From sequence record NC_019505.1: a stretch of 64,000 bases of DNA; one strand, written 5' to 3'. Both the position numbers and the translations under genes were made by a program. This document shows, in pieces, positions 1 through 64,000 of this stretch. The notes under the pieces were generated by a model. It was not told where the DNA came from. It saw only the letters and a list, made by a program, of their open reading frames with translations, and did no database searches. Within the stretch, counting starts at the first letter, position 1; each line of letters starts with the position of its first letter. Origin of the DNA: Escherichia phage wV7.

Positions 1-1283
1 GGAATGTACTTTTTAATAATAGCACCTTTAATACCAGAATCTTTGAGCATATCAGTCAAAATTCCTCGGTGGTATTTTTCCATTACTAAATTAGTTTTTG
101 TCTTAACAATTTTATCAAGTTCTTCTTGAAGCAGTGCTATTTCATCAGCATGGTCAATAAACTCAGAAGATGCTTTTTCTATAGCTGCTTTAACTTTTTT
201 AGCTTTATCTACCGTCGTGATTAGAGATTGCTTTTTATTGCGAATATCATTTGCCAACGACTGCTGAGTTTTAATATTATCTCGGTATTCATCAACAAGA
301 ACTTTTAAATTATCACGGTGTGTTGAAAGCTGTTCAAACGAATGCGTACATTCAGAAACTTTATCTTTAATTTTAGAAACAACTTTATCACCGGAACTTA
401 ATTGTGACAAACAGGTTGGACATAATCCACCTTCGTGATACATATTAATGACTTTATTGTACGAGTCAATTTTTGATTTAATTAAAACTGCTTCTTGACC
501 GATTTTATTAAATGCATCAGTCGGGTCTTCGTCTAAAACAATATTAACTAATCTTTCATTAGCTTCTTCTATTTCCGATTTTAGCGTTCTAGCTTCTTTT
601 GCCAAATCATCGTACATATTCTGCAGACGAGTAAGATTGTCACCCGTTAATTTTTTCTGGCGTTCAACGTTATCATTATATATTTTAATTTGTTGGATAA
701 TACTATCTTTTTTAACATCAAGCACTTGGTTCTGCGAATTTAATTCGCGTATTAGTGCTTTATTAAGCTTATCCATTTCAGCTAATGTTCCTACCTCAAG
801 CAGGTCTTCCACAAGCTTTCTTCGTGCAGGGGTCGACAAACCCATGAAAGGGGTATACCCTGCTGTACCAAGGACAACAATCTGCTTGAAACTGGCATAT
901 GACATTCCGATAAGCTGTTCAAATTCTGCTTGGAAATCTTTACTGCTGGCAGATTCATTAAGACGTGTACCATTAATGGTGATTTCGAAAACGTTTGGTT
1001 TTTGTCCTCTTTTGATATAGTACTTTTTCTCATCATATTCCATCCACAGTTCAACTAAAAGTTCTTTCTTATTTGTGCTGTTTATTAATTGACCTTTCTT
1101 TACATCACGAAATGGCTTGCCAAAAAGCCCAAATGTGATGGCTTCTAACATAGTAGACTTACCACCGCCATTTCGTCCAGTAATAAGAGTTTTTTGAACC
1201 TTATCTAATTGAATGTCAATAGGATTTCCACCTACTGACATTATATTTTGATACCTAACTCGGTTTAGTTTAAAATTCTTCAC
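1..1283 (-). CDS. 46: Recombination endonuclease subunit gp46 (Rad50/SbcC-like ATPase), N-terminal part; gene continues past window edge
   Basis: Minus-strand frame reads (V/M)KNFKLNRVRYQNIMSVGGNPIDIQLDKVQKTLITGRNGGGKSTMLEA with Walker A; GTG start at 1281-1283 preceded by AGGAA; absent from ORF track because no ATG and open at edge. Confidence 0.85.
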   Translation of the reverse strand, partial: MKNFKLNRVRYQNIMSVGGNPIDIQLDKVQKTLITGRNGGGKSTMLEAITFGLFGKPFRDVKKGQLINSTNKKELLVELWMEYDEKKYYIKRGQKPNVFEITINGTRLNESASSKDFQAEFEQLIGMSYASFKQIVVLGTAGYTPFMGLSTPARRKLVEDLLEVGTLAEMDKLNKALIRELNSQNQVLDVKKDSIIQQIKIYNDNVERQKKLTGDNLTRLQNMYDDLAKEARTLKSEIEEANERLVNIVLDEDPTDAFNKIGQEAVLIKSKIDSYNKVINMYHEGGLCPTCLSQLSSGDKVVSKIKDKVSECTHSFEQLSTHRDNLKVLVDEYRDNIKTQQSLANDIRNKKQSLITTVDKAKKVKAAIEKASSEFIDHADEIALLQEELDKIVKTKTNLVMEKYHRGILTDMLKDSGIKGAIIKKYI

Positions 1284-1543
1284 AAAAGATTCCTTTTAAT
1301 GTATCTTTTAGACCATTCTATCATATCATCATAATCTAAAAAGTATTCATCAAATTCAGCCATGCAAACAACGCCTTGTGCTGCTTTTGATGTGATATAA
1401 ATTATTCCAACATATCTAGAATCTTCTTCTGTATAATCAATGTTTGCTATGAATTCATCATTAATGTCAAATGTCGAAAACTTCACAGTATGCATCCTTA
1501 ATACAAGATACAGCCATATCTCGTAATGATTTAGGTGTGTCAT
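1280..1543 (-). CDS. Hypothetical small protein (T4 46.1/46.2 position)
   Basis: 87-aa ORF between genes 46 and 47; stop overlaps GTG start of gene 46 (GTGA). Confidence 0.5.
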   Translation of the reverse strand: MTHLNHYEIWLYLVLRMHTVKFSTFDINDEFIANIDYTEEDSRYVGIIYITSKAAQGVVCMAEFDEYFLDYDDMIEWSKRYIKRNLL

Positions 1544-1730
1544 TATCTAAAATGTTGAAGTTAAAAGATACAGCCCAGTCAGTGCAGACTGTAACCTTTT
1601 TAATACAATTATCTTCAACCTCTAACGGTTCAAACCAATATTCAATAATTTCTTTATGCCCAATATCATCTTTTACTTCGCATTCAAAATGCTGACTCAT
1701 CATAACATTTTTAAATTCATCAAAAGTCAT
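1467..1730 (-). CDS. Hypothetical small protein (T4 46.1/46.2 position)
   Basis: 87-aa ORF immediately downstream of gene 47; overlaps next ORF in another frame. Confidence 0.45.
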   Translation of the reverse strand: MTFDEFKNVMMSQHFECEVKDDIGHKEIIEYWFEPLEVEDNCIKKVTVCTDWAVSFNFNILDNDTPKSLRDMAVSCIKDAYCEVFDI

Positions 1731-2746
1731 TGTGTTGCCTCTACATATAGCTGATTTGCATATTGAATAAGTGCTTCGCGGTCAGAATCAGTGATGTCTG
1801 GAATTGCATTAATGTATTCTTCCATTAATGTCTGAAGCGATTGAACTTCAACTTCTTCACTGTCATCTGACTCGACAGAGTTATCAATCTTTGACACAAC
1901 TCGTAATGAATGCACAACTTTTTCTAGTTCAGATTCGAACTTCGTCAGATTTTTGTCTACTTCAGTTACTATAACACGTACTGATAGATTTGTAAAATCT
2001 TTATAGTCAATTTTTCCTTTAAATGGATAATGAATTCTACGATGCCAGGTAGTATTGTTTGGAATAAATTCCATTCGTTCTGTTTCTGTATCAAACATCC
2101 AGAACCCGCGAGGGTCATTCTCGTCACCTGCAGTTAGTGTCCATGGTGTCCCAATATATCTGACGTTTGCAGCCTCAGAAATAGTATGGAAGTGACCAGA
2201 CCACACTTCTTTATAAGTCTTAAGGAAATCAGGTTCAAGACCGTGAGATTTCATTCCTTTATAAAAATAAAATCCATTCAGTTCCCAGTGACCAACACAA
2301 AAAGAAGCAGATGAAGTTTTGATGTGTTCAAGAATTTCACCAGTATTTTCTTCACACATCCAAGGAATTAAATCAATCAAACATCCGTCAAAATCTACTG
2401 TAGTAGGCTTATCATATACTTTAACATTAGGATATTTAGCCAAAAGCTCAGTAGAGGCATTTGGATGCATTACATTTTTGTAGTGGAGATCGTGATTTCC
2501 TACAATAGTATGTAATGTGATTCCAGCATCATCAAGCATTTGAACTATTTCACGAGCAAACTCCATAGTTTTATGCGTGATTGCTTTTCGCACATCAAAA
2601 ATATCACCGTATTGAATCCAGGTAGTAATTCCATTTTTCTTAGAATATTCTATCGCTTGCTTAATTCCATCCAACTGAATGGATTGAACCCACTCATCAT
2701 CGGCTTTAACGCCTAAATGCCAATCACCTAAATTTAAAATTTTCAT
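1727..2746 (-). CDS. 47: Recombination endonuclease subunit gp47 (Mre11/SbcD-like phosphoesterase)
   Basis: 339 aa; N-terminal MKILNLGDWHLG and GNHD metallophosphoesterase motifs; length and sequence match recalled T4 gp47. Confidence 0.9.
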   Translation of the reverse strand: MKILNLGDWHLGVKADDEWVQSIQLDGIKQAIEYSKKNGITTWIQYGDIFDVRKAITHKTMEFAREIVQMLDDAGITLHTIVGNHDLHYKNVMHPNASTELLAKYPNVKVYDKPTTVDFDGCLIDLIPWMCEENTGEILEHIKTSSASFCVGHWELNGFYFYKGMKSHGLEPDFLKTYKEVWSGHFHTISEAANVRYIGTPWTLTAGDENDPRGFWMFDTETERMEFIPNNTTWHRRIHYPFKGKIDYKDFTNLSVRVIVTEVDKNLTKFESELEKVVHSLRVVSKIDNSVESDDSEEVEVQSLQTLMEEYINAIPDITDSDREALIQYANQLYVEATQ

Positions 2747-2906
2747 ATATCAAGAACCGTCATTGAAATGCAAAATAAAATTATTGAAATAAATCCATCT
2801 GGAGTGCTAAAGAACCCAATCCAACATGCTCTAGTGAATAGATAAAATGCAAGAAAAAGTATCACATATCCAAGAAATATCATTATATCAAACTCCGTAT
2901 AAAGCT

Positions 2907-2924
2907 AAAGGGCCGAAGCCCTTT
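2907..2924 (-). terminator. UUCG-tetraloop RNA hairpin at 3' end of agt
   Basis: Minus RNA AAAGGGC-UUCG-GCCCUUU overlapping the agt stop; no clear U-run. Confidence 0.4.
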
Positions 2925-4125
2925 ATTTTGTAATAATGTCAAACTGTTCTTTAAAGCAGAAGCTTGAATCTTGATGCTGATACAAAAATTCATATGCTTT
3001 TTCTCGCTCACGGTCATAAAGAGCTCGGTCAGATGACAGTTCTTTAATACGTTCAAACGTTGATTCCATATCATTTTCATCAAACCAAACGATACCGCTA
3101 TCATGCGAAATTAGCGGAGTATTATCAACACGGAATTTTAAATTTTCGCCAGTAGATTTCCAAAATACCGGAATTGTTCCACATGCACCAAGCTCGAGAT
3201 GAGTATATTCTAAAGAACGCTGTAGATATTTTTTATCCAACTTACTCAGCTGATAACCAAATCCGGATTTACTCATGCGTTCAAGCATTTCGCTATTTAC
3301 ATAACGGTCAAGAATTTGCGTTGGCAAATTAGGAGCAATTTTAATTTGGTCTACTTGATGAAGACGATAATACTCGTATGGAATTCCTTTTTCTTTAATA
3401 GGAATGAACGCTGGAGAACGTTCCAGACCTTCCATAATAGTACTTAGTCCTGCAGGTTTAAGATGTTTTTCGTGAAAATCAAACATCTGATAAAAACCTT
3501 TCCATGTAGTCGTACGACCAATCCAACGGTTGATATTCATGTTAATTTCAGAAACATCTTTCCAGTAGGTTGATCGAACCTTCGCAATATCCATAGGAGG
3601 CTGAAAGTTGTATACGGTCGGTGCTTCTTCAATATCATCAAACAGAGAAACTGTTTCTGGATACCATTCTTTCATCAGAACTTTATTAAAATCGCCATTA
3701 TCAGAATGACTAAAAATAACATCAGCTCGACGAACAGTTTCTTCTAATCCCAAATTTCGGCGCAAAGAAAGAGAAGAATGGTCATGTTGATAAACTACAA
3801 CACGAACCGAAGGTTTAATGTTATCAATAATTTTTTTATAGTTATTAATGGTGTCTTCTTCTACTGAAGTAGCAGGAACTGAATTGATAATTAGAATATC
3901 ACAATCATTTACCAGCTTAAGTGTTTTATCGTATTCTTTTGCCAATAAAACTGGAATTGAAAATGACTTATAATCATGCGCGCAATTACGAGTAAATGAT
4001 TTATCTTTAGCATAAACCAAAGTTACTTCATGACCATTTTTAATAAACCAATCACGCTGCTCAAGAGAAAATTTAGTTACACCGCAACCTTCAAGACCTC
4101 GAGCCATAAAAATACATACTTTCAT
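2923..4125 (-). CDS. agt: DNA alpha-glucosyltransferase
   Basis: 400 aa; near-identical to recalled T4 alpha-gt (MxxCIFMARGLEGCGVTKFSLEQRDWF..., C-terminal FKEQFDIITK). Confidence 0.9.
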   Translation of the reverse strand: MKVCIFMARGLEGCGVTKFSLEQRDWFIKNGHEVTLVYAKDKSFTRNCAHDYKSFSIPVLLAKEYDKTLKLVNDCDILIINSVPATSVEEDTINNYKKIIDNIKPSVRVVVYQHDHSSLSLRRNLGLEETVRRADVIFSHSDNGDFNKVLMKEWYPETVSLFDDIEEAPTVYNFQPPMDIAKVRSTYWKDVSEINMNINRWIGRTTTWKGFYQMFDFHEKHLKPAGLSTIMEGLERSPAFIPIKEKGIPYEYYRLHQVDQIKIAPNLPTQILDRYVNSEMLERMSKSGFGYQLSKLDKKYLQRSLEYTHLELGACGTIPVFWKSTGENLKFRVDNTPLISHDSGIVWFDENDMESTFERIKELSSDRALYDREREKAYEFLYQHQDSSFCFKEQFDIITK

Positions 4126-4175
4126 TTAATATCCTCTTTGTTTTGGTTTATTTTACCAAAAATTTATAAAGCAAT

Positions 4176-4195
4176 ATAGGAGCCGAAGCTCCTAT
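4176..4195 (-). terminator. UUCG-tetraloop RNA hairpin
   Basis: Minus RNA AUAGGAGC-UUCG-GCUCCUAU between ORFs. Confidence 0.35.
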
Positions 4196-4368
4196 CCGCA
4201 TAATACGCCATACAGAGGCTCATTAGAGCTTCTAAATTTTATGCGCTTATATGTTATAGTTCCTTCTGCTTTAGCTTTATCATGAGACTCTTTAAAGCGT
4301 CTCATCATTTCCTCTTTAGAGGAACGAATTTTATTATAATCTATTTCAGAAGTCTGGATGTTCATCTT

Positions 4369-4575
4369 TCACAGTTGCCACCATTTTTTGACTTGATAAG
4401 AATCAACCCACACTTTCATATTAGGGTCTGCTCTTACAATAGGAGGATTAACTTCTTTAATTGAACTATCATGGTATTCTTTTTCAGAAATTTTCACACA
4501 AAGATGACCATTCAAAGATTCAGTAAATCCTGCATTAATTTTAAGACGCTTGAATTTTACGTGTGTAAGCATCAA
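4369..4575 (-). CDS. Hypothetical small protein
   Basis: 68-aa ORF in agt-55 intergenic block; overlaps next ORF. Confidence 0.35.
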   Translation of the reverse strand: MMLTHVKFKRLKINAGFTESLNGHLCVKISEKEYHDSSIKEVNPPIVRADPNMKVWVDSYQVKKWWQL

Positions 4576-4858
4576 TCATATCCTCAATCTGCGATCTAGT
4601 AGTCTTCCAAAGAATACTGATGAGTTCATCGTTATATGGCTGTTTTAGAATATCCCGACTTTTCTTGATAGCATATTCGTATTGAGCAAAATTATTGTTT
4701 TCAGCTGCAATCTGAGCGTGCTTATAAAGACGATTCAGTTCACGTTTGTTTTTAGACAATAACTTATTTGCTTTTCTTTCTGCTTCAAGACGGTTCTTTT
4801 CTTCAATAGAAGAAATAAGCTTTTCCACTTCATCATTAATTTCGGGTTTATCAGTCAT
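4541..4858 (-). CDS. Hypothetical protein
   Basis: 105-aa ORF, charged and helical, tightly packed with neighbours. Confidence 0.5.
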   Translation of the reverse strand: MTDKPEINDEVEKLISSIEEKNRLEAERKANKLLSKNKRELNRLYKHAQIAAENNNFAQYEYAIKKSRDILKQPYNDELISILWKTTRSQIEDMIDAYTRKIQAS

Positions 4859-4859
4859 A

Positions 4860-5078
4860 TTATTTCTCTAATATAAAATAAAAATCATCATCTGTTAAAT
4901 GATACCGATAGTTTAATTCTACACCATTAGATTTAAAAGCGGTATCATACGGATTTTCTGGATCAATATCAATGTCAAGAGCTAAAACTTCCCTGAGATA
5001 CATTTTAAGTAAATAGGGAATAGCTTCAACTTCAGGTATTTCTTCCAAGAATCCGGAGAGGTTAATCGTTAGCCTCAT
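4860..5078 (-). CDS. Hypothetical small protein
   Basis: 72-aa ORF directly downstream of gene 55. Confidence 0.5.
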
Positions 5079-5619
5079 ATAAAAAATCCAAACTAGGAGA
5101 ATCGTCTACAACACTTTTCTTTTCAGCCCCTGGTGTTCTATAGGTTGATTCTTCGTAATGCGTCATTTTATCGTAGATGTCTTGAATAAAAGTTTCATCT
5201 ACTAACGCAACCATATCGTCGTCACGACTGTCATAGACATTGTGAACGAAGTAACTATATTTCTTTGCAACTTCCTTACGTTCTTTTTTAATACGTTGGA
5301 CGAATGCATTAAAACAAGCTTGAGTTATATATGCATGCGGGTTTTTATATTTCGTTTCATCAAAATTATGAAGCCCCTTAATAGAAGCTTCTATACCATC
5401 TGCAATCATTTCTTGTTTCCAAGACTGGGTGTATCCTGAAAAGTTGAAACGTTTAGATAAGCCTTCTGCAATAAGCATAATGGCTAATCCGATAGTATCA
5501 TTCTGACGAACTACTTTATTTGGGTCTTTATTATTTGCTAATTCTGTTTTCCAATCAATAATAGCTTGTAAAAGCTCTTTATTGTTTACGTAATTATATT
5601 TAGGCTTAGTTTCTGACAT
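5062..5619 (-). CDS. 55: Late-transcription sigma factor gp55
   Basis: Matches recalled T4 gp55 from [20 protein letters not shown]; start taken at third Met of the ORF to give 185 aa. Confidence 0.9.
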
Positions 5620-5697
5620 TTTCACCTCTTAGCTCAATTCATAGATCTATTATATCATAATATTTGAAGATCTATCTTAAAGCATAGAGGATATCAG

Positions 5698-5967
5698 TTA
5701 TCTAAGTAAGCAGTATGCTTGGAACACTTTCTCCATCATCTTTTTAAATTCATGAATATCTATATAATGACTAGTTAAATCAGCATGATATAAAAAGTCT
5801 AAAAACTTTTCATGTGTGCTAACATATTCACTTTCATTTAATTCAGAAATATGACTTTCCCAATATCCAACACCAGTCTTATTTGGGAAAAATGAAATTT
5901 TCATGCATTGATCAACATAGAAAATGCCATAATTTTCAATAGTAATAGAAATATTAATAAATTTCAT
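5698..5967 (-). CDS. Hypothetical protein
   Basis: 89-aa ORF, minus-strand operon context. Confidence 0.5.
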   Translation of the reverse strand: MKFINISITIENYGIFYVDQCMKISFFPNKTGVGYWESHISELNESEYVSTHEKFLDFLYHADLTSHYIDIHEFKKMMEKVFQAYCLLR

Positions 5968-6179
5968 ACATTCATCAACTTAGCCGCTTCAAGAGCTGCA
6001 TCTAGTGAATCAAATTGGTCAACATATTCAATCAATTCGCCGTAATTGGCATATAACCACCATTGGCTAAATTCATACTCAAGGATGAATCCGTTTCCTT
6101 CAATTTGAGTTAAACCAATGCCATTTGTATTTACTTCATACCCAGCAAGACGTAAATCGTTAATAAGAGCTTCGTTCAT
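5964..6179 (-). CDS. Hypothetical protein
   Basis: 71-aa ORF, start/stop coupled to neighbours. Confidence 0.5.
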   Translation of the reverse strand: MNEALINDLRLAGYEVNTNGIGLTQIEGNGFILEYEFSQWWLYANYGELIEYVDQFDSLDAALEAAKLMNV

Positions 6180-6181
6180 AA

Positions 6182-6508
6182 TTATACCTTAGTAATTTTC
6201 AGGTCTGCAAATTTTTTCTTGCGTTGATTTTTCATGCGACGAATAGTCTTATCGGAAATTTCATGCTTTTGATAAGCTTTAGATTCTACGCCAAAAGCTT
6301 TAACATCAAATTCTGACAAGATATATTGAACCAACAATTCACGGACAGTATTGCGTCCAATCTTCTGATCATTCTGTTTCATCATTTGATGAAGATCTTT
6401 TTCCCATTTATCCAAAATTTGAGGAGTTACAATATCGCCTTTTTCTAGCAAAGAAACTACTTTATCATATGCGTAAGAATTAATGACGTTTTTAATTTGA
6501 ATAGTCAT
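6182..6508 (-). CDS. Hypothetical protein
   Basis: 108-aa ORF. Confidence 0.5.
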   Translation of the reverse strand: MTIQIKNVINSYAYDKVVSLLEKGDIVTPQILDKWEKDLHQMMKQNDQKIGRNTVRELLVQYILSEFDVKAFGVESKAYQKHEISDKTIRRMKNQRKKKFADLKITKV

Positions 6509-6543
6509 ACATTATCCTCAATTACGTTAAAATTTTATTATCC

Positions 6544-6563
6544 AAAAAAGGGCCGAAGCCCTT
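6544..6563 (-). terminator. Rho-independent terminator (UUCG hairpin plus U-run)
   Basis: Minus RNA AAGGGC-UUCG-GCCCUU followed by UUUUUU. Confidence 0.6.
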
Positions 6564-6762
6564 AGCTAAACTTTTTGGCACCCTTCCAGCCTTCGTACAT
6601 CATTGCGACTGACGATGACAAAGCTCCTTCACATGCTGCATACTTATTATTCCAGAACCAATTTAGAAAAACTTCATCCTCAATACCATTGTGTTTCATG
6701 TTCTGGAAAAATTTGGCGCGTTCTTCAGCAATTCGCTGCGATAATTTAGATTCAGGATTCAT
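6562..6762 (-). CDS. Hypothetical small protein
   Basis: 66-aa ORF followed on the minus strand by a UUCG hairpin plus U-run terminator. Confidence 0.5.
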   Translation of the reverse strand: MNPESKLSQRIAEERAKFFQNMKHNGIEDEVFLNWFWNNKYAACEGALSSSVAMMYEGWKGAKKFS

Positions 6763-6901
6763 TTAAATTTCCCAATTACCATTTTCATCAATAAATTTAA
6801 TCCAGTCATTTACTGACCACTTAGTTGTATCGCCTTTTGGAGTAGCATTTAAAGTATATAGCCCTTGCTTAAAAAGCATTCGTTTGATATTCATATTTTC
6901 C

Positions 6902-7195
6902 TCAGCTGTAACGATAACACTCGTTTGATTTACGTTTAGCAACTCGTTGAGAAGTATTATAATCAAAATCATCATCAATGTAAACTGATTTTTTCAACTT
7001 TCTTACTTCACCGCGTAATTGACGATTTAACTCATCTTTAACTTCTGAATCAATACCTTTCATTCTACGCCATTTATCTGAGCGAAAAATGTTTTCAACC
7101 ATATCTTTATGACTTACCCCATCAGGAGCTTTACGCTTTCCGAAATAGTCATAATCACGCACTTTTAAGTCTTTACGACGATACGTTTTACCCAT
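6902..7195 (-). CDS. Hypothetical basic protein
   Basis: ORF 6902-7240; start probably internal Met (MGKTYRRKDL...) just after the stop of the upstream ORF. Confidence 0.45.
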   Translation of the reverse strand: MGKTYRRKDLKVRDYDYFGKRKAPDGVSHKDMVENIFRSDKWRRMKGIDSEVKDELNRQLRGEVRKLKKSVYIDDDFDYNTSQRVAKRKSNECYRYS

Positions 7196-7370
7196 GGAGT
7201 TTAATTTCCTTAGCAACTGAACTAAATGCAGCACGATCACAAATCATGTGTTTATGTAACTTAAGTATAAGATAATAAACATCATAACCATTTACGTAAG
7301 TAACGCGAACAGCATTACCATTAATAAGATAATACTGTCCCTTTTTAATTTCTTTATCAACCACAACCAT
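7188..7370 (-). CDS. Hypothetical small protein
   Basis: 60-aa ORF directly downstream of an early promoter. Confidence 0.5.
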   Translation of the reverse strand: MVVVDKEIKKGQYYLINGNAVRVTYVNGYDVYYLILKLHKHMICDRAAFSSVAKEIKLHG

Positions 7371-7400
7371 ATCAAATCCTCAAAGGCAATTCATGTGTTA

Positions 7401-7430
7401 ATAATACCACGGTTTGAACTTGTTGTAAAC
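7401..7430 (-). promoter_or_regulatory. T4-type early promoter
   Basis: Minus strand GTTTAC -35, about 17-nt spacer, TGgTATTAT extended -10; AACAACTTTGTGAAA upstream element. Confidence 0.6.
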
Positions 7431-7501
7431 AACTTTGTGAAAATTATTTTAGGGAATGATAAGAAGGGAACGATAGCTTAGAATGGTAATATACAGAATG
7501 T

Positions 7502-7524
7502 AAGAAAGAAAGGCCCAGAGGGCC
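7502..7524 (-). terminator. Rho-independent terminator downstream of nrdH
   Basis: GGCCC / GGGCC stem with 3-nt loop followed by U-rich tract on minus RNA. Confidence 0.5.
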
Positions 7525-7528
7525 CGTC

Positions 7529-7900
7529 TTAGTCTTCTATGATATCTCTATCATATCCAAGTGAAATGAGAGTTTCTTTGAAGTGTTTAATGTTCTTTTG
7601 TCTAGAATCATTGATGAAAATGACTGGATAACGAATGTTAAGAGATGTGAATCCGGCGCGTTTAGCAAGAGATACAATCAGTGGACGATCATACTCAATC
7701 TTACCATTATTTGTAAGAACTTTATAGAAAGTAAAAGGAGCATTGAGCTCCTTTAGAAGTTTTGTAACTGATTGACATCCAGGACAACGACCTACTTCAT
7801 CTGGAATTCCATAGACTTCAATCTTATTCTTTAAGTTCGAGTTTTGTTCCACGAGAAATAATTCCTTGGTAAGCCCAATAAGGAGGATTAACAGAATCAT
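7529..7900 (-). CDS. nrdH: Glutaredoxin-like protein NrdH; start uncertain
   Basis: CPGC redox motif in ...KIEVYGIPDEVGRCPGCQSV... and thioredoxin-fold pattern; no canonical start codon after the upstream stop, so N-terminus is ambiguous. Confidence 0.6.
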   Translation of the reverse strand: MILLILLIGLTKELFLVEQNSNLKNKIEVYGIPDEVGRCPGCQSVTKLLKELNAPFTFYKVLTNNGKIEYDRPLIVSLAKRAGFTSLNIRYPVIFINDSRQKNIKHFKETLISLGYDRDIIED

Positions 7901-8135
7901 TACCAGAATTTTCTTCAGGGAAATAAACCTGGATAACGAAGCCGGATTCATCAAAGGTGAAATAAGTAGTAGGCAGTTCACCTAACAAATCAGCACGAGC
8001 GTTGATTTCTTCGAGGTCTTGTTCACGTCCAGCCCAGAAGCTTGGGTTCAGACTACATTCATAGAAATAATAGTCATTACCGAACATATCAAAACCATTC
8101 CAACTCTCTACTACATACCGCTCAAAACTAATCAT
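7824..8135 (-). CDS. Hypothetical acidic protein
   Basis: 103-aa ORF. Confidence 0.5.
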   Translation of the reverse strand: MISFERYVVESWNGFDMFGNDYYFYECSLNPSFWAGREQDLEEINARADLLGELPTTYFTFDESGFVIQVYFPEENSGNDSVNPPYWAYQGIISRGTKLELKE

Positions 8136-8137
8136 AA

Positions 8138-8353
8138 TTAAGCCTTTTTATCAAGAACAGCATTCAGCTTGTTAGTAATTTTATCCAGACGCTCATTGAA
8201 CTCACTAGAAGATAAGCCTTTTTCTGGAGAAATTAAGCTAATCACGAAAAATACAACAATAAAAGGAATAAGGAAAATAGCTCCAACTGCCATAAACAGA
8301 AAGAATGTTACAGTTGTAAGAAAATCAGCTAAACCTTTACGAAATTTATACAT
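8138..8353 (-). CDS. Small membrane protein
   Basis: 71 aa with one long hydrophobic segment. Confidence 0.5.
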   Translation of the reverse strand: MYKFRKGLADFLTTVTFFLFMAVGAIFLIPFIVVFFVISLISPEKGLSSSEFNERLDKITNKLNAVLDKKA

Positions 8354-8468
8354 ATTTTACCCTTAATTGATTAACCAAGCATTGATAAGCACTAAACTAT
8401 ATTGGGAATAAAATTCTGGACCAAAATGAAAAATCATATCATTTATAGTATCCATAATATAATTCAAT

Positions 8469-8939
8469 TTAATCATGTTTCCACACCCCATCGGTATTTG
8501 ACCAAAGTCGCTGATTGTCTGATCCTCGCCACAGCTTTTTGGTCGGAAGATTTTTCTCATACTTCCCATCAATAATAACATCAACATATTTAAGCATTTC
8601 TAGTTGTTTAATATCTTCAAACTTATATCCTGTCCACAACCAAATGCTTTTATTGGGATAAAGATTTTTAATAGTTTGAACCACAGAGTGAATCACGTCT
8701 CTGTTATCAGGATAAAGAGGGTCTCCTCCAGTTATAGTTAATCCTTCTATATAATCATTATTCAAACACTGAATCAGTTTTTCTAATGTCTCTCCGGTGA
8801 ATGGAATACCATTTCTAGCATTCCATGTTGATTTATTATAACACCCTTCGCATTTATGCAAACAACCTGTAACGAAAAGAACGACCCTGCAACCAGGGCC
8901 ATTCACAAAATCACAAGGATAAAATCTATCATAATTCAT
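8469..8939 (-). CDS. nrdG: Anaerobic ribonucleotide reductase activating protein (radical SAM)
   Basis: 156 aa; CxxxCxxC-type cysteine cluster (CLHKCEGC); directly downstream of nrdD. Confidence 0.9.
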   Translation of the reverse strand: MNYDRFYPCDFVNGPGCRVVLFVTGCLHKCEGCYNKSTWNARNGIPFTGETLEKLIQCLNNDYIEGLTITGGDPLYPDNRDVIHSVVQTIKNLYPNKSIWLWTGYKFEDIKQLEMLKYVDVIIDGKYEKNLPTKKLWRGSDNQRLWSNTDGVWKHD

Positions 8940-10753
8940 TGATGCTTAACCCTATGCATGATTTCTTTATTTTTACCGAGATTAAATCCGCGCTCGTTCG
9001 GATTTCCCAAATAACCACATGTTCTTCTTATTGTATTCATCTTTTTAGGATCAGTTTCTCCACAAATAGAACAAACAAATCCGTTTTCAGTAGGAGTCAT
9101 TTCATGGGTACTTCCGCATGTAAAACATTTATCTACTGGCATATTAACACCAAAATAATCTAAATGTTGTGCAGCATAATCCCATACGGCCTCAAGGCCT
9201 TTTAAGTTATTTTTCATATCAGGAAGTTCAACATAAGAAATGTGACCACCTGTCGCAATGAAATGATATGGCGCTTCACGAGAAATCTTTTCAAACGGAG
9301 TAATATTTTCTTCTACTGAAACATGGAAACTGTTAGTGTACCAACCTTTATCGGTAACATCTTTTACGCTTCCATATTTTTCTGTATCGAGTTTACAGAA
9401 GCGATAACAAAGGTTTTCAGCAGGAGTCGAATATAAACTAAAAGCAAATCCGGTTCTTTCAGTCCACTGTTTAAGATGAGCATTCATTTTAGTTAAAATT
9501 TCTCGTCCAATATCACGACCGACAAGAATATTCAATTCGTGAATACCAATGTATCCTAAAGACACTGAACTTCTACCATTTTTAAATAACTCAATTATAT
9601 CGTCATCAGGTTTAAGACGAACCCCGAATGCACCTTCTTGGTAAAGAATAGGAGCAACAGTAGCTTTAACTCCTTTTAAGGAACTAATTCTACACATCAA
9701 AGCTTCAAAACATAAATCCATTCGTTCATTAAATAGCTCAACAAATTTCTGTTCATTGAACTGTGTTCCAATATAAGAATCTAACGCGATGCGAGGAAGA
9801 TTCAGTGTTACAACACCAAGATTATTACGTCCATCAAGAATTTCATTACCAGTCGAATCTTTCCATACGCTCAAGAAACTACGGCAACCCATTGGAGAAA
9901 CAGGAACAGATGAACCAGTGATAGCTTTATTGTTCTTAGCTGAAATAATATCAGGATACATCCTTTTGCTTGCACACTCTAGAGCAAGCTGCTTAATATC
10001 ATAATTCGGATCGTCTTTGTAAAGATTAACGCCTTCTTCGACGAACATAACAAGCTTAGGAAAAATAGGAGTTATCCCATCACGACCGAGACCTTTAATG
10101 CGGTTTTTAAGAATTGCCTTCTGAATCATTCGTTCAGTCCAGTCAGTTCCCGTACCAAATGTAATTGTTACAAAAGGCGTTTGTCCGTTTGAACTAAAGA
10201 GAGTATTTACTTCATATTCATAAGCTTGGAATGCATCGTATACATCTTTTTCTGTTTTAGATTGAGCATAATTTAACGCATCAGCGATTTGCCATTTTTC
10301 TGCATCCTCAATATGTTTTGCATAGGTGCGTTTAACATAAGGAGAAAGTACTTTATCTACATTAGCAAAAGTCGTTCCGCCATATTGATGGGAAGCAACT
10401 TGCGCAGTAATTTGTGCCATAATTGCAGTAGCAACGCCAATTGATTTAGGAGTTTCAATCTGTGCATTACCAAGCTTAAATCCGTTCTCAAGCATTCCTT
10501 TTAAATCTACTAAACAGCAATTAGTAAATGGAAGAGCAGGGGAATAATCAATATCATGGAAATGAATAATTCCGCTTTCATGCGCTTTCATAATAAAAGA
10601 CGGGACCATATTTTTGGCAATGTGTTTAGACACAATACCAGCCATAAGGTCCCGTTGAGTTGGAAAAACACGAGAATCTTTATTAGCATTCTCGTTTAAA
10701 AGGTCTTTATTAGTTTTATGAATCAATCCTTCAATTTCTTTTTCAATTGTCAT
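8936..10753 (-). CDS. nrdD: Anaerobic ribonucleoside-triphosphate reductase, intronless
   Basis: 605-aa uninterrupted ORF; C-terminal glycyl-radical region RRTCGYLG and CxxC zinc ribbon. Confidence 0.92.
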   Translation of the reverse strand: MTIEKEIEGLIHKTNKDLLNENANKDSRVFPTQRDLMAGIVSKHIAKNMVPSFIMKAHESGIIHFHDIDYSPALPFTNCCLVDLKGMLENGFKLGNAQIETPKSIGVATAIMAQITAQVASHQYGGTTFANVDKVLSPYVKRTYAKHIEDAEKWQIADALNYAQSKTEKDVYDAFQAYEYEVNTLFSSNGQTPFVTITFGTGTDWTERMIQKAILKNRIKGLGRDGITPIFPKLVMFVEEGVNLYKDDPNYDIKQLALECASKRMYPDIISAKNNKAITGSSVPVSPMGCRSFLSVWKDSTGNEILDGRNNLGVVTLNLPRIALDSYIGTQFNEQKFVELFNERMDLCFEALMCRISSLKGVKATVAPILYQEGAFGVRLKPDDDIIELFKNGRSSVSLGYIGIHELNILVGRDIGREILTKMNAHLKQWTERTGFAFSLYSTPAENLCYRFCKLDTEKYGSVKDVTDKGWYTNSFHVSVEENITPFEKISREAPYHFIATGGHISYVELPDMKNNLKGLEAVWDYAAQHLDYFGVNMPVDKCFTCGSTHEMTPTENGFVCSICGETDPKKMNTIRRTCGYLGNPNERGFNLGKNKEIMHRVKHQ

Positions 10754-11223
10754 TTTAAACTCTTTCTAAGCTGCTTCTTAAATGAAGCTATTAATTGTGT
10801 TTTAGTGTCAGATTCATTATATTCAAATCCTCTTTGAAGCATCTCAGCCATCATTTCCTCTTTTCCTAAACGAGAAAATTCCTTTGATTTATCTCCAACA
10901 AAGTTAGGATGAATATTATTTTGGGTGTAATCGGATTTTAAATAAGTAAGTAAATTTTCTAACCATTCAAGATAATCAACACCTTGCCCCTTTAAGCCAG
11001 AACGATTAAATTTATGTTTCATTTGACCTTCTGCGGCATTGCAGAGATTACAAAGCAATCCACGCACCTTTCCTGCTTTTGGTCCATTTAATTCATGGTC
11101 ATGATCAAGATGATTAGCTTGAACATCAGGATTTAGTTCTCGTTGGCAAATTAAGCATTTACCGTTTTGTGCATTATAAAATTTTTGTTTTTCTTCTTTG
11201 TATAATTTGCCAGTCAATAACAT
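10750..11223 (-). CDS. 49: Endonuclease VII (Holliday junction resolvase) gp49
   Basis: 157 aa; zinc-binding Cys pattern CLICQ ... CNLCN with HDHE; matches recalled T4 gp49 length. Confidence 0.88.
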   Translation of the reverse strand: MLLTGKLYKEEKQKFYNAQNGKCLICQRELNPDVQANHLDHDHELNGPKAGKVRGLLCNLCNAAEGQMKHKFNRSGLKGQGVDYLEWLENLLTYLKSDYTQNNIHPNFVGDKSKEFSRLGKEEMMAEMLQRGFEYNESDTKTQLIASFKKQLRKSLK

Positions 11224-11265
11224 AATAAAACCCTTACCTTAAATAGATAAGGGTATTTATTATTT

Positions 11266-11751
11266 TCAAGTATTGAAAAACATTTGATTCAATCGCTTAT
11301 ATTGCCGAATCTTTTGGTCAGAAAAAGAAATTTGGGTTTCAAGCCATTCAATATATTCTGCCGCAGCTTGCATCAAATTTCCTTCATAGCCATCGTTATT
11401 TTCTTGTGCAGCTAATTTAGCTAATGCGTATGAAATACGTTCACCTTGAAAATCAGCTTTAGGCTTCTGAACAACTTGATTAGTTCTCTCTACAACTTCT
11501 TCAATTTCGCCATTTTCTACTGATTCAGTATTCCACAAGCACCAATACGTAATTGGCTTATCGTAGATGTTAATAATCTTTCCATCAGAAAGTTCAATTT
11601 CAATAATTCCAGTATCAGGTTCTATATCATCTTCACATTCTTTTGCAAGTTCACGAACTTTAAAGACAGTACCTGCACTAAGTTCCGGCCAGTAATTACA
11701 CAGCCCTGTATCAGCACGATTAATTCTAAACCACTTATCTACTGTAATCAT
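11266..11751 (-). CDS. Hypothetical protein at the T4 pin position (possible protease inhibitor)
   Basis: 161 aa from internal Met; call is positional and by size only. Confidence 0.4.
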   Translation of the reverse strand: MITVDKWFRINRADTGLCNYWPELSAGTVFKVRELAKECEDDIEPDTGIIEIELSDGKIINIYDKPITYWCLWNTESVENGEIEEVVERTNQVVQKPKADFQGERISYALAKLAAQENNDGYEGNLMQAAAEYIEWLETQISFSDQKIRQYKRLNQMFFNT

Positions 11752-11791
11752 GTCCCATCTCCATATCAATTAAGTCATTTATCGTTGGTTC

Positions 11792-11821
11792 ATTATATAT
11801 TGTTTCTTCATCAGTGTAAAC
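11792..11821 (-). promoter_or_regulatory. Candidate early promoter
   Basis: GTTTAC then about 18 nt then TATAAT-like hexamer upstream of ORF 11266-11751. Confidence 0.4.
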
Positions 11822-11874
11822 CGGTTCTTCCGGCTCTGGCTCTACAGTTTCCCATCTAGCCGCCCACCAAGGTT

Positions 11875-12195
11875 TTATAGCGTAATCCATTCTCGTACTA
11901 TCTGAGTTACTACACGTTCATGGGGCTCGACTAGTTCAACAGTCGGAACTGCATAATACCAGTCAGAATGATAAGAACCTGACCGAGATTCATTTACCGC
12001 TACATGTACATTATGTTTTGGACTAAAGTAAACACACTGACGATATTGACATTTACCATCTTGCACCCAGTCTTCTATTTCGACAGGTTTAAGATAATCG
12101 GAAAAATCGAAATCATAGTTTTCCGAAAATGCATCATGGTCTTCAATGATTTCGCTCAGAACTGCATCAACATCTAATTTATTTTCAATAGTCAT
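11875..12195 (-). CDS. Hypothetical protein
   Basis: 106-aa ORF. Confidence 0.5.
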   Translation of the reverse strand: MTIENKLDVDAVLSEIIEDHDAFSENYDFDFSDYLKPVEIEDWVQDGKCQYRQCVYFSPKHNVHVAVNESRSGSYHSDWYYAVPTVELVEPHERVVTQIVREWITL

Positions 12196-12208
12196 TTTTC
12201 ACCAATTA

Positions 12209-12376
12209 ATTTCGCAATTTATTAAGTTCTTCATCATCAATCCAGGATTCTAGTCCTGATGGCAGGGCACATTCAATTTCCCAAAGAAGTTCTTCAATTT
12301 TCTGAAGACGTTCTAGTTCTTCGGCTGGAATAGTAACCATTGACGGAGCTCGTGATACATTAATATCGTAAATCAT
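12209..12376 (-). CDS. Possible small ORF (about 55 aa), below ORF-track threshold
   Basis: Hand translation MIYDINVSRAPSMVTIPAEELERLQKIEEL... fills an otherwise empty gap. Confidence 0.3.
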
Positions 12377-12378
12377 AT

Positions 12379-12594
12379 TTACCCCAATTTAACCATACAA
12401 TCGCCGTATTTCCACTTAGAAATAGACTTTTCACCATTAGAATAATAAACTTCGAGTTTAGCACGATTATTTTTAATTTGAATAACCTTGGCTGTCATCA
12501 AAGTTCCATACCCATAATAAACTGCAACTTCATCACCTACATATACCGCGCTTCCGCGGTAATCATGAATATAGTCAGTTCCTTCGAGCATCAT
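12379..12594 (-). CDS. Hypothetical small protein
   Basis: 71-aa ORF immediately downstream of nrdC. Confidence 0.5.
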   Translation of the reverse strand: MMLEGTDYIHDYRGSAVYVGDEVAVYYGYGTLMTAKVIQIKNNRAKLEVYYSNGEKSISKWKYGDCMVKLG

Positions 12595-12854
12595 TTAAAA
12601 TATTCTCGCAGTTGGTCAAATCCACCAATATGACTTCCATCAGGAGCAAATACCTGGGGCATTGTCAAGCCGATTTGAGTATCACGACCTAGTTTAGTCA
12701 GAAGCTCAGCGATTTTCTCATCATCAAAAACACCTTTTTCCGGCATAATGTTGATAAATTCAAACGGCTGTTTCTTCACGGTCAAAAGACGTTTTGCATT
12801 ATCGCAATACACACATTTATGAATGTTGCTATCATAACCATATACTTTAAACAT
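12591..12854 (-). CDS. nrdC: Thioredoxin/glutaredoxin NrdC
   Basis: 87 aa with CVYC active site; matches recalled T4 thioredoxin. Confidence 0.92.
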   Translation of the reverse strand: MFKVYGYDSNIHKCVYCDNAKRLLTVKKQPFEFINIMPEKGVFDDEKIAELLTKLGRDTQIGLTMPQVFAPDGSHIGGFDQLREYFK

Positions 12855-12855
12855 A

Positions 12856-13098
12856 TTATTCCTTAATTCCTAGTACTTGTTTAAAAGTCTCGTCGTAATC
12901 AAGACTTTGGCCCGTTTGTTCTTTATGTTTGTATATAATATCACTTACTTCTGATAGCATATTTTTATATGAACGAGTTAAAGCAGATTTAAGCACGCTG
13001 TATCTATCAGGAAATTTACCATGTTCATTATAATAAGCTATTGCTAATTCACGGACTGCCTTTTCAGCAGCCTCCATATATTCTTTACGCTTGGTCAT
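12856..13098 (-). CDS. Hypothetical protein (nrdC.1 position)
   Basis: 80-aa ORF. Confidence 0.5.
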
Positions 13099-13100
13099 TT

Positions 13101-13490
13101 TTAATCCAAAATATTATTAGGCATTGGTTGAACACTCACAAGTTCTTTAAAGAACTCAGTAGAGTCAGGCAATTTAACCATTTCCGGAGCATGCTTACTG
13201 AATTTATGTTTACATTGACGGCATTTATATTCAAGCTCTGGTTTACGCCAGTTAATCAACTGAACTTGTTCAGTACCGCATTCAGGGCAATTAGGAACGT
13301 TTTTAGAAGCTCTTTCACGTCGTTCAACCATAGCCATAATAGCATCCCATGCTGGAGGTTTAAAATCTAAATCGTCGCAGCCGTGAATCTTTCCACGCAT
13401 TTCCATATCATCTTCCTCACCAGCCATAATAATTTTAATTAAACTGGAATTACTTGAAGCTGCAATGTCTTCTAATAAACGCTTTTTCAT
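13101..13490 (-). CDS. Zinc-ribbon protein (nrdC.2 position)
   Basis: 129 aa with CPECG ... CRQC four-Cys pattern. Confidence 0.55.
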
Positions 13491-14413
13491 TTCAATACCT
13501 CAATAGCATTACGTAAACCATTTGCTTTGGCGGTTAAAGCCTTAAGAACTTTAGTATGCTCTTCAATTTGTTTTTCAACTTCAGTCAAACGGACATTGAG
13601 ATATTCACGTTCTTCTTTCATAGTATCATTTCCATGATTGGATTTTGGTATAGGTTTAAATTCACTAGGGTCCTTTAATTTAATAACAAATTTAGTTTCA
13701 AACAGTGAAAGACCATAATTCGTATTATCATCAAAGGATTTGACTACATCCATATCAGATAATAACACGCGCAAATTATAAGCCAAAGAACTAATAGTTT
13801 CATTGTGTTTATTAGCTTCGCGTGGTTTCATATACGGAAGATTTTTATATATCTCATGCGGAGCGCAAACGATAATTGACAATTCAAATTGTCCATTCTG
13901 GGACAATGGAATGAATTTAGCCGTAACCCAGTCTTTTACATTCACATTAATAGTACGGTTATCACCATGACAAAACAGTCTACGAGAATGCTTAAAAAGC
14001 ATATTCACGTTATTATTGAATTCGTGTGAAAATTCACTAGCAAATTTTTCTTTACTATCTTTAGAAAACCATTCTTCTAAATAAGTTCTTTTCACGTCGT
14101 TAATAATATTAAATGTAACAACACTAGCATTTGATACATTAGTCTTAATGTAGCTTGGATACATAAATTTTTTAACATTATTAACAGCTATCACAGAAGA
14201 TAGTAATCGGGAACGTTTGAACCACTCGAGCAAAGAACCAAGAGAATGTGAATACGCATTTTGTGTATCTTTACAAATATGGTTTTCCCATCCAATATAG
14301 TCTAAAAAATCACGAAGAATATTATTGATTACTGCTCTGTGTCCGATTTGATAATTACGGTGTTTAGTAATAAGACTGTCAAAATAATCAATATAATGTT
14401 TACGAGTTTTCAT
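13487..14413 (-). CDS. Uncharacterised protein with C-terminal coiled coil (family member 1 of 4)
   Basis: 308 aa; C-terminal heptad-like segment ...[33 protein letters not shown]. Confidence 0.6.
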   Translation of the reverse strand: MKTRKHYIDYFDSLITKHRNYQIGHRAVINNILRDFLDYIGWENHICKDTQNAYSHSLGSLLEWFKRSRLLSSVIAVNNVKKFMYPSYIKTNVSNASVVTFNIINDVKRTYLEEWFSKDSKEKFASEFSHEFNNNVNMLFKHSRRLFCHGDNRTINVNVKDWVTAKFIPLSQNGQFELSIIVCAPHEIYKNLPYMKPREANKHNETISSLAYNLRVLLSDMDVVKSFDDNTNYGLSLFETKFVIKLKDPSEFKPIPKSNHGNDTMKEEREYLNVRLTEVEKQIEEHTKVLKALTAKANGLRNAIEVLK

Positions 14414-14465
14414 GTTCTTCTCACTTGGTTAATGATTTATACTCCGAGCCATCCTTGGCTTTAAA

Positions 14466-15467
14466 TTACTTAATTAACTGTAAAGCTTGTTCAAGACGAT
14501 CAAGACGATTAACGGATTCTTCCCAAATCTTTTTAGCCTGCTCATATTCTTTCTGCGCTTTATTAGAAATTTCTAGAACTTCTTTATAAGCTTTTTCTAG
14601 TGCAATAACTTCTGGACGAATTTCTACCGGTTCAGGTGAATCATCAAGATTATCCATTAGTTCCTCAAGGGTAGTTTCTTCTTTAGGAGTATTCACAATT
14701 TCATCACATTTTTGTTGGTAAATTTCTTTATCAGTAGGTGAATAAGCACATTTCACTTCACGAAGACTAACTACAATTTTATATCCTTCCCAGCCGCATA
14801 TATTCTTAAAAGGATAAGTATGAATATTTTCTACTGTTTCCATACAGCCCAAAACCGCCTCTAATTGATAAGTTATAGTGCTAGCAATTGAGAAAAATTT
14901 ATTAATATTCTTTTGGTTAGCGTTTGGTGTAAAAAATCCATAATTCACAAAAATAGCTACTTTATTTTCATCAAGCTCATATTCTTTTACGATAATCATA
15001 TCAGAAGCCAAAGGATGAATTTGACGATAATCGCCATAACATAATTTAGAAGCTGATTTTAGAATTTGTCCTTTGAAAAGTCTGAAATTACTAATCCAAC
15101 GACGAGTAAAAATATTCTCAGGGTCTTCTTTATTATTAAGATGATAAGAATTAACATCACCGAACCAATTATATCCTACTACATCTTTAGTTCGTTTAAT
15201 TTCTTTCCCAAATTTACTAAGAATATCTCTGTTGACTAAGTATGAAAGAAGACGAGACCCTTTAAAGGTTTTCTTAATGTCATCTTTATCTGTACGACTA
15301 GAAATTTTACGAACTTCATGAATAAATTTGCCGGAAGAAACAATACTTGCATCAGTATTATTGAGCCATTGATTGATAATAGAAATCACACTATTCTTAC
15401 TAGACATAGGTTTAACTTTATCATCAATAACGCTGTTGAACGATTTAATATATTCGTTGCGAGTCAT
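14466..15467 (-). CDS. Uncharacterised protein with C-terminal coiled coil (family member 2 of 4)
   Basis: ORF 14466-15497; start taken at internal Met preceded by GAGGAG; C-terminal ...NRLDRLEQALQLIK. Confidence 0.6.
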   Translation of the reverse strand: MTRNEYIKSFNSVIDDKVKPMSSKNSVISIINQWLNNTDASIVSSGKFIHEVRKISSRTDKDDIKKTFKGSRLLSYLVNRDILSKFGKEIKRTKDVVGYNWFGDVNSYHLNNKEDPENIFTRRWISNFRLFKGQILKSASKLCYGDYRQIHPLASDMIIVKEYELDENKVAIFVNYGFFTPNANQKNINKFFSIASTITYQLEAVLGCMETVENIHTYPFKNICGWEGYKIVVSLREVKCAYSPTDKEIYQQKCDEIVNTPKEETTLEELMDNLDDSPEPVEIRPEVIALEKAYKEVLEISNKAQKEYEQAKKIWEESVNRLDRLEQALQLIK

Positions 15468-15524
15468 ATTAATCTCCTCAGTAGAAAGTAAGAACATTAT
15501 ACCACATCCTTGTGGCGAAGTAAA

Positions 15525-16544
15525 CTAGTTTAGTGCATTTAGTGCATTGTTCAGTTTAGAACGTTGCTTTGTCAGATTTTGAACCCTTGACTGAGCTTGT
15601 TCTAACACCTTTTCAGCTTCTAGCACTTCATTGGTCGCTTTAACGAGTTCATCATCTACTGCCTTAAGAGACTTCTCAATCGCATCCGCGTGCCATTTTT
15701 CAACAGGTTTAAGACTCGGATTTTCAATAGGAAGAAAATTCACTTTATTAAATTTCCATGCATCTTTATTACCTGAGCTATACATCCAAAATTTAGGATC
15801 GTTTGATGAGCAATTAGATAAATTTAAGTTATCTTGCACTTCCTGCTTTTTCTCTTGCGGGACTTCATCCTTTCTCAAAAAATCGTATTTAAATGAAACG
15901 ATCATATCAAGTTCATACGTTGTTGTATGTTCCCAATTTCGCTCAAAATGAGGTAAAATCTTAGACCGAACAGCGGCAACAACATCCATATACTTAAATG
16001 CTTCTGTCAACTGTGATTTAAGGCATTCACAAATTGAAAGAGAATTTTTTGTATTAGGTTTAAAGCTAATTCGTGCAGTTCTATTATTTTCTTTTAATGG
16101 TCTTACTTCCATCTGAAGAGTATAACCATCAAATTTCAGGTTCTTTAAGTTAATGTCAGAACCTTTTAATCGACTAGCCGTCGACAAAATTTGCTTTAAT
16201 TGTTTACGGAATAGAGCAATAAATCTCCATTCAAGACGGTAATGATTTGGATTAAAAAATCCTGTTGATAAATCAACCTTACTCTGACCAACGCCTTGAA
16301 CAAATAGAGGATTTTTATAATCAATAGTTTTACAGAAATCGGTGAGCTGTTCGCGAGCAGTCATTTGCGTAATATATCCAGCTTTATCAAAATGTCGCAG
16401 CCATTCACTGCTATTCATATACTTAAAGTGAATGGAACTATTAACTCTATCAGGGTCTAAATTATTTTGGCACAAAAATGTCATAACATCACGAGTATAG
16501 CTGGCATTACGAACCATATCTTCAATTTGAGAACGAGTTTTCAT
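15525..16544 (-). CDS. Uncharacterised protein with C-terminal coiled coil (family member 3 of 4)
   Basis: 339 aa; C-terminal ...LEAEKVLEQAQSRVQNLTKQRSKLNNALNALN. Confidence 0.6.
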   Translation of the reverse strand: MKTRSQIEDMVRNASYTRDVMTFLCQNNLDPDRVNSSIHFKYMNSSEWLRHFDKAGYITQMTAREQLTDFCKTIDYKNPLFVQGVGQSKVDLSTGFFNPNHYRLEWRFIALFRKQLKQILSTASRLKGSDINLKNLKFDGYTLQMEVRPLKENNRTARISFKPNTKNSLSICECLKSQLTEAFKYMDVVAAVRSKILPHFERNWEHTTTYELDMIVSFKYDFLRKDEVPQEKKQEVQDNLNLSNCSSNDPKFWMYSSGNKDAWKFNKVNFLPIENPSLKPVEKWHADAIEKSLKAVDDELVKATNEVLEAEKVLEQAQSRVQNLTKQRSKLNNALNALN

Positions 16545-16552
16545 GGTGTTCC

Positions 16553-17455
16553 TTAAGATTTAAGTAAATCAACAATTTTAATTAATTTTTCACGTTCAGA
16601 TTTAGCTTTACTACTCAATCCAGATAGTCTGAATATTTCATCATCATATTGTTGAATAGAAATATTTAGCTCTTCAATTTGCTTATTAAAATAATCAATT
16701 TGTTCAGAATGTTTTTCGTTACTACGAACTGGTACAGGTTTTGTAGGTAATTTAGATGAACTGGATTCATCCGGGCGATAAATTAAAATACAACTTGAAC
16801 CAATTGGACATTTTGCACCAGATGAATATTCTAATGTTCCGGCTTCTTTTAAAACTTCAAAAGCTAAACAGAGATGATGCCCCATATTAACATAATCTGT
16901 AGAGCGAGCTCTGACGTAATAATCATCTCCGCGAATACTAAATTTAAAGCATTTAAGGTCTTCTGTATTATTTGTCTTAAAAATCATTTGTTTATCTAGA
17001 CCTTTAGCTAATCGAGCGCCTAATGCTAATAATCGTCGTTGATTTTCCCACAAATCAGCGATCATTTGGTCAAATGATAATTTCGGCATTAGTCGACCAT
17101 AAAGGTCATATCCTTTATTATAATTGCGAAGGATTTCACTCGCATTAATACGAGACAACGCTCCAATTTTATTAAGGGCTTTCATGATGCGATTAGATAA
17201 ACCCATTCCAGACCCGTTTGTTCGTTGTAAATGTTTATCTAATCCAAACCCAATATCAACTTTAAATTTATCTAAAATTTCAGCATGAACATCTCTGTCA
17301 ATAACATTCAAATCCAAAGTTGGGTTAAATCTATGAAAAAATTTATCTGGCTCTCCACGACGAAGTATAGTCCATTCATTTAATTTTTTATTAACTAAAG
17401 ATTTAATTACTGTATTGACATTATTAATTACTACTGACATATTTTTCTCACTCAA
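16553..17455 (-). CDS. Uncharacterised protein with C-terminal coiled coil (family member 4 of 4)
   Basis: 300 aa; C-terminal ...IEELNISIQQYDDEIFRLSGLSSKAKSEREKLIKIVDLLKS. Confidence 0.6.
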   Translation of the reverse strand: MSEKNMSVVINNVNTVIKSLVNKKLNEWTILRRGEPDKFFHRFNPTLDLNVIDRDVHAEILDKFKVDIGFGLDKHLQRTNGSGMGLSNRIMKALNKIGALSRINASEILRNYNKGYDLYGRLMPKLSFDQMIADLWENQRRLLALGARLAKGLDKQMIFKTNNTEDLKCFKFSIRGDDYYVRARSTDYVNMGHHLCLAFEVLKEAGTLEYSSGAKCPIGSSCILIYRPDESSSSKLPTKPVPVRSNEKHSEQIDYFNKQIEELNISIQQYDDEIFRLSGLSSKAKSEREKLIKIVDLLKS

Positions 17456-17856
17456 TTTTCAATTTTACTAAATACACAGAATATGATGGAAAAGACTATA
17501 TAAGCACTGCATACAGATTGAACTAATACCATTCCAAAGAACCAAACAATATTATCAAACCATGTCTGTTTTACGTCGAAAGGACGTAAACTTACAGTAA
17601 TATTATCGCCTTTTTCTATTGATGAATACATCTCTGGTGAAATATATTCGCTAAATCTATAACCGTCTTTGAGTTCATATACGGCAATAAACGATAAACT
17701 AGACCCCTTTCCTTGAGTTCCTGTAAAGGTATTAACTACAGTAACATCATAATCTTTATAATGCATATAATCATTAATTGCGTAATAACCATATGCAATT
17801 ACTATACATAAACAACATATCAATAAATTCAATCTTTTAATTATCAACTGTTTCAT
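17452..17856 (-). CDS. Membrane protein
   Basis: 134 aa with N- and C-terminal hydrophobic helices. Confidence 0.55.
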   Translation of the reverse strand: MKQLIIKRLNLLICCLCIVIAYGYYAINDYMHYKDYDVTVVNTFTGTQGKGSSLSFIAVYELKDGYRFSEYISPEMYSSIEKGDNITVSLRPFDVKQTWFDNIVWFFGMVLVQSVCSAYIVFSIIFCVFSKIEN

Positions 17857-17911
17857 AATAATCTCAATTAAAAGGGCTTAGAACCATTATACCATCCTTG
17901 GTATAAAGCGG

Positions 17912-18439
17912 TTATGCGAGTACCGTCTTTAACCGTTCTTCAAACTTCCGAAGAGTATTTTGGCGTTCAGCTCTTTGCTTTTTGTAAGTTTCAATACGCT
18001 CTGAAATGAGAGTGTATCGTTCATTTACTGATTCTTTCATAAAATCAGGAATTTCACGAGAAGCTTTAATCTCATCAAATTTATCAATAACAGCTTGCTC
18101 TTCAGCAATTAAGTTATCATACATCAAAATATCTTTCTTGATGAACTCAATATCTTCTTGAGTTACACGAGATAATTTAGATGCTTTATCCTTTTTGTAC
18201 TGTTCGTTAGTATCACGAGACCAGTGTAATGTACGATTTTTATTCGTATTCTTGTAAATTTCTACAATACCAATCTCATCAATAATAACGATCCAATTCC
18301 AACGGGATTTGTAAATTTGTCCTCCATCAACTGTGATTTCACCTCCGATTGAGATGTCATTAAAGAACTTGCTTTGTGCTTCAGATTTAAATTTACCATC
18401 GTTGTAATTTACCAGGTTGAAAATATCTTTAGCGTTCAT
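17912..18439 (-). CDS. Hypothetical protein
   Basis: ORF 17912-18499; true start at internal Met (MNAKDIF...) because the first 20 codons are a translated early promoter. Confidence 0.55.
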   Translation of the reverse strand: MNAKDIFNLVNYNDGKFKSEAQSKFFNDISIGGEITVDGGQIYKSRWNWIVIIDEIGIVEIYKNTNKNRTLHWSRDTNEQYKKDKASKLSRVTQEDIEFIKKDILMYDNLIAEEQAVIDKFDEIKASREIPDFMKESVNERYTLISERIETYKKQRAERQNTLRKFEERLKTVLA

Positions 18440-18467
18440 TTTGTGTTCCTCCGTAGTTGATAGTTGT

Positions 18468-18497
18468 ATAGTACCACAGAGGAACGGTCTTGTAAAC
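18468..18497 (-). promoter_or_regulatory. T4-type early promoter
   Basis: GTTTAC -35 and TGgTACTAT extended -10. Confidence 0.6.
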
Positions 18498-18499
18498 AA

Positions 18500-18814
18500 C
18501 TAAAAGAAACTTCTTTCACAATTTTTTCCACTGAACCACGCACTCACTGCTTTCTTAGTCTCAGGAGCAGTGTTATCCATAAACCATTCAAAGGCAGCCT
18601 TTTTATGATTCTGGAGGGCTTCTCGGGCTTTAATCTGCTCACGGTCTATTAACACTAACATATGAGCCTTTCTTGTCACCAGGGGCTTCTTATGATTTTT
18701 TGAATACTCCCAATCATTTGTCCATCGCATCGTTGTTGCGAATTGAAGTACAGCTTCCTTAATCTTAGTTTCGTAAATTTCACGAGCCTTTGAGTATAAC
18801 ATCACTACCTCCAT
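18500..18814 (-). CDS. Hypothetical protein
   Basis: 104-aa ORF. Confidence 0.5.
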   Translation of the reverse strand: MEVVMLYSKAREIYETKIKEAVLQFATTMRWTNDWEYSKNHKKPLVTRKAHMLVLIDREQIKAREALQNHKKAAFEWFMDNTAPETKKAVSAWFSGKNCERSFF

Positions 18815-18903
18815 TTACCAGTTTAATTCTAGTCATCTTTTTGATGGCAGTCCATATAATCTATTTCTGAACTGCCTTTTTGTCATAGAAGTCCTCTTAT
18901 GAA

Positions 18904-19884
18904 TTATTTCAGAAGAGTAACCTCAGCGATTTCTTCCCAACCGTTTTTGTCGGTCATAATAAAGTCAGCAAGATAAAGAGCAGTACGCAGTGAAACATTG
19001 CGTAAACGATTAACATTGACTTTCATCCATGATAATGCTTTATAAGTTTCTTCATCAGAAAGACCGCGTTTTTGCATCATGTCAGTTGAAAGAATAACAT
19101 CTTCAACCCTGACCATAATTTCTTCATTAGTGTGAACACCCAAATCCAAATAAACTGAGCGGGACACTAGTGCTTGTAAATGTGGAGCAAGTTTAGTACC
19201 ACGGTCTAATTCGCGGTCAATGTCAACGTTTGTGATAAAAACAATCGTTCCTTTAAATTCAAACTCACGCTCAATGCCTTTTTCTTCTAAGTAAGAAGAT
19301 GCAGTGCTCCAGCAGACTTTACGGGTCTCTCCAGTGTCCAGAGCAGCTTTCAGAAGATTAAGAATGTCCATATCAGAGAAAACATCCACATCATCAATCA
19401 AAAGGACAGAATTCTCTTCACGATTATTCCAAAGCTGTTCATAAAGACCGATACCAGAGATTTTACCATTAATGCTTTTATACTCAATGTATCCAATATC
19501 ATTTGCTTTATTTAAAGCTTTATCCAAAGAATACGTTTTACCAATACCTGCCGCACCAGAGATAATTAATGAACGAATGTTTCCGTTAATAATACCATTC
19601 GTCATCATTCCCATAACATTAAATCTTTTATTAATGCGGGTTTTCATATCTTCATATGATTCTTTAACTTCTTCAACTTTTACACCATCATATGAAATGT
19701 CTGATTTGTAAACCCAAACACCGCGACGTTTACCGTCAATTTCAACAAAAACTTTACCATCTCCTTGTGCATCTACCGGAGCATTATCTGGGAACCATTC
19801 ACCTAAGAGCTCAAAAGTTCCAGAGATTTCTTTACCAAAGTAGATACCCTTATTGATAGTTACAGTTTTCATTTTATTCTCCAA
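18904..19884 (-). CDS. P-loop ATPase of unknown function
   Basis: 326 aa; Walker A GAAGIGKT and Walker B LLIDDVD; own early promoter upstream. Confidence 0.65.
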   Translation of the reverse strand: MENKMKTVTINKGIYFGKEISGTFELLGEWFPDNAPVDAQGDGKVFVEIDGKRRGVWVYKSDISYDGVKVEEVKESYEDMKTRINKRFNVMGMMTNGIINGNIRSLIISGAAGIGKTYSLDKALNKANDIGYIEYKSINGKISGIGLYEQLWNNREENSVLLIDDVDVFSDMDILNLLKAALDTGETRKVCWSTASSYLEEKGIEREFEFKGTIVFITNVDIDRELDRGTKLAPHLQALVSRSVYLDLGVHTNEEIMVRVEDVILSTDMMQKRGLSDEETYKALSWMKVNVNRLRNVSLRTALYLADFIMTDKNGWEEIAEVTLLK

Positions 19885-19906
19885 ATCCGTATCAGTTGAT
19901 AGTTGT

Positions 19907-19936
19907 ATAGTACCATAAAGCTTTATGCTTGTAAAC
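19907..19936 (-). promoter_or_regulatory. T4-type early promoter (upstream of P-loop ATPase gene)
   Basis: GTTTAC -35 and TGgTACTAT extended -10. Confidence 0.6.
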
Positions 19937-19960
19937 CGTTTTGTGAAAAATTTTTGAAAT

Positions 19961-19984
19961 AAAAAAGGGAGCCCGAAGGCTCCC
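19961..19984 (-). terminator. Rho-independent terminator (UUCG hairpin plus U-run)
   Basis: Minus RNA GGGAGCC-UUCG-GGCUCCC followed by UUUUUU. Confidence 0.65.
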
Positions 19985-19986
19985 TA

Positions 19987-21000
19987 TCATTTATAATAAC
20001 TTCGATGGTTTTCAAGATAGACCTTCTCAAGGAAGTCATCCCAGAAACCCATGTCTACTTTTTGCTGCATACCGTTCTTAGAAGCTTCAATAGATGCTGC
20101 TTCTACTTGATCGACCACATCTTCCAAAAACTCTTGAACCGTTTTAAATGGATGTTTACCCAACTTCACGTCGAGAATAAATGGAGCATCTTGAAGTGGA
20201 TAAATCAAGTCGCCAGTTTTGTAAATTTCCAATAGTTGGAGTCCACCACGACAAGCATGGCTCAGAGCTTTCCAGTCAATACCTTCATTGGCTTCAGCCT
20301 TACGAGCGCGTTCACCATATTCAGCATCTAATTTGTTCAGTGACTGCTTAAGCTCAATAAGAGAAAGCGTTGTCTGATATTTACGACCCAATACAGTGTA
20401 GAACGTTTGTGGGCCTGTTTTCTCATGATTATGGAACACCCATTCACAGAATTCGTTTTCTGGAAGACGATGCTTAATATCTTCAACTTTAGTGCGACGC
20501 TGCTTAATAGAACCATCTTCTTGGTAATCAATCCACTGCTCAGGGATTTGATTAACTACTTTCAATACATCGCGTAATGCAGCCAAACGAGAACCCTTGA
20601 CGCCGTATTTAGAAGCTTGCTTGCGGACATATCCTAAATATGATTTCATGTTAGTCGTATAAAAACGATAACGGTTGTCTTGAATAAACTTCCACACATC
20701 AGGCAAATCAGATTTAACCACTAGCTCAGGTGGGGTGTGAAGCATATCTAATGCTACAGTTTCACCATCTGCTGCTAATTTAAAGAAATATTTAAGACTG
20801 TATAGTTCATGGTCAATATCATCTTTAGTGTTTTTAGATGATGTGTTGTTAGTGTTTTTACTCATGTGCTCTTTAACGTTTCCGATAAGAATATCACGAG
20901 CAGGAGGAACAAAGATTTCTTTAAAATCTACATCAGATTCTGGAGTAGAAGTTCCATAAAGATGACTACCAAAATAGCTTTTCATTACTGTTTTCATCAT
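19987..21000 (-). CDS. Predicted nucleotidyltransferase-fold protein
   Basis: 337 aa; N-terminal FGSHLYGTSTPESDVDF fits the G[SG]-x(9-13)-DxD polymerase-beta-type signature, with a later acidic residue in TVALDM; followed by UUCG terminator. Confidence 0.55.
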   Translation of the reverse strand: MMKTVMKSYFGSHLYGTSTPESDVDFKEIFVPPARDILIGNVKEHMSKNTNNTSSKNTKDDIDHELYSLKYFFKLAADGETVALDMLHTPPELVVKSDLPDVWKFIQDNRYRFYTTNMKSYLGYVRKQASKYGVKGSRLAALRDVLKVVNQIPEQWIDYQEDGSIKQRRTKVEDIKHRLPENEFCEWVFHNHEKTGPQTFYTVLGRKYQTTLSLIELKQSLNKLDAEYGERARKAEANEGIDWKALSHACRGGLQLLEIYKTGDLIYPLQDAPFILDVKLGKHPFKTVQEFLEDVVDQVEAASIEASKNGMQQKVDMGFWDDFLEKVYLENHRSYYK

Positions 21001-21458
21001 TCAGCCTTATATTCAATAACAGGACATACTTTAGCTTTACGAGCTTTTAAAAATTCAACGATAATCGATTTCTTGGGTTGAATAGGAGGTAAACCTTTAT
21101 TTTTCCTATCAATGTTTTCTACGTGTAAAGCATAATCCTTTTTCCATTTATAATCTTTATATTTTTCACGCAAATGTGCAGGAATAACAAATGAACCGAT
21201 AATAAGTAAAACAACCAAAAGCGCAAGTATAAATGCCGATGGAAGAAGAGCCCATAAACTACCGAAAATAAGCCAACGTTGTAGGCTTTCTGCACAAATA
21301 ATTGTTAACCCTACGAGTATAGCACACCCAAAAATAGAAACGAAAAATGTAGGTATGGCAATAGACCAAAAATATGCGCATAGTGTCTTAGGTCGTTGCC
21401 ATTCATCGTTAAACAATTTGAATAATTTATAGTGCCAAGAGTTTTCATTAATAATCAT
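20997..21458 (-). CDS. Membrane protein
   Basis: 153 aa with two or three hydrophobic helices. Confidence 0.55.
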   Translation of the reverse strand: MIINENSWHYKLFKLFNDEWQRPKTLCAYFWSIAIPTFFVSIFGCAILVGLTIICAESLQRWLIFGSLWALLPSAFILALLVVLLIIGSFVIPAHLREKYKDYKWKKDYALHVENIDRKNKGLPPIQPKKSIIVEFLKARKAKVCPVIEYKAE

Positions 21459-21460
21459 AA

Positions 21461-21982
21461 TTATCCTTTCATTGAAGGCGTAACGGTTGTTAAATACTTA
21501 ATCATAGCTTCAGCTTCTGATTTTGATAGTGAAATTTCTTCACCGTTTTGGCGAATAGAAACAAAATCTGGATGACGATCACCACCAGCTTTTAAAACAC
21601 ACATATAAGTATCAGCTTCGCCTTCAATATTTGAAATGATTGAAGCAGTTCCACACGAATGTGGTTTTTGATAAATCAATACAGCTTTTCTTCCACCATT
21701 TGACTGTTCATAGGCTTTTAATACATCAAACAAATCAGTTCTTTTATCAATAGCTAAAATGTTATTTTCATCTTCAATGTTAAATCCTTCGGATACTTCA
21801 TAAAGCGTTACCCATAAATCGCCAATATCAATAACAGCATTTACTTTTCCACGGCTTTCAAGAGTATGACAAATTTTCTTGATTTCGTCATAACTCATTT
21901 TAATAATATCATCTCCTTGACTAAGAAAGATGTCATTTTTAAATTCAACACGAATTAAACCGCTTCCACTTGAAATAAACAT
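21461..21982 (-). CDS. Hypothetical protein, tandem paralog A
   Basis: 173 aa; shares GFNIE core and C-terminal KYLTTVTPSM with the next ORF. Confidence 0.55.
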   Translation of the reverse strand: MFISSGSGLIRVEFKNDIFLSQGDDIIKMSYDEIKKICHTLESRGKVNAVIDIGDLWVTLYEVSEGFNIEDENNILAIDKRTDLFDVLKAYEQSNGGRKAVLIYQKPHSCGTASIISNIEGEADTYMCVLKAGGDRHPDFVSIRQNGEEISLSKSEAEAMIKYLTTVTPSMKG

Positions 21983-21988
21983 ATTTCC

Positions 21989-22543
21989 TCACTTTGAAAT
22001 CATAGTTGGAATAACAGAATCAAGATAAGTCTTTAGTGCAATAGTTTCGTCTTTGGTAAATGTGACAATATGTGCTCGAAAATCATCAATTTGACGAATA
22101 GTTAAGACATCTCCATCTTCATAACATTTTGATACGTTTAAAACAGTTTCATCATTCTGATTGCAAGCGTTAGTAATAATAGCATTGCAATTTTTAAACC
22201 ATTTTAAACTATGTTTTCTTTCATTAGAATAATAAAAATATTTAATCTTATCTATAAAACTATCCCAATGGATAACTGATAAGCATATTGACTCGCTTTC
22301 AATATTAAATCCTGGGCATGAAGAATAAAAATGAATTTTATGCTCATCATTAATGCTTATAATTTTATCAGTATAAGGATTTTCAATTTTGGTTAAATGA
22401 ATGATTTCACTAGGCGTAAAATACAGCATATCGTCTTCTTGTGTCAAACGATACATATTATTTACTTTTTCTATAGCCAATTCACCAAAAAGTGAACTAA
22501 CTTCTAATACTAATCGTTTCATATTAATCCTTTTTAATGGCAT
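21989..22543 (-). CDS. Hypothetical protein, tandem paralog B
   Basis: 184 aa; PGFNIESE core and C-terminal KTYLDSVIPTM align with paralog A. Confidence 0.55.
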   Translation of the reverse strand: MPLKRINMKRLVLEVSSLFGELAIEKVNNMYRLTQEDDMLYFTPSEIIHLTKIENPYTDKIISINDEHKIHFYSSCPGFNIESESICLSVIHWDSFIDKIKYFYYSNERKHSLKWFKNCNAIITNACNQNDETVLNVSKCYEDGDVLTIRQIDDFRAHIVTFTKDETIALKTYLDSVIPTMISK

Positions 22544-22802
22544 GAATTTGTTCTAAAATTTTAGAGTATTCCTTTATATCAGATTTACGTACAATCGATA
22601 CACTATAAGGCATACTATCGGTGTCTTTTATAAAGCGTTCCAAATGACACTCTAACAAAATTTCTGGATTATAAATCGTGTACATCAAATTACCTGTTGC
22701 TCCACGATATTGACAGATTTCTACTGATTGAGCATCATTCCACAATTTTGTTAAGACTAAATCACCTACTTCTAATTTAGGAAAGCCCATGTTATTCACC
22801 AA
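22524..22802 (-). CDS. Hypothetical protein
   Basis: 92-aa ORF. Confidence 0.45.
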   Translation of the reverse strand: MVNNMGFPKLEVGDLVLTKLWNDAQSVEICQYRGATGNLMYTIYNPEILLECHLERFIKDTDSMPYSVSIVRKSDIKEYSKILEQIHAIKKD

Positions 22803-22977
22803 TTAAAGTTTCAATATAAGAATCAAGATTTACTTTAGCTTCTTCCATAAGAGTTTTGTATTTAATCTTGATAGCATGTCCGGAGAAAGCTGATTCATCA
22901 ATAACTGTTGCTGTATGAACAGCTTTGCTATATGTTTCAATTAATTCTCTTAATTTAAAAGCCTGCTCACTCGTCAT
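22792..22977 (-). CDS. Small acidic protein (small-protein family)
   Basis: 61 aa; N-terminus MTSEQAFKLRELIE. Confidence 0.45.
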   Translation of the reverse strand: MTSEQAFKLRELIETYSKAVHTATVIDESAFSGHAIKIKYKTLMEEAKVNLDSYIETLIGE

Positions 22978-23129
22978 TACATACTCCTCTGAATCATATC
23001 AATAATGTTGTTCACCAGATTATAAGTAAACATTGGGTAATTATATTGAATCACCACATACACAACAAACAAAACTTTCATTCTCTTCTCCTGGCAGTTG
23101 ACAAGATTACTATACCATAACCTTGCCAA

Positions 23130-23303
23130 CTTGTAAACCATTAAATGACGTTTTCAATAAAATTCTGAAGCTTTGTGTGAGCATCAACCATGATTTTCAT
23201 TTCTTCTTTTGCGAAAGCTGTACCTCTTTCCCGAGCAGAATACTCATAGTCAGAAACTGCATTAGCGTATTCTTCAATTAGCTTCATTAAAAACATCTGC
23301 TTT
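23130..23303 (-). CDS. Possible small ORF (about 57 aa), below ORF-track threshold
   Basis: Hand translation MKTEKQMFLMKLIEEYANAV... fills gap. Confidence 0.3.
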
Positions 23304-23498
23304 TCAGTTTTCATTATTCCACCTAATCATTTCAAGATATTGAACTAACTTAGCTTTGGATTTATCCAAATCTCTTTTAGCTGCTTCTATACCGTCGTAT
23401 GAATATCCTTCACAATGCTCAACTGCTAATTGGTATGAATCTATTTCAATATCACGTGCTAATTTAATGATTTTTTCAAACTGTTCACGTGTTAGCAT
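23304..23498 (-). CDS. Small acidic protein (small-protein family)
   Basis: 64 aa; N-terminus MLTREQFEKIIKLARD. Confidence 0.45.
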   Translation of the reverse strand: MLTREQFEKIIKLARDIEIDSYQLAVEHCEGYSYDGIEAAKRDLDKSKAKLVQYLEMIRWNNEN

Positions 23499-23500
23499 AC

Positions 23501-23692
23501 TTAAACTCTCGTATTATGATCGATAATTTCATCAAGAAACATATCTAACGCTTCTACAGCATTATTAAATTTAGCTTCAAATTCTTCAATACCTGATAAA
23601 CCTGATAAGGCAAAGTTAATGCGTTCCTCATCTGCTTTACGAATTAAAGCTACCAATTCCTTAATTTTATCCGCTTGTTCGATACTAATCAT
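23501..23692 (-). CDS. Small acidic protein (small-protein family)
   Basis: Start at internal Met ([19 protein letters not shown]). Confidence 0.45.
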   Translation of the reverse strand: MISIEQADKIKELVALIRKADEERINFALSGLSGIEEFEAKFNNAVEALDMFLDEIIDHNTRV

Positions 23693-23880
23693 TATTCCAC
23701 CACATATGAAAGAGAGAATATTGCACACGCCATGTGAGTTGCAACTTCATCACACATATTATAACGTTTCTTAAGAAGTTCTACAAGTTCTTCACTAGTA
23801 ACTTCATCCATGTCGACGAAAAAATCACCATTAATGATGACGTAGATATTTCCTTCTTGATTGAGTGCTTCAATTTTCAT
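23692..23880 (-). CDS. Hypothetical small protein
   Basis: ORF 23692-23925; start at internal Met (MKIEALNQ...) downstream of an early promoter. Confidence 0.45.
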
Positions 23881-23908
23881 GATGTTCTCCTCTTTATCCG
23901 ATAGTTGT

Positions 23909-23938
23909 ATAGTACCACAGCTCAAACGGAAAGTAAAC
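23909..23938 (-). promoter_or_regulatory. T4-type early promoter
   Basis: GTTTAC -35 and TGgTACTAT extended -10. Confidence 0.6.
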
Positions 23939-23948
23939 CGGTAAAATG

Positions 23949-23970
23949 AAAAAAGTCTCCCGAAGGAGAC
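23949..23970 (-). terminator. Rho-independent terminator (UUCG hairpin plus U-run)
   Basis: Minus RNA GUCUCC-UUCG-GGAGAC followed by UUUUUU. Confidence 0.6.
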
Positions 23971-23975
23971 TAATG

Positions 23976-24362
23976 TTATTCGAGGGAAAGAAGATACTTA
24001 CTCTGGTAAAACATTCCAGTAATATCATCTATCGTGCTTTGGATGGCTGGAGGCATTTCTTTATAAATGCTGTTAGATTGGTCTAGTATGCGATCAATCA
24101 TTTTAATTGTGTCGGTAGGAAGTTTACTGGCATCTGGAATTGAAGGTGTGTATTTTCTACCAGAATACCCCAAATATTGCTCACCAAATTTATCAATCAA
24201 ATCTGGCAACTCGGAGAAAATAAAATCGTATGCTTTGTGTCTAGCATAATTTTTAGTTTCAAAATGCGCAGAATGAAAATAAGCTTGTGCAGCCATTAAT
24301 AAACCTAAGTATTCATCTGCCTTTGAAGGTTTTCCACTTTGTGAAAAGTCGCTGAATTTCAT
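23976..24362 (-). CDS. Hypothetical protein (rI.-1 position)
   Basis: 128-aa ORF directly downstream of rI, followed by UUCG terminator. Confidence 0.55.
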
Positions 24363-24652
24363 TCAGTCTCCAATTTAATGTTCATAATTCTAGCGTATGA
24401 TTGTGCCATCTCCGCGCCTCGCTCTATACATTCAAAATCAGAAGAGCACGGGTCATTTTTATAGGTCGTTCTCATAAAACTATAGAATTGTTCAGACGAT
24501 TCTACGCTTTTATTTTCAAAAAGCATATAAACGTGCCTAATACCAGATTCCATAAATTTATCAAAATGAGGATCGACATTCGCTTCAATTGGTGGAGATA
24601 AAGCAAACGCTAATCCTAGCATGGCAAATAGTGCCGTTGCTTTTAAGGCCAT
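24359..24652 (-). CDS. rI: Lysis-inhibition regulator rI
   Basis: 97 aa with signal-anchor N-terminus MALKATALFAMLGLAFALSP; near-identical to recalled T4 RI. Confidence 0.88.
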   Translation of the reverse strand: MALKATALFAMLGLAFALSPPIEANVDPHFDKFMESGIRHVYMLFENKSVESSEQFYSFMRTTYKNDPCSSDFECIERGAEMAQSYARIMNIKLETE

Positions 24653-24664
24653 AAAGGCCTCCTA

Positions 24665-24877
24665 TCATTTTTGTCCTGTATTTACTTTATGCCGATGCAC
24701 GGCCTTAACTTTATCAAGGTATTTTTCAAAATTTCGCAATCTAGTATAGTCTGCCGGAGATTGGTTGAGTGATACTTCTCGACGCAAAGCTGAAATGATA
24801 TTTCCAACTTCCCTACGAATTTCATCTAATTGAAGCACAGTAAGATTGCGAAGTTGCTTTTCAGTTAATTGTAGCAT
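24665..24877 (-). CDS. Hypothetical protein (rI.1 position)
   Basis: 70-aa ORF between tk and rI. Confidence 0.5.
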
Positions 24878-24919
24878 ATATACCCCTTTAGTTAGATAAA
24901 CCTATTTATAACTTTTGCA

Positions 24920-25501
24920 CTAACCGAGCTTTTTAGTTAATTCATTCCAATGTTTTCTACACAAAGAAACATAAATTTCATCACCAATACAGATTTGATT
25001 ACCTTCTTTAACTGGTGTTCCATCTTCCATTAATCGAGCTGTCATAATCGCTTTTTTGCCGCAATGACAAACTGCCTTTAGTTCAATAAGTTTATCTGCA
25101 ATCGCTAAAAGTTCTTTAGAACCTTCAAACAATTTTCCAGCGAAATCAGTCCTTAATCCATAAGCCATAACAGGAACATTATATGTATCAACAATTCGGC
25201 TCAATTGATGCACCTGTTCAGTTTTTAAAAACTGGGCTTCATCTACAAATACGCAATGAATATCTTTTTGTGCTTCAGCCCATTTATAGAACTCGAAAAT
25301 ATCCATATCATCTGTAATAATATTTGCTTCCTGCCTAATTCCAATGCGAGAAACGACTTCACAGACAGAATCGCGAGTATCAATAGCAGGCTTAAGAACT
25401 AATACACTCATTCCACGTTCTTTATAATTGTGCGCAGCAGTCAAAAGAGAAGCAGATTTTCCAGCATTCATTGCTGCATAAGTAAAAATTAAACTCGCCA
25501 T
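24920..25501 (-). CDS. tk: Thymidine kinase
   Basis: 193 aa; P-loop AAMNAGKS and C-terminal Cys cluster; matches recalled T4 tk length. Confidence 0.9.
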   Translation of the reverse strand: MASLIFTYAAMNAGKSASLLTAAHNYKERGMSVLVLKPAIDTRDSVCEVVSRIGIRQEANIITDDMDIFEFYKWAEAQKDIHCVFVDEAQFLKTEQVHQLSRIVDTYNVPVMAYGLRTDFAGKLFEGSKELLAIADKLIELKAVCHCGKKAIMTARLMEDGTPVKEGNQICIGDEIYVSLCRKHWNELTKKLG

Positions 25502-25502
25502 C

Positions 25503-25691
25503 TTAGTCCTTAGTTAAATTTTCTAAATATGTTTCTAAATCATTTTCAGCTTTATCGATAGATTTTACTAATTCGTAATATGTTTCGGCATCTCCATATT
25601 CAGAAGATATTTCAAAAGACAAATCCTTTTCTAAACTAATAATTTCACCAACTAAAAATAATATTTCGTTCTTTTGTTCGCGAGTAATCAT
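25503..25691 (-). CDS. Small acidic protein (small-protein family)
   Basis: 62 aa; N-terminus MITREQKNEILFLVGEI. Confidence 0.45.
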   Translation of the reverse strand: MITREQKNEILFLVGEIISLEKDLSFEISSEYGDAETYYELVKSIDKAENDLETYLENLTKD

Positions 25692-25873
25692 AAGGAATTT
25701 ATATAATCAATGAGTTCTTGTTCTTTATTATCGAATTCTTTAGAAAGTTCTTCGTATTCGTCAGTATTAAAAGGACCGCATTCATTACAAACTTTTTCCA
25801 ATTCACTATTTTTATCCATAACTTCGTGGATAAGAGAAAAGAGTTTGTCTTTTTGTTCTTTGCTTAGGCTCAT
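25688..25873 (-). CDS. Small acidic protein (small-protein family)
   Basis: 61 aa; N-terminus MSLSKEQKDKLFSLIHEV. Confidence 0.45.
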   Translation of the reverse strand: MSLSKEQKDKLFSLIHEVMDKNSELEKVCNECGPFNTDEYEELSKEFDNKEQELIDYINSL

Positions 25874-26043
25874 ATATTAATTTCCAGAAGTTTTAAAATA
25901 ATTCGCTTTTGCTTAAATATTTCCATAGTTAAATGATCAGTATCTTTTTGACCAATTCCAATGGCAAAACCTTTATTAGCAGCGAGTTCAATTAAATTAT
26001 CAAGTTCACGTGACACTTCATATTGTAACTCAGAACTATTCAT
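25872..26043 (-). CDS. Possible small ORF (about 57 aa), below ORF-track threshold
   Basis: Hand translation MNSSELQYEVSRELDNLIEL...; stop overlaps next start (ATGA). Confidence 0.3.
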
Positions 26044-26252
26044 TTCGGTTTACCTTCTTTAACGAAATCTGGATAAGGATAAAATCCCGAATAAAATCCT
26101 TCACCTTTATGATTGATGCATCCTTTATTAGAACAATAGCACCAATAATCGAAATCACAAGCCATTTCATCGTTGCATAAAGCAAAAACAACTGGCCATT
26201 TACACTTTTCACAATGGGCATTTTTAAGAATACTAGTTTGGCTCATAACCAT
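26040..26252 (-). CDS. Cysteine-rich small protein (probable zinc binding)
   Basis: 70 aa with about ten Cys/His (CEKCKW, CNDEMAC, CYCSNKGC); preferred over the overlapping 26036-26221 ORF. Confidence 0.45.
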   Translation of the reverse strand: MVMSQTSILKNAHCEKCKWPVVFALCNDEMACDFDYWCYCSNKGCINHKGEGFYSGFYPYPDFVKEGKPK

Positions 26253-26470
26253 GTAACCTTTAAGCAGTATTCTTCTACATGCTGTTTACGACCTTTCTTA
26301 TCAATAAAGGTATATTCAACGAATGTTCCAATGTAGTCTTTATCTACATCATGTGGACTATTAATTGGACATTTAGTACGGCAAATGCGTTCCCATTGAC
26401 GAATAATTACTGCCTTATTCTTTTGGTCATATGGATGTGGATAATGTATATTCATAATAATGGTTCCCAA
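26243..26470 (-). CDS. Hypothetical small protein
   Basis: 75-aa ORF. Confidence 0.45.
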   Translation of the reverse strand: MGTIIMNIHYPHPYDQKNKAVIIRQWERICRTKCPINSPHDVDKDYIGTFVEYTFIDKKGRKQHVEEYCLKVTWL

Positions 26471-26919
26471 TCAACAATCACAATTTCTAATTTAGAGGAA
26501 TATGTATCTAAAATCCCCTCAATAATATCCCAGTTCCTTTTACCTATGCCTGCACCAATCCTAGGCATATAGATTGTAGGTTTAGTCAGTTTATTTTCAC
26601 CAAACTCATTTAATTCTAACATACAATTCATTAAAGCGGAATACTCAAAATTTGGCCCTGGTTGAAATTGAGTATAAAGATTAAAGCAGTAAGCTTTATG
26701 AGTCCTAAAGTATTTTTCATAGACTGAGTAAGAACCAAGTTTAGTTACATCACCCCATTCAGTCTGTAGTTTATCAGCTTCCAGAATTTTAGGGAAAGCT
26801 TTGGTTAATTGACCTGCGACTCCAGCTTTCATCGTATGAAAACAATTACATCCATGCGCAATATTTTTACCTTCAGTGAAAAGGGCGACAATATCGCCCT
26901 TGATATATTTTACAATCAT
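26452..26919 (-). CDS. Macro-domain-like protein (predicted ADP-ribose binding/processing)
   Basis: 155 aa; KGDIVAL...AHGCNC...KAGVAG and PRIGAGIGK resemble macro-domain N- and C-terminal glycine-rich motifs; motif reading only. Confidence 0.5.
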   Translation of the reverse strand: MIVKYIKGDIVALFTEGKNIAHGCNCFHTMKAGVAGQLTKAFPKILEADKLQTEWGDVTKLGSYSVYEKYFRTHKAYCFNLYTQFQPGPNFEYSALMNCMLELNEFGENKLTKPTIYMPRIGAGIGKRNWDIIEGILDTYSSKLEIVIVDWEPLL

Positions 26920-27263
26920 CTAGTACTCAATCCTCGATTATAAGAATCTACCAAACGGTCAACCATTGAATGACAAGCGGCTTTATCTTTTTCCTCCGCA
27001 ACTGAACATTCTAAGGTATTCCACTTTTTAGCATATCGTTTTAACAATGTATCATTTTTGTATCTGCTTGATTTATCTCTTTCTCCGTCTTTATATGCAT
27101 ATATTAATTTCTGCGCAAATTCAGCTTGACATGCTTTATTTTTCCCACAATAATCCGCGGCAGTACGGTTTACATACTCTCTAATTTCAGTATATGATGT
27201 ATCTGCTAACGCAGAAGCAGAAAATGAAATTAATCCTATACATAAAACCAAAATTTTAGTCAT
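26916..27263 (-). CDS. vs: Secreted protein at the vs position (valyl-tRNA synthetase modifier-like)
   Basis: 115 aa with signal peptide MTKILVLCIGLISFSASALA; positional and size match to T4 vs. Confidence 0.55.
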   Translation of the reverse strand: MTKILVLCIGLISFSASALADTSYTEIREYVNRTAADYCGKNKACQAEFAQKLIYAYKDGERDKSSRYKNDTLLKRYAKKWNTLECSVAEEKDKAACHSMVDRLVDSYNRGLSTR

Positions 27264-27801
27264 TTACTATTTCCAAAAGTTTATTATTTTTAAGGTAATT
27301 AGCCTTTTCTAGGACTTCAGAAGCATATTTAGAACCTGCTTTAACATTCCATCCCGAATTATAAGAGGATATCGCCTTTCTTATATCGCCCTTATGTATA
27401 TTTAACCAATAAGAAAGTTCAATGTACGCCCAGGAAGCTGAATTGGACCGTTTATTCAACATTCTTTTTATTTCAGCATCGGTCATATTATAACCAAGTT
27501 CCTTAACTCTTGCTCGCATAGTAGGCAAATAATTTTGGAACATTCCGTAGGCGTGATGCTTTGGTTTAGATTTTAAATTAACTCCGCCAGAGCTTTCTTG
27601 CCATAAAATAGCAGCCATTATATGACCTAATCCACTCTTGTGGATGTTTTTGTGTGTTTTATATTTTCCATCCTTAGAAAATTGTTCCCCGAATTGATAC
27701 GCGTAACGCATGTTATCGAGTTGGACATTACTGAAAGTATGCTCGGAGCTATGTGCCATCATTGAAATGGCCAATAGACCAGCGAGTAGTGCTTTTCTCA
27801 T
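27256..27801 (-). CDS. Secreted lytic-transglycosylase-like protein (vs.1 position)
   Basis: 181 aa; signal peptide and ILWQESSGG motif resembling SLT-domain catalytic region. Confidence 0.55.
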   Translation of the reverse strand: MRKALLAGLLAISMMAHSSEHTFSNVQLDNMRYAYQFGEQFSKDGKYKTHKNIHKSGLGHIMAAILWQESSGGVNLKSKPKHHAYGMFQNYLPTMRARVKELGYNMTDAEIKRMLNKRSNSASWAYIELSYWLNIHKGDIRKAISSYNSGWNVKAGSKYASEVLEKANYLKNNKLLEIVND

Positions 27802-27808
27802 GCTTACC

Positions 27809-28270
27809 TCATTGAGTTTTAATTACTGCTTTAGAAGCCTTTCCTGGTAAACGACGACTGTTGATAATTGCCATTCTACATTGAAGTGACGGGTCTTTGA
27901 ACTTCGCATTAGGTTTACAAACCGTAAATCCAAGCCAAAGATTTCCATCTGTAATTTCCAAACGCCCAGGACGATATTCAACCCCATCAATAAAATCCTC
28001 GTCAATGTCAGGACGCGGAGGCATACTCAGGAATTCATTAACTTCTAAAACATGGTCTTTTATTTTGTGGAATAATTCAAAAACATATGTCTCATCAATC
28101 TCCCGTTGAATTGCACGATCAAGAAGATGTTGAGAATATTTTAGATGAAACGATGAGACTCCTGCTGCTTTTGATGCCTCACGAATCTCATTGTTAATTT
28201 GACGAAACTCCGACTCAAAATGACGACGAAGCTTATTTCGACGGATAAAAACTTCTGTATTGATAGTCAT
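27809..28270 (-). CDS. regB: Site-specific endoribonuclease RegB
   Basis: 153 aa; matches recalled T4 RegB size and N-terminus; own early promoter with perfect extended -10. Confidence 0.85.
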   Translation of the reverse strand: MTINTEVFIRRNKLRRHFESEFRQINNEIREASKAAGVSSFHLKYSQHLLDRAIQREIDETYVFELFHKIKDHVLEVNEFLSMPPRPDIDEDFIDGVEYRPGRLEITDGNLWLGFTVCKPNAKFKDPSLQCRMAIINSRRLPGKASKAVIKTQ

Positions 28271-28287
28271 GTTGTTCTCCTCTTAAC

Positions 28288-28317
28288 TGATAGAAAAATT
28301 ATACCACAGTCAAGAGG
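28288..28317 (-). promoter_or_regulatory. T4-type early promoter of regB
   Basis: GTTTAC -35 and TGgTATAAT perfect extended -10, 18 nt upstream of regB ATG. Confidence 0.7.
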
Positions 28318-28329
28318 AAAAGTAAACAG

Positions 28330-28650
28330 TTATTCTTTAAATCTAATCAATTTATTCATAGACTTTGAAACTTCTGCACGAACCTCGTGTAGATTTTTAA
28401 GCTGTTCAAGACGTTGCTCATAGTAAGCAATTTCATCTTCTTCGAGGCAGTCCTGTGAATCTTCTTTAAGATAACGTGCATAGTCCTGGAAAGCTTTACG
28501 GACTACTTCCTGGAAATCATCAAGACTTTGAATTTTCTTAGGAGCAACAGATACACGACGAGGGGCAGTATAATACTCATAACCAAACCCTGCGCTTAAT
28601 TGAGCCATTAGTATTTTTCCTCTGGTTGGAACACTGCGCGACAAGCCCAC
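28330..28650 (-). CDS. Hypothetical protein (vs.3 position)
   Basis: 106-aa ORF. Confidence 0.5.
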
Positions 28651-28910
28651 ATACTAGCTTCTTTGAGTTTCGTTTTAGCAATAGTTAACTGATCGAGGCT
28701 TTCAGCATAATTCTTCGCGAGTTCATCATCTTCACAGCTATCGAATGCTTCCCAGAATTCATCGTATAAAGCATCAAAGATAAGTCCTAAACGAACTTCA
28801 GCGTCTTTGATAGCATTCACTTTACCGATTTTCTCTTCAGTATGCGGCTTATAACCTTTAATGTCTTCAATCATATTTGACTTCCTCACCAGTACATAAA
28901 TCATATTCAA
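28608..28910 (-). CDS. Small protein at vs.4 position (possible Acb2-like cyclic-nucleotide sponge); start uncertain
   Basis: About 90-100 aa acidic protein; assignment is positional only (T4 vs.4 is Acb2). Confidence 0.45.
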
Positions 28911-29088
28911 CTAAACGAATAGGTTCATGAATGCCATATCCTTGAACAGAAATTTCTGTCGTAGGATAAATTCCATCAATATCACCCATATTCCAGGCTT
29001 CATTAAATTGCTGTTCGCCTGAATTACTAAACCACTCGGCGAAAGCATTTAGCACATCTTTAGAACCTTCAATAATTATCTTTGCCAT
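28867..29088 (-). CDS. Hypothetical small protein
   Basis: 73-aa ORF. Confidence 0.45.
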   Translation of the reverse strand: MAKIIIEGSKDVLNAFAEWFSNSGEQQFNEAWNMGDIDGIYPTTEISVQGYGIHEPIRLVEYDLCTGEEVKYD

Positions 29089-29450
29089 TACAAACTCTCA
29101 GTAAAGGTACGAGCGATAACGTCGCGCTGCTGTTCCGGAGTCAGAGAGTTAAAGCGAACTGCATAACCGGATACACGGATGGTCAGCTGCGGATATTTTT
29201 CCGGATGCTTAACTGCATCTTCCAGAGTTTCACGACGCAGAACGTTAACGTTCAGGTGTTGACCACCTTCAATTTTAACTGTAGGTTGTGTTTCAATTTC
29301 AATTTCACGGGCATGCAAACCGTAGAAAATTTCTGGGTCTACAAAAGAGTCCTCTTTAAAGGTTTTAGAGACAATAATTCGTGCTTGAATACCATCTTCA
29401 AAATAAATAGTACCTTTATGTGTGCCTTCAAGAATTTGATATGCTTTCAT
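29088..29450 (-). CDS. Autonomous glycyl-radical cofactor, GrcA/YfiD-like
   Basis: 120 aa; C-terminal [59 protein letters not shown] matches the E. coli GrcA C-terminus as I recall it; GC-rich 3' half. Confidence 0.8.
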
Positions 29451-29457
29451 ATAAACC

Positions 29458-29787
29458 TCAATTAGAAAATAAATTTATCCAAGATTGTTCTTTAATTAAA
29501 AATGGCTCAGAATCATATGCCATTAAACTTTGGGTGATTAGTCCTTTAAAAGGTCCATCAATAAATTCCATGGTAAAATATGGAATTTTATTCATTAACT
29601 GCGCGTTAGGAGCAGTGCACAAAACTCTGCATCCTTTGAATACGCCTTTTTGTAATTTGTATTGCTTGGGATAAAATTCGCTCAAAATGTTATTATTTGC
29701 CAAAATTTCAAAATGATTCACCAATTTATTTTTAATAGTTTTTGGCGAAAAATAAAGATATTCGAAAAGCTGTGTGTCTGTCATCAT
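29458..29787 (-). CDS. Hypothetical protein
   Basis: 109-aa ORF. Confidence 0.5.
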
Positions 29788-30374
29788 TGCATTCCAATCA
29801 CAAAAAATTGAGGACGAACTGTTTCACCTGTTTCAGCATTATAGCTTCGACAACAGTGTTGTACCGTTTTAATATGGATATTGTAAATCTTATCCATATC
29901 AGGAGCTTTAATAGGTTCGTCAATTATGTACAAGATACGAGAAAGCGATAACCCACGGAATTTATGACCTTCATTACCGATAAAACTACGGACAGAATCA
30001 GTAAATAAACGGAATCGAATATCATCATTAGAATAACGCGAAAATTCCTTTTTAATGTTATTTGCAGAAATTTTAGCGTAAGCTGAAGTATTAGAAAGAA
30101 CAATAACTGTTCCGCCATCATACAGCCAATTAGCAGCAAAGTTAGTCACAGCAATTGATTTACCGGATTGACGTCCACCATCTATACGAAGTGTGCAGTA
30201 CTGTTTGAGCACATCTTCCATTGGTGGAAGATAATCATTCTTACAAATTTCTTCTACTCTAGCATCAGAATGGTGTGTAAAAGCATTCATCAGGGATAGA
30301 TAAGGACCAGTTAAAAATGTTCTCATTTTATTCTCTCTAAGTTTGGGCCATTCCGTGGCGCATGAATTGTCCAT
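29784..30374 (-). CDS. Small P-loop NTPase of unknown function
   Basis: 196 aa; Walker A GGRQSGKS and Walker B-like ILYIIDE. Confidence 0.55.
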   Translation of the reverse strand: MDNSCATEWPKLRENKMRTFLTGPYLSLMNAFTHHSDARVEEICKNDYLPPMEDVLKQYCTLRIDGGRQSGKSIAVTNFAANWLYDGGTVIVLSNTSAYAKISANNIKKEFSRYSNDDIRFRLFTDSVRSFIGNEGHKFRGLSLSRILYIIDEPIKAPDMDKIYNIHIKTVQHCCRSYNAETGETVRPQFFVIGMQ

Positions 30375-30467
30375 TTCTGTATTTACCCATTACCGCACTT
30401 GGGCTCGACCTTATCACAGGTTGGCGGGAATCCCTCACAGAATCATGAGGTCCAGGTTGTTCCCATA

Positions 30468-30941
30468 TTATTTGAACGATTTAACGTACTGAATAGAACC
30501 CTTACTATTCACAAAGGCAATTTTACCATTTTTATTATACATGGTAGCAGTACGCTGATAACCATAGGTTTGTTTACCAGATTGATAACCAACTAATGCA
30601 AAATTATCTTCACCCATTTTATTCTGTTTAGCGCGAATGCGTTCATGACCATGTGCCATAAGAACCTTAGCATCACCAGTTGCAATGGATCGACGAGTTT
30701 TTTCATCTTCAACTGCATTAACAAAGTCGTCAAATGAATCAAATTTAGCATGAGATTTATTATACAATTTTCCATCTACTGCATAATTATATCCCTGTAC
30801 ATCCATCTCAACTTCTGTACCATCATCCAATACAGCAGTAATTTTTTGACCTTTTTTAAATTTCAAAAGATCAGTAAAAGATTCAGCAATAATTTGAGAA
30901 TTAATAGCTGCTTCAGTGATAAATTCTTGATATGTTTTCAT
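30468..30941 (-). CDS. Internal head protein-like, with capsid targeting sequence
   Basis: 157 aa; N-terminus MKTYQEFITEAA is the T4 internal-protein leader with an L/I-x-E prohead-protease site; sits directly downstream of denV. Confidence 0.7.
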   Translation of the reverse strand: MKTYQEFITEAAINSQIIAESFTDLLKFKKGQKITAVLDDGTEVEMDVQGYNYAVDGKLYNKSHAKFDSFDDFVNAVEDEKTRRSIATGDAKVLMAHGHERIRAKQNKMGEDNFALVGYQSGKQTYGYQRTATMYNKNGKIAFVNSKGSIQYVKSFK

Positions 30942-30950
30942 GGGTTTCCT

Positions 30951-31367
30951 TTAAATGTAAATATTTTTACCGTAATACTTATACCAATGCGGTTTCATTA
31001 AAATTTTTTCATCAAGTCGTTGTTGACTCAATTTAATAGCTGATTTGCATGGATTATAATCATTTTTCCATTCTATTGGAATATCGCTGATGTCAGGAAC
31101 TTCAGTATCTTTTATACTGAACCCGCGTTTTAAGCATTCCGTTATAATGTCTAATTGACGCTTTCGCAAAAATTCTAACTTATCGTAAAAGAACGTAACA
31201 TGACCAGAACCTAAAATAAACTCGGAAGATATTTTAAAATCTTTAACGCGCTTACCGTTTGCCACATGCTTACGAACTATACCAAAAACACGCGGCAATT
31301 CACGGTATTCTGCGATTAAATGTTGATCAGCAAGTTCAGATACTAAAGTCAAATTAATACGAGTCAT
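30951..31367 (-). CDS. denV: Endonuclease V (pyrimidine dimer DNA glycosylase)
   Basis: 138 aa; [17 protein letters not shown]...WYKYYGK closely matches recalled T4 endo V with several substitutions. Confidence 0.9.
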
Positions 31368-31392
31368 TTTATCCCTCCAAGTAACTGTGAAT

Positions 31393-31422
31393 ATACTATC
31401 ACAATTCTAGGAGAAAGTAAAC
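31393..31422 (-). promoter_or_regulatory. T4-type early promoter of denV
   Basis: GTTTAC -35 and TGaTAGTAT extended -10. Confidence 0.55.
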
Positions 31423-31426
31423 AACT

Positions 31427-32395
<969 letters not shown>

Positions 32396-32414
<19 letters not shown>

Positions 32415-32884
32415 TCAGTGATAAAGTTATTTAAATTTTGAGTATATTTCTTTTCATCAAAAATCTTTTGTTGTCTGCGTAGCCGCCATGGCATTTCAAT
32501 GAACGTGTACCATATCCCAGATAATATTGCTGCAGTAAAAATATTAACAAGTATGGTTAAAAGAATCCAATCTCCTATTCTGTCCATTGGATTTTTTATA
32601 AAAAAGTAAAATACGAATGATGTCACAGGAAGACTAATAATATACCACAGAATCATAATTTTATCTGTGAACCAATCAGCGTTCGTTAACTTAGCGCGAC
32701 CATTATGAATACACACGAATTTATCATCTGTTATAATAGATGGCTTAGCTGCTTGATATCCCATTCTAAACTCCCTAATCAACAAATTTTTCATATCTTC
32801 GGAACAACCATTCCAGTCAACTCTATCAACTGAAATGCCATCATCCCCATCATCTAAATCATACCAGCGAGTTTTTAAAATCAT
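32396..32884 (-). CDS. Membrane protein
   Basis: 162 aa with two or three TM helices. Confidence 0.5.
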
Positions 32885-33255
32885 TTAATTTTCCTACAAT
32901 CACTCACAAACTCTTCCATTGATTCTTTTTCAATATAAGACATGTAGCTATTATATTCCTTTAATTGTATTTTGTAATCCTTTTTTCTTTGCCAATTTAT
33001 TTTAAAATTATCATAATGAAAATATAACATTGTACCAAAGAATGAAAATAATGAAATCGCTATAGTATAATGAAGTTCACTCCAAACTTCTATTATATCT
33101 ATTATACCGCTGACGTTACTACGGATGTTTAAAATAAGACAGTCAATTAACAATCCAAAAAGACTACCCGCAAGAGCTGTAGCCAACGCTACAGCAAAAA
33201 TTAAAAATGACTCAGGAAGAGAATATTTGACTTTATTTAGTTTTGGCTTTTGCAT
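32881..33255 (-). CDS. Membrane protein
   Basis: 124 aa with two TM helices. Confidence 0.5.
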   Translation of the reverse strand: MQKPKLNKVKYSLPESFLIFAVALATALAGSLFGLLIDCLILNIRSNVSGIIDIIEVWSELHYTIAISLFSFFGTMLYFHYDNFKINWQRKKDYKIQLKEYNSYMSYIEKESMEEFVSDCRKIK

Positions 33256-33650
33256 CGTGATTCCTTAACAAATTTCATAATTTCATCAAATTCATGCGCA
33301 GCAAGTTTAAGCTGATGTTCCTTTTTAATCTTTTTACACTGAGCTTTCCAATCACGTACACGTTTACGATAGTGTCTTCCTTGATACCAATATCCTATCC
33401 AATTTATAGGTACTAATAAAAGCGGAACTACCAACGGAAGAATTAGTGTTGCTCCAAATATTGCACCAGATTCAATATCAGTCATAACGTCTATAACCAT
33501 TCCAGCAATCACCAGAATCACAAATGATACAACTACCACAGGACCTATTAACACATCAGTAGAAATTATCTGACGCTTTAATTCATACTTCAACGGTTTA
33601 CTTGGAAGGTATAGTGATGGTTTTGACATATTCTCTACATTCCTTAACAA
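33237..33650 (-). CDS. Membrane protein
   Basis: 137 aa with two TM helices. Confidence 0.5.
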   Translation of the reverse strand: MLRNVENMSKPSLYLPSKPLKYELKRQIISTDVLIGPVVVVSFVILVIAGMVIDVMTDIESGAIFGATLILPLVVPLLLVPINWIGYWYQGRHYRKRVRDWKAQCKKIKKEHQLKLAAHEFDEIMKFVKESRCKSQN

Positions 33651-34206
33651 ATTTTTCTAATAATAAATCGCTTTCAAAATTGGGATTTTCTACGAATTTA
33701 TCAAAAAGATCATCGACAATAGTTAAGATATTCTTTTTACTAAGAATACGTTTATTTTCATATTTTGTTTCAGAGTCAACTATAAGAGTAAAGAAATATT
33801 TCTTGCCCTGAAATTTTACAGTAGTATCAATATAGAATAAATTTGACTTTTGTAAATTACGTTTAAACCATGCATCACTTAAACTATAAACGCCAAGATA
33901 ATCATAATCGTCGTTTAAATAACAGACCGTCCATTCAGGAGAAACAAAATCAGTAAATTCAACGTCAAAATCGCATGTTAATAAATGAATTGATTCAATA
34001 CTGTTAATAAGTATTCCAGGACGTATTAAAGACTTTTTACCTCTAGAAAATCTTCCAGAAAGATTTTCAACAGTTTCATATGAAGAACCCCAATAATAAT
34101 TACGTCCTTCTGCCATACGTTTAAGAGCATTTAATAATTGGTCTGGAACATCAACCTGTCTTTGGAACTCTTCAAACATTGAATTGAAATCACTTTGCAT
34201 TTTCAT
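33598..34206 (-). CDS. Hypothetical protein
   Basis: 202-aa ORF. Confidence 0.5.
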   Translation of the reverse strand: MKMQSDFNSMFEEFQRQVDVPDQLLNALKRMAEGRNYYWGSSYETVENLSGRFSRGKKSLIRPGILINSIESIHLLTCDFDVEFTDFVSPEWTVCYLNDDYDYLGVYSLSDAWFKRNLQKSNLFYIDTTVKFQGKKYFFTLIVDSETKYENKRILSKKNILTIVDDLFDKFVENPNFESDLLLEKFVKECREYVKTITIPSK

Positions 34207-34226
34207 TCCTACTTACTCCAAGTAAT

Positions 34227-34242
34227 AGGGGCCGAAGCCCCT
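34227..34242 (-). terminator. UUCG-tetraloop RNA hairpin
   Basis: Minus RNA AGGGGC-UUCG-GCCCCU; no U-run. Confidence 0.35.
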
Positions 34243-34247
34243 TATCA

Positions 34248-34841
34248 TTATTTCAGAGAATTAATATATTCCTGAACATCGGCAGAGGTAGTTTCAACCC
34301 CAGAAATATTACCATTAAAGGTTTCAACTCGAGCAAGAGTATCTTCAATATCAACCTTAGTCAGTGCTGCAATTTCAACTACATCATCAGCAGTACTAAT
34401 TCCAAGGGCATTCGCGGCGCGAGTTTCACGGATATATTCCAATTTAACTGCAAGTTCTTGGCGAGCATCATCTAACTCAACTACTTTCTTGGCAATTTCA
34501 ATTCGCATTTCAGCATAACCATCAGCTTTAGTAGTCAACTGCTCAGCTGTTCGACGATATAGTAAACCGAGTTTAGCATGCATTGTTACATCTTGACCTT
34601 CAGAAAGGAGCTTGCGAATTTCACGCTCTTTTGATTCGGCCTGCTTATTCTTTTCGACAATAAGTTCACGAATACGCTTTTCTTCATTAATAGATTTAAC
34701 AGAAGCAGTTTTTAGATCTTTAATTTTATCAAGCAATTTTGCTGCTGCGGCAGTATACTGCTCTTCAACAGATAGATTTTTAGCCATAGCAGAACCAAGT
34801 TTAGTGCGAATAAACTCAACAATTTTTTTCAGTGTGTTCAT
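34248..34841 (-). CDS. Coiled-coil protein (weak PspA/IM30-like resemblance)
   Basis: 197 aa, charged heptad-rich; resemblance to PspA is compositional only. Confidence 0.5.
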
Positions 34842-34884
34842 AGTATTTCCTTAGGTTGATTAGAAATTAAAATCTGCAGAAGAA

Positions 34885-35418
34885 TTATATCATGCTACTT
34901 AAGAGATGTAAACTATTTTTAATTTTACAAATTCGTTCAGCTTCTTCAACAGCGGCAGTGATAATGCTTTTAGCTATAGGAGTACTAATATTAGTAGCTT
35001 TTACACTTAACACGATTTCTTTATCTTTACCAGGCCAACCCCACGATTTTTCACCATGAGTGCCTTTAATTACAGCAGACACCTCAAGTGAGCATCCATT
35101 ATCGCATGTTTTTACATTAACAACCCAAGTGTCACTTTTCTCAACCGGTTTATCCCAGTAAATATTAAGAATACGTGGGACATCAAATTTAGCAGGGCAA
35201 ATCTTAACCGTAAGACCTTCGCTTTCTAGCCAATTAATAAGAGGGCGTTCATACATGCGGCGATGTGGGCTTTGAACTCGACAAGCTTTGTACCCATTGC
35301 TTGCGGCTTCACTAAGCTCTTCTAATACATGCTTTTGCATTATTGATAAGATACCATCAAAAGATTTTTCGGAAGTTTCATTCAGTTCGGTATAAAGAGA
35401 CATAACAGTTTTCCTCAA
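34885..35418 (-). CDS. Hypothetical protein
   Basis: 177-aa ORF. Confidence 0.5.
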   Translation of the reverse strand: MRKTVMSLYTELNETSEKSFDGILSIMQKHVLEELSEAASNGYKACRVQSPHRRMYERPLINWLESEGLTVKICPAKFDVPRILNIYWDKPVEKSDTWVVNVKTCDNGCSLEVSAVIKGTHGEKSWGWPGKDKEIVLSVKATNISTPIAKSIITAAVEEAERICKIKNSLHLLSSMI

Positions 35419-35459
35419 ATTATAGGCTCATAATATCTCAATCATGAGCCTATGTAAAC

Positions 35460-35735
35460 TTATTTCATATTATTGAAATATTCTTCTGCGATTTCGTCGT
35501 TATCATGGTAAACTTTAGAAGACAGTTTAACATAACCTTCAGCAGTGAACATGTTAATCACAACCTTTACAGTATACCACTGACCATCTTCATTACCCAT
35601 TACTGCGTAAGTTTCAAACATCGGATGATCAGGACCGATAACTTTAATATCATTCACTGTACGACCAAAATCTTCTGAAACACATTTCATAAAGAAGTTG
35701 AACAGTTCACCGTAATTATCCATTTCATTCTCCAA
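35460..35735 (-). CDS. Hypothetical protein
   Basis: 91-aa ORF immediately downstream of an early promoter. Confidence 0.55.
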   Translation of the reverse strand: MENEMDNYGELFNFFMKCVSEDFGRTVNDIKVIGPDHPMFETYAVMGNEDGQWYTVKVVINMFTAEGYVKLSSKVYHDNDEIAEEYFNNMK

Positions 35736-35766
35736 GTTGTTTTCTGTATCAGTAGTTGATAGTTGT

Positions 35767-35796
35767 ATAGTACCATAGAAGAACAGGGATGTAAAC
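35767..35796 (-). promoter_or_regulatory. T4-type early promoter
   Basis: GTTTAC -35 and TGgTACTAT extended -10; A/T-rich upstream element. Confidence 0.6.
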
Positions 35797-35926
35797 AGTT
35801 TTGTGAAAAAATTTTTAAAAAGTTTTGGGGAATTCTAGGGCAGGGAGGGGAAATCAAAGGATAGGATAATATATTATAAAGGGTAGAAACTAAATGATGT
35901 CTAGAGAGGCCTGGAAAGGCCTAGAT

Positions 35927-35960
35927 ACCAAAAAGCCCCAACCTTTCGGCTAGGGCTAAG
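35927..35960. repeat. Direct repeat copy 1 flanking internal-protein cassette
   Basis: ACCAAAAAGCCCCAACCTTTCGG shared exactly with 36486-36508; 2-3 mismatches in the following 11 nt. Confidence 0.7.
35930..35955 (-). terminator. Rho-independent terminator downstream of cassette internal-protein gene (repeat copy 1)
   Basis: Minus RNA CCCUAGCC-GAAA-GGUUGGGG followed by CUUUUU. Confidence 0.6.
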
Positions 35961-35964
35961 AATG

Positions 35965-36438
35965 TTATTTGATTTGTTTAGCAGACCAAATGCGGTCTTT
36001 AATAATTTTTTGGATGTCTTCAACATACTCAAGAGAGTGAGCATGTGGATTATCTTTGAAACTATAAGCACGAGCTAGTTTTTGGCCTTCAGTTTTGATT
36101 ACTAAAAGCTCTTTAAGGATAGCTTCATATTTGGAGATAATTCCTTTAACAATATTTTTCTCTTGTGCGACTTTAGGATCTGCTTTAGGAGCAGGTTTAC
36201 CCGAAGCCTTTGCAAAAGCAGCGCCAGTAGCAACTAAACTTTTCCAGGCCATACTAACTGCATTTCCCGTAAATCCTTCCGCTTTCATGTCGCGTGCGAA
36301 CTGGAATCGCGATTCATCAGAAGCATCTTTATAAGAATATTTACCCGCTGCAATGGCTGCTTTTGCGACAGCTTGAATTTCGGTGCTAGATGCTTCATTT
36401 AACACCGCTTCATTTAAAAATTGAGTATATGATTTCAT
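35965..36438 (-). CDS. Internal head protein-like, with capsid targeting sequence (cassette gene)
   Basis: 157 aa; N-terminus MKSYTQFLNEAV is a leader variant; minus-strand TATAAATA 40 nt upstream; flanked by near-identical terminator repeats. Confidence 0.65.
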   Translation of the reverse strand: MKSYTQFLNEAVLNEASSTEIQAVAKAAIAAGKYSYKDASDESRFQFARDMKAEGFTGNAVSMAWKSLVATGAAFAKASGKPAPKADPKVAQEKNIVKGIISKYEAILKELLVIKTEGQKLARAYSFKDNPHAHSLEYVEDIQKIIKDRIWSAKQIK

Positions 36439-36478
36439 CTTATTTCCTGTTTTAATTCGTGGATTTAATATACTACTA

Positions 36479-36486
36479 TATTTATA
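36479..36486 (-). promoter_or_regulatory. Late promoter (TATAAATA) of cassette internal-protein gene
   Basis: Minus TATAAATA 40 nt upstream of ORF start 36438. Confidence 0.6.
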
Positions 36487-36519
36487 CCAAAAAGCCCCAA
36501 CCTTTCGGTCGGGGCTAAG
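36486..36519. repeat. Direct repeat copy 2 flanking internal-protein cassette
   Basis: Same 23-nt core as 35927-35949. Confidence 0.7.
36489..36514 (-). terminator. Rho-independent terminator upstream of cassette internal-protein gene (repeat copy 2)
   Basis: Minus RNA CCCCGACC-GAAA-GGUUGGGG followed by CUUUUU. Confidence 0.6.
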
Positions 36520-36825
36520 CCTTGCGGCAACCTTGTCGGGGTTCCACCTGCTAAGGCAAGTGTTTGTACGAAACGCCGGGATTCGAACCCGGTTATTAAG
36601 CAGTTGACGCTACTCAATATTTTTAAAAGGCCATATCTCGACCATATCCGAACGTTCCGTCAAAAACGCTACTCGGCTTACGGCAAAGATATTTCCTCGA
36701 ATCGATAATTCGGTGCGCCGTTTCTACTGTGATGTAAGAGGGCATCAATAAACGCAAAGATTATTAACGCAATTCCTTACTCAGGGAACATCAGTCCGAC
36801 GACTTACCGGTAGCGACCCGGTTTC
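36515..36825 (-). ncRNA. Candidate small stable RNA region with tRNA-like T-arm (possible analog of T4 RNA species 1/2)
   Basis: About 310 nt non-coding stretch downstream of tRNA-Arg; perfect T-arm-like hairpin CCGGGTTCGAATCCCGG near 36566-36592; ends at a terminator; boundaries not determined. Confidence 0.3.
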
Positions 36826-37176
36826 TTAATATTCTTTTAAAGCATCAATCTGTTTACGGCGTTCACGCCATAAATCAATTGCTTCATACGCGGATTCAAC
36901 ATTTCGAATTGGACGGCATTTATATAAAGATTTGTGATTTTGATATTGCGTAGATAACGGAATTTTATCTAAAAGGTCTTTACGTTCAAAGTATTCGTAA
37001 CCATCTAAGCCAAATGAACGATTTTTGAGAAATTGCCAATGACCAAATTCGTTTTGAATATAAATATAATCCGCATGTTGATAAAGTAAATTAATTTCAC
37101 GAAATGAGATATGTTTTTCATATTCATTGAAGTAAAATGTTAAATCATGAACTACTAAATAAACATTACCTTTCAT
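36826..37176 (-). CDS. Hypothetical protein inside tRNA region
   Basis: 116-aa ORF with strong GAGGAAAA RBS, just downstream of tRNA-Arg. Confidence 0.5.
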   Translation of the reverse strand: MKGNVYLVVHDLTFYFNEYEKHISFREINLLYQHADYIYIQNEFGHWQFLKNRSFGLDGYEYFERKDLLDKIPLSTQYQNHKSLYKCRPIRNVESAYEAIDLWRERRKQIDALKEY

Positions 37177-37194
37177 ATTTTCCTCACTTATAAT

Positions 37195-37270
37195 TGGTCG
37201 AGGCAGTAGGGATCGAACCTACGACCTAGGACTTAGAAGGTCCTTGCTCTTCCTTCTGAGCTATGCCCCG
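37195..37270 (-). tRNA. tRNA-Arg (anticodon UCU), CCA encoded
   Basis: Hand-folded cloverleaf: acceptor CGGGGCA/TGCCTCG, anticodon loop CTTCTAA, T-loop TTCGATC. Confidence 0.8.
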
Positions 37271-37274
37271 TAAT

Positions 37275-37350
37275 TGGGGTGACCGATGGGAGTCGAACCC
37301 ATGACTACGAGAATCACAATCTCGAGTTCTACCAACTGAACTACGGTCAC
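37275..37350 (-). tRNA. tRNA-His (anticodon GUG), CCA encoded
   Basis: Acceptor GTGACCG/CGGTCAC, anticodon stem CGAGA/TCTCG with loop TTGTGAT, discriminator C; no encoded G-1. Confidence 0.7.
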
Positions 37351-37464
37351 ATTAATACCTACTCCAACAATCAAGATGTCTTCACACGAAATTAAGAGAA
37401 GAGTGATCAGTTCAACCCCTATAATCGCGTCAAGTAGATATTAATGTGACAGTTGTCACAAATT

Positions 37465-37539
37465 TGGCGGACGTGATAGGATTCGAACCTATAACCAATC
37501 GCTTAACAGGCGATCGCTCTGCCATTGAGCTACACATCC
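37465..37539 (-). tRNA. tRNA-Asn (anticodon GUU), CCA encoded
   Basis: Acceptor GGATGTG/CACGTCC (one G-U), anticodon loop CTGTTAA, T-loop TTCGAAT. Confidence 0.75.
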
Positions 37540-37543
37540 AAAT

Positions 37544-37630
37544 TGGTGGGGAGTGGTGGAGTCGAACCACCCGAGTCGCAATGACAATGAATTTACAGTC
37601 CACACCGCTACCTCTACGGGATAACTCCCC
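37544..37630 (-). tRNA. tRNA-Tyr (anticodon GUA), long variable arm, CCA encoded
   Basis: Acceptor GGGGAGT/ACTCCCC, anticodon loop CTGTAAA, variable-arm hairpin GTC-ATTGC-GAC, T-loop TTCGACT. Confidence 0.7.
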
Positions 37631-37642
37631 TAATTCATAATT

Positions 37643-37717
37643 TGGTGGCCCTGGGTGGAATTGAACCACCATCTGGCGATTATGAGTCGCTTGCTTGAAC
37701 CTTCCAGCTACAGGGCC
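37643..37717 (-). tRNA. tRNA with CAU anticodon (Met, or Ile by T4 analogy), CCA encoded
   Basis: Acceptor GGCCCTG/CAGGGCC, anticodon loop CTCATAA, T-loop TTCAATT. Confidence 0.75.
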
Positions 37718-37718
37718 T

Positions 37719-37794
37719 TGGTGCTGATTGACGGAATCGAACCGCCGACCTTCTCATTACAAGTGAGTTGCTCTACCTACTGAGCTAAATCAGC
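37719..37794 (-). tRNA. tRNA-Thr (anticodon UGU), CCA encoded
   Basis: Acceptor GCTGATT/AATCAGC, anticodon loop CTTGTAA, T-loop TTCGATT. Confidence 0.8.
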
Positions 37795-37799
37795 AAAAC

Positions 37800-37889
37800 T
37801 GGCGGAGGTGATAGGATTCGAACCTATGAATCGCCGGAGCGACTGCCGGTTTTCAAGACCGGTGCATTCAACCACTCTGCCACACCTCC
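37800..37889 (-). tRNA. tRNA-Ser (anticodon UGA), long variable arm, CCA encoded
   Basis: Acceptor GGAGGTG/CACCTCC, anticodon loop CTTGAAA, long variable arm, T-loop TTCGAAT. Confidence 0.8.
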
Positions 37890-37891
37890 AG

Positions 37892-37965
37892 TCTCCATAC
37901 AAGGATTTGAACCTTGGACCTCCTGATCCCAAATCAGGCGCTCTACCAAACTGAGCTACACGGAG
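37892..37965 (-). tRNA. tRNA-Pro (anticodon UGG), CCA not encoded
   Basis: Acceptor CTCCGTG/TATGGAG (two G-U), anticodon loop TTTGGGA, T-loop TTCAAAT; followed by CT then next tRNA. Confidence 0.75.
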
Positions 37966-37975
37966 TAAATTAAAT

Positions 37976-38049
<74 letters not shown>

Positions 38050-38054
38050 AAATT

Positions 38055-38141
38055 TGGTGCGAGAAGTGGGACTCGAACCCACAAGGAAATCATTCCGCAG
38101 CATTTTAAGTGCTGTGCCTTTACCAATTTGACCATTCTCGC
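38055..38141 (-). tRNA. tRNA-Leu (anticodon UAA), long variable arm, CCA encoded
   Basis: Acceptor GCGAGAA/TTCTCGC, anticodon stem CAGCA/TGCTG with loop CTTAAAA, T-loop TTCGAGT. Confidence 0.8.
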
Positions 38142-38142
38142 G

Positions 38143-38215
38143 CTGGGAATAAAGGACTCGAACCTTTGCATCTAGCAGTCAAAGTGCTATGCCTTACCAA
38201 CTTGGCTAATTCCCA
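38143..38215 (-). tRNA. tRNA-Gln (anticodon UUG), CCA not encoded
   Basis: Acceptor TGGGAAT/ATTCCCA, anticodon stem TAGCA/TGCTA with loop CTTTGAC, T-loop TTCGAGT; abuts tRNA-Leu. Confidence 0.8.
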
Positions 38216-38312
38216 ATTATTAACAAAGGCTCTCAAGCAAGAACCCTTGATGATAGAGGGTATTAATCAGTGCGGTATGAGTTAATAATAACAAATAATT
38301 CTTAAAGCATAT

Positions 38313-38600
38313 TTACCATTTATGATAATACATATTTACGATGCACTCAAGACCCAAAGGATTCTTGAAAATATCATATTCAAGAGGACCTTTTTCTGTT
38401 TCAATAAAGAAATCAAAATTTACTGTATTAAATTTACGGTCTTCCTTCACTAATTTAACCTGAGAAGATGAACGGTCAATGTAAACCTTTTCAACTTCAA
38501 AACATGTTAAAATGCCATAATCATCAATCAAGGCTTTAGCTGCTTCTTGATCATATTTATATCCATTTTCAATGGACGATACTTTAGCATAAAGAATCAT
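38313..38600 (-). CDS. Hypothetical protein
   Basis: 95-aa ORF upstream of tRNA cluster. Confidence 0.5.
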   Translation of the reverse strand: MILYAKVSSIENGYKYDQEAAKALIDDYGILTCFEVEKVYIDRSSSQVKLVKEDRKFNTVNFDFFIETEKGPLEYDIFKNPLGLECIVNMYYHKW

Positions 38601-38602
38601 TA

Positions 38603-38983
38603 TTACCCTTCATCAACAATAGTATGAGTGTGGGCATTTACAATTTGCCACCAATCAAAGCGATTAGAACCATACATTGGTTTGTTCTCATTTTCTTTGA
38701 TAATGTCACGGAGTTCATCTTCGGTAGCAGCTTTCGCGATTAAATCAGCATATCCACCGCGAGGATAATAATTATCACCTGCAAAAAGTAAAAAGTTTGG
38801 TTTAATGTTATTGAACTCTTCAAGAGTAATAACTGTTCCACCAGGTTGAACAATATCTACATAACTATATCCTAATTTTTGAGCAGCATCTACTGCTTCA
38901 AGCAGGGTATCATGAGCCCATCCAATTTGGCAATCTGGCTTTTCAGATGGATTAGCCTGATAATCTGCATATACTTTATACAT
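38603..38983 (-). CDS. Hypothetical protein
   Basis: ORF 38603-39022; start probably internal Met (MYKVYADYQ...). Confidence 0.5.
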   Translation of the reverse strand: MYKVYADYQANPSEKPDCQIGWAHDTLLEAVDAAQKLGYSYVDIVQPGGTVITLEEFNNIKPNFLLFAGDNYYPRGGYADLIAKAATEDELRDIIKENENKPMYGSNRFDWWQIVNAHTHTIVDEG

Positions 38984-38984
38984 T

Positions 38985-39170
38985 TTACTCACCTTTAGAA
39001 ATTTTATCCATAACGATAGCAATTAAACCAATTAAAAATGCTACTACAAGTGAAAATACATTTTCTGCTGTAGTTAATAATCCGCATATAAATCCAACAA
39101 ACATTGAAAAACTAAAAGCGGAAGCAGAAATTGCAATAGCAACATTTCGAATTAATTCACAGCGTTTCAT
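38985..39170 (-). CDS. Small membrane protein
   Basis: ORF 38985-39230; true start MKRCELIRN... (61 aa), upstream codons are a translated early promoter. Confidence 0.45.
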   Translation of the reverse strand: MKRCELIRNVAIAISASAFSFSMFVGFICGLLTTAENVFSLVVAFLIGLIAIVMDKISKGE

Positions 39171-39198
39171 TTTATTCTCCTCAGTAGTTGATAGGGTA

Positions 39199-39228
39199 AT
39201 AGTATCACTACTAAAACCCCGTGTAAAC
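39199..39228 (-). promoter_or_regulatory. T4-type early promoter
   Basis: GTTTAC -35 and TGaTACTAT extended -10; AACAACTTTGTGAAATTATTTTA upstream element. Confidence 0.6.
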
Positions 39229-39240
39229 AACTTTGTGAAA

Positions 39241-39498
39241 TTATTTTAAATCTTCTAATCGTTTCTTCATCTTAGAACCATTTTTAGCGATTTCTCCTGC
39301 GTCAGAGCATAATGCTAAAAGTGCTTTAACTTTAGTTTGGTCTCCTTTAAAAGACGAAGGATCGACTGCAGCAGCAAGTTCTTTAATACGAGAGAAAAGA
39401 CGCTCAGCTTCAGCTAAAGCCATTCCAAGCTTTACTTCCATACCATGAGAAGATTCAGTGATAATAGTTTCTGTAGCAAACTCTTTATAAGTTTTCAT
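39241..39498 (-). CDS. Internal head protein-like (ipI position), with capsid targeting sequence
   Basis: 85 aa; N-terminus MKTYKEFATETI; own early promoter; adjacent to 57B as in T4. Confidence 0.7.
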   Translation of the reverse strand: MKTYKEFATETIITESSHGMEVKLGMALAEAERLFSRIKELAAAVDPSSFKGDQTKVKALLALCSDAGEIAKNGSKMKKRLEDLK

Positions 39499-39533
39499 TT
39501 TATTTTCCTAAATTAATAAATGTGTTGATGGAG

Positions 39534-39563
39534 ATAATATCACTTCTCCATCATCGTGTAAAC
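39534..39563 (-). promoter_or_regulatory. T4-type early promoter of ipI-like gene
   Basis: GTTTAC -35 and TGaTATTAT extended -10; same upstream element. Confidence 0.6.
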
Positions 39564-39575
39564 AACTTTGTGAAA

Positions 39576-40272
<697 letters not shown>

Positions 40273-40273
<1 letters not shown>

Positions 40274-40998
40274 TATAGTACCTTTAGTGTATTTTTAATT
40301 TTAGAAAAAAGTTCTTCAAGAGAACCATCGTTTGTAATTACTAAATCACCATCACGAATTGGCAATCCAGCTTCTGTAATATGTGTATCATTGGATTTTT
40401 GACCAGGACGAACTACATGAATTACTGTAGCACCCATCGCCCTAGCCGCATCCATTTCATGATCTTGACGAGTATCAGGAACGATATAATAATCATAACC
40501 TGAGTTAAATTTATCAAGATAATCTAAAGCAAATAATTTTACCCAGTACATGCGGTCGAAGTTATTAACAATCAAATCCGTACCTAGGGCTTGCATCAGA
40601 CGACGGACTGACCATTGATCTTCAATATTATTTATAACGTCAATAATCTTGTTAAATGCTACGGAATTAACTGATTCTTTTCCTTCGTCATCAAAAACAA
40701 ACACACCTTTAATTGGGCTTTTACCATTAAGATAGCAAAATGCTTGTTCCATAATTGTGATTACTTCTAATTTAGTCAGATTTAAATTAGTCTCACGATC
40801 ATAGTCAATTCCTTCAAACTCTTTACGAGTTAAGCAAGGATAGTCAGTGTTTGCTGCAAATACTCCCCATGCATAAGCCAATGCATCCTTAATAGGACCA
40901 GCAAGTTGGTATTTAACTGCAGAATAATTGCTCATGATAAAATCAGCAGTAGTATCTTTTCCACTACGCTTTACACCGCTTAAAAAGATTAGTTTCAT
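40273..40998 (-). CDS. 1: Deoxynucleoside monophosphate kinase gp1
   Basis: 241 aa from internal Met; P-loop GVKRSGKDT; matches T4 gp1 length. Confidence 0.88.
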
Positions 40999-41047
40999 GT
41001 GTTTCTCCTCAAATTTAATTAAGATTATAACACACAAAACTGAAGCA

Positions 41048-41578
41048 TTAAACTTCTGCTATAATTTTTCCATCTTTTTCTACTTGAAAATAGGTGTAAG
41101 GAATCGTTGCAGTACATACTAACGCCGGGTCTGAATCTTCTGTGTAGCTAAATTCTACTTCAGATAGGTCAGAAACCCAAGGCTTATAAAAATTTATTGA
41201 CATCACGATTTCAGTTTTGCTATTATCTAAGATGTAAAGCGTAATGTACTCAGGACCTGTTTTTTGGGCAGTATTTTCACCTGTAAGATAGTTGCTAGTT
41301 CCTAGCATCCATTCATACATTCCTATCCACGACTTAAGTTCTTCATCAACTATAAATCTCACAATGAGTGGATCATACTCAAATGTAACACCTGGACGTT
41401 GTGCTCGGCCCAGTCCAAACGGCCCAGTCACGGTATCAGTAACAGGTATTCTAATTCCTGGAATAGGAACTGACTGAGCATTTAAAGTAAAAGCAGATGT
41501 AGTATTACTATGTGGTATTGATACTACAAAGTTAGTTGTATTTGCTTGGTTAAAAATTTGTTGCAGAGCTTGCGACAT
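41048..41578 (-). CDS. 3: Tail completion / sheath stabiliser gp3
   Basis: 176 aa from internal Met (ORF 41048-41659); gene order 1-3-2-4 as in T4. Confidence 0.75.
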   Translation of the reverse strand: MSQALQQIFNQANTTNFVVSIPHSNTTSAFTLNAQSVPIPGIRIPVTDTVTGPFGLGRAQRPGVTFEYDPLIVRFIVDEELKSWIGMYEWMLGTSNYLTGENTAQKTGPEYITLYILDNSKTEIVMSINFYKPWVSDLSEVEFSYTEDSDPALVCTATIPYTYFQVEKDGKIIAEV

Positions 41579-41684
41579 ATATTCCTCATAATGCTTTATA
41601 ACTGTTGGTGGTATAATGGGTCTAAGTCCCTTCCATTCAATTCCATTTAGAACAAACAATAGAAAAGAATGGAAGATAATAGAA

Positions 41685-42509
41685 TTAGATATTTGACCAG
41701 ACTTTGTTTGCAGAGAAACGTTTTCCTTTTGAAACGAACTGCTGAAGTGGCATCAACACAACGTTCGCCCAGTCTTTCGGGGCGATTTCAACAAGGCTAC
41801 CCATAATATTACCGGGTATATATGCCTTAATCATTTGGTCTGCACCCCTAAATCCTTTCACTTGACTCCAATCAATTTTTAATTTCGTTTTATTAGTAAT
41901 AGTAGGTGTATTTGAGTATTGCTTTAAAAGCTCTTCTAGAAATTGCTGACGAGCTTTAGGTGGAATATAGTGCAAGTTCAATCCGTACATTAAATTATGC
42001 TTACCTAAACCAAGGTAAATTATTAAAGGAAATTTATCCCAGTAAGGAAGAGTTTCCTTGTGTTTAGCATCATAAGCAAAAGCATATATTCGTCCCGGCT
42101 GCGGGCGAACAACTTTATGTCCTTTTACTTGCTTAATAGTTTCGGCAAACCATTTTCTGGTTTTATTATTAATTGCTGCACCTTCATTACGAATTTTATC
42201 GCGCAATGTTTGTCTGAATGAATTTATCATAAGCAGTTGTCTTTCTTGCTTATTGAGCTTATTCATTGGTTTTGATTCAAGCTTTTGAATCTTTTCAGCC
42301 GTTTTAATTCCCGAAGCATATTTTGACATTGCCGAAGTAAACGTAGAGTATTTGATTCCTCTTTCTTCAGCAAATTGCTTTCCTGTCATTCCTTTTGCTT
42401 TGGCCTTTTTATATTCAAGACCTATTTGAATCCATTTCTTTTCGTTTAATGATTGCTTAACCTTTGGAACTTGGGGAGTGCTTTCATTAATTATTTGAAA
42501 AATAGCCAT
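41685..42509 (-). CDS. 2: DNA end-protector protein gp2
   Basis: 274 aa, basic; size and position match T4 gp2. Confidence 0.8.
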
Positions 42510-42961
42510 TATGCCCCCTTAAAGCCAAGAGCTCGTAATCCATCTTCTGTTAGAATTCTAAATTTTATTCCACGCTTTTCAGCTAAAGACTGTGCTGCTT
42601 TCCATTTATCAGTGTTCACAGACCAGGTATAAATTTCATTCATAAATCTTTTCTTCGCTGCGGTTGTTAGATGTGCTGGTTTAACTGGTGGTTGTGTTTC
42701 TTTTTTAGGCTTTATTTCAATAAAAAATTCTTGTCCAGAAGAATCTTTCATCCAAATATCCATGAAGTATCTACGTTTTTTCCCTTCGGCATTACAAAAA
42801 TAAGGAATTACTGCTGTTTCACTACCCCATGCAATAATTTCTGGATTTTTATCTAACCATTCAAAAAAGAATTTTTCCCAATTTGATCTATACGTAATTT
42901 TTTTAGGGTCACCTCTATATTTTGATATATTTTTAGGAACCCATTTTCCAGAATATGCCAT
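42509..42961 (-). CDS. 4: Head completion protein gp4
   Basis: 150 aa; divergent from gene 53 with its own minus-strand late promoter. Confidence 0.8.
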
Positions 42962-42972
42962 TGGATTCTCCT

Positions 42973-42980
42973 TATAAATA
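42973..42980 (+). promoter_or_regulatory. Late promoter (TATAAATA) of gene 53
   Basis: Plus TATAAATA about 28 nt upstream of gene 53 ATG. Confidence 0.7.
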
Positions 42981-42987
42981 GATAATA

Positions 42988-42995
42988 TATTTATA
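42988..42995 (-). promoter_or_regulatory. Late promoter (TATAAATA) of gene 4
   Basis: Minus TATAAATA about 26 nt upstream of gene 4 start; back-to-back with gene 53 promoter. Confidence 0.7.
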
Positions 42996-43008
42996 AACAG
43001 GAGGGCCC

Positions 43009-43599
43009 ATGCTCTTTACATTTTTTGATCCGATTGAATATGCGGCCAAAACGGTGAATAAAAACGCGCCGACTATTCCTATGACAGATATTTTTAGAAA
43101 CTATAAAGACTATTTTAAACGCGCTCTTGCGGGATACCGCTTACGTACTTATTATATCAAAGGTTCACCCCGCCCAGAAGAATTAGCAAATACTATATAT
43201 GGAAATCCGCAGTTGTATTGGGTTTTATTGATGTGTAATGATAACTATGATCCGTATTATGGATGGATTACTTCACAAGAAGCTGCTTATCAAGCATCTA
43301 TACAAAAATACAAAAACGTAGGTGGAGACCAAATAGTATATCATGTGAATGAGAACGGTGAAAAATTTTACAATTTAATATCATACGATGATAATCCATA
43401 TGTTTGGTATGATAAAGGCGATAAAGCTAAAAAATATCCTCAATATGAAGGAGCGCTTGCTGCTGTTAATACGTATGAAGCTGCTGTTCTTGAAAATGAA
43501 AAACTTCGTCAAATAAAAATAATAGCAAAATCAGACATCAATTCATTTATGAACGACCTTATACGTATAATGGAGAAATCTTATGGAAATGATAAGTAA
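43009..43599 (+). CDS. 53: Baseplate wedge protein gp53
   Basis: 196 aa; late promoter upstream; followed by gene 5. Confidence 0.85.
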   Translation: MLFTFFDPIEYAAKTVNKNAPTIPMTDIFRNYKDYFKRALAGYRLRTYYIKGSPRPEELANTIYGNPQLYWVLLMCNDNYDPYYGWITSQEAAYQASIQKYKNVGGDQIVYHVNENGEKFYNLISYDDNPYVWYDKGDKAKKYPQYEGALAAVNTYEAAVLENEKLRQIKIIAKSDINSFMNDLIRIMEKSYGNDK

Positions 43600-45310
43600 T
43601 AACCTCAATTGGTTTGTTGGTGTTGTTGAAGATAGAATGGACCCATTGAAATTAGGTCGTGTTCGTGTTCGTGTTGTTGGTCTGCATCCACCTCAAAGAG
43701 CACAAGGTGATGTAATGGGTATTCCAACTGAAAAATTACCATGGATGTCAGTTATTCAACCTATAACTTCTGCAGCAATGTCTGGAATTGGAGGCTCCGT
43801 TACTGGACCGGTAGAAGGAACTAGAGTTTATGGTCATTTTTTAGACAAATGGAAAACCAACGGAATTGTTCTTGGCACATATGGTGGAATAGTTCGCGAA
43901 AAACCTAATAGACTTGAAGGATTTTCTGACCCAACTGGGCAATATCCTAGACGTTTAGGAAATGATACTAACGTACTAAACCAAGGCGGAGAAGTAGGAT
44001 ATGATTCGTCTTCTAACGTTATTCAAGATAGTAACTTAGACACTGCAATAAATCCTGATGATAGACCACTATCAGAGATTCCAACCGATGATAATCCAAA
44101 TATGTCAATGGCTGAAATGCTTCGCCGTGATGAAGGATTAAGACTAAAAGTTTATTGGGATACCGAAGGATATCCGACAATTGGTATTGGTCATCTTATC
44201 ATGAAGCAGCCAGTTCGTGATATGGCTCAAATTAATAAAGTTTTATCAAAACAAGTTGGTCGTGAAATTACTGGAAACCCAGGTTCTATTACAATGGAAG
44301 AGGCGACAGCTTTATTTGAGCGTGATTTGGCTGATATGCAACGTGACATTAAATCACATTCTAAAGTAGGACCAGTCTGGCAAGCTGTCAACCGTTCTCG
44401 TCAAATGGCGTTAGAAAATATGGCATTTCAGATGGGTGTTGGCGGTGTAGCTAAATTTAACACAATGTTAACTGCTATGTTAGCAGGAGATTGGGAAAAA
44501 GCATATAAAGCTGGTCGTGATTCGTTGTGGTATCAACAAACAAAAGGCCGTGCATCCCGTGTTACCATGATTATTCTTACCGGAAATTTGGAATCATATG
44601 GTATTGAAGTTAAAACACCAGCTAGGTCTTTGTCGGCAATGGCTGCTACTGTGGCGAAGTCTTCTGATCCAGCTGACCCTCCTATTCCAAATGACTCAAG
44701 AATTTTATTCAAAGAACCAGTTTCTTCATATAAAGGCGAATATCCGTATGTTCACACAATGGAAACTGAAAGCGGTCATATTCAGGAATTTGATGATACC
44801 CCTGGGCAAGAACGATATAGATTAGTTCATCCAACTGGAACTTATGAAGAAGTATCACCGTCAGGAAGAAGAACAAGAAAAACTGTCGATAATTTGTATG
44901 ATATAACCAACGCTGATGGTAATTTTTTGGTAGCCGGCGATAAAAAGACTAACGTCGGTGGATCAGAAATTTATTACAACATGGATAATCGTCTTCACCA
45001 AATAGATGGAAGCAATACAATATTTGTACGTGGCGATGAAACTAAGACGGTTGAAGGTAATGGAACTATCCTAGTTAAAGGTAATGTTACTATTGTAGTT
45101 GAAGGTAATGCTGACATTACAGTTAAAGGAGATGCTACCACTTTAGTTGAAGGAAATCAGACTAATACAGTAAATGGAAATCTTTCTTGGAAAGTTGCTG
45201 GGACAGTTGATTGGGACGTTGGTGGTGATTGGACAGAAAAAATGGCATCTATGAGTTCTATTTCATCTGGTCAATACACAATTGATGGATCGAGGATTGA
45301 CATTGGCTAA
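43583..45310 (+). CDS. 5: Baseplate hub / tail lysozyme and cell-puncturing spike gp5
   Basis: 575 aa; internal lysozyme domain (MAEMLRRDEGLRLKVYWDTEGYPTIGIGHL) paralogous to gene e; C-terminal VxG beta-helix repeats. Confidence 0.95.
   Translation: MEMISNNLNWFVGVVEDRMDPLKLGRVRVRVVGLHPPQRAQGDVMGIPTEKLPWMSVIQPITSAAMSGIGGSVTGPVEGTRVYGHFLDKWKTNGIVLGTYGGIVREKPNRLEGFSDPTGQYPRRLGNDTNVLNQGGEVGYDSSSNVIQDSNLDTAINPDDRPLSEIPTDDNPNMSMAEMLRRDEGLRLKVYWDTEGYPTIGIGHLIMKQPVRDMAQINKVLSKQVGREITGNPGSITMEEATALFERDLADMQRDIKSHSKVGPVWQAVNRSRQMALENMAFQMGVGGVAKFNTMLTAMLAGDWEKAYKAGRDSLWYQQTKGRASRVTMIILTGNLESYGIEVKTPARSLSAMAATVAKSSDPADPPIPNDSRILFKEPVSSYKGEYPYVHTMETESGHIQEFDDTPGQERYRLVHPTGTYEEVSPSGRRTRKTVDNLYDITNADGNFLVAGDKKTNVGGSEIYYNMDNRLHQIDGSNTIFVRGDETKTVEGNGTILVKGNVTIVVEGNADITVKGDATTLVEGNQTNTVNGNLSWKVAGTVDWDVGGDWTEKMASMSSISSGQYTIDGSRIDIG
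45030..45190 (+). repeat. Tandem octapeptide-coding repeats inside gene 5 (spike beta-helix)
   Basis: Repeated GTTGAAGGTAATG / GTTAAAGG units encoding VEGNGTILVKGNVTIVVEGNADITVKGDATTLVEGNQT. Confidence 0.6.
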
Positions 45311-45320
45311 TATACTTCCA

Positions 45321-45839
45321 ATGAGCGCTGATTTAGGAGAATCCATGGAAGGTTCTTCTATCGACGTCACCTTTACCGCTCAATTAGAAACAGGTGAAAC
45401 GTTAGTATCTATAAATATAACTAGTTACGAAGAAACTCCTGGGGTTTTAGTAGAAGAAAATCGCTTATACGGAACATATGAATCTGTATTTGGTTTTGGA
45501 AATGACGCGTTGAAATATCGTTTAGGCGATGAATTTAAAACTGCTGCTTCATGGGAAGAACTTCCAACTGATTCTAATACTCAGTTGTATTTGTGGAAAG
45601 CTCCCCAAAACCTCCAGAAGACATTCACTTACGAAGTAACATTAATATATGACTATCAAGAACAAAGTGAATCTGGAGGTTCTGGCAGTAATTCTAGGTC
45701 ATCTTCTGATACTACTGAACCGACAGATCCTCCTGCTCCAGTAAGAAAAACTCTCGTTAAAAATTATACTAAAACTATAGTTGGAAATTGGAGTCGTTGG
45801 GCTAATAAATTGAGAAGCTATGTGTATGAGAGGCCATAA
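45321..45839 (+). CDS. 5.1: Baseplate-associated protein gp5.1; start uncertain
   Basis: ORF 45282-45839; start taken at first Met after the gene 5 stop. Confidence 0.6.
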
Positions 45840-46133
45840 ATGTCAGGATTAAGTTATGATAAGTGTGTTACTGCTGGCCATGAAGCGTGGCCTCCAACAG
45901 TTGTGAATGCTACACAAAGCAAAGTATTCACTGGAGGAATTGCTGTTCTAGTAGCAGGCGATCCAATTACAGAACATACAGAAATTAAAAAGCCATATGA
46001 AACACATGGCGGAGTGACACAACCTAGAACTTCTAAGGTATATGTCACTGGAAAGAAAGCTGTTCAAATGGCTGATCCAATATCATGCGGTGATACTGTG
46101 GCTCAGGCATCATCTAAAGTATTCATTAAATAG
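45840..46133 (+). CDS. 5.4: Spike tip protein gp5.4 (PAAR-like)
   Basis: 97 aa; size and position match T4 gp5.4. Confidence 0.8.
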
Positions 46134-46141
46134 GATTTAAA

Positions 46142-48124
46142 ATGGCAAATACCCCTGTAAATTATCAATTAACAAGAACAGCAAATGCTATTCCCGAGAT
46201 ATTCGTCGGGGGTACGTTTGCTGAAATAAAACAAAACCTCATTGAATGGCTTAATGGCCAAAATGAATTTTTGGATTATGATTTTGAAGGCTCAAGATTA
46301 AACGTTCTGTGTGACCTTTTGGCTTATAATACGCTGTACATTCAGCAGTTTGGTAATGCTGCTGTGTATGAAAGCTTTATGCGTACTGCTAACTTACGAA
46401 GTTCAGTTGTTCAAGCTGCACAAGATAACGGATATTTACCTACTTCAAAATCCGCTGCGCAGACCGAAATTATGTTAACATGCACTGACGCATTGAATAG
46501 GAATTACATCACAATTCCTCGCGGAACTCGCTTTTTAGCATATGCAAAAGATACTTCTGTTAATCCATATAACTTCGTTTCTACCGAAGACGTTATTGCT
46601 ATTCGTGATAAAAATAACCAATATTTTCCACGTTTAAAATTGGCCCAGGGACGTATAGTAAGAACTGAAATCATTTATGATAAATTAACACCTATTATCA
46701 TTTATGATAAAAATATTGATAGAAACCAAGTTAAGCTGTATGTTGATGGAGCAGAATGGATTAACTGGACAAGAAAGTCAATGGTCCATGCTGGTTCTAC
46801 ATCAACAATTTACTACATGCGTGAAACTATTGATGGAAATACTGAATTTTATTTTGGTGAAGGTGAGATTTCCGTTAATGCGGCAGAAGGAGCATTGACC
46901 GCTAATTATATTGGAGGTCTTAAACCTACCCAGAACTCTACAATTGTTATTGAGTACATCAGTACTAACGGTGCAGATGCGAACGGCGCAGTCGGATTTT
47001 CGTATGCAGATACATTAACAAATATAACTGTCATCAATATTAATGAAAATCCAAACGACGACCCAGATTTTGTCGGAGCAGATGGCGGCGGTGATCCAGA
47101 AGATATTGAGCGTATTCGCGAATTAGGTACTATTAAACGCGAAACCCAGCAACGCTGCGTAACCGCAACTGATTATGATACATTTGTCTCAGAAAGATTT
47201 GGTTCTATTATTCAAGCTGTTCAGACTTTCACTGATTCTACTAAACCTGGGTATGCATTTATTGCTGCTAAACCTAAATCAGGATTGTATTTAACTACTG
47301 TACAGCGTGAAGATATTAAAAATTATCTCAAAGATTATAATTTAGCGCCTATTACACCGTCAATTATTTCTCCTAATTATCTTTTTATTAAGACTAATTT
47401 AAAAGTCACATATGCTTTAAATAAACTACAAGAATCCGAACAGTGGCTTGAAGGTCAAATAATTGATAAAATTGATCGTTATTATACAGAAGATGTAGAA
47501 ATTTTTAACTCATCTTTTGCCAAGTCTAAGATGTTAACTTACGTAGATGATGCAGATCATTCTATCATTGGTTCATCAGCGACAATTCAAATTGTTCGTG
47601 AAGTACAAAACTTCTATAAAACGCCTGAAGCAGGTATTAAATACAATAATCAAATAAAAGATCGTTCTATGGAATCTAATACGTTTTCATTTAATTCTGG
47701 ACGAAAGGTTGTAAATCCTGATACTGGTTTAGAAGAAGATGTATTATATGACGTTCGTATAGTATCAACAGACCGAGATTCTAAAGGAATTGGTAAAGTT
47801 ATTATTGGTCCATTTGCTTCTGGCGATGTTACAGAAAATGAAAACATTCAGCCGTATACAGGCAACGATTTTAACAAATTAGCAAATTCTGATGGACGCG
47901 ACAAATACTATGTTATCGGTGAAATAAACTATCCAGCCGATACAATTTATTGGAATATCGCTAAAATTAATTTAACATCTGAAAAATTTGAAGTCCAGAC
48001 TATTGAATTATATTCTGACCCGACCGATGATGTTATCTTTACTCGCGATGGTTCACTGATTGTATTTGAAAATGACTTACGTCCACAATACTTAACTATC
48101 GATTTGGAGCCTATATCACAATGA
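46142..48124 (+). CDS. 6: Baseplate wedge protein gp6
   Basis: 660 aa, matches T4 gp6 length and order. Confidence 0.9.
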   Translation: MANTPVNYQLTRTANAIPEIFVGGTFAEIKQNLIEWLNGQNEFLDYDFEGSRLNVLCDLLAYNTLYIQQFGNAAVYESFMRTANLRSSVVQAAQDNGYLPTSKSAAQTEIMLTCTDALNRNYITIPRGTRFLAYAKDTSVNPYNFVSTEDVIAIRDKNNQYFPRLKLAQGRIVRTEIIYDKLTPIIIYDKNIDRNQVKLYVDGAEWINWTRKSMVHAGSTSTIYYMRETIDGNTEFYFGEGEISVNAAEGALTANYIGGLKPTQNSTIVIEYISTNGADANGAVGFSYADTLTNITVININENPNDDPDFVGADGGGDPEDIERIRELGTIKRETQQRCVTATDYDTFVSERFGSIIQAVQTFTDSTKPGYAFIAAKPKSGLYLTTVQREDIKNYLKDYNLAPITPSIISPNYLFIKTNLKVTYALNKLQESEQWLEGQIIDKIDRYYTEDVEIFNSSFAKSKMLTYVDDADHSIIGSSATIQIVREVQNFYKTPEAGIKYNNQIKDRSMESNTFSFNSGRKVVNPDTGLEEDVLYDVRIVSTDRDSKGIGKVIIGPFASGDVTENENIQPYTGNDFNKLANSDGRDKYYVIGEINYPADTIYWNIAKINLTSEKFEVQTIELYSDPTDDVIFTRDGSLIVFENDLRPQYLTIDLEPISQ

Positions 48125-51100
48125 CAGTAAAAGCACCTTCAGTCACTAGTCTCAGAATTTCCAAGTTATCCGCAAATCAGGTGCAAGTACGCTGGGATGA
48201 CGTTGGTGCTAATTTCTACTACTTTGTAGAAATCGCTGAGACAAAATCAAACTCGGGAGATTTTCTCCCGAGTAATCAATATCGTTGGATTAATTTAGGA
48301 TATACAGCAAATAATAGTTTCTTTTTTGATGATGCTGATCCATTGACATCATACATTATCAGAGTAGCTACAGCTGCGCAAGATTTTGAGCAGTCTGATT
48401 GGATTTATACAGAAGAGTTTGAAACTTTTGCTACGAATGCTTACACATTTCAAAATATGATTGAAATGCAATTAGCTAATAAATTCATTCAGGAAAAGTT
48501 CACTCTTAATAATTCTAATTATGTCAATTTCAATAATGACACAATAATGGCTGCGTTAATGAATGAATCATTTCAGTTCAGCCCATCGTATGCTGATGTC
48601 TCATCAATCAGTAATTTTATTATTGGTGAAAACGAGTATCATGAAATACAAGGTTCTATTCAGCAAGTATGTAAGGATATTAACCGAGTTTATTTGATGG
48701 AATCAGAAGGGATTCTATATCTTTTTGAGCGCTATCAACCCGTAGTTAAAGTATCAAATGATAAAGGACAAACTTGGAAAGCTGTAAAGCTCTTCAATGA
48801 CCGTGTAGGATATCCTTTATCTAAGACTGTATATTACCAATCTGCAAACACAACATACGTTCTAGGATACGATAAGATTTTCTATGGCCGTAAATCGACT
48901 GACGTTAGATGGTCAGCAGATGATGTCAGATTCAGTTCACAGGATATAACATTTGCTAAATTAGGAGACCGGTTACATTTAGGATTTGATGTAGAAATTT
49001 TTGCCACTTACGCGACTTTGCCAGCGAATGTATACCGCATTGCAGAAGCTATTACTTGCACCGATGATTACATTTACGTTGTCGCCAGAGACAAAGTTAG
49101 ATACATAAAAACGAGTAATGCACCTATAGATTCTGATCCATTATCTCCAACATATTCGGAAAGACTTTTTGAACCTGATACTATGACTATAACCGGAAAT
49201 CCTAAAGCAGTATGCTATAAAATGGATTCTGTTGGTGATAAAGTTTTTGCTCTTATTATTGGTGAAGTTGAAACATTAAATGCTAATCCTAGAACTTCAA
49301 AAATAATTGATTCTGCTGATAAAGGAATATATGTTTTAAACCATGCCACGAAAACATGGAAAAGAGTTTTCGGTAATACCGAAGAAGAAAGAAGACGTAT
49401 TCAACCTGGATACGCAAACATGTCAACTGATGGTAAATTAGTTTCTCTGTCTTCGAGTAATTTTAAATTTTTAAGTGATAACGTTGTTAATGACCCTGAA
49501 ACTGCAGCAAAATATCAGTTAATTGGCGCTGTTAAATATGAATTTCCTCGCGAATGGTTAGCTGATAAACATTATCATATGATGGCGTTTATAGCGGATG
49601 AAAAATCTGATTGGGAGACTTTTACTCCTCAACCGATGAAATACTACGCAGAACCGTTCTTTAATTGGTCTAAAAAATCTAACACTCGTTGTTGGATAAA
49701 CAACTCTGATAAAGCTGTTGTAGTTTATGCAGATTTGAAATACACCAAAGTTATTGAAAATATTCCAGAAACGTCACCAGATAGATTAGTGCATGAATAC
49801 TGGGATGATGGCGATTGCACTATAGTAATGCCAAATGTTAAATTCACCGGATTTAAAAAATACGCATCAGGAATGCTTTTCTACAAATCTTCTGGCGAAA
49901 TAATTTCTTATTATGATTTTAACTATCGTGTGAGAGATACAGTAGAAATTATTTGGAAGCCAACTGAAGTATTTTTAAAAGCATTTTTACAAAACCAAGA
50001 GCGCGAAACTCCTTGGTCACCAGAAGAAGAACGTGGATTAGCTGACCCTGATTTAAGACCATTAATTGGCACAATGATGCCTGATTCTTACTTGTTACAA
50101 GATTCTAATTTTGAGGCATTTTGTGAAGCATATATTCAATATCTTTCTGACGGATATGGAACTCAGTATAACAATTTACGAAATTTAATTCGTAACCAAT
50201 ATCCGCGAGAAGAGCATGCGTGGGAATATTTATGGTCAGAAATATATAAAAGAAACATTTATTTAAATGCTGACAAACGCGATGCTGTTGCAAGATTTTT
50301 TGAATCACGTAGCTATGATTTTTATTCTACTAAAGGAATCGAAGCATCATATAAATTTCTTTTTAAAGTTCTTTATAATGAAGAAGTCGAAATTGAAATT
50401 GAATCGGGAGCAGGTACTGAATATGATGTAATCATTCAATCTGATTCTCTTACAGAAGATTTAGTAGGACAAACGATTTATACAGCTACAGGAAGATGTA
50501 ATGTTACTTATATAGAAAGAAGCTATTCTAATGGTAAATTGCAATGGACCGTGACTATACATAATCTTTTGGGGCGTTTAATAGCAGGGCAAGAAGTTAA
50601 AGCAGAAAGACTTCCAGGTTTTGAAGGCGAAATTATTCGTGGGGTTAAAGGAAAGGATTTGCTTCAAAATAATATAGACTATATTAATAGAAGTCGATCA
50701 TATTATGTAATGAAAATTAAATCCAATTTACCTTCTTCTCGTTGGAAATCTGACGTTATTCGTTTTGTTCATCCAGTAGGATTTGGATTTATAGCAATTA
50801 CACTTTTAACGATGTTTATTAATGTTGGTTTAACTCTTAAACACACAGAGACTATAATTAATAAATACAAAAACTATAAATGGGATTCTGGATTGCCTAC
50901 TGAATATGCTGATAGAGTAGCTAAATTGACTCCAACTGGTGAAATTGAGCATGATTCGGTAACAGGCGAAGCAATTTATGAGCCTGGCCCAATGGCTGGT
51001 GTAGAATATCCTCTTCCTGATGACTATAATGCTGAAAATAACAATTCAATATTTCAAGGTCAATTGCCGTCTGAACGACGTAAATTAATGAGTCCTTTAT

Positions 51101-51219
51101 TTGATGCATCTGGAACAACATTTGCGCAATTTAGAGATTTAGTTAATAAACGTCTAAAAGACAATATAGGAAATCCAAGAGACCCTGAAAATCCAACACA
51201 GGTTAAAATAGATGAATGA
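48121..51219 (+). CDS. 7: Baseplate wedge protein gp7
   Basis: 1032 aa, matches T4 gp7 length. Confidence 0.9.
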   Translation: MTVKAPSVTSLRISKLSANQVQVRWDDVGANFYYFVEIAETKSNSGDFLPSNQYRWINLGYTANNSFFFDDADPLTSYIIRVATAAQDFEQSDWIYTEEFETFATNAYTFQNMIEMQLANKFIQEKFTLNNSNYVNFNNDTIMAALMNESFQFSPSYADVSSISNFIIGENEYHEIQGSIQQVCKDINRVYLMESEGILYLFERYQPVVKVSNDKGQTWKAVKLFNDRVGYPLSKTVYYQSANTTYVLGYDKIFYGRKSTDVRWSADDVRFSSQDITFAKLGDRLHLGFDVEIFATYATLPANVYRIAEAITCTDDYIYVVARDKVRYIKTSNAPIDSDPLSPTYSERLFEPDTMTITGNPKAVCYKMDSVGDKVFALIIGEVETLNANPRTSKIIDSADKGIYVLNHATKTWKRVFGNTEEERRRIQPGYANMSTDGKLVSLSSSNFKFLSDNVVNDPETAAKYQLIGAVKYEFPREWLADKHYHMMAFIADEKSDWETFTPQPMKYYAEPFFNWSKKSNTRCWINNSDKAVVVYADLKYTKVIENIPETSPDRLVHEYWDDGDCTIVMPNVKFTGFKKYASGMLFYKSSGEIISYYDFNYRVRDTVEIIWKPTEVFLKAFLQNQERETPWSPEEERGLADPDLRPLIGTMMPDSYLLQDSNFEAFCEAYIQYLSDGYGTQYNNLRNLIRNQYPREEHAWEYLWSEIYKRNIYLNADKRDAVARFFESRSYDFYSTKGIEASYKFLFKVLYNEEVEIEIESGAGTEYDVIIQSDSLTEDLVGQTIYTATGRCNVTYIERSYSNGKLQWTVTIHNLLGRLIAGQEVKAERLPGFEGEIIRGVKGKDLLQNNIDYINRSRSYYVMKIKSNLPSSRWKSDVIRFVHPVGFGFIAITLLTMFINVGLTLKHTETIINKYKNYKWDSGLPTEYADRVAKLTPTGEIEHDSVTGEAIYEPGPMAGVEYPLPDDYNAENNNSIFQGQLPSERRKLMSPLFDASGTTFAQFRDLVNKRLKDNIGNPRDPENPTQVKIDE

Positions 51220-52216
51220 TTCAAGTGTTATCTATCGTGCGATAGTTACTTCAAAATTTAGAACAGAAAAAATGTTGAATTTTTATAATTCAATTGGAAG
51301 TGGTCCGGATAAAAACACTATCTTTATCACATTTGGAAGATCAGAACCGTGGTCATCAAATGAAAATGAGGTGGGCTTTGCCCCACCTTATCCTACCGAT
51401 TCTGTATTAGGCGTAACTGACATGTGGACGCATATGATGGGAACAGTAAAAGTTCTTCCATCAATGCTTGATGCAGTTATTCCTCGTCGAGATTGGGGAG
51501 ATACTAGATATCCGGATCCATACACATTTAGAATTAACGATATTGTAGTGTGTAACTCAGCTCCTTACAACGCTACTGAATCAGGCGCAGGCTGGTTAGT
51601 ATATCGTTGTTTAGATGTTCCTGATACCGGAATGTGTTCAATCGCATCTTTAACTGATAAGGATGAATGCCTTAAGTTAGGTGGAAAATGGACTCCTTCT
51701 GCTAGGTCAATGACTCCTCCTGAAGGTCGAGGAGATGCTGAAGGAACAATTGAACCCGGAGACGGATATGTTTGGGAATATCTATTTGAGATTCCGCCTG
51801 ATGTATCTATAAATAGATGCACGAATGAATATATCGTGGTTCCTTGGCCTGAGGAATTAAAAGAAGACCCGACTAGATGGGGATATGAAGATAATCTCAC
51901 TTGGCAACAAGATGATTTTGGATTAATTTACCGTGTTAAGGCAAATACTATCCGTTTTAAAGCATATTTAGATTCAGTTTATTTTCCTGAAGCTGCATTG
52001 CCGGGAAATAAAGGATTTAGACAAATATCAATAATCACGAATCCTCTTGAAGCTAAAGTTCATCCAAATGATCCAAACGTTAAAGCTGAAAAGGATTATT
52101 ATGATCCTGAAGATTTAATGAGGCATTCGGGTGAAATGATTTATATGGAAAATAGGCCACCTATTATTATGGCAATGGATCAGACAGAAGAAATCAATAT
52201 TCTGTTTACATTTTAA
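51212..52216 (+). CDS. 8: Baseplate wedge protein gp8
   Basis: 334 aa, matches T4 gp8 length. Confidence 0.9.
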   Translation: MNDSSVIYRAIVTSKFRTEKMLNFYNSIGSGPDKNTIFITFGRSEPWSSNENEVGFAPPYPTDSVLGVTDMWTHMMGTVKVLPSMLDAVIPRRDWGDTRYPDPYTFRINDIVVCNSAPYNATESGAGWLVYRCLDVPDTGMCSIASLTDKDECLKLGGKWTPSARSMTPPEGRGDAEGTIEPGDGYVWEYLFEIPPDVSINRCTNEYIVVPWPEELKEDPTRWGYEDNLTWQQDDFGLIYRVKANTIRFKAYLDSVYFPEAALPGNKGFRQISIITNPLEAKVHPNDPNVKAEKDYYDPEDLMRHSGEMIYMENRPPIIMAMDQTEEINILFTF

Positions 52217-52221
52217 ATTAA

Positions 52222-52245
52222 GGGAGCCCATGGGCTCCCTTTTTC
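52222..52245 (+). terminator. Rho-independent terminator between genes 8 and 9
   Basis: Perfect palindrome GGGAGCCCATGGGCTCCC followed by TTTTT. Confidence 0.65.
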
Positions 52246-52247
52246 TT

Positions 52248-52255
52248 TATAAATA
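52248..52255 (+). promoter_or_regulatory. Late promoter (TATAAATA) of gene 9
   Basis: Plus TATAAATA 24 nt upstream of gene 9 ATG, just after terminator. Confidence 0.75.
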
Positions 52256-52279
52256 CTATAAACTCATAAGGAAACCGCT

Positions 52280-53146
52280 ATGTTCATTCAAGAACCAAAG
52301 AAATTGATTGATACCGGCGAAATTGGTAACGCTTCTACTGGTGATATCTTATTCGACGGTGGTAATAAAATTAATAGTGATTTTAACGCAATTTATAACG
52401 CGTTTGGCGATCAACGTAAAATGGCAGTAGCAAATGGCACTGGAGCAGATGGTCAAATTATCCATGCTACTGGATATTATCAAAAACACTCTATCGCGGA
52501 GTACGCAACTCCAGTAAAAGTTGGCACTAGACATGATATTGATACCTCTACTGTAGGTGTTAAAGTTATCATTGAAAGAGGCGAACTCGGCGATTGTGTT
52601 GAATTCATTAACTCTAATGGATCAATATCAGTTACTAATCCTTTAACGATTCAAGCTATTGATTCAATTAAAGGCGTTTCAGGTAATTTAGTAGTAACTA
52701 GTCCATATAGTAAAGTTACTTTACGTTGTATTTCATCTGATAATTCTACGTCGGTTTGGAATTATTCTATTGAAAGTATGTTTGGGCAAAAGGAATCACC
52801 AGCTGAAGGTACATGGAATATTTCTACATCTGGATCAGTTGACATTCCACTATTTCATCGCACTGAATACAATATGGCTAAATTGCTAGTTACGTGCCAA
52901 TCAGTAGATGGAAGAAAAATTAAAACAGCAGAAATAAATATTCTTGTGGATACTGTTAATTCAGAGGTCATTTCTTCTGAATATGCTGTCATGCGAATTG
53001 GGAATGAAACCGAAGAAGACGAAATCGCTAATATTGCATTTAGTATTAAAGAAAATTACGTAACGGCGACTATAAGTTCTTCAACTGTCGGTATGAGAGC
53101 AGCAGTTAAAGTTATCGCTACGCAGAAAATCGGGGTGGCTCAATAA
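52280..53146 (+). CDS. 9: Baseplate protein gp9 (long tail fibre socket)
   Basis: 288 aa; N-terminus MFIQEPKKLIDTGEIGNASTGDILFDGGNKINSDFNAIYNAFGDQRKMA as recalled for T4 gp9; own late promoter. Confidence 0.92.
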   Translation: MFIQEPKKLIDTGEIGNASTGDILFDGGNKINSDFNAIYNAFGDQRKMAVANGTGADGQIIHATGYYQKHSIAEYATPVKVGTRHDIDTSTVGVKVIIERGELGDCVEFINSNGSISVTNPLTIQAIDSIKGVSGNLVVTSPYSKVTLRCISSDNSTSVWNYSIESMFGQKESPAEGTWNISTSGSVDIPLFHRTEYNMAKLLVTCQSVDGRKIKTAEINILVDTVNSEVISSEYAVMRIGNETEEDEIANIAFSIKENYVTATISSSTVGMRAAVKVIATQKIGVAQ

Positions 53147-54951
53147 TGAAACAAAATATTAATATCGGTAATGTTGTAGATGATGGTACCGGTGACTACC
53201 TGCGTAAAGGTGGTATAAAAATAAATGAAAACTTTGATGAGCTTTATTATGAACTCGGTGATGGTAATGTTCCATATTCAGCCGGTGCTTGGAAAACTTA
53301 TAATGCTTCATCTGGGCAAACATTAAAAGCTGAATGGGGAAAATCATACGCTATTAATACTTCGTCTGGAAGAGTAACACTGCAACTTCCTAAAGGAACT
53401 GTTAATGATTATAATAAAGTAATTAGAGCTAGGGATGTATTTGCAACATGGAATGTTAATCCAGTTACTTTAGTAGCCGCTTCTGGTGATACTATCAAAG
53501 GATCATCGTCATCGGTTGAAATTAACGTTCAATTTAGTGATTTAGAGCTAGTTTATTGCGCTCCGGGCCGTTGGGAATATGTCAAAAATAAACAAATTGA
53601 CAAAATTATTAGTTCAGACATTAGCAATGTAGCTCGTAAAGAATTTTTAGTCGAAGTTCAAGGACAAACAGACTTTTTAGATATTTTCCGTGGAACTAGT
53701 TATAATGTTAATAACATCAGAGTAAAACACCGCGGTAATGAATTGTATTACGGCGATGTTTTTAGCGAAAATAGCGACTTTGGTTCTCCTGGAGAAAATG
53801 AAGGCGAATTAGTTCCTCTTGATGGATTTAATATTCGATTAAGACAGCCTTGTAATATTGGTGACACTGTTCAAATTGAAACATTTATGGATGGTGTATC
53901 ACAATGGAGAAGTTCATATACAAGACGCCAAATAAAAGTATTAGATTCAAAATTAACGTCAAAAACTTCTTTAGAAGGAAGTATTTACGTTACTGATTTA
54001 TCAACAATGAAATCAATTCCATTCTCTGCATTTGGATTAATTCCTGGAGAACCTATTAATCCTAATTCTCTTGAAGTTCGTTTTAATGGAATTTTACAAC
54101 AACAAGCTGGAACAGCTGGATATCCTCTGTTTTTGTGTGAAGGCGCTAGTTCAGATACGCAAGAAGGATGTATATCTCTTGGTGGTGAATGGAAAGAATC
54201 AAACACAGATTATTCTATAGAATATGAAGATGGAAAACCTACCAGTCTTTTATTTGATAGAAAATTTGAATCAGGCGATATAATCGTTATAACGTGGTTC
54301 AATAATGATTTAGGAACTCTTTTAGAAAAAGATGACATCATTGAATTGACTGATGACCGTTATGTTAGCAAAGGATCATCTACCGAAGTTACTGGTGATG
54401 TAGCCTTAACAGATTTTGATAAAATCGGTTGGCCAAATGTTGAAAAAGTTGATTCTTATACTAGAACGTATAATTCAATATCATCTATTTTCGATAGCAT
54501 TTATCCTGTAGGTTCAATTTATGAAAATGCTATAAATCCAAATAATCCGGTGACTTATATGGGATTTGGTTCATGGAAATTATTTGGTAAAGGACAAGTT
54601 TTAGTAGGATGGAATGATGATGTTACGGATCCAAACTTTGCTTTAAACAATAATGATTTAGATTCTAGCGGAAATCCTTCACATACTGCCGGTGGAACAG
54701 TTGGAACAACATCAGTAACGCTTGAAAACGCAAATCTTCCTGCAACTAAAACTGATGAAAAAGTTTTAATTGAAGATGAAAACGGATCAGTTATTATTGG
54801 AGGTTGTCAATATGACCCAGACGAAACTGGTCCTATATATACAAAATATCGTGAAGACTACGCAACAACAAACTCTTCACATACTCCTCCTGCTAATATT
54901 AGTAATATTCAACCGTCTATTACTGTATACCGTTGGATAAGGATTGCATAA
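53146..54951 (+). CDS. 10: Baseplate wedge protein gp10
   Basis: 601 aa, matches T4 gp10. Confidence 0.9.
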
Positions 54952-55610
54952 TGAGTTTACTTAATAATAAAGCGGGAGTTATTTCCCGCTTAGCAGATTT
55001 TCTTGGTTTTAGAACTAAGAAAAATGATATTTCGGTTATGAATAATCAGCCAGTAGGTGCTGTAACAATTTCACAAATAGCAAAAGGTTTTTATGACCCA
55101 AATGTAGAATCTGCTATTAATGATGTTAGAAATATGGCAGAGCAACAGGTTGGAGCTGTATTAGTTAATATAAGCGGCGTATCTCCTACTGGAGTGCAAC
55201 AAACAGACTACTGGTCATTTGAAGGAACTGTCAATGATACTTCAGCCAAACCGGGTGACACAGTTATTGTTAACATGTTTGGTATTCCAGTTAAAGCTAC
55301 TAATGGAATGACTTCAATCGAATTTACCAGTGCCGTTAGAACAGCTCTACAGGAAATGGTTGCAAAATTTATTGCAATTGATTCATTTGAAGACCATCCT
55401 ACCATAGGAAATAAAATACAAGTTAAGTATTTAGATAACCAAGAACATATCTTAGAACAATACTCTGATAAAGGAATTACTTTCAAACAAGAAATAATTT
55501 CTCCTTCTAAACCTGGATACGGAACTTGGCAATTATTAGGTGCGCAAACTGTCACGCTAGATAGTCACACACAACCTACGGTATTTTATTATTTTGAGAG
55601 AATAGCATGA
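54951..55610 (+). CDS. 11: Baseplate wedge protein gp11 (short tail fibre attachment)
   Basis: 219 aa from [20 protein letters not shown]; start overlaps gene 10 stop (TAATG). Confidence 0.9.
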
Positions 55611-57157
55611 GTAACAATACATATCAGCACGTATCAAATGAATCAAAATACGTTAAATTCGATCCTGCAGGATCGAATTTTCCTGACACTGTCACGACAG
55701 TGCAGTCTGCATTATCAAAAATAAGTAATATCGGCGTAAATGGTATTCCTGATGCAACTATGGAAGTTAAAGGAATAGCAATGATTGCGTCAGAGCAAGA
55801 GGTTTTAGATGGAACTAATAATTCTAAAATCGTTACACCAGCTACATTAGCAACAAGATTATTGTATCCAAATGCTACTGAAACTAAGTATGGTTTAACG
55901 CGCTATTCAACAAATGAAGAAACATTAGAAGGCTCAGATAATAATTCATCAATAACGCCGCAAAAACTGAAATACCATACTGACGATGTGTTCCAAAATA
56001 GATATTCGTCTGAGTCATCAAACGGGGTTATTAAAATATCATCTACACCTGCAGCTTTAGCTGGAGTAGATGATACTACGGCAATGACTCCGCTAAAAAC
56101 ACAAAAACTTGCAATAAAATTAATTTCGCAAATAGCTCCTTCAGAAGACACAGCATCAGAATCTGTTAGAGGCGTAGTTCAGTTATCAACTGTCGCTCAA
56201 ACTCGTCAAGGAACTCTTCGCGAAGGATATGCAATTTCCCCGTATACCTTTATGAATTCTGTTGCAACACAAGAATATAAGGGTGTTATACGTTTAGGAA
56301 CGCAATCGGAAATTAACAGTAATTTGGGAGATGTTGCTGTAACAGGTGAAACATTAAATGGTCGAGGAGCTACCGGTTCTATGCGTGGGGTAGTAAAATT
56401 AACGACGCAAGCCGGTATTGCCCCTGAAGGTGATAGCTCTGGAGCATTAGCATGGAACGCAGATGTAATTAATACTCGCGGTGGACAAACTATTAATGGT
56501 TCTTTAAATTTAGATCATTTAACAGCAAATGGAATTTGGTCACGCGGCGGAATGTGGAAAAATGGCGATCAACCTGTTGCCACTGAAAGATATGCGTCCG
56601 AAAGGGTTCCAGTTGGAACTATTATGATGTTTGCTGGAGATTCAGCTCCTCCTGGTTGGATTATGTGCCATGGTGGAACTGTGTCAGGAGATCAATATCC
56701 TGATTATAGAAACACAGTTGGAACGAGATTTGGTGGCGATTGGAATAATCCTGGCATTCCTGATATGCGAGGTCTTTTCGTCAGAGGAGCTGGTACTGGT
56801 GGTCATATTTTAAATCAACGAGGGCAAGATGGTTACGGGAAGGATAGACTTGGTGTAGGATGTGACGGAATGCATGTTGGCGGTGTTCAAGCACAACAGA
56901 TGTCATACCATAAACATGCTGGCGGTTGGGGAGAATACCAAAGACATGAAGCTCCATTTGGCGCGTCCGTTTATCAAGGATATCTTGGAACTAGAAAATA
57001 TGCCGACTGGGATAATGCTTCATACTTCACTAATGATGGATTTGAATTAGGTGGACCGAGAGATGCCCTTGGTACACTTAATCGTGAAGGATTAATTGGT
57101 TATGAAACTAGACCATGGAATATATCATTAAACTATATTATTAAAATTCATTACTAA
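55607..57157 (+). CDS. 12: Short tail fibre protein gp12
   Basis: 516 aa; [21 protein letters not shown]-terminus and position between 11 and wac. Confidence 0.9.
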
Positions 57158-57166
57158 GGATTACAA

Positions 57167-58624
57167 ATGATTGAATTAAAAGATTTACCTTTTGTTGATA
57201 GCGTTCCTGGCGAAGGTCAGGAACGTATTTCATGGATTAAAAATGGTGAAGAAATACTAGGAGCTAGTACTAAGTATGGAAACGATGGATCAATGAATAG
57301 ACCAACTGTGTCCGTATTTAAAAATGTTGAGGTTCTTGATGAAAATATAGGAATTCTTAAAACTGCCGTTGAAACATCACAGGAAGATATTAAAACAATT
57401 CAAGGCATTTTGGATGTATCTGGAGATATCGAAGCACTATCACAGATTAGCGTTAATAAAAATGACATATCAAATTTAAAGACGCTTACGAATGAACACA
57501 CTGATATATTAAATGGTACAAATACTACGGTTGATAATATTCTTTCTGATATTGGTCCATTTAATTCGCAAGCAAATTCAGTTTATAGAACGATTAGAAA
57601 TGATTTGTTATGGATTAAAAGGGAATTAGGACAATATGCTGGGCAAGATATTAATGGTCTTCCTGTTGTAGGAAATAGCAGCACGGGGATGAAGCACCGT
57701 ATCATTAATAATACAGATGCTATAACTTCCCAAGGAATACGTCTAAGTGATTTGGAAGAAAAATTTATTGAATCTGATGTAGGTTCACTGACAATTGAAG
57801 TCGGAAATCTTAGACAAGAACTTGGACAAAGACCATCTTCATTTAGTGAAAGCATATATTCACGTGTGCATAATTTAGATCAATCACAGATTAATCTTAG
57901 TTCCGAAATTAAATCTATCAAAACTTCTATTGGATATCCAGGAAATACTTCAATAATCACAGATGTCAATGTCAACAGTCAAGAAATTTCAGCTTTAAAT
58001 GATGAACTAAATAAAAGTGGCGGCGTTAAACAGCGATTAACTGTTATTGAAACATCGATTGGTTCAGATGATATTCCTTCTAGTATTAAAGGTCAAATTA
58101 AAGATAATACCACTTCTATTGAATCTTTAAATGGAATTGTAGGTGAAAACACCTCGTCCGGTTTAAGAGCTAACGTTTCATGGCTAAATCAGATAGTTGG
58201 AACTGATTCTAGCGGAGGTCAACCTTCTCCTCCGGGGTCTCTTTTAAATAGAGTTTCAACTGTTGAAACCTCTGTTAATAGACTTAACAATGATGTTCAA
58301 AACTTACAGGTTGAAATTGGTAATAACAATTCCGGAATTAAAGGGCAAGTTGTAACACTAAATAAATTAGTAAATGGAACAAATCCGAATGGTTCAACTG
58401 TCGAAGAACGCGGATTGACTAATTCAATAAAAGCTAATGAGACTAACATTTCTTCAATTAATCAAGAGATTCGTAGTATTAAAGGTAATGTGTCCTCATT
58501 GCAGAGGGATGTCCAGACTTTACAAGAAGCTGGTTATATTCCTGAAGCTCCAAAAGATGGTCAAGCTTACGTTCGTAAAGACGGCGAATGGGTATTGCTT
58601 TCTACCTTTTTATCACCAGCATAA
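57167..58624 (+). CDS. wac: Fibritin (whisker antigen control)
   Basis: 485 aa coiled coil ending in foldon [27 protein letters not shown]. Confidence 0.95.
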
Positions 58625-58627
58625 CAT

Positions 58628-58641
58628 GGGCCGCAAGGCCC
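58628..58641 (+). terminator. GNRA-tetraloop hairpin between wac and gene 13
   Basis: GGGCC-GCAA-GGCCC; no strong T-run. Confidence 0.3.
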
Positions 58642-58654
58642 TAAAGGATTTTAA

Positions 58655-60356
<1,702 letters not shown>

Positions 60357-60397
60357 TAAATATTATAAACTAATTAAAGCCCAGATTAGGAGAAATC

Positions 60398-63538
<3,141 letters not shown>

Positions 63539-63566
63539 TATTAAAGCATATTAAAGAGGATTAAAA

Positions 63567-64000
63567 ATGACTTTATTATCTCCGGGCATTGAGCTCAAAG
63601 AAACTACGGTTCAAAGCACCGTGGTTAATAACTCTACTGGTACAGCAGCTTTGGCCGGTAAATTCCAGTGGGGTCCTGCTTTTCAGATTAAACAGGTTAC
63701 AAATGAAGTAGATTTAGTTAATACTTTTGGTCAACCAACCGCTGAAACTGCTGACTATTTTATGTCTGCGATGAATTTCTTGCAGTACGGAAATGACTTA
63801 CGAGTAGTTCGTGCTGTTGATAGAGATACCGCTAAAAACTCATCGCCAATTGCTGGTAATATTGAATACACAATTTCTACCCCGGGTAGTAACTATGCAG
63901 TTGGAGATAAAATCACGGTCAAATATGTTTCAGATGATATTGAAACTGAAGGTAAAATTACCGAAGTAGACGCAGATGGAAAAATTAAGAAAATTAATAT
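63567..64000 (+). CDS. 18: Tail sheath protein gp18, N-terminal part (continues past window end)
   Basis: ATG at 63567 after AAGAGGA RBS; MTLLSPGIELKETTVQSTVVNNSTGTAALAGKFQWGPAFQIKQV matches T4 gp18. Confidence 0.9.
   Translation, partial: MTLLSPGIELKETTVQSTVVNNSTGTAALAGKFQWGPAFQIKQVTNEVDLVNTFGQPTAETADYFMSAMNFLQYGNDLRVVRAVDRDTAKNSSPIAGNIEYTISTPGSNYAVGDKITVKYVSDDIETEGKITEVDADGKIKKIN

Follow-up and report, generated by a model that had tools for sequence, protein, structure and literature searches.

Between the thymidine kinase gene tk and the gene vs of Escherichia phage wV7 lies a short open reading frame, and the question it raises is what its product, a small protein with glycine-rich motifs, does for the phage. 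The original prediction was made from the window, the whole 64,000-nucleotide stretch of record NC_019505.1 that was analyzed. It proposed a macro-domain-like protein that could reverse ADP-ribosylation or degrade defense signals derived from ADP-ribose. The gene is in fact already known: it is annotated as a macrodomain, and its ortholog in phage T4 is the anti-DarTG2 factor AdfM. The sections below describe the gene, the class of macrodomain to which its protein belongs, and the way in which it may protect the phage.

The gene and its orthologs

The reading frame is real. The ORF finder places its ATG at 26919 and its stop codon at 26452-26454 on the minus strand, and all four of the motifs on which the prediction was built (KGDIVAL, AHGCNC, KAGVAG, and PRIGAGIGK) occur in the translation. 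The location between tk and vs is also correct, since the thymidine kinase gene is found at 24920..25501 and vs overlaps the start of the reading frame on its other side (Table 1).

Table 1. Location of tk.4, its immediate neighbors, and the segments of its protein discussed in the text.
Feature	Position in window	Strand	Remarks
vs (valyl-tRNA synthetase modifier), upstream of tk.4	26916..27263	-	ORF; 99.1% identical to T4 Vs
tk.4 / adfM CDS	26452..26919	-	155-aa stand-alone macrodomain protein; from the ORF listing
HGCN motif, H22-G23-C24-N25	26845..26856	-	Nearly invariant; H22 and N25 align with SCO6735 H24 and N27
Loop 1, M30-K31-A32-G33-V34-A35-G36	26812..26832	-	Consensus M-G-[AS]-G-[IV]-A; K31 codon at 26827..26829
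N80-L81-Y82-T83-Q84	26668..26682	-	Q84 at the site of DarG K80, TARG1 K84, and SCO6735 Q85
Loop 2 (phosphate-binding), P119-R-I-G-A-G124-I-G-K-R128-N-W130	26530..26565	-	R128 codon at 26536..26538, AGG
tk.3, downstream of tk.4	26243..26455	-	98.6% identical to T4 Tk.3; phrog_2008

The packing of tk.4 is tight and head to tail, as is typical of the early and middle gene strings of T4. The TGA of vs overlaps the ATG of tk.4 in an ATGA at 26916-26919, which suggests that the two genes are co-transcribed and translationally coupled, and the TGA of tk.4 overlaps the ATG of tk.3 in the same manner at 26452-26455. A scan for sigma-70-like promoters gave 20 sites compared to 18.9 expected, which is the rate of chance, and no promoter specific to tk.4 is claimed from it. 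The best minus-strand site, at 28326..28298 (TTTACT-17-TATAAT with an extended TG), is upstream of regB. Together with the ATGA overlaps, this site would fit co-transcription of regB, vs.1, vs, tk.4, and tk.3.

The tk.4 protein is identical to T4 Tk.4 (NP_049723) at 150 of 155 residues (96.8%, or 97% when rounded) and has the same length. The identity extends over 155/155 positions, the gene keeps its place between tk.3 and vs, and all of the residues that are invariant in the family are shared. The gene order in the T4 reference record is tk, tk.1, tk.2, tk.3, tk.4, vs, vs.1, regB. The window gene and T4 tk.4 are orthologs; the T4 gene has been renamed adfM, for anti-DarT factor macrodomain. 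The five differences are T15, K31, A32, T112, and R128 in the window and A, G, S, I, and G, respectively, in T4. Identity to T4 in the flanking genes is 98.6-100%, apart from tk.2 at 93.4%.

An observation on the side is that tk.4 (96.8%) and tk.2 (93.4%) resemble their T4 counterparts less closely than the neighboring genes do (vs.1 and tk.1 100%, regB 99.3%, vs 99.1%, tk 99.0%, and tk.3 98.6%). This higher divergence weakly suggests faster evolution or an exchange of alleles at these two genes.

Relatives of the gene are numerous. A megablast search with tk.4 matched 646 of 50,697 phage records, among them KP869105 (E. coli O157 typing phage 7), in which the gene is 100% identical at the nucleotide level and is annotated as “macro domain protein.” T6 and many other Tequatrovirus phages are 98-98.7% identical to the window gene, and there it goes by the labels “hypothetical protein,” “phosphatase,” “macro domain containing protein,” and “high-affinity ADP-ribose binding module protein.” With the protein as the query, tblastn found relatives in 2,708 phage records, including phages of Escherichia, Klebsiella, Salmonella, Pseudomonas, Vibrio, Acinetobacter, and Aeromonas. 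The protein also matches PHROG 335 (E = 7.5e-64), a group labeled “phosphatase.” In comparisons with six orthologs, the dN/dS of tk.4 is 0.07-0.16, which means that the gene is under purifying selection. Taken with the PHROG 335 match, the tblastn relatives, and the Pfam Macro match described below, this makes the reading frame much more than a chance ORF.

A stand-alone macrodomain

That the protein would resemble a macro domain was the central claim of the original prediction, and it is borne out at the levels of sequence and of predicted structure. The tk.4 protein scores 24.4 bits on the Pfam Macro profile (PF01661), above the gathering cut-off of 22 bits, with the match spanning positions 2-113 of the 118 in the profile; by sequence, it is a member of the family. 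In phmmer searches against PDB sequences, it matches BT1257, Poa1p, TARG1, and DarG, and a profile of the whole family lifts these four matches to E-values of 3e-19 through 6e-12.

Structure prediction followed by comparison to macro-domain folds had been proposed as a check, and it gives the same answer. An AlphaFold2 model calculated from an alignment of 84 Tk.4-family sequences has a mean pLDDT of 93.9 and a pTM of 0.90. It displays the three-layer alpha/beta/alpha fold with a central mixed sheet and can be superposed on solved macrodomains. Foldseek matched the model to Poa1p, TARG1, BT1257, and DarG in the PDB with a probability of 1.00 and TM scores of 0.72-0.80; Poa1p was the top match. 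The motifs that had been read as glycine-rich loops are the family's two conserved binding loops. On the strength of the Pfam, phmmer and profile, AlphaFold2, and Foldseek results, the protein is placed in the ALC1-like class, and it is an orphan, single-domain macrodomain of that class.

A glutamine in place of the catalytic lysine

Macrodomains differ in the residues with which they act, and the columns of the 84-sequence Tk.4-family alignment indicate which residues matter here (counts for the loop positions come from 121 sequences). Invariant in all 84 sequences are G33, A35, D49, Y82, T83, Q84, P119, I121, and G124, while H22, G23, C24, N25, C26, M30, N80, G88, G122, G128, and W130 are conserved in at least 90%. 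In a profile alignment, the invariant Q84 falls on the catalytic K84 of TARG1, and G126 falls on TARG1 D125. A joint MAFFT alignment pairs the NLYTQ of the tk.4 protein with NFPTK in DarG and MFPTK in gp104, a macrodomain of phage PhiKZ. In other words, a glutamine occupies the site of DarG K80 and TARG1 K84, and the aspartate of TARG1 D125 is missing.

The same arrangement is known from a cellular protein, SCO6735 of Streptomyces coelicolor (PDB 5e3b), which carries Gln85 at the position of the catalytic lysine and is without both catalytic residues of TARG1 (PMC9411070). SCO6735 cleaves thymidine-linked ADP-ribose from DNA and protects Streptomyces against DarT (PMC9411070). All of its activity is lost in the Q85A and Q85E mutants, and activity is likewise lost in mutants of N27 and H24; the phosphate loop requires G128, and the authors propose that N27 locks Gln85 and that water starts the reaction (PMC9411070). 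A second profile, built on divergent family members, aligns H22, N25, Q84, and G124 of the tk.4 protein with H24, N27, Q85, and G128 of SCO6735 (the 5e3b chain is numbered as native plus 20). The histidine and asparagine that lock the glutamine and the glycine of the phosphate loop are thus all present in the phage protein. The two also share a PRIG[AC]G loop, and the profile match has an E-value of 2.2e-14.

The likeness has its limits. SCO6735 is not a phage protein and is inducible by DNA damage, and its DNA-binding residues K34 and K89 are not conserved, being A32 and G88 in the tk.4 protein. Both SCO6735 and BT1257 (PDB 2fg1/2afc, Bacteroides thetaiotaomicron) have an insertion of five to six residues after the glutamine, unlike the tk.4 protein. 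BT1257, the closest solved structure, is of the glutamine type as well. From the Q84, H22, N25, and G124 alignments, the tk.4 protein is placed with SCO6735 and BT1257 in a glutamine-type branch of the ALC1-like macrodomains. As judged by sequence, it is a lysine-less, SCO6735-like macrodomain and not one of the DarG type. Assigning the T4-type AdfM to this branch goes beyond the literature that was found, although the novelty that remains is modest.

The glutamine also bears on the label under which the gene is often filed. One could consider the protein a hydrolase of a small ADP-ribose derivative, either a phosphatase of ADP-ribose-1''-phosphate or a degrader of the Thoeris signal gcADPR, with its effect on DarTG2 being secondary. 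The RefSeq entry for T4 tk.4 reads “phosphatase; contains A1pp phosphatase motif,” PHROG 335 carries the corresponding label, and Poa1p is the top structural match. However, the label derives from the old domain name “A1pp” and rests on no assay, and at the Q84 column Poa1p has a serine, where TARG1 has a lysine. On both of these counts, the Poa1p-like “phosphatase” label is uninformative. The Q, H, N, and G residues are instead shared with SCO6735, which acts on DNA, and the sole experimental phenotype of an ortholog, described below, is specific to DarTG2. A role in small-molecule hydrolysis is very unlikely. A better annotation for the window gene is adfM/tk.4, anti-DarTG2 macrodomain, in place of “phosphatase” or “hypothetical protein.”

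Relation to DarG and to PhiKZ gp104

DarG, the antitoxin of DarT, is the macrodomain with which Tk.4 has been compared, and its identity with the tk.4 protein can be rejected. The protein reaches 23.6 bits on the NCBIfam DarG equivalog (NF048014), for which the cut-off is 250, and its 155 residues cover only positions 2-146 of the 338-position model. Where DarG has the catalytic K80 in an FPTK motif, the tk.4 protein has LYTQ. It also lacks the C-terminal domain by which DarG binds DarT, and its gene lies beside vs and tk.3 rather than beside a darT gene. These features, namely K80, the DarT-binding domain, and the adjacent darT, mark the DarG proteins of Thermus aquaticus (5m31/5m3e) and Mycobacterium tuberculosis (5m3i). 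The score far below the cut-off and the absence of the lysine, the C-terminal domain, and the darT neighbor together exclude membership. The tk.4 protein probably works like the DarG macrodomain, but it falls short of DarG on every defining count.

The second candidate for identity is gp104 of phage PhiKZ. In a 2026 Cell Reports paper, gp104 was independently named “AdfM” and shown to strip DarT2-installed ADP-ribose from a TNTC oligonucleotide in vitro; its active-site asparagine mutant N23A, equivalent to N25 of the tk.4 protein, had reduced activity (PMC13309987). Gp104 resembles the tk.4 protein in being an orphan macrodomain of a phage that acts against DarTG2, and in vitro it was demonstrated to free DNA of ADP-ribose added by DarT2 (PMC13309987). 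It differs in belonging to the DarG-type clade with a lysine-type FPTK motif, whereas the tk.4 protein is of the glutamine type. The gp104 sequence, translated from the published construct, matches M. tuberculosis DarG with a phmmer E-value of 9.4e-25 and has an FPTK·NWR motif. On the PADLOC DarG model it scores 132.9 bits, compared to 26.6 bits for the tk.4 protein, and BLASTP aligns the two phage proteins over 23 residues only (E = 0.016). The BLASTP, phmmer, and PADLOC results lead to the rejection of orthology, and in particular the short alignment and the gap in the DarG scores indicate that the two proteins called AdfM are not orthologous. This non-orthology of the T4-type and the DarG-type PhiKZ proteins likewise goes beyond the literature found. 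Since the T4-type AdfM is of the glutamine type and is not orthologous to that of PhiKZ, phages have recruited two macrodomain branches against the same toxin.

A point of nomenclature arises from this, as the name AdfM now stands for both T4 Tk.4 (bioRxiv 10.1101/2025.11.20.689424) and PhiKZ gp104 (Cell Rep 2026, PMC13309987).

Probable protection against DarTG2

The role in counter-defense that was predicted for the protein has experimental backing from its T4 ortholog, which is 97% identical and has been shown by genetics, in a preprint, to protect against DarTG2. Earlier work had found that T4 without adfA and adfN is still resistant to DarTG2 (PMC11825919), which predicted a further factor; the finding on tk.4 resolved this. 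Both adfN (gp30.3) and adfA are separate genes outside the tk.4 locus. In the HIDEN-SEQ preprint of November 2025, tk.4 was the single significant hit when a T4 transposon library was grown on a DarTG2 host (bioRxiv 10.1101/2025.11.20.689424). Infection of DarTG hosts, one of the experiments proposed with the prediction, has thus been done by others for T4 tk.4: a clean knockout sensitized T4 to DarTG2, which is genetic evidence from a preprint (bioRxiv 10.1101/2025.11.20.689424). The same authors noted the similarity of Tk.4 to the DarG macrodomain, gave it the name adfM, and wrote that it “seems likely” that the protein takes ADP-ribose off DNA enzymatically (bioRxiv 10.1101/2025.11.20.689424).

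The preferred explanation is that the window gene encodes an orthologous macrodomain enzyme that removes DarT2-attached ADP-ribose from thymidines in single-stranded DNA by the glutamine-type mechanism, and this is probably correct. By analogy with its characterized relatives, hydrolysis of thymidine-ADP-ribose is most likely the reaction, and the same analogy suggests that the mechanism described for Gln85 would apply to Q84. In such a scheme, the protein would be expressed from the regB-vs.1-vs-tk.4 string in the course of infection. DarT2 would ADP-ribosylate thymidines in single-stranded phage DNA, and the tk.4 protein would take the ADP-ribose off again, allowing phage replication to continue in hosts that carry DarTG2. 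The two glycine-rich loops would hold the diphosphate of ADP-ribose while H22 and N25 position Q84. The glutamine, in turn, would orient the substrate or the transition state so that an activated water can attack it, a chemistry distinct from the lysine-based one of DarG and TARG1. Several points count against this explanation. The support from T4 is of a genetic kind and was reported in a preprint, the allele of the window departs from T4 at two conserved loop glycines, K34 and K89 of SCO6735 are not conserved, and the protein is only distantly related to gp104, the phage enzyme with proven biochemistry.

Protection could also come about in a different way, with the tk.4 protein acting as an antitoxin mimic that neutralizes DarT2 mainly by binding it and not by hydrolyzing ADP-ribose from DNA. 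In favor of this, the Q85A mutant of SCO6735, which has no catalytic activity, is a stronger inhibitor of DarT in vitro than DarG K80A or TARG1 K84A (PMC9411070), and the phage anti-DarT factors AdfA and AdfB bind the toxin (PMC11825919). However, H22, N25, G33, A35, Q84, and G124 are invariant or nearly so in 84 diverse members, while the DarT homologs of their hosts differ. This constancy of the active-site constellation fits a conserved chemistry better than it fits an interface specific to one toxin. At 155 residues, the protein is also without the C-terminal domain by which DarG binds DarT. Neutralization mainly by toxin binding is accordingly quite unlikely.

The ADP-ribosyltransferases of T4-like phages suggest another substrate, and the tk.4 protein might reverse the ADP-ribosylation of protein or RNA, either tuning the marks set by the phage enzymes Alt, ModA, and ModB or erasing marks imposed by the host. 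T4 Alt, ModA, and ModB modify arginine, and this linkage is cleaved by enzymes of the ARH/DraG type and not by macrodomains. In addition, no ART gene is adjacent to tk.4, and the phenotype in the genetic screen is specific to DarTG2. In favor of this alternative, TARG1 and SCO6735, the closest characterized relatives, also de-modify Glu/Asp-linked proteins (PMC9411070), and a 2026 paper describes both as reversing uracil ADP-ribosylation in RNA (PMC13036486). Such a role is highly improbable. Removal of ADP-ribose from phage DNA, if it is the function, has a practical side: the tk.4 family is widespread and would be a determinant of how well therapeutic and model phages grow on strains that carry DarTG2.

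Variation in the binding loops

Of the residues that line the macrodomain loops, N25, G33, A35, G122, and G124 are present in the tk.4 protein. The first glycine of loop 1 is replaced by K31 and the glycine at 128 by arginine, and both positions vary in the family. The two changes have different histories. Column 31 holds glycine in 104 and lysine in 6 of the 121 sequences, with A, N, D, E, R, or F elsewhere, and it is glycine in every outgroup macrodomain aligned. Lysine is common to a T6-like cluster (P0001, with 122 member sequences) and to loci L003-L005. Compared to T4, K31 requires three substitutions (GGT to AAA), which indicates that it is old and fixed. A reading of K31 as a striking loss of the GxG glycine was dropped, as it is a common allele of the T6 lineage at a variable position. 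R128, on the other hand, is a single change from T4 (GGG to AGG), and among the 646 megablast-matched phage records, KP869105, with its 100%-identical gene, is the only one to share it with the window. Glycine is present at column 128 in 111/121 sequences, and leucine is seen in several family members as well as in DarG and TARG1.

These substitutions raise the concern that the protein of the window phage works less well or with an altered specificity. Most of the family has glycine at both positions, R128 is nearly private, and the Pfam Macro score declines from 27.7 bits for T4 Tk.4 to 25.0 for the K31/G128 allele and 24.4 for the window, so that the two changes together cost about 3 bits. 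The loop segment with R128 (residues 121-130) is modeled with less confidence (pLDDT 76) than any other internal part. However, K31 is fixed in the large P0001 lineage under a dN/dS of about 0.1, position 31 tolerates six other residues, position 128 tolerates leucine in family members and is leucine in DarG and TARG1, and the tk.4 ORF is intact. An impaired or altered allele is extremely doubtful. Loss of function appears unlikely from these comparisons, and the K31/R128 allele of the window phage is predicted to keep the function of its T4 counterpart.

A bolder reading combines the active site with the loops. In it, the Tk.4 clade would provide the first example of a phage counter-defense enzyme with the lysine-less glutamine/water mechanism, so far described for SCO6735 only, and the T6-lineage K31 and near-private R128 would retune the loops to another substrate or another context of the DarT2 product, such as RNA-borne uracil-ADP-ribose or another sequence motif. 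On this view, K31 would do the work of the loop lysine that stands one position later in DarG, SCO6735, and BT1257 (G-K-G in those proteins, K-A-G here). This combination is rather unlikely to hold in full. The natural alleles that differ at the binding-loop glycines can be compared experimentally.

Other features of the region

Between tk.2 and tk.3, the window has two minus-strand ORFs, 25870..26043 and 26040..26246, with no counterpart in the tk-tk.4 interval of T4. One encodes 57 amino acids (phrog_3452) and the other 68 (phrog_2306); the 68-residue product is rich in cysteine and zinc-finger-like (CEKC...C...C.C..KGC). Both are annotated as hypothetical proteins in KP869105.

Terminator-like hairpins are also more frequent in the interval 24500..29500 than expected, with six found against 2.1 +/- 1.6. 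All six are on the plus strand, antisense to every gene there. One of them, at 26881..26901, has an 8-bp stem followed by a T-run and lies inside the 5' end of tk.4, and the record of vB_EcoM_DalCa has a “terminator” annotated under its tk.4 match.

Annotation of the neighboring genes calls for some care as well. In KP869105.1 (74145-80612, locus L001), six neighboring genes, among them the orthologs of vs.1, regB, vs.3, and vs.7, are all labeled “endoribonuclease RegB,” which is evidently annotation spill-over. The true regB in the window is the reading frame at 27809..28270 only, which is 99.3% identical to T4 RegB.

Follow-up and report, generated by a model that had tools for sequence, protein, structure and literature searches.

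A T4-type glycyl-radical 'spare part' gene in Escherichia phage wV7 with a radical module very probably replaced by host DNA on several occasions among related phages

The locus described here lies in Escherichia phage wV7 (sequence record NC_019505.1), within a stretch of 64,000 nucleotides that we analysed as a whole and call the window. The open reading frame at positions 29088-29450 is flanked by orthologs of T4 vs.7 and vs.5, in the same order as in T4, and is therefore vs.6. A 1.3-kb stretch around this gene is 100% identical to KP869105 (E. coli O157 typing phage 7, a Tequatrovirus), whose record names the ORF at 29088-29450 grcA, and its identity to other Tequatroviruses, in their hundreds, is 96-99.8%; in RefSeq phage records, the NCBI annotation of the vs.6 protein is likewise GrcA. 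The stop codon of vs.6 overlaps the ATG of vs.5 (TAATG). The gene and its parts are as follows:

29088-29450, minus strand: vs.6 (Y06I ortholog), a GrcA homolog; ORF of 120 amino acids with an ATG start and a TAA stop

29273-29450, minus strand: phage-type 5' half, codons 1-59/60, characterized by its nucleotide identity to other phage vs.6 genes and by HMM comparison with GrcA N-terminal halves

29098-29272, minus strand: host-derived conversion tract, an exact match of 175 nucleotides to E. coli grcA that covers the structured glycyl-radical domain (GrcA residues ~67-125)

29088-29097, minus strand: last three sense codons and stop, GAG AGT TTG TAA, beyond the exact run and with three synonymous changes relative to E. 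coli GAA AGC CTG

An earlier note, made from the DNA letters alone, had stated that some 59 C-terminal residues of this protein match E. coli GrcA/YfiD. BLASTP against E. coli GrcA bears this out, with 74 identities over 100 positions and 100% identity between residues 60-120 (61 amino acids, EGGQH...TFTESL) and GrcA 67-127. The Pfam Gly_radical profile (PF01228, cut-off 22.2 bits) matches residues 60-101 with 67.2 bits (E-value 2.2e-18) and is aligned to its very end. In the NCBIfam model for GrcA, TIGR04365 (IPR011140), profile positions 25-126 pair with residues 20-120 at 154.6 bits, a score that falls below the equivalog cut-off of 170 because the N-terminal half is divergent and shortened. 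The radical motif RVSGYAV occupies residues 92-98, and Gly95 corresponds to Gly102 of GrcA and Gly734 of PflB. Among solved structures the best match is GrcA (PDB 6OWR, 4.6e-42), followed by residues 697-759 of PFL (1H16), and PHROG 1209, the orthologous group of T4 vs.6, matches across residues 1-120 (5.4e-63). By all sequence features except the full-length NCBIfam cut-off, the vs.6 product, a small stand-alone protein of about 14 kDa, is thus a GrcA-family protein, and the fold of its radical domain can be taken as settled by the solved GrcA and PFL structures together with the 61 identical residues.

Two relatives of this protein are well characterized, and the gene, its family and its function are already known as part of textbook T4 biology. 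T4 Y06I is the product of the same gene, which likewise lies between vs.5 and vs.7 in the regB-denV region and has the same host-identical tract; the earlier note had pointed to a T4 homolog, and the two proteins prove to be one residue apart (119 of 120 identical, the sole difference being T54 in wV7 and P54 in T4). E. coli GrcA (YfiD, 6OWR, TIGR04365) shares with the phage protein the C-terminal 61 residues and RVSGY, the same two-part layout and a homologous N-terminal half. However, the wV7 gene belongs to the early/middle cluster of a lytic phage and does not stand beside ung, its N-terminal half is AT-rich, and the protein scores below the equivalog cut-off. The C-terminal radical domain of PflB (697-759; 1H16/2PFL) has the same fold element and motif, and is the part that the spare part replaces, but its DNA is only about 80% identical to the tract.

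At the nucleotide level, vs.6 shares 175 consecutive bases with E. coli grcA (gene nucleotides 179-353, window positions 29098-29272), and none of the 44 synonymous sites of the tract differs between E. coli grcA and either wV7 or T4. The last 185 nucleotides of the gene are 98.4% identical to grcA in 5426 of 5426 complete E. coli genomes; the 175-mer alone is matched perfectly by about half of the E. coli genomes sampled, and with at most one mismatch by 5156 of the 5426. T4 has GAA after the tract and therefore an exact run of 178 nucleotides with E. coli grcA, so the 3' end of the tract varies between phages. When the whole 64-kb window was compared by megablast with the E. coli collection, the tract was the sole stretch matched in every genome. 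The second match in each genome, weaker and with about 80% nucleotide identity, paired the tract with pflB, and PflB was rejected as the donor on account of this identity level.

The tract also stands out by its composition. In 100-nucleotide windows, GC content is 0.46-0.50 over 29075-29274, versus 0.23-0.39 in the flanks; the tract itself (29098-29272/3) has 48.9% GC, the 5' half 33.3% and the whole window 35.1%, while GC at third codon positions (GC3) is 0.41 in the tract versus 0.19 in the 5' half. Windows of 176 nucleotides that are equally GC-rich represent 0.7% of the 64 kb, the others corresponding to the tRNA cluster and to an unannotated segment at 36482-36689. The sliding-window profile and the alignment with host grcA (98.4% over 185 nucleotides, with 175 of 175 exact) thus uphold two further expectations of the earlier note, that the DNA encoding the C-terminal half would be richer in GC than its surroundings and close to the host gene in sequence. 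A triplet test involving wV7, E. coli grcA and vs.6 of Karamvirus CC31 gave host-like to phage-like counts of 7:62 in the 5' half and 33:0 in the tract (Fisher p = 3e-20), with a similar outcome when other phage references were used. More than 640 phage genomes carry the E. coli-type tract, which makes a sequencing artefact very unlikely. Tequatrovirus isolates of Serratia, Yersinia and Hafnia carry the wV7 tract as well, and the Serratia isolate, which was compared directly, is of E. coli type.

Phages of Klebsiella present a corresponding tract, at the same position as in wV7. In Klebsiella phage L108 (KPV15-like), this tract of 176 nucleotides is 96.6% identical to K. pneumoniae grcA versus 86.9% to E. 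coli grcA, and exact, in-register runs with K. pneumoniae grcA extend over 140 nucleotides in L108 and 146 in phage L157. The codons that follow the tract at the end of the Jiaodavirus genes are phage-type. Altogether, K. pneumoniae grcA is matched with 90-99% identity along 173-176 nucleotides by 138 phage records, which belong to Jiaodavirus of Klebsiella and Raoultella; 18-25 positions separate K. pneumoniae from other species of Klebsiella and Raoultella. Within the tract, the grcA genes of E. coli and K. pneumoniae are separated by 19 synonymous and 3 non-synonymous differences. The Klebsiella-type protein is marked by E84L and K88E relative to the E. coli type, and it is the Klebsiella residues that the Klebsiella phages carry. 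GC3 in the Jiaodavirus tract (0.60-0.62) is near that of Klebsiella (0.67), against 0.22-0.26 in the 5' half of the same genes, and the triplet test for phage TU02 gave 10:59 in the 5' half versus 36:4 in the tract (p = 2e-15). Since each phage genus matches the grcA of its own host, two independent host-to-phage events can be distinguished, and on the strength of these comparisons at least two independent host-specific conversions are essentially demonstrated. No Salmonella-type tract was found in phages at 95% identity or more, and the genes of Karamvirus, Pseudotevenvirus, Slopekvirus-like and T5-like phages are unconverted, with 72-84% identity. E. coli phages of other genera have kept their own version, so conversion is occasional and not obligatory.

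Did the E. coli-type tract enter phages on more than one occasion? Tequatrovirus (wV7, T4) and Mosigvirus (ST0, APCEc01, p000y, LF82-2) were compared segment by segment, with 37-60 synonymous sites per segment and with pairs that are non-independent; the vs.7 dS values of L083 and L086 were left out because an intergenic indel offsets their frame. Three levels of divergence were obtained between the two genera:

Flanking genes vs.4, vs.5 and vs.7: nucleotide identity 66-71%, dS 1.0-2.8

5' half of vs.6: nucleotide identity 89-91%, dS 0.27-0.50

Tract: nucleotide identity 97-99%, dS 0.05-0.12

Within Mosigvirus, the dS of the tract (0.10-0.18) is not below that of the flanks (0.02-0.17), so the low value between genera does not come from slow evolution of the tract. 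In a set of six Tequatroviruses, synonymous diversity (pS) falls from 0.141 in vs.5 to 0.108 in the 5' half and 0.045 in the tract. Judging by these substitution levels, the tract is younger than its flanks between Tequatrovirus and Mosigvirus. Either each genus underwent a conversion of its own, or a short patch converted once was then passed from phage to phage.

Under the latter scenario, the E. coli tract would have entered phages once and spread between Tequatrovirus and Mosigvirus by phage-phage recombination, for one E. coli event and one Klebsiella event overall. The 5' junction (AAAATT/GAAGG) and the GAG AGT that follows the tract are common to both genera, and identity between wV7 and ST0 is raised in a block running from 29085 to about 29560, with a sharp edge at the vs.6 stop, that covers the whole of vs.6 and the 3' end of vs.7 and suggests exchange of a cassette between genera. 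The Mosigvirus copies also share the derived variants A81 and T97. We sought the two tract variants of ST0 in the 5426 E. coli genomes and found them in none, hence a different E. coli donor allele was rejected and these variants are best seen as phage mutations that arose after capture. Being shared, derived and absent from E. coli, the Mosigvirus variants indicate vertical inheritance of the tract in that genus, with no continual refreshing. (Phage tract variants are also found among 82 hosts in 15 of 17 and 14 of 17 cases, but with 82 hosts nearly every synonymous variant occurs somewhere, so such coincidences do not tell one donor from another.) However, the two genera differ at only 2-5 of 44 synonymous sites in the tract, versus 8.5-13.5 of 37 in the 5' half; T4 and wV7 show no difference in the tract, versus 2-14 in each of the neighbouring segments, which makes the tract younger than the rest of the cassette; and the exact run does not end at the same place in T4 (178 nucleotides) as in wV7 (175 nucleotides). 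A single E. coli entry is a real possibility, though one that we rather doubt. Repeated overwriting of the module by the grcA of the current host (E. coli for Tequatrovirus and Mosigvirus, K. pneumoniae for Jiaodavirus), so that the phage would track its host through recombination during infection, is a reading that we advance tentatively and hold to be nearly an even matter. Conversion may be ongoing or adaptive, or it may be an occasional neutral accident, and any adaptive value is something we infer. What we hold with high confidence is the broader statement that vs.6 is a T4-type 'spare part' gene and that its radical module has been replaced by host DNA in more than one event.

A quite different history would be a single, illegitimate capture in which a host radical module was fused to an unrelated phage N-terminal domain. 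The break in composition and identity is indeed sharp at codon 59/60, and the nucleotide identity of the 5' half to E. coli grcA is just 44% or so, compared with 72-75% to vs.6 of Jiaodavirus and Karamvirus and 89% to that of Mosigvirus. The earlier note had adopted this view, describing the N-terminal half as AT-rich and unrelated. The first of these terms holds (33.3% GC) and the second does not: the TIGR04365 alignment starts from residue 20, and against an HMM made solely of GrcA N-terminal halves from 82 bacterial proteins, that of the phage obtains 17.7 bits (E-value 3e-4), while the best of 2000 shuffled sequences reaches 10.5 bits. With about 35% identical residues and a length shorter by 7 residues, the N-terminal half is, by sequence, an old and diverged GrcA N-terminal half adapted to AT-rich DNA. 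Furthermore, it is orthologous to the N-terminal halves of unconverted phage genes that have phage-type C-terminal halves (CC31, leB), and the last 10 nucleotides of the gene are phage-type: Pseudotevenvirus-type and Mosigvirus genes have GAG AGT CTA where wV7 has the related GAG AGT TTG. A complete phage grcA homolog thus predates the patch, whose insertion needs two crossovers within that homolog, and a simple fusion appears very improbable. Of the capture of a host module proposed in the earlier note, the host origin of the 3' half is retained, whereas the picture of a chimera with a foreign domain gives way to that of a patched resident grcA.

The arrangement of the gene is accordingly that of a patch replaced inside a resident homolog, as expected from homologous gene conversion and not from illegitimate capture of a module. 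Both junctions are, from the alignments, the edges of the only block similar enough (~80%, protein-constrained) to recombine. In terms of YfiD, the patch matches the structured domain (61-127) almost exactly, and the phage-type half the disordered N-terminal half. We also considered whether GAG AGT had been kept as a Shine-Dalgarno sequence for vs.5, but T4 has GAA there and we make no such claim.

Could purifying selection on the radical domain, combined with convergent codon usage, produce the same identity with no transfer of DNA? Protein-level constraint is certainly intense, as the 60 C-terminal residues hardly vary, even between very different phages and bacteria. The identical C-terminal protein is encoded by Cronobacter phage leB (Pseudotevenvirus) and by an RB16-size locus from IMG/VR, and an RB43-size locus has the same C-terminus bar two changes. 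Yet 27-30 of 44 synonymous sites are changed between these three loci and E. coli grcA (27-29 of about 44 in leB and the RB16-size locus), with dS of at least 1.3 and about 82-84% nucleotide identity. The Salmonella and Klebsiella orthologs show 19-25 synonymous differences where wV7 shows none, and the tract dS within Mosigvirus, no lower than in the flanks, indicates no special constraint at the nucleotide level. An explanation without DNA transfer is, in our opinion, barely tenable. As far as synonymous sites can tell, the tract is host DNA, and protein constraint is unable to explain its identity.

The same comparisons bear on the donor. Over a 174-nucleotide segment, the differences from E. 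coli number 2 in Escherichia sp., 14 in Citrobacter and 29 in Salmonella, and dS relative to E. coli grcA is 0.05 for Escherichia sp., 0.41 for Citrobacter, 0.62 for K. pneumoniae and 1.07 for Salmonella. The divergence of bacterial grcA genes is as expected under vertical descent. Since the tract shows no difference at all while Escherichia sp., Citrobacter and Salmonella do, the donor was E. coli itself, and the transfer from E. coli to phage is, on this scale of divergence, recent relative to enterobacterial speciation.

Identity alone gives no direction, and nothing specific favours the reverse transfer, in which the 3' half of bacterial grcA would come from T4-like phages; this is hardly credible, given that grcA adjoins ung in the chromosomes of both E. 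coli and K. pneumoniae and is present in 5426 of 5426 E. coli genomes, and that its two halves have equal between-species dS and equal GC3 in bacteria, whereas in phages GC3 jumps from the 5' half to the tract in accordance with each host (from 0.19 to 0.41 for phages of E. coli, and from 0.22-0.26 to 0.60-0.62 for those of Klebsiella). Together, these observations give the direction of transfer as host to phage.

How would such a patch be introduced? T-even phages break up host DNA, and their recombination system is very active and accepts short homologies. Homologous or homeologous recombination of the resident phage gene with host DNA would have replaced gene nucleotides 179-353 by the E. 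coli grcA allele, both crossovers occurring within a block kept about 80% similar by protein constraint.

The function of the wV7 protein is carried over from T4 Y06I, for which it is known and from which it differs by one residue. According to Wagner et al. (2001), as cited in PMC8683613, the PFL activase (PFL-AE) makes glycyl-radical forms of both T4 Y06I and YfiD, and the radical protein forms a complex with PFL after oxygen cleavage at Gly734 and restores its activity. In YfiD, residues 61-127 form the structured domain that replaces PFL 693-759, while residues 1-60 are disordered and help both binding to cleaved PFL and installation of the radical (PMC8683613). By analogy, host PFL-AE would place a glycyl radical on the RVSGY glycine of the vs.6 protein, whose C-terminal domain would slot into PFL with an oxygen-cut radical domain and bring back the production of acetyl-CoA and formate. 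During infection in the micro-aerobic gut, the phage copy may keep host PFL working after the shut-off of host expression, and a working PFL may in turn sustain fermentative energy metabolism, acetyl-CoA and ATP. Class III ribonucleotide reductases are known to use formate as their reductant, and a maintained supply of formate could serve phage NrdD in this way, a link that we infer.

Nolan et al. (2006) note only the Gly_radical Pfam match of this gene and guess at a role in nucleotide metabolism. In the searchable literature, a scope outside which key T4 papers lie, we found no description of the host-perfect tract, of the conversion architecture or of its recurrence in Klebsiella phages; the host-specific conversion record is thus possibly unreported.

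A parallel exists in cyanophages, where psbA, an auxiliary metabolic gene that comes from the host, is a case with intragenic host-phage recombination. In both cases a lytic phage has a copy of a damage-prone host component and patches are exchanged with the host gene. In contrast to psbA, the exchange seen here concerns one module of 140-178 nucleotides with homology-limited edges, identical to the current host allele in two phage genera.

The tract is unambiguous and statistically overwhelming evidence of occasional recombination between virulent T-even-type phages and the chromosome of their host, and it places this recombination at the one site of the 64 kb where homology suffices. As the allele found in each of two phage genera is that of the species it infects, the tract also marks the recent host of a lineage, more specifically than the isolation host does. 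The pattern suggests that an exact fit of the spare part to host PFL and PFL-AE may be valuable, and if host-tracking is real, the spare part would be kept exactly matched to the PFL and activase of the host. The tract would then also be a trace, rare and datable, that gene conversion from host to phage has left in T-even-type phages with a strictly lytic life. For annotators and contamination filters, the lesson is that a perfect host match of 175 nucleotides in a phage genome can be genuine.

Elsewhere in the window, wV7 has a glycyl-radical enzyme pair of its own, nrdD and nrdG, on the minus strand at 8469-10753. The coordinates below follow the annotation of KP869105:

8936-10753, minus strand: nrdD, anaerobic ribonucleotide reductase

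8469-8939, minus strand: nrdG, activase of NrdD, labelled 'pflA' in the record

As judged from sequence, the grcA-identical tract of vs.6 (window 29098-29272) is a record of lineage history and not of the host from which a phage was isolated. PhiZZ30, an isolate from Serratia, shares an exact run of 172 nucleotides with E. coli grcA, and the grcA of Serratia itself diverges widely from the PhiZZ30 tract. Tequatrovirus isolates from Yersinia match the wV7 tract at 98.4%. The Tequatroviruses of Hafnia and Salmonella were grouped with these phages in the comparison of tract and isolation host. As to E. coli strains, those of serotype O157:H7 are one base off the tract of wV7, itself an O157-typing phage, and many non-O157 strains are identical to it at 175 of 175 positions.

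When window 29085-29560 is compared with the Mosigvirus ST0, identity is 0.82-1.0 over vs.6 and the final 100 nucleotides or so of vs.7, against 0.4-0.7 in the surrounding genes, and this block of raised identity breaks off abruptly right at the stop codon of vs.6. The entire vs.6 cassette seems to have passed between the genera later than its flanks did. In the annotation of KP869105 (E. coli O157 typing phage 7), vs.3, vs.7 and vs.8 are each called 'endoribonuclease RegB', and nrdG is called pflA.

Homologs of grcA were also compared in further IMG/VR and phage-like contigs:
L101-L106 and L113: IMG/VR contigs from metagenomes, mostly 130-154 kb, carrying vs.6 homologs
L099 and L100: Klebsiella-phage-like contigs of 174 kb and 142 kb
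L111: a 19-kb IMG/VR contig with a full-length grcA of the 127-amino-acid type

The N-terminal halves of the first group look far more bacterial than that of the window's vs.6 (41-46 bits with the profile of host N-terminal halves, versus 17.7), and their tracts are 79-86% identical to the grcA of Haemophilus or Aggregatibacter. Pasteurellaceae phages may here have made a capture of their own, and a more complete one. In L099 and L100, the radical domain includes the Klebsiella-type residues LLDAVEH, encoded with phage-type codons, and dS relative to K. pneumoniae is saturated; this is either an old, decayed conversion or a convergent matching to the host protein. The L111 gene is 88.8% identical to Yersinia grcA across all 384 nucleotides; it is probably not a phage vs.6 but a piece of host DNA or the flank of a prophage.

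In a megablast search, window 25001-50000 matched E. coli plasmids in 219 places; records at 80-90% identity numbered 216. Since the grcA tract as sole query gives just five plasmid places, it does not account for these matches; on sequence similarity, some other part of this 25-kb interval resembles plasmid or phage-plasmid DNA. As to the PLSDB records CP125156.1 and LR134122.1, a K. pneumoniae chromosome of 5.37 Mb is entered as a plasmid in PLSDB, and the grcA of K. aerogenes NCTC10006 is frameshifted in its assembly. A 52-nucleotide segment, window 19918-19969, matches just one E. coli genome, that of strain BE104, at 96%; no feature is annotated there.

Most other GC-rich windows of the 64 kb fall in the tRNA cluster, which is listed here together with an unannotated stretch:
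37195-38215, minus strand: cluster of 11 tRNA genes (Arg, His, Asn, Tyr, Met(CAT), Thr, Ser, Pro, Gly, Leu, Gln)
36482-36689: GC-rich stretch (GC at least 0.49) without annotated gene

T4 has eight tRNA genes. The second stretch lies directly downstream of the cluster, between the coding sequences 35965-36438 and 36826-37176, and may encode a small stable RNA.

Follow-up and report, generated by a model that had tools for sequence, protein, structure and literature searches.

The T4-family early gene vs.8 encodes a probable remote relative of the terminase ATPase core and follows a candidate structured RNA leader

In this study, we examined a minus-strand open reading frame of 196 aa (29784..30374), containing the motifs GGRQSGKS and ILYIIDE, in a stretch of 64,000 nucleotides of Escherichia phage wV7 (NC_019505.1; the window). 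The surrounding 2.5 kb match Escherichia coli O157 typing phage 7 (ECTP7) at 100% identity and RB51 (Tequatrovirus) at 99.5%, and 840 phage records match the region; to judge from this similarity, the window belongs to a T4-like phage and the frame is the T4-family early gene vs.8. The protein matches the profile of PHROG 1488 over its full length (E 1.4e-79, residues 3-180 of 180), and the comparison with the T4 vs.8 product, proposed in the initial annotation, identifies an orthologue with 86.7% identity. The "unknown function" given to the protein there still describes its biological role; the gene itself is not anonymous. In RB51, the minus-strand order is e, denV, Ip4, vs.8, vs.7, vs.6, vs.5, vs.4, vs.3, regB, vs.1, and vs, and the early-region position of vs.8, from the endolysin and internal-protein genes to regB, is orthologous in the annotations of RB51, ECTP7, and T4. 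T4 Vs.8 (PHROG 1488) occupies the same place in the e to regB string and has equal length from the conserved start, yet its upstream neighbor is denV, whereas that of the window copy is Ip4. The gene had been placed upstream of the internal-protein and denV genes, which is correct in plus-strand coordinates only; read in the direction of transcription, vs.8 comes after e, denV, and Ip4, in that order. On the other side, the start of vs.7 overlaps the stop of vs.8, and the codirectional genes that follow (table 1) include a GrcA-like vs.6, with a Pfam Gly_radical match (E 2e-18), and vs.4, which in the window matches Acb2_Tad1_hairpin of Pfam (E 8e-20). Three diverged T4-type contigs, with 24-30% protein identity to the window copy, also carry vs.8 between endolysin and regB; in one other homologue contig it lies elsewhere, between gene 39 and rIIA. 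The ECTP7 record labels vs.8 and several of its neighbors "endoribonuclease RegB", a mislabelling.

The reported length of 196 aa did not survive comparison with homologues, although the frame and both of its motifs did. The true start, as read from the alignments, is the second ATG, at 30326, giving a protein of 180 aa. The second ATG is the annotated vs.8 start in RB51 and ECTP7; aligned homologues (17/17 and 36/36) begin M[KRN]-x-(F)L at this codon; the PHROG 1488 alignment begins at residue 19 of the 196-aa frame; and the second ATG, unlike the first, is preceded at 4 nt by a purine-rich AGAGAGAA. A 1-nt indel directly before the vs.8 ATG separates T4 from the window and puts the upstream extension out of frame between them. 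In the T4 record MT984581, Vs.8 is given 216 aa, its first 37 codons spanning the conserved leader; because of the one-base difference before the ATG, this version and the 196-aa version of the window are in different frames, and the 37-codon extension of T4 Vs.8 is probably wrong.

Table 1. Features of the vs.8 locus and the aligned gp17 segment, in window coordinates
Feature	Position	Strand	Basis
vs.7, vs.6 (GrcA-like), vs.5, vs.4 (Acb2), vs.3 (TadIV-1 orthologue), codirectional downstream genes	28330..29787	-	ORFs, annotation, Pfam
vs.8 CDS, putative stand-alone terminase-type P-loop ATPase module	29784..30326	-	180 aa + stop; RB51/ECTP7 limits, PHROG 1488, dN/dS
C-terminal G178-M-Q180, possible gamma-phosphate sensor position	29787..29795	-	G178 and Q180 invariant in A1; directly after strand 174-177
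Walker B L132-Y-I-I-D136-E137, with putative catalytic glutamate	29916..29933	-	E137 and P138 invariant in A1; end of strand 131-136
F123-R124-G125, "RG" arginine, candidate arginine finger	29952..29960	-	R124 and G125 at least 90% over 36 sequences; aligns with gp17 V244-R245-G246
Walker A / P-loop G50-G-R-Q-S-G-K-S57 (R52, K56, S57)	30156..30179	-	invariant in A1; loop between strand 45-47 and helix 56-69
False 16-codon N-terminal extension, leader and not coding	30327..30374	-	homologue starts; 1-nt indel vs T4
Conserved non-coding leader, Ip4 stop to vs.8 start	30327..30467	-	1001 phage records match, 383 at 95-99% identity
Candidate structured RNA motif core, covariance-model match	30376..30432	-	CM R1 72.7 bits, E about 1e-20
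gp17 ATPase-core segment (residues 142-264) aligned by the vs.8 family profile	62126..62494	+	hhalign

Across the family, conservation centers on the putative catalytic residues. In a 17-sequence alignment (A1), which reaches down to 41% identity, D49-G-G-R-Q-S-G-K56, R113, R124-G125, R130, and E137-P138 are invariant; over 36 sequences, down to ~20% identity, G51, R52, Q53, G55, K56, R113, R124, and G125 remain at least 90% conserved. Tequatrovirus pairs with unsaturated dS give dN/dS of 0.09-0.26, and vs.8 is under purifying selection, with motifs that are not there by chance. By tblastn, vs.8 was detected in 1008 of 50,697 phage records; the family profile, searched against 1.84 billion cluster representatives, returned only 48 at E <= 1e-3. 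Full-length family matches are nearly all 157-185 aa long, a few being N-terminally extended (233-259 aa) and none carrying an added domain. All six contigs of sufficient length for a judgement are T4-type, five looked up plus one Gelderlandvirus, in which a 176-aa ORF fits the family start and P-loop pattern; similar small uncharacterised proteins of Aeromonas, Acinetobacter, Vibrio, Stenotrophomonas, and jumbo phages are found in BFVD. Retention is not universal: T2 vs.8 is disrupted by two 2-nt deletions, the gene is truncated in some phages, and a few of the most distant sequences in the 36-member alignment lack the DE pair and show GH[ST] where the others have GK[ST]. Such losses are what a decaying, functionless relic of a duplicated terminase gene could leave behind. 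Yet we regard this origin as very improbable, given that 1006 of the 1008 phage records match at least 80% of the protein, that dN/dS is low, that the catalytic residues are kept down to ~30% identity, and that synteny is held across T4-type genera.

The model of the protein places these residues in a recognizable frame. In an AF2 prediction from the family alignment (pLDDT 79, pTM 0.79), helices 6-27 and 36-43 precede strand 45-47, the P-loop, and helix 56-69, followed by strand 73-78, helix 81-96, strand 107-111, helix 112-117, strand 131-136 (ending in D136-E137), helix 144-159, and strand 174-177, with G-M-Q and the stop directly behind. The predicted fold is that of a single RecA-type domain, which ends after the strand that bears motif III in terminases and helicases; from its modelled position, the terminal G178-M-Q180 might be a gamma-phosphate sensor. 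Two signatures of the ASCE division are present in vs.8: a Walker A of the form GxxxxGK[ST] in a strand-helix loop (G50-GRQSGK-S57), and a strand-terminal Walker B of the form hhhhD that is followed by a conserved catalytic Glu. The R124-G125 pair lies 12 residues before Walker B. The initial call of a small P-loop NTPase is borne out by this arrangement, with Walker A between strand and helix and D136-E137 at a strand end. Its suggestion that the protein could be kinase-like is not, since the model is a single RecA-type domain with a catalytic Glu, and gp17 is the best solved relative. Membership of the KG division, as a kinase-like or generic regulatory NTPase, would agree with the small size and the P-loop, and two weak profile matches, one with uridine-cytidine kinase (E 1.2) and one with the SRP receptor (E 0.016), point the same way. 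However, KG proteins are marked by the absence of a catalytic Glu after Walker B and by a kinase lid or NKxD-type motif, a pattern that vs.8 does not show, and we give this reading hardly any credence. Structure comparison is less discriminating. Foldseek searches of the PDB with the vs.8 model gave no match at E <= 1e-3; the nearest structures include many DEAD-box RecA1 domains, and the scores do not distinguish terminase domains from the RecA1 domains of SF2 helicases.

Sequence profiles are more telling. With the single vs.8 protein, Pfam and NCBIfam gave nothing above threshold, phmmer against PDB sequences gave insignificant matches only (a TraB-like coupling protein, E 0.4), and PHROG 2 (terminase large subunit) was matched weakly (E 6e-5). 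With the 36-member family profile, the top three among all PDB sequences are gp17 (E 8e-5, 9e-5, and 2e-4). PHROG 2 is matched by 24 of the 36 members (best E 3.9e-8), and Terminase_6N of Pfam (PF03237) by 18, all below threshold, vs.8 reaching 12.8-13.1 bits against a gathering cut-off of 22. The window also contains gp17 itself (ORF 61703..63535), and hhalign sets residues 30-145 of the vs.8 family on its residues 142-264 with a probability of 90.4% (E 1.4e-6) at ~18% identity. In this register, G50-GRQSGKS57 falls on S161-RQLGKT167, F-R124-G on V244-R245-G246, and LYIID136-E137 on M251-IYIDE256, with D255 and E256 at the acidic positions. The gp17 Walker A, Walker B, and catalytic-Glu positions given in the literature agree with the numbering used here. 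Displacement of the motifs to non-equivalent positions, which the initial annotation had named as the outcome that would speak against a P-loop assignment, was examined: both sit on their gp17 counterparts (Walker A 161-167, Walker B 251-256). The aligned arginine may have a parallel in another terminase: in P74-26 TerL, the trans-acting finger is arginine R139, about ten residues before Walker B, and PDB 4znj, among the structure matches, is the R139A mutant of that protein. Pairwise BLASTP between vs.8 and gp17 was not significant and set the P-loop against a wrong region; together with the subthreshold Terminase_6N scores, this means that the homology to gp17 is visible at the profile level only.

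The likeness is confined to one part of the terminase. When vs.8 is compared with the N-terminal ATPase subdomain I of gp17 (T4/RB49; PDB 2o0h, 3cpe, 3ezk), with which it shares the terminase-style P-loop G-R-Q-x-G-K-S/T, the first 140 residues of gp17 have no counterpart, and the vs.8 segment aligned with the YQ sequence of gp17 is variable, without a conserved equivalent. The TTT coupling motif of gp17 (285-287) is likewise absent, the last vs.8 strand ending in G-M-Q and the gp17 alignment stopping at residue 264. Subdomain II and the RNase H-like nuclease domain are also lacking, as vs.8 ends three residues past the last core strand; it is thus not a terminase and should be able neither to translocate nor to cut DNA. 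The profile alignments identify vs.8 as a remote homologue of the gp17 ATPase core. The initial annotation had judged the protein too small for a helicase or terminase, which holds for its size but misses this distant kinship. For gene identity, fold class, and terminase homology taken jointly, the biological role excluded, we estimate a probability of roughly 80%. Other ASCE proteins resemble vs.8 less closely. Unlike the SF2 helicases of the DEAD type, it has neither a second RecA domain nor a Q motif, and the structural matches cover RecA1 only; Pfam DEAD hits 1 of the 36 family members, at a non-significant E of 0.08. The N-terminal ATPase domain of phi29 gp16 (PDB 5hd9, 194 residues) belongs to a packaging ATPase of the same ASCE group and is of like size, yet its similarity to vs.8 is weak (Foldseek E 9e-3, TM 0.46), and, unlike vs.8, gp16 is an essential part of the packaging motor and has a C-terminal domain.

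We propose that vs.8 is a single-domain ASCE P-loop ATPase, anciently related to the N-terminal ATPase core of gp17 and reduced in comparison with it; it keeps the P-loop, the RG arginine, the Walker B aspartate, and the catalytic glutamate. All residues required for binding and hydrolysis of ATP are thus present, along with a conserved candidate arginine finger. Such a protein is expected to bind ATP-Mg and probably to hydrolyse ATP; most likely it would act as an oligomer in which R124 is supplied in trans, as in terminase rings, and on its own it should not translocate DNA. A direct engagement with packaging could be imagined on this basis, vs.8 coassembling with gp17 or capping it through the shared ATPase interface and, for example, donating or blocking a trans arginine, which would restrain the terminase ATPase or nuclease or tune motor assembly. 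The region of gp17 covered by the homology is precisely the one that builds the ring interface, the RG and P-loop arginines are conserved, and vs.8 and gene 17 occur in one genome. However, at only ~18% identity to gp17 the conservation of an interface is doubtful; vs.8 lies in the early tk-e region with accessory genes around it and genes 16 and 17 distant; one homologue is located elsewhere, between gene 39 and rIIA; and T2 packages its DNA despite a disrupted vs.8. We therefore consider a packaging regulator unlikely.

The stretch that precedes vs.8 is conserved in a different manner. It is a GC-rich leader of 141 nt in the window that trails whichever gene is upstream, Ip4 in the window and denV in T4, and, in contrast to the leader (table 1), the vs.8 CDS is only 86% identical between T4 and the window, with dS of 0.5; by this comparison the leader element is under far stronger constraint than the gene. 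Within the leader, the core of a candidate structured RNA motif was matched by a covariance model, the search covering the loci retrieved in the analysis. A helix, P1, closes a segment of ~35 nt in which 26 nt are invariant (24-25 with L003, the locus of a vs.8 homologue of 27% identity, added). All three base pairs of P1 covary, in 26-28 distinct versions with 95-96% of cells paired, the combinations being GCC/GGU, ACC/GGU, ACU/AGU, UGG/CCA, GCG/CGU, GGC/GCU, and GCC/GGC. For the proposed structure as a whole, pairing holds in 98-99% of cells versus 15-46% with a slid partner, and the observed covariation score was reached by 0 of 500 shuffles. Since many of the pairs are G-U, the structure fits the vs.8-sense strand only. 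A P1 register shifted by one, given by RNAalifold, was rejected because it is broken in N4-sized contigs. The interior of the core admits two rival folds, one with pairs 12-25 and 29-41 and the other with pairs 11-44 and 12-41, each with one compensatory event. Ahead of the core lies a variable stem-loop that shows compensatory changes of its own.

The motif, present in one copy per locus, is not restricted to T4-type phages. A core of ~41 nt recurs at 83-95% identity in Vequintavirus (rV5-like) phages and in N4-sized contigs (46-70 kb), and in 16 of 21 loci outside the T4 type it has a same-strand tRNA cluster ~0.05-1.2 kb away. A connection between the motif and the terminase, suggested by TerL ~2.5 kb downstream in rV5-like phages, was dropped, as it is absent in N4-sized contigs. 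Searches of the leader against Rfam at E <= 1-10 returned noise only and no family match; a tRNA/tmRNA scan found none; a scan for sigma-70 promoters and terminators gave nothing; and the single-sequence fold of the leader was no better than that of shuffled sequences (z = 0.7). No match to the motif occurs in 5,426 E. coli genomes, hence it is not a host mimic, nor in 185,579 prokaryotic genomes, hence it is not prophage-borne; its sequence was not found in the text of papers. Ribozymes, elements that bind a ligand or a protein, and RNA-processing signals typically show conservation of this degree; the motif may accordingly serve in processing or stability, bind a protein or ligand, or be a small ribozyme. 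We rate at even odds that the leader motif is a real, functional, and undescribed structured RNA element, and of all parts of the locus it is the one most likely to be new.

Could the RNA and the protein work together? The motif also precedes the L003 homologue, in spite of its 27% identity; many DEAD-box RecA1 domains are among the closest structural matches of vs.8; and among 21 motif loci without vs.8, the motif adjoins same-strand tRNA genes in 16. On these grounds vs.8 might act with its own leader RNA, as an RNA-dependent ATPase or a factor handling RNA or tRNA. Yet the motif-bearing phages outside the T4 type have no vs.8-like ORF nearby, the vs.8 genes at L004, L007, and L008 have no motif, no RNA-clamping mode is known for a lone RecA domain, and the motif may be merely cis-regulatory or a 3'-end element of the upstream gene. 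We hold such a partnership to be rather improbable.

A further context for vs.8 comes from published work on immune sensing. In a study in Nature Communications of August 2026 (bioRxiv May 2026), proteins of T4 and a T4-like phage (PhiC120) were screened in silico against the immune sensor EcAvs2, and vs.8, which emerged from the screen, was toxic when coexpressed with EcAvs2 (PMC13601566). The same study reports that vs.8 is homologous in sequence to the ATPase domain of T4 terminase and has both Walker A and Walker B; it also presents a model that places vs.8 in the pocket of Avs2, bridged by ATP, and raises an anti-defence role as one possibility for non-terminase activators of Avs2 (PMC13601566). 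Terminase-ATPase homology and Avs2 recognition of vs.8 are thus already known, and the P-loop call adds little to them. Ksap1 and Ksap2 are, like vs.8, small taxon-limited phage proteins with a terminase-ATPase-like fold that activate Avs2 on coexpression; they are primary triggers during infection, and we liken them to vs.8 by their published description only, sequence homology to terminase and intact Walker motifs being reported for vs.8 only and not for Ksap1/Ksap2 (PMC13601566). None of the papers found describes a biochemical or genetic test of vs.8 during infection, and PADLOC models gave no consistent defence-system match for vs.8.

The neighbors of vs.8 bear on the same question. In T4, vs.3 encodes TadIV-1, which acts as a sponge against type IV Thoeris, and vs.3-vs.8 were expressed on plasmids from "the promoter of vs.8" (PMC13243611). 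Our tentative preference is for vs.8 as an accessory protein at the host-defence interface, an ATP-dependent terminase mimic directed at host sensors, because it is transcribed with the sponges vs.4 (Acb2, anti-CBASS) and vs.3 (TadIV-1, anti-Thoeris) and because it combines accessory status with recognition by the terminase sensor EcAvs2. An ATP-loaded look-alike of the terminase ATPase would engage host proteins that bind terminase. The neighborhood is weak evidence, as the same early-region string of T4 also has a GrcA-like protein and regB; and, since setting off a cell-death sensor harms the phage, recognition by Avs2 may be a liability and not a clue to function. The strictly conserved catalytic Glu and RG arginine also suggest that turnover takes place, whereas a passive decoy could do without it. 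Overall, we rank a role at the host-defence interface first, followed by regulation of gp17 and then by partnership with the leader RNA, a relic or a kinase-like protein being unlikely.

The leader RNA, common to at least two unrelated lytic coliphage families and to N4-sized contigs, is a more novel lead than vs.8. For the gene itself there remains a puzzle: about 1000 sequenced T4-type phages keep what appears to be a catalytically intact, stand-alone copy of the terminase ATPase core despite a widespread sensor for this fold. Knowing why vs.8 is retained would help to explain how phages coexist with pattern-recognition immunity against an essential enzyme.

The vs.8 leader, the non-coding stretch between the Ip4 stop and the vs.8 start, contains a structured RNA motif, whose almost invariant core of about 35 nt is enclosed by a covarying helix of 3 bp and preceded on its 5' side by a variable stem-loop. 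The motif is common to the vs.8 leader, rV5-like phages and motif-bearing contigs of N4 size, at 83-95% identity, and in the latter two groups it adjoins tRNA clusters. No Rfam family was found for it, nor any match in E. coli genomes or in 185,579 prokaryotic genomes. At the Vequintavirus-type loci (L012 1600..1640; L022 ~700..740) GC-rich hairpins lie 3' of the motif, and a near-consensus sigma-70 promoter (TTGACA-17-TGATAAAAT) follows about 100 nt downstream. Beyond this promoter come a small ORF and then the tRNA cluster; further along, at approximately 2.5 kb, lies the gene for the large terminase. In six contigs of 46-70 kb (L016, L017, L020, L023, L024, L027), a repeat of about 20 nt, GTGCTCTTTCCGTTGTGGTG, recurs with variants at a spacing of 150-300 nt around the motif and the tRNA genes, and may represent a phage-specific promoter or processing signal.

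Features of the vs.8 region in the window
Feature	Position	Strand	Evidence and assignment
vs.3	28330..28608	-	Orthologue of T4 TadIV-1
vs.4	28608..28874	-	Pfam Acb2_Tad1_hairpin, E 8e-20; anti-CBASS sponge
Structured RNA motif, ~41 nt	leader 30327..30467; core 30376..30432	-	Conservation and covariation
Ip4-type internal-protein gene, adjoining vs.8	30468..30941	-	Pfam DUF7412, E 9e-96

In the T4 record MT984581, Vs.8 is annotated as a 216-aa protein (L011 2390..3040) starting within the conserved leader, while the longest vs.8 ORF of the window carries 16 extra N-terminal codons (30327..30374) in another frame, because a 1-nt indel precedes the conserved ATG. Each of these extensions appears to be an artefact of annotation. 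In E. coli O157 typing phage 7 (KP869105, 78502..81019), vs.1, vs.3, vs.7 and vs.8 are all termed "endoribonuclease RegB", apparently a spill-over from the true regB, and protein databases carry the label over. In phage T2 (LC348380; L052 401..933), two separate 2-nt deletions split vs.8 into three frames. The T2 copy is likely a pseudogene; sequencing error is a possible cause, although BFVD also contains a 57-aa T2 fragment.

Downstream, vs.4 and vs.3 belong to one gene string with vs.8, and the T4 counterpart of vs.3 is a sponge against type IV Thoeris (PMC13243611). On the other side, the adjoining internal-protein gene is of the Ip4 type, unlike the ipII/ipIII of T4, and denV lies upstream of it; the region is therefore rearranged relative to T4.

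Within the 36-sequence vs.8 family alignment, the most distant relatives (rows P0055, P0062 and P0065), all drawn solely from short metagenomic contigs, replace the P-loop G-K-[ST] with G-H-[ST], and the Walker B D-E pair is missing from them. Possibly, these proteins form a sub-branch of the family that is inactive or works differently.

Follow-up and report, generated by a model that had tools for sequence, protein, structure and literature searches.

The window, a 64,000-nucleotide stretch from Escherichia phage wV7 (NC_019505.1), contains on its minus strand an open reading frame (ORF) of 157 codons plus stop, whose product begins MKTYQEFITEAAINSQIIAE. The gene order on this strand is nudE, e, denV, the ORF and vs.8, and no internal-protein (IP) gene was found between e and denV in the window. 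The features of the locus, together with a second leader-bearing gene elsewhere in the window, are as follows.

32414-31959, minus strand: nudE (Pfam, RB51 annotation)
31948..31955, minus strand: TATAAATA late-promoter consensus upstream of e (scan for exact copies)
31427..31921, minus strand: e, the T4-type lysozyme gene that bounds the e-proximal IP locus on the left (Pfam Phage_lysozyme, RB51 annotation)
31372..31416, minus strand: stem-loop in the spacer between e and denV, set within a GTTTAC... early-promoter-like element (dG of the fold -18.9 kcal/mol; z -4.0)
30951..31367, minus strand: denV, endonuclease V (pyrimidine dimer glycosylase), the upstream neighbour of the ORF (Pfam Pyr_excise, E 2e-13; RB51 annotation)
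30944..30969, minus strand: 26-nt ip 5' leader with Shine-Dalgarno sequence, TAAAAATATTTACATTTAAAGGAAAC, which precedes T4 ipII in identical form
30468..30941, minus strand: Ip4 coding sequence, 157 aa plus stop (ORF; 100% nucleotide identity to RB51/RB68 Ip4; DUF7412; PHROG 3155; dN/dS)
30912..30941, minus strand: capsid targeting sequence MKTYQEFITE, codons 1-10, ending in a gp21-type site, I-T-E (motif scan, family alignment)
30882..30890, minus strand: candidate second gp21 site, I-A-E, codons 18-20 (motif scan)
30337..30467, minus strand: spacer after Ip4, the decayed 5' part of a T4-type vs.8 and the right-hand cassette junction (alignment with T4)
29784..30326, minus strand: vs.8, which closes the locus on the right, 180 aa long in RB51 (RB51 annotation, T4 alignment, PHROG 1488)
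39241..39498, minus strand: Ip5 of RB51, 85 aa, MKTYKEFATE..., at the ipI locus (six-frame leader scan)

The ORF is Ip4 (also called ipIV), an already named T-even internal head protein of T2/RB51-type phages. Its nucleotide sequence is 100% identical to that of Ip4 in RB51 and RB68, and likewise in O157 typing phage 7 and others; the RB51 record annotates the identical gene as Ip4, "internal virion protein; similar to T2, RB70 Ip4". Annotations as Ip4 or ipIV exist for RB51, T2, PP01, PST and K3, and the same gene is present in RB68 and RB14. In all of these phages it has the same length, leader and locus, with no substantive difference from the gene in the window. The Pfam family DUF7412 (PF24183) aligns residues 1-157 with profile positions 1-158 (E 9e-96, 318.7 bits, cut-off 27), and PHROG 3155 ("internal virion protein") matches end to end (E 1e-101, 338.5 bits). 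Among predicted viral structures, only UniProt Q38388, "Ip4 [Enterobacteria phage K3]", matches significantly, with 98% protein identity. Compared with the orthologues of T2, a Salmonella phage and a Klebsiella phage, dN/dS is 0.02-0.16 (0.02 for T2), and the ORF is therefore a functional gene and not a chance reading frame. The first-pass annotation of this DNA had recognised nothing in the mature part of the protein. The novelty this implied does not survive: the protein is the long-named Ip4, it matches both families over its full length, and its gene has this placement in about 158 sequenced phages. Public annotations, and the T-even internal-protein literature since the 1990s, already cover the gene together with its name, family and shifting position. 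Ip4 is one of the interchangeable IPs of T-even phages.

The leader MKTYQEFITE, correctly read at first pass as a capsid targeting sequence, is one substitution away from MKTYQEFIAE of T4 IPII and IPIII (9/10 identical), and T4 ipII and ipIII share their first 23 coding nucleotides exactly with Ip4 of the window. Residues M1, K2, F7 and E10 are nearly invariant in the Ip4 family alignment. The prohead protease gp21 of T4 cleaves at the consensus Leu/Ile-x-Glu, and the I-T-E at residues 8-10 of Ip4 fits this consensus. The I-A-E at residues 18-20 is a possible second gp21 cleavage point in the window phage; a hydrophobic-x-E sequence is kept at this position in all close homologues, and E20 is nearly invariant in the family. 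The gene had been counted as the second one in the window to encode such a leader, which agrees with our six-frame scan: the only other leader-bearing ORF is Ip5. This gene has its own GTTTAC/stem-loop element upstream, and an inhibitor of McrBC with such a leader sits at the same ipI locus in phage Bas37 (preprint 10.1101/2025.11.20.689424).

Beyond the leader the resemblance to other IPs fades. In BLASTP comparisons with Ip4, the similarity of T4 IPIII is confined to residues 1-13 and that of Ip5 from the window ends at residue 14. The alignment with T4 IPII runs to residue 70, at 31% identity, but it is gapped and weak and the first 11 residues carry most of it. Ip4 was considered as an orthologue of T4 IPII, IPIII or Ip5 and rejected, as there is no convincing similarity past the leader. 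By these alignments Ip4 forms a family of its own, with nothing but the leader in common with T4 IPII and IPIII. The likeness in other respects is close: the T4 genes have the same kind of capsid targeting sequence, 5' leader and ribosome-binding site, they lie in the same locus between e and vs.8 with promoter/stem-loop flanks of the same kind, and their products are presumed to take the same route from the prohead core through gp21 cleavage to ejection. They differ in that their position relative to denV is reversed. T4 IPI*, the inhibitor of the GmrSD of E. coli CT596, is the functional model of the class, being a leader-bearing, processed and injected small protein, as Ip4 is predicted to be. 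Unlike Ip4, it is encoded at the other IP locus, where the window phage has Ip5, and it has 76 residues when mature.

Mature Ip4 after Glu10 would comprise 147 residues (16.5 kDa, pI 9.1-9.3) with 11.6% Lys, 8.2% Gly and 5.4% Tyr, in line with the Gly/Lys/Tyr-rich part of about 145 residues described at first pass. An AlphaFold2 model, built on an alignment enlarged by three distant relatives, has a pLDDT of 84.5 and a pTM of 0.77; the leader is disordered, and residues 21-157 mostly score >84. The modelled elements are a β-hairpin (residues 33-55), three helices (70-103) and a four-stranded sheet (111-156). The fold resembles only small barrels, which are often nucleic-acid-binding (Sm/Hfq, L19, Tudor, CarD, WYL). 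No sequence or fold similarity was found to the known type IV inhibitors IPI*, IPII, IPIII and Bas37_0260, and a sequence search of the PDB gave no match. The residues conserved throughout the family are Gly, Lys, Asn, Gln, Tyr and Thr. We also considered a catalytic motif comprising His64 and His99 (in HAKF and HGH motifs) and rejected it. These histidines of the close members are not conserved in distant ones, and so nothing points to Ip4 being an enzyme.

The gene is widespread. Megablast found it in 318 phage records, and tblastn in 469 records from four or more Tevenvirinae genera. Within Tequatrovirus the nucleotide identity is 95-100%, as is the identity in tblastn (T2 protein, 99.4%; the "ipIV" of PP01 included). 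Identities in tblastn are about 71% in Gelderlandvirus (Salmonella), about 68-70% in Jiaodavirus (Klebsiella) and 61% in Serratia phage SP1. As a protein family Ip4 is small, with about 17 clusters in 5.8 billion proteins, and a profile search of that set gave no further relatives. An exhaustive HMM search of 1.8 billion representatives matched seven proteins, all of them family members or fragments except for one repeat protein, which matched profile positions 35-54 alone. Two of the proteins we collected are unusual. P0014, from Klebsiella phage vB_Kpn_AM_K5 (184 aa), is an Ip4 whose C-terminal third is divergent, probably through a frameshift or sequencing error; P0018 (100 aa) has only the last 35 residues of Ip4, following unrelated sequence.

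Distant members of the family carry the variant leader MNF[EK][QD]FLNES. One of them (L007 139-1215, JGI metagenome contig Ga0485749_006685) is 35% identical to Ip4 and has the leader MNFKDFLNES. Directly upstream of it is a denV-family gene (Pfam Pyr_excise, 27.8 bits, cut-off 23), and downstream of it comes a metallophosphatase-like gene. The adjacency of denV and Ip4 thus recurs far outside Tequatrovirus, which may be coincidence or old synteny or, as the weaker possibility, reflect a functional link rather than a shared neighbourhood. On another contig (L008 88-180, Logan contig ERR14707364_71623), a hairpin terminator and then two exact TATAAATA late-promoter boxes lie immediately upstream of a relative with 36% identity, as expected of a head protein.

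In the window Ip4 follows the stop codon of denV by 9 nt. The scan of the window gave neither a promoter nor a terminator of its own, in that there is no exact late promoter directly upstream and no terminator-like site on the coding strand; the box at 31948..31955 is the only exact copy of TATAAATA upstream of Ip4 in its transcription unit. No terminator-like site was found on the minus strand between this box and Ip4. Given the short gap, the sole late-promoter box before e and the lack of such a site, Ip4 is probably read early from the element upstream of denV and late from the late promoter of e. denV and Ip4 are probably co-transcribed as part of an e-denV-Ip4 unit, for which the early-promoter/stem-loop element and the late promoter of e would both serve.

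The place of the gene is best understood from the locus as a whole. In T-even phages the IP genes vary at two loci, one beside e and the other beside 57B/ipI, both flanked by promoter/stem-loop elements. Repoila et al. 1994, as cited in PMC2839356, noted these elements, and Arbiol et al. 2010 (PMC2839356) treat them as counterparts of PeSLs (promoter plus stem-loop cassettes). Ip4 lies in the e-proximal locus, between e and vs.8, with flanks shared with T4 and T2. The T4 order is nudE-e-ipIII-ipII-denV-vs.8, and the observation at first pass that the leader-bearing gene of the window lies after denV, and not between e and denV, is borne out. In the T4 record (H114) Ip4 is absent, gene e being the one match by megablast, and the locus alignment shows ipIII and ipII in its stead. 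We aligned the locus of the window with those of T4, T2, a Salmonella phage and a Klebsiella phage. No gene has changed its orientation, and the alignments show loss and gain of cassettes at shared short sequences, so that a simple inversion of gene order was rejected. The refutation named at first pass, clear orthology to IPII or IPIII with such an inversion, therefore fails, and the first-pass view that the ORF is neither of these genes is supported.

On the left, the junction of the Ip4 cassette is within the 3' end of denV, where the ip leader at 30944..30969 overlaps the last codons and the stop of that gene; Shigella phage A2 shows the same junction. Since the junction falls at this shared leader, it used leader homology and not the stem-loop element. 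The C-terminus of denV reads ...YGKNIYI in the window and ...YGKAIYA in T4, the last codons (30951-30969) deriving from the ip leader; the WYKYY segment is intact. Further upstream, the e-denV spacer is by alignment a chimera of T4 spacers, and the 5' half of its 31372..31416 element matches the e-ipIII spacer of T4 and the e-Ip4 spacer of T2. None of 200 shuffled sequences folded as stably as this stem-loop. The chimeric spacer and the stem-loop are consistent with cassette gain and loss by recombination between such elements. As in the PeSLs of T4-type phages, a strong stem-loop inside an early-promoter-like sequence flanks the cassettes; Ip4 differs from those systems in having no element of its own, denV being placed between the promoter/stem-loop element and the Ip4 ribosome-binding site.

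On the right-hand side, T2 and the window share the sequence that comes after the Ip4 stop, which in T4 follows denV. This sequence is a remnant of vs.8 (30337..30467) in which the T4 ATG has become GTG, a TAT has become a TAG stop and 8 nt are deleted. With its 5' end decayed, vs.8 starts about 40 codons later than in T4 (180 aa in RB51 vs 219 aa in T4). A 196-aa ORF from the ATG at 30374 reads the remnant in another frame, and this is probably not a real start. The spacer is richer in G+C, and we considered a structured RNA or tRNA there; it holds no tRNA, its fold has a z of +1.15, and it is the decayed vs.8 5' end. A cluster of 11 tRNA genes (Arg, His, Asn, Tyr, Met/CAT, Thr, Ser, Pro, Gly, Leu, Gln) lies elsewhere in the window, at 37195-38215 on the minus strand. 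T4 has fewer, namely eight.

Other phages show further arrangements. In T2, Ip4 stands directly after e, with the e-ipIII spacer of T4 and in the exact place of ipIII; in T2, RB33 and RB5 it follows e directly because denV is absent there. Yersinia phage PST has e-ipIII-ipIV, and Shigella phage A2 has e-denV-[105-aa leader-bearing gene]-Ip4. Some of the Tequatrovirus genomes, A2 included, have this additional gene (L009 1281-1598, 105 aa, MKTYKEFIAESAAGQRVEGG...) in that place. Many phages have e-denV without Ip4. In Klebsiella phage ValerieMcCarty03 the order is e-Ip4-ipII-ipIII-...-denV; here Ip4, an IPII orthologue and an IPIII gene stand in tandem between e and denV (Jiaodavirus; L011 5927-8767), so that three IP families coexist in one array outside Tequatrovirus. 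The order seen in the window is common: a query spanning the denV-Ip4 junction was covered to at least 80% in 158 of the 316 records carrying the Ip4 5' end, or about half of Ip4-carrying Tequatrovirus genomes. Judged from these alignments, the order after denV looks like one arrangement of an IP locus that is often reshuffled. Recombination at shared short sequences, namely the promoter/stem-loop element and the roughly 50 nt of ip leader plus targeting codons, would generate such arrangements, in keeping with the mechanism that PMC2839356 describes for the IP loci.

Evidence that Ip4 is a virion protein comes from an orthologue. In a proteomic study of CsCl-purified virions of the Jiaodavirus phages ValerieMcCarty03/04 (PMC13119998), Table 3 assigns 66/66 peptide-spectrum matches to gp127/119, named "internal virion protein". 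In these phages the neighbour of e, VMC263_127, encodes a protein 70% identical to Ip4, and we infer that gp127 is VMC263_127 from the numbering, the neighbouring lysozyme and the protein sequence printed in the supplement. In the supplementary data (PMC13119998), none of the 66 matches of the ValerieMcCarty04 orthologue falls on residues 1-12, and thus the leader is removed in the Klebsiella protein. Three of the 66 are the peptide LATVGVMTESVGSNLLK, residues 13-29, which spans the second candidate site, here M-T-E; this site is therefore incompletely cut in that orthologue. We consider it very probable that Ip4 is a packaged and processed internal protein, the step to the window phage being made from an orthologue of 70% identity. 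Residues 1-10 would carry the protein into the scaffolding core of the prohead, gp21 would cut off the leader after Glu10, and a second cut after Glu20 is possible. A basic protein of ~16.5 kDa (pI about 9.1) would be left amid the packed DNA and, by analogy with T4 IPI-III, would be ejected with it into the host cell.

What Ip4 may do in the cell is suggested by its class. Three T4 proteins each block a different GmrSD, Ip1 that of E. coli CT596, IPII that of ECOR21 and IPIII that of ECOR17, with no cross-protection (PMC12373910). In phage Bas37 the ipI locus encodes a leader-bearing protein, Bas37_0260, that acts as an inhibitor of McrBC (preprint 10.1101/2025.11.20.689424). Our survey thus found four leader-bearing IPs that have been characterised, and each of them acts against type IV restriction. 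We found no literature on the function of Ip4. In the same study that characterised the T4 proteins, ip4-10 were expressed against a panel of active GmrSD variants and gave no reproducible inhibition (PMC12373910, section 10, Suppl. Fig. 9); the panel consisted of GmrSD variants, and its result would hold for the gene of the window if the ip4 expressed there has the same sequence.

Since Ip4 would arrive before any phage gene is expressed, its job is most likely to disarm a host nuclease. We propose that this would be a nuclease attacking the glucosyl-hydroxymethylcytosine DNA of the phage, and that the target may be a type IV, modification-dependent restriction enzyme of a further subtype. 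By analogy with the characterised IPs, some specific anti-defence role appears reasonably probable, whereas a block of type IV restriction in particular is a tentative proposal that we would not back at even confidence. Our best explanation overall, to which we lean only a little, is that Ip4 is a packaged, gp21-processed and injected inhibitor of a type IV enzyme, whose gene came to its place by cassette shuffling. Against this explanation stand the negative GmrSD panel, the absence of an exact late promoter directly upstream and the fact that the virion data come from an orthologue. The strong conservation in Tequatrovirus (95-100% nucleotide identity, dN/dS 0.02 vs T2) argues against an inhibitor in a fast arms race. 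A further, somewhat doubtful reading is that Ip4 in its mature form has a new fold and specifically disables a host defence for which there is no known phage inhibitor, either a further subtype of modification-dependent nuclease or another early-acting system.

The pI of 9.1-9.3 and Lys content of mature Ip4, together with its resemblance to small barrels, would also suit a general, basic, DNA-associated filler without a dedicated host target, which would neutralise charge, condense the genome or aid its ejection, or coat the DNA unspecifically. Internal-protein lysines do touch DNA phosphates in T4 heads (review PMC3012670), and both the strong conservation within the genus and the GmrSD result for ip4 agree with such a role. 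However, IP genes are dispensable and differ between phages, T4 itself being without Ip4, and all leader-bearing IPs characterised so far are specific inhibitors; we regard a general role as unlikely. We give similarly little credence to the view that Ip4 is injected to inhibit or modify another early function of the host, be it a defence outside type IV, such as a DNA-end nuclease or an infection sensor, or a housekeeping protein. Ip4 would enter the cell by the route that the known inhibitors take, its fold is novel, the negative GmrSD panel leaves room for other targets, and the Bas37 protein has widened the range of targets from GmrSD to McrBC; but no positive evidence indicates a particular target of this kind, and the precedents so far are all modification-dependent nucleases. 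Finally, it is highly improbable that the leader is a relic and Ip4 an ordinary, unpackaged cytoplasmic early protein co-expressed with denV, as its position without a promoter element directly after an early/middle gene and the denV-family neighbour of a distant relative might suggest, because the orthologue is abundant in purified virions with its leader gone, which largely refutes this reading, because the leader and Glu10 are kept under selection across genera, and because distant relatives have late promoters.

If Ip4 is indeed a new fold directed at a defence of the kind proposed above, its target would partly account for the differing host ranges of T2/RB51-type and T4-type phages. Few IPs without an assigned target are as widespread as Ip4, which is present in about 470 phage genomes, those of T2 and of many therapeutic candidates among them. 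Knowledge of the target would yield a further inhibitor-defence pair and help to predict the host range of T2-like phages.

Follow-up and report, generated by a model that had tools for sequence, protein, structure and literature searches.

Phage T4 gene e.6 as a very probable divergent member of the PspA/IM30 (bacterial ESCRT-III) family

Introduction

Among lytic phages T4 serves as the reference, yet roughly half of its genes have no assigned function. Between the lysozyme gene e and the tRNA cluster of T4-type genomes lies e.6, a gene for a small helical protein, and the question addressed here is where this protein belongs and what it may do for the phage. The DNA analysed is a stretch of 64,000 nucleotides from Escherichia phage wV7 (NC_019505.1), hereafter the window. 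It is a Tequatrovirus (T4-type) genome; over 3.5 kb, it shows 100% identity with E. coli O157 typing phage 7 and 99.7% identity with RB51 and RB68. A sequence-only reading of the window had likened the e.6 product to PspA/IM30 proteins, a resemblance that it held to be compositional only. Placement in the PspA/Vipp1/ESCRT-III superfamily gives T4 e.6 a concrete hypothesis open to inexpensive testing, that of a virus with its own copy of a host membrane-stress effector.

The link between e.6 and PspA is already known from one sentence in a 2021 genome announcement, in which gp163 of Klebsiella phage Metamorpho, a homologue of T4 e.6, matches E. coli PspA (4WHE) at 99.9% in HHpred (Groover et al. 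2021, PMC7862958). Metamorpho belongs to a different genus (Jiaodavirus) from the window phage; its gp163 (MT701588) and the window protein have 59% identity across all 197 residues, and it occupies the same tRNA-to-e block. The GenBank entry of gp163 still reads 'hypothetical protein'. One Kuttervirus record labels its own copy 'PspA/IM30 family protein', an Acinetobacter phage protein bears the same label in BFVD, and a pspA-like gene has been mentioned for huge gut phages. Two surveys of how PSP/ESCRT-III systems evolved make no mention of members encoded by phages. In the literature on phage-encoded PspA/ESCRT-III proteins and on T4 e.6, we found no functional study of membrane binding, polymerisation or phenotype. 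What can be added to the known homology is the re-annotation of e.6 and the prompting of experiments.

The database records for e.6 in Tequatrovirus read 'hypothetical' or, misleadingly, 'host specificity protein'. Many orthologues carry the fuller form 'host specificity protein (ACLAME 1259)' (e.g. OR539217, 4001-4594; UniProt A0A5Q2F7S5), and one homologue from a Klebsiella phage goes under 'Tail completion protein'. Such names are at odds with the PspA homology and early expression described below, and look like propagated misannotations.

The e.6 gene and its expression signals

The reading frame runs from ATG to TAA on the minus strand (Table 1), a strand that the sequence-only reading had left unstated. 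Its product and that of T4 e.6 (msp3 in the old record L13089; UniProt P39224) are 100% identical, and by this identity the gene is the ortholog of T4 e.6. The sequence-only reading had placed it in the block between e and the tRNAs, correctly, as lysozyme gene e lies at 31427-31921 and 11 tRNA genes lie at 37195-38215.

The promoter assigned to e.6 scores 11/12, with the TG of an extended -10 in addition, and is the top sigma-70-type match within the surrounding 5 kb. An A-rich tract upstream of it completes the look of a T4 early promoter, and the T4 record L13089 annotates -35 and -10 signals at the same site before msp3. Beyond the stop codon stands a hairpin whose T-poor tail suggests either an RNA-stabilising hairpin or a weak terminator. 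As read from these signals, e.6 is a compact expression unit with a putative early promoter of its own. In a time-resolved omics study, T4 e.6 (T4p129, P39224) is classed as 'early RNA, middle protein' (PMC9697503 supplement); the listing of both RNA and protein indicates that the gene is transcribed and translated.

Table 1. Coordinates in the window of gene e.6, its expression signals and the helices predicted for its product
Feature	Coordinates	Strand	Basis
CDS e.6, 197 aa, divergent PspA/IM30 (bacterial ESCRT-III) family, very probably	34248..34841	-	ORF, T4 e.6 identity, PHROG 1203, PspA/Vipp1 homology
Putative T4-early-type sigma-70 promoter, GTTTACA, 17 nt, TGATATAAT	34884..34912	-	promoter match; L13089 signals
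Shine-Dalgarno AAGGA, 6 nt before e.6 ATG	34848..34852	-	read from sequence
Hairpin GGGGC-UUCG-GCCCC, 5 nt past e.6 stop codon	34227..34242	-	sequence; L13089 putative stem_loop after msp3
Predicted amphipathic helix alpha0, residues 2-22, candidate membrane anchor	34776..34838	-	helix in both models; aligns to PspA/Vipp1 residues 1-22
Predicted helix alpha1, residues 25-80, hairpin first arm	34602..34769	-	pLDDT about 77-98
Predicted helix alpha2/3, residues 86-145, hairpin second arm	34407..34586	-	AlphaFold models
Predicted short helices at alpha4 position, residues 151-173	34323..34391	-	pLDDT 60-83
Predicted C-terminal helix alpha5, residues 186-196	34254..34286	-	AlphaFold model, conservation

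Sequence homology to PspA and Vipp1

Taken singly, the window protein finds little. Its sole match among single-sequence searches is PHROG 1203 ('unknown function'; E 8e-88). Against Pfam it does not reach the gathering threshold of PF04012 and gives no match to this family even at E<=10; it has no match in NCBIfam, and phmmer against the PDB returns nothing beyond coiled-coil noise. A profile of 30 close e.6 homologues (A1) finds Vipp1 in the PDB at E 1-2, which is not significant, though the alignment is collinear (4-142 against 4-144). The comparison of the close-homologue profile with PspA by hhalign is likewise not significant (P 0.012). When searched against 1.84 billion representative proteins, A1 delineates a closed family of 45 clusters, in which the full-length members have about 195-209 residues and the rest are fragments. 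It is the divergent family members from this search that the PspA signal required.

A set of 41 diverse family members (A2) was scanned, each protein singly, against Pfam, where the gathering score of PF04012 (PspA_IM30) is 33.9 bits. Two of them exceed this score, P0068 with 39.0 bits (E 9e-10) and P0066 with 35.1 bits (E 1.4e-8). P0067 and P0069 match PF04012 at E 1e-4, and a fifth, weaker match appears in the batch scan. The four matches that were inspected all begin at residue 2-7 of the protein and at position 2-3 of the Pfam profile (about 6 and about 2, respectively, in P0066 and P0068). An e.6 profile built from T4-like sequences only recruits P0066 (E 3e-21) and P0068 (E 3e-20) over their full length; in BLASTP, e.6 and P0066 are 24.5% identical over 200 aa. 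A transitive chain of homology thus leads from T4-like e.6 through P0066 and P0068 to PspA_IM30.

With A2, the best four hmmsearch matches in the PDB are Vipp1 proteins (E 6e-5 to 3e-4, residues 1-146 against 1-147). Below them come Nostoc Vipp1 and E. coli PspA (4WHE), the latter collinear but at E 1.8. An hhalign comparison of A2 with 80 Enterobacterales PspA sequences plus Synechocystis Vipp1 scores 46.3 (P 1.6e-6, probability 90%, 168 columns from residue 1), and A2 against the PspA-side alignment A3 scores 48.0 (P 6.8e-7, 92%, 170 columns). When the four Pfam-matching members are removed from A2, the score is 40.4 (P 1.6e-5, 79%). The signal is weaker with the 28 T4-like sequences only (28.4, P 0.0017), in an alignment that spans the full length (193 columns). 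The PspA side is shallow, consisting of Enterobacterales PspA at >=78% identity and a single Vipp1, and the probability of the e.6-PspA match is therefore probably understated.

Reversal of either alignment lowers the hhalign score to 18.9 and 19.3 (about 1% probability), and 40 column shuffles of PspA give 12.8 +/- 2.3 with a maximum of 18.2 (maximum probability 0.9%). Circular shifts were not used as a null, since local alignment recovers the unbroken homologous segment from them and the control is invalid. The shuffled alignments retain the composition, so composition fails to explain the PspA signal. The likeness that the sequence-only reading had taken for compositional only is, by these controls, one of homology. 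Profile matches to the superfamily, whose absence the sequence-only reading had named as a refutation, do exist, and the PspA/IM30-like character guessed at earlier is borne out by the PF04012 relatives, by Vipp1 in the PDB, by hhalign, by the Foldseek result given below and by the published HHpred match.

The e.6 family thus aligns with PspA and Vipp1 at the profile level, collinearly from alpha0 to alpha3 or alpha4. In 7 of the 41 family members, the column of e.6 Val25 holds a proline, and hhalign pairs this column with PspA Pro25, at the break between alpha0 and alpha1. Taken together, these results indicate that e.6 very probably shares ancestry with PspA and Vipp1 and, within the PspA/IM30/Vipp1 family (bacterial ESCRT-III), is a strongly diverged member that phages encode as a stand-alone gene.

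Predicted structure of the e.6 protein

Pro, Cys and Trp are absent from the protein, as are hydrophobic segments; 34% of its residues are charged and about 85% are helical in the AlphaFold models, so that the helical, charged character noticed earlier holds. The model computed from A2 has a pLDDT of 82 and a pTM of 0.66, with values above 90 in the hairpin. Its helices (3-22, 25-80, 86-145, 151-160, 166-173 and 186-196) follow the order alpha0, alpha1, alpha2/3, alpha4, alpha5 of PspA and Vipp1, with the long alpha1 and alpha2-3 hairpin and the short alpha4 and alpha5 after it that are typical of the ESCRT-III fold.

A structure prediction had been proposed as a check on the PspA likeness, and an AlphaFold model of e.6 has Vipp1 for all of its best eight Foldseek matches in the PDB (top E 8.6e-4, probability 1.0). 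These are followed by archaeal CdvB2 filaments, and Synechocystis PspA (7ABK) ranks 37. The predicted fold is that of PspA and Vipp1. At the sequence level, no signal links e.6 to archaeal or eukaryotic ESCRT-III (CdvB2, Snf7), and a Vps4/MIM context is lacking.

The candidate membrane anchor, alpha0, has a hydrophobic moment of 0.45 and a net charge of +3; the moment of E. coli PspA is 0.49, and 6% of shuffled sequences reach the e.6 value. Its predicted amphipathicity is therefore rated as moderate. The most conserved stretch of e.6 comprises the ten residues 89-98, in alpha2/3 beside the hairpin tip; together with the C-terminal helix, it is among the most conserved segments of the protein. 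In ESCRT-III-type polymers, the hairpin tip and the C-terminal helix touch between subunits. The alpha4 region contains 'LARVETF', aligned with 'MARFESF' of PspA. In alpha5, the conserved motif [DE]-[VIL]-x-x-Y-[LI]-x-S-L-K resembles, by eye, the PspA/Vipp1 ending 'V-E-D-E-L-A-A-L-K'.

Comparison with bacterial and phage relatives

E. coli PspA (PF04012, 4WHE) is of similar length (222 aa against 197 for e.6). The two proteins have in common the order of a helix alpha0, predicted to be moderately amphipathic in e.6, a break near residue 25, a long hairpin, short alpha4 and alpha5 helices and a C-terminal [DE]-h-x-x-h-h-x-x-L-K. They are only about 14% identical, however; e.6 stays below the Pfam threshold, its alpha4 region is shorter, the 'AEDP' motif is absent and residue 25 is Val rather than Pro (apart from the relatives mentioned above). 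The genetic setting is also different. The phage gene is carried by a lytic phage under a putative sigma-70 early promoter, with neither pspBC nor pspF as neighbours, whereas pspA is controlled by sigma-54 and PspF. The PspB/PspC partners and the PspF/sigma-54 control that define the proteobacterial Psp system are thus absent from e.6.

Cyanobacterial Vipp1/IM30 (7O3W, 6ZVR, 8QFV) provides the best matches to e.6 in the PDB, by profile (E 6e-5) as well as by Foldseek, collinear over residues 1-146. Vipp1 chains have 266-277 residues, while e.6 ends at the alpha5-like helix and lacks the C-terminal extension past the PspA core (alpha6) that marks the Vipp1/IM30 subfamily. Moreover, the hosts of e.6 phages have no thylakoids.

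Further counterparts of e.6 are the PspA/IM30-labelled proteins of Ackermannviridae (Salmonella phage vB_SentM_sal1 QMV34086; P0066, P0068), which belong to the same phage family of proteins, have the same length and are likewise encoded by stand-alone genes. Unlike e.6, they pass PF04012, and instead of an e-tRNA block their genes occupy a site flanked by uvsX/helicase genes and DNA ligase.

Distribution and genomic context

T4 e.6 is matched by 1098 phage records and the Ackermannviridae branch by 530, with Enterobacterales and Aeromonas as hosts. Its conservation extends to over 1000 genomes of Straboviridae and Ackermannviridae that infect enterobacteria and Aeromonas. The position of the gene varies. 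It is flanked by the tRNA cluster and e in T4-type phages and by nrdD and nrdG in RB43; Aeromonas phage 65 has it after gene 31, and in Ackermannviridae the relative is found between uvsX/helicase genes and DNA ligase. It follows the pattern of a stand-alone gene that moves alone. The RB43 'e.6' is annotated as just 97 aa (3654-3947), and in tblastn the alignment with the window protein (residues 40-197) already begins at position 3465 (3465-3947); probably, the true start lies upstream of the annotated one, or else the gene is broken.

The sequence-only reading had set the protein just after three small membrane proteins. The products of e.2, e.3 and e.4 (32396-33629) do carry transmembrane-like segments. 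However, e.5 (33598-34206), which has no such segment, separates them from e.6, and as transcribed they are downstream of e.6 rather than ahead of it. A link between them and e.6 fails, as these proteins are not conserved beside e.6 in other phages. When all window neighbours were compared by tblastn with the loci of e.6 in RB43, in Aeromonas phage 65 and in two phages of the Ackermannviridae, e.6 alone was matched; in pairwise BLASTP, no match between the neighbour sets fell below E 0.01. The eight neighbouring proteins of e.6 have no Pfam domain, and no PspB, PspC or PspF partner is encoded nearby. The absence of the same neighbours from those loci and of Pfam domains means that the idea of e.2-e.4 as PspB/PspC-like partners is not supported.

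A conserved module of PspA plus membrane partners, made up of e.6 with e.5, e.4, e.3 and e.2, was considered and rejected, these neighbours being absent at the other e.6 loci compared. Small membrane proteins are found near the Ackermannviridae e.6 loci too, unrelated in sequence to the T4 neighbours. On an Ackermannviridae-like contig (7809-10293), for instance, a PF04012-positive relative of e.6 is flanked by small proteins with an N-terminal transmembrane segment (45, 197, 156 and 57 aa). At the same locus, a 197-aa and a 139-aa product are paralogous (E 2e-5) and unrelated to T4 e.2-e.5.

Possible function of e.6

In E. coli, psp induction proceeds via PspF and sigma-54, and T4 puts an end to host transcription shortly after it infects the cell. 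This shut-off would make sigma-54/PspF-dependent psp induction unavailable, which is a plausible reason for a phage to bring its own copy. The best explanation overall, to which we assign a probability of roughly 0.6, is that the e.6 product is an early-made PspA-type membrane stabiliser standing in for the host Psp response.

How such a protein might act can be modelled on what PspA, Vipp1 and LiaH do. Made soon after infection, e.6 would bind the inner membrane on its cytoplasmic side by way of alpha0 and would polymerise like PspA and Vipp1, each contact being made by alpha5 of one subunit and the hairpin tip of a second. The polymer would stabilise or reseal membrane stressed by tail-tube puncture, by superinfection, by holin accumulation or by membrane-attacking host defences, and the proton-motive force would be maintained through this stabilisation. 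We propose this membrane-protective mechanism tentatively, at slightly below even odds. A bolder version, possible but somewhat doubtful, is that e.6 forms a phage ESCRT-III-type polymer which, within minutes of infection, replaces the host in repairing the inner membrane and might blunt membrane-depolarising abortive-infection effectors. If this is true, more than 1000 T4-like and Vi1-like phages would share 'phage shock protein' function as a conserved viral counter-measure.

Other readings of the same homology have to be weighed. The e.6 protein could be a PspA-derived antagonist or decoy that interferes with the host Psp system, either by co-polymerising with PspA and poisoning it or by occupying PspF or PspB/PspC. 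Such a role shares the evidence for homology to PspA, and early expression suits a takeover factor. The Enterobacterales and Aeromonas hosts of the e.6-bearing phages listed all have Psp systems, as far as is known. With only about 14% identity to E. coli PspA in hhalign, however, specific co-assembly or PspF binding becomes less likely, and the silencing of psp induction seems unnecessary in a phage that already blocks host transcription. We regard a decoy as unlikely. The same judgement, an improbable one, falls on a different membrane-remodelling role, such as the setting of lysis timing or lysis inhibition via holin lesions, or the organisation of membrane-bound assembly sites. Proteins of the PspA/Vipp1/ESCRT-III group remodel membranes as well as repair them, as described, for example, in PMC8281802; e.6 stands in a block that adjoins lysozyme e, and the 'middle' class of the T4 e.6 protein implies that it persists into late infection. 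Yet the linkage to e is not conserved, the copies in RB43, Aeromonas phage 65 and Ackermannviridae being in unrelated neighbourhoods, and an early promoter points to an early need.

Least credible of all is that e.6 is a generic charged coiled coil whose PspA likeness is compositional, a reading under which the 'host specificity' and 'tail completion' labels may also be placed. The reversed and column-shuffled controls keep the composition and lose the signal, all e.6-PspA/Vipp1 alignments are collinear and anchored at the N-terminus, two relatives exceed the curated Pfam threshold, and the best eight Foldseek matches belong to one family. A virion or host-range protein is, in addition, at odds with expression that is early rather than late. 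Both 'just a coiled coil' and 'host specificity protein' are essentially excluded by the hhalign controls and the early expression, and a membrane stabiliser of the PspA type is the reading that we retain.

Other features of the e-to-tRNA block

Several further observations concern the surroundings of e.6. Directly upstream of it lies a 177-aa reading frame (34885-35418, minus strand) without Pfam match. At this place, T4 and phage KMB22 have the 111-aa e.7; it is a gene replacement in an otherwise collinear block.

Near the C-terminal end, the products of e.2, e.3, e.4 and e.5 (32396-34206, minus strand) share a motif F-[VI]-x-[ED]-[CS]-R. It takes the form KFVKECREYVK in e.5, KFVKESRCKSQN in e.4, EFVSDCRKIK in e.3 and a form of 10 letters in e.2. 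Three of these four carriers are membrane proteins of a two-TM type. Pairwise BLAST gives their paralogy weak support (E 0.015 for e.2 with e.3, the database being very small).

Further upstream, two near-identical strong terminator hairpins are found on the minus strand (36493-36516 and 35934-35957; AGCCC..CCGAAAGGTTGGGGCT then TTTTTGGTAT). They flank a 157-aa reading frame at 35965-36438, an arrangement suggestive of terminator duplication or of the insertion of a small cassette. The tRNA cluster, also on the minus strand, consists of Arg, His, Asn, Tyr, Met, Thr, Ser, Pro, Gly, Leu and Gln. T4 itself has 8 tRNA genes, fewer than the 11 of the window, and phage KMB22 has the same 11 as the window.

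Follow-up and report, generated by a model that had tools for sequence, protein, structure and literature searches.

The 157-aa open reading frame on the minus strand at positions 35965 to 36438 (hereafter ORF A) probably encodes a T4-type internal protein so far unannotated as such, a reading to which we assign a probability of about 70% from comparative sequence analysis. Positions refer to the window, by which we mean the whole 64-kb stretch of DNA that was analysed. ORF A corresponds to RB32ORF132c and RB68_138 and is a member of the protein family phrog_2280; its translation starts MKSYTQFLNEAVLNEA... (also given as MKSYTQFLNEAVLNEASS...). An earlier sequence-only reading of this DNA had called a 157-aa frame with an internal-protein leader here, and both parts of that call held: the frame is present, and its first 15 codons (36394 to 36438, minus strand; MKSYTQFLNE↓AVLNE↓A, with arrows at the protease sites) match the T4 capsid-targeting sequence at Y4, F7, L8 and E10 and include its protease site. 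The kind of gene and the layout in which it is found were already known, but the phrog_2280 family and the site between e.8 and rnaC had been unannotated until now.

Across 1.1 kb around ORF A, the window shows 100% identity to the Tequatrovirus Escherichia coli O157 typing phage 7 (KP869105) and is at least 97% identical to RB51, RB68, RB32-type phages and many more coliphages. Following the RB68 and T4 annotations, the local gene order is the tRNA cluster, a 116-aa ORF, rnaD, rnaC, ORF A, e.8, an e.7-like gene and e.6, with all genes of the locus on the minus strand. The stable RNAs rnaC and rnaD (36567 to 36829, approximate coordinates transferred from the RB68 annotation) are the conserved upstream neighbours; on the right-hand side, downstream of ORF A along the minus strand, the conserved neighbour is e.8 (35460 to 35735). 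Read along that strand, rnaC is followed by a hairpin, UUUUUGG, the motif TATAAATA, a Shine-Dalgarno sequence AGGAAA (36443 to 36448, read off the sequence 4 nt ahead of the ATG), the frame from ATG to TAA, 4 nt, the hairpin again with its UUUUUGG, a second small hairpin, and the early promoter of e.8. The second small hairpin (AGGCC...GGCCT, minus strand, 35901 to 35924) lies just past the downstream terminator and belongs to the conserved flank; in T4 it adjoins the single hairpin. Because e.8 has an early-type promoter of its own (TTTACA-N17-TACTAT, minus strand, 35767 to 35795; repeat family D2), ORF A is transcriptionally separate from it.

The leader is the feature that ties ORF A to the internal proteins of T4. 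The T4 capsid-targeting sequence comprises 10 residues, with mutagenesis assigning targeting to residues 4 and 7 and processing to residues 8 and 10; the motif of the prohead protease is L/I-x-E (PMC9026906). The leader MKSYTQFLNE has the aromatic targeting determinants, Y4 and F7, and is followed by a second protease site, so that two L-x-E sites (LNE↓A, residues 8-10 and 13-15) are present, the second derived from a 5-codon tandem duplication. It matches the T4 leaders with which it was compared, MKTYQEFIAE↓A in IPII and IPIII and MKTFKEF...ITE↓A in IPI. Of 618 frames in the window that start with Met and are 40 aa or longer, only 3 contain the pattern M[KLI]x[YF]xxF: ORF A and the genes for Ip4 (30468 to 30941; phrog_3155, internal virion protein) and Ip5 (39241 to 39498; phrog_3499, internal head protein), which lie in or beside the two classical Ip loci. 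As Y4, F7, L8 and E10 are found here in a phage with the same head machinery, the ORF A protein should be packaged.

Alignment of the homologues places the strongest constraint on the same residues. F7 and the Glu before the cut never vary, and almost every homologue, including those at roughly 35% identity or less, retains an [L/I/M]-x-E site; two distant homologues have F-C-E or L-S-E at this position. Homologues that have lost most of their identity to ORF A still begin with the leader, and in most of them the cleavage site is followed by Ala, Gly, Ser or Gln. No internal-protein profile matched ORF A, with none from Pfam, none from NCBIfam, and PHROGs returning the unknown-function family phrog_2280. 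IpIV of phage PST, which is also 157 aa, was considered as the same protein and rejected, the two sequences being unrelated outside the leader. Our literature search returned no virion proteomics, N-terminal sequencing or genetics for any family member, and no mention of RB32ORF132c or of the leader strings. The virion of phage phiR1-RT has been analysed by LC-MS/MS in published work; this phage does not carry the gene.

Among identified carriers of the gene, the family is confined to T4-like phages. ORF A, a second protein found at the same site (B; 187-188 aa, RB69ORF149c / RB14 orf136, with the leader MKTYAEFLTE↓AAKL) and a 205-aa form from Dhakavirus and Mosigvirus all match phrog_2280 over their full length (E 1e-53 to 1e-60; 2.9e-60 for ORF A). 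PHROGs v4 labels this family as of unknown function, with no category. Searching phage records by tblastn gave about 510 with A, 165 with B and 144 with the 205-aa form, roughly 800 together; carriers include RB32, RB51, RB68, AR1, PP01 and BASEL Bas42, and the GenBank names among the matches listed are all "hypothetical protein". Homologues were few in two very large protein searches, which found 13 each, the identified ones all from T4-like phages. One of the two was a profile search of 1.84 billion representative proteins; of its 13 matches, those retrieved were leader-bearing relatives and one unrelated repeat protein, and it produced no link to a known family. BLASTP finds similarity between A and B in the leader only, and hhalign comparison of their alignments reaches 85% probability over just 23 columns; the relationship between the two is therefore distant, and the link rests on their common full-length match to phrog_2280.

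Homologues of A occupy the tRNA-proximal site in four Tevenvirinae genera, Tequatrovirus, Mosigvirus, Jiaodavirus and Tegunavirus. The phrog_2280 members examined lie between rnaC and e.8 in Tequatrovirus and Mosigvirus; in the other genera they follow shortly after the tRNA cluster. Amino acid identity to A is 95-100% within Tequatrovirus, about 76% in Mosigvirus, about 52% in the Klebsiella Jiaodavirus phiKp_22 and 55% in Yersinia phage fHe-Yen9-01, where a B-like gene precedes the A homologue. The 76% between Tequatrovirus and Mosigvirus falls within the 65-90% of the neighbouring genes. Given the same site in four genera and this neighbour-like divergence, we regard A as probably ancestral and the T4 and PST state as a deletion, A having been lost from T4. 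The sequence-only reading had presented ORF A as variable, novel cargo; some 510 records, a constant site and graded divergence argue against that description, and such a pattern fits vertical descent, with the gene lost repeatedly, better than the recent arrival of a cassette. Phage phiR1-RT, a relative of fHe-Yen9-01 without A and B, is another loss. Of the 165 records with B, all except one show at least 95% identity, across the two genera as well, which suggests that B spread recently. That the site is empty in T4 explains why the family has never been studied.

The mature ORF A protein is predicted to be 142-147 aa long, with a mass of about 15.5 kDa, 24 Lys and Arg residues, and a pI of 9.6 as compared with 9.0-9.65 for T4 IPI-III. 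Its AlphaFold model, of moderate confidence (pLDDT 74), is all-helical: six helices form a bundle at the N-terminus and a helical hairpin at the C-terminus, with a Lys/Pro-rich linker between them. A Foldseek search of this model against PDB and BFVD recovered only its own orthologue, with no significant fold match to a known inhibitor, and sequence searches of Pfam, NCBIfam and PDB gave nothing meaningful. T4 Ip1, Ip2 and Ip3 each inhibit a different GmrSD (type IV restriction) enzyme and have only the leader as a common feature (PMC12373910). Since these three proteins are themselves mutually dissimilar (PMC12373910), ORF A may be a GmrSD inhibitor even with no fold or sequence match to one. 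Silas et al. tested ip4-10 against a GmrSD panel with no reproducible hits, and phrog_2280 is not shown among those proteins (PMC12373910). By analogy, ORF A would most likely neutralize a nuclease of the host, for example a type IV restriction enzyme of the GmrSD type; the anti-defence role put forward in the sequence-only reading is likewise an analogy with the T4 internal proteins.

The degree of conservation complicates this assignment. Compared with the classical internal proteins, which are hypervariable, A has been conserved to a far greater degree, and a specific inhibitor shaped by an arms race consequently fits less well. Together with the charge of the protein, this conservation, which extends across genera with different hosts, makes a real alternative of a packaged but general DNA-associated head protein, one that would neutralize charge or assist DNA condensation or ejection and would not be a specific anti-defence inhibitor. 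The basic composition and the Lys/Pro-rich linker would suit such a role, and Lys residues of T4 internal proteins contact DNA phosphates (PMC3012670). Nevertheless, the gene is dispensable and often lost (T4, PST, KIT06, phiR1-RT), and T4 IPII and IPIII are equally basic yet act as specific GmrSD inhibitors (PMC12373910). In addition, the N-terminal half of ORF A diverges faster than the C-terminal half, as would be expected of a selected target-binding surface. We consider a general DNA-associated role rather unlikely, and retain neutralization of a host nuclease, by analogy, as the likeliest role for an internal protein encoded by ORF A.

The gene is bracketed by direct repeats at 36484 to 36519 (upstream) and 35925 to 35960 (downstream), both on the minus strand, 36 nt each and identical at 33 of 36 positions. 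That hairpin terminators flank the gene as direct repeats had been proposed from the sequence alone, and this stands; the 23 nt given for their identical core requires correction, as the uninterrupted core is 25 nt (ATACCAAAAAGCCCCAACCTTTCGG). Allowing up to 3 mismatches, a 20-nt core of the repeat occurs twice in the 64-kb window, against 0 occurrences in 100 shuffles; the hairpin is a local duplicate and not a dispersed shuffling motif. Both copies were called as minus-strand intrinsic terminators with a 10-bp stem, a GAAA loop and a U5 tail. The upstream stem-loop (36493 to 36516, U-run 36488 to 36492) terminates the tRNA/rnaD/rnaC unit, and the downstream one (35934 to 35957, U-run 35929 to 35933), which begins its repeat 4 nt past the ORF A stop codon, terminates the ORF A transcript. 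Folding energies are -20.3 kcal/mol for the upstream and -18.3 kcal/mol for the downstream copy (z about -3.5), and none of 200 shuffles reached this stability.

Comparison across relatives is consistent with these assignments. The same hairpin follows rnaC in T4. In an alignment of 13 distinct hairpin variants, 89% of cells are paired; there is one compensatory pair (C-G to G-C, in four sequences and probably a single event), and five further pairs change on one side only yet stay paired, mostly through G-U. As G-U pairs exist in the minus-strand RNA only, these changes fit a minus-strand terminator. Some variants (CCCCTTCC) contain two internal mismatches and fold more weakly. Conservation of the flanking repeats, which the sequence-only reading had expected among relatives, was found in Tequatrovirus and in part of Mosigvirus; a different hairpin serves as the downstream terminator in Jiaodavirus, Tegunavirus and some Mosigvirus/Dhakavirus-like loci. 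Rfam contained no match for the hairpins, rnaC or rnaD.

Directly past the T-run of the upstream terminator lies the late-promoter motif TATAAATA (36479 to 36486, minus strand), about 34-40 nt ahead of the ORF A ATG. The number of such motifs was rejected as evidence for a promoter: 12 were found in the AT-rich window against 10.6 expected, which is not rarer than chance. The promoter call, which agrees with the late promoter first read from the sequence, accordingly rests on position and on conservation in relatives. Hairpin, T-run and TATAAATA are kept together upstream of homologues in Tequatrovirus, in Mosigvirus/Dhakavirus-like loci and in one Klebsiella Jiaodavirus, and some homologues have AATAAATA in its place. 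The 36-nt repeat ends inside the motif (GGTAT/AAATA, the slash marking its end), so that in the window only the upstream copy carries the full promoter. No early-type promoter was found between the upstream hairpin and the ATG of ORF A. Late promoter, frame and terminator together make up an insulated unit.

The repeats coincide with the limits of a presence/absence polymorphism. In T4, the 285 bp between e.8 and rnaC contain exactly one hairpin copy and no gene, and PST likewise has one copy and no gene at this site. The single T4/PST junction is a chimera, combining the left flank and hairpin variant of the upstream copy with the right flank of the downstream copy. Filled and empty sites thus differ by exactly one repeat plus the inter-repeat sequence, 559 bp in all, and the spacing of the hairpins is 559 bp in the window, RB68, ime09 and pSs-1, in A-only and B+A contexts alike. 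An exchange-derived layout had been suggested when the sequence was first read, and the match between the repeats and the exact boundaries of the 559-bp unit absent from T4 and PST substantiates it.

Frequencies of the different states were taken from 60 sampled records of the 735 matching the T4 empty-site query. In this sample, the site was empty in T4, KIT06 and SHFML-26 (the latter two judged by span only); the commonest class had a site about 559 bp longer than that of T4, and there were also sites about 610-695 bp longer and records whose flanks were too far apart to join. Shfl2 has B but not A, as does CT01, whose copy of B carries an internal deletion; A and B stand in tandem in ime09, pSs-1 and the Mosigvirus PhAPEC2. 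The tandem order is rnaC, hairpin with TATAAATA, A, hairpin, B, a different hairpin and e.8, and the boundaries of the A unit are identical with or without B. All four combinations of A and B exist: empty, A, B, and B+A.

It is conceivable that the hairpins are mere terminators and that the polymorphism arose from recombination in the flanks (e.8, rnaC) or from co-conversion driven by the SegB homing endonuclease of the neighbouring tRNA region. The flanks are highly similar even between genera (rnaD-rnaC, 293 of 312 positions identical between Tequatrovirus and Mosigvirus), segB or its remnants are found within 1-2 kb in T4, PST and RB68, and the hairpin is not dispersed through the genome; moreover, Comeau et al. 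list homing endonucleases alongside general recombination as routes that run in parallel (PMC4122927). What this account does not readily accommodate is the precision of the junctions. Recombination in the flanks spreads alleles but does not create a difference of exactly one repeat and the sequence between repeats, nor would it be expected to yield an identical 559-bp unit that is either there or missing both in loci with B and in loci lacking it. We consider it unlikely that the hairpins played no part beyond termination. The mechanisms are compatible: alleles could originate at the repeats and then be spread by recombination in the flanks.

In some relatives the shared upstream sequence extends into the coding region. 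We inspected IMG/VR loci, 10 per query among the matches listed, and found that the module preceding A in one contig (L026) and that preceding the 205-aa protein in another (L025) are identical at 112 of 114 nt. This 114-nt module consists of the hairpin, the T-run, TATAAATA, the untranslated region, the ribosome site and the first 16 leader codons, and the local alignment stops right past the Glu-Ala codons that form the protease cleavage site. Both contigs carry a divergent hairpin variant. In L025 and a third contig (L027), a leaderless gene for a DUF7338 membrane protein lies between two copies of hairpin plus TATAAATA, and in L026 and L028 the same DUF7338 gene follows A and is itself followed by a hairpin copy. 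These arrangements indicate that the hairpin marks cassette junctions in several configurations. By these alignments, the regulatory elements and the leader move as a unit.

That ORF A is an ordinary late cytoplasmic protein, never packaged and resembling internal proteins through common descent of its 5' region, agrees with the lack of any function assigned by PHROGs or by the GenBank records among the matches listed, but is very improbable given that, even in very distant homologues, no short feature is better conserved than the leader with its cleavage site, that the leader is exchanged as a block ending exactly at the cleavage site, and that the first 10 residues of T4 IPIII suffice to package foreign proteins (PMC9026906).

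Taken as a T4-type internal-protein gene, ORF A would be expressed and delivered as follows. The upstream hairpin would end early and middle transcripts of the tRNA/rnaD/rnaC unit. RNA polymerase directed by gp55 would start, late in infection, at the TATAAATA motif abutting that hairpin, giving a monocistronic ORF A mRNA that ends at the second hairpin copy, 4 nt past the stop codon. The leader of 10-15 residues, with Y4 and F7 for targeting and L8/E10 and L13/E15 for cleavage, would bring the protein into the prohead core, where the gp21 protease would cut it off. The remaining basic, all-helical protein of about 15.5 kDa would stay in the head and be injected with the DNA. At the level of the genome, the hairpin copies would serve as short direct repeats, recombination between which would delete or re-insert the exact 559-bp unit and generate the four states, while hairpin, late promoter, ribosome site and leader would be swapped together, as one block, before different mature coding sequences.

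Leader-bearing, variable internal proteins encoded at polymorphic loci have been described since Repoila et al. (1994), as cited in PMC12373910, PMC3012670 and PMC4122927. Like T4 IPI-III and Ip4-Ip10, ORF A has a capsid-targeting leader with an L/I-x-E site, and like the T4 internal proteins it is small, basic, non-essential, variably present and bracketed by conserved regulatory sequence. Compared by eye, it shows no resemblance to T4 IPI-III, Ip4 or Ip5 outside the leader. It differs from the classical Ip genes in its position: the literature consulted describes two Ip loci, and ORF A occupies a third, between e.8 and rnaC, where T4 has no gene. It also differs from classical internal proteins in its far greater conservation, across four genera, and in the duplicated cleavage site of its leader. 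Unlike Ip4 and Ip5, phrog_2280 is not classed by PHROGs with internal proteins, and there is no internal-protein name among the records listed.

The layout, in turn, resembles the PeSLs and PmSLs, composite motifs by which modules are shuffled in T4-type genomes and in which a terminator stem-loop and a promoter flank accessory ORFs and are present in single copy in relatives (Arbiol et al. 2010, PMC2839356; Comeau et al. 2014, PMC4122927). The promoter of PeSLs is early and sigma-70-like (TTTACW-N17-TAYWAT in the T4/PST group) and that of PmSLs is middle; the PeSL work also detected excised mini-circles (PMC2839356, PMC4122927). As in a PeSL, a stem-loop terminator at the ORF A locus abuts a promoter, and two copies flank a non-essential ORF as direct repeats; the close relatives T4 and PST have a single chimeric copy and no ORF, a relationship for which the authors' model is mini-circle excision and integration. 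The likeness is closest in L025, in which both copies carry TATAAATA, whereas in the window only the upstream copy does. Unlike in PeSLs and PmSLs, the ORF A promoter is a late one, TATAAATA, neither early sigma-70-like nor middle. The motif is local to one hotspot, with 2 copies in 64 kb, in contrast to the dispersed PeSLs. Finally, in some relatives the module reaches through the ribosome site and 16 leader codons, and so, unlike a PeSL, also supplies a packaging signal.

These comparisons lead us to a broader proposal, which we advance tentatively and regard as possible but somewhat short of an even chance. The tRNA-proximal site may be a third, overlooked internal-protein hotspot of the Tevenvirinae, at which a portable module of terminator, late promoter, ribosome site and leader would make whatever coding sequence is recombined behind it late, packaged and injected. 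The members of phrog_2280 may then be injected anti-defence effectors that have gone unstudied only because T4 deleted them. As Ip1-3 block different GmrSD enzymes (PMC12373910), further leader-bearing proteins are an obvious place to look for such injected factors.

The findings on ORF A do not overturn current understanding. Recognizing the family would add a third internal-protein site to those of the T4-like phages. Hundreds of coliphages used in therapy or typing carry a member, and recognition of the family would provide concrete candidates for host-range screens as well as better annotation of these genomes. The 114-nt module offers a clean natural example of a packaging signal that is exchanged together with a promoter and a terminator, and would extend the PeSL idea to late promoters.

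The order of genes at the tRNA-proximal hotspot that holds ORF A, the putative internal-protein gene between rnaC and e.8, varies among relatives. A DUF7338 membrane-protein gene (184 aa, phrog_2143) that lacks the capsid-targeting leader is a further cargo of this site, at positions 1636-2187 of contig L025 and 2326-2880 of contig L026. This gene precedes the internal-protein-like gene in L025 and in a third relative's locus, L027, and follows it in L026 and in a fourth, L028; in every case it adjoins a copy of the hairpin, the terminator stem-loop of the 36-nt direct repeat bracketing ORF A. The order of the two genes looks permuted, as expected from excision and re-integration. Within the ORF A leader, a 15-nt tandem duplication (LNEAV / LNEAS; 36394-36423, minus strand) generates two predicted protease sites in succession; in the homologues from Mosigvirus and Jiaodavirus, the leader carries just one.

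For rnaC and rnaD, the stable RNAs also called species 1 and 2 (about 36567-36829, minus strand), conservation between Tequatrovirus and Mosigvirus is 94%, and an Rfam search assigned them to no family, with no match reaching an E value of 0.1. Between rnaD and tRNA-Arg, adjoining the ORF A region, lies a 116-aa RB69ORF150c-like ORF of unknown function (36826-37176, minus strand; phrog_3355). T4 has nothing at this position, indicating another insertion or deletion difference beside ORF A. The window contains 11 tRNA genes and no segB, compared with 8 plus segB in T4, and its cluster has a 114-nt gap between tRNA-His and tRNA-Asn (37351-37464), bounded by a 24-nt inverted repeat (37340-37363 and 37433-37456; 88% complementary).

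At the classical ipI locus, Ip5 (39241-39498) is flanked by 58-nt direct repeats (39199-39256 and 39534-39591; 86% identical), each containing a T4 early promoter (TTTACA-N17-TAYTAT), a layout resembling PeSL, the known terminator stem-loop and promoter shuffling motif. A third, weaker copy (35767-35824) is the e.8 promoter. The window's third leader-bearing gene, Ip4 (30468-30941, minus strand; 157 aa, phrog_3155), follows denV and belongs to one protein family with IpIV of phage PST. Just downstream, a G+C-rich stretch of ~130 nt (about 30340-30465), also found in PST (L003 300-440), has no obvious ORF and no match in Rfam.

The Yersinia phage fHe-Yen9-01 carries in tandem (L018 1422-2537) genes resembling B, the second leader-bearing gene of the site, and ORF A, both beginning ML[QE]Y[NS]EFLKE. 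Its relative phiR1-RT has neither (L030 5688-6081), and the presence/absence polymorphism thus recurs in Tegunavirus.
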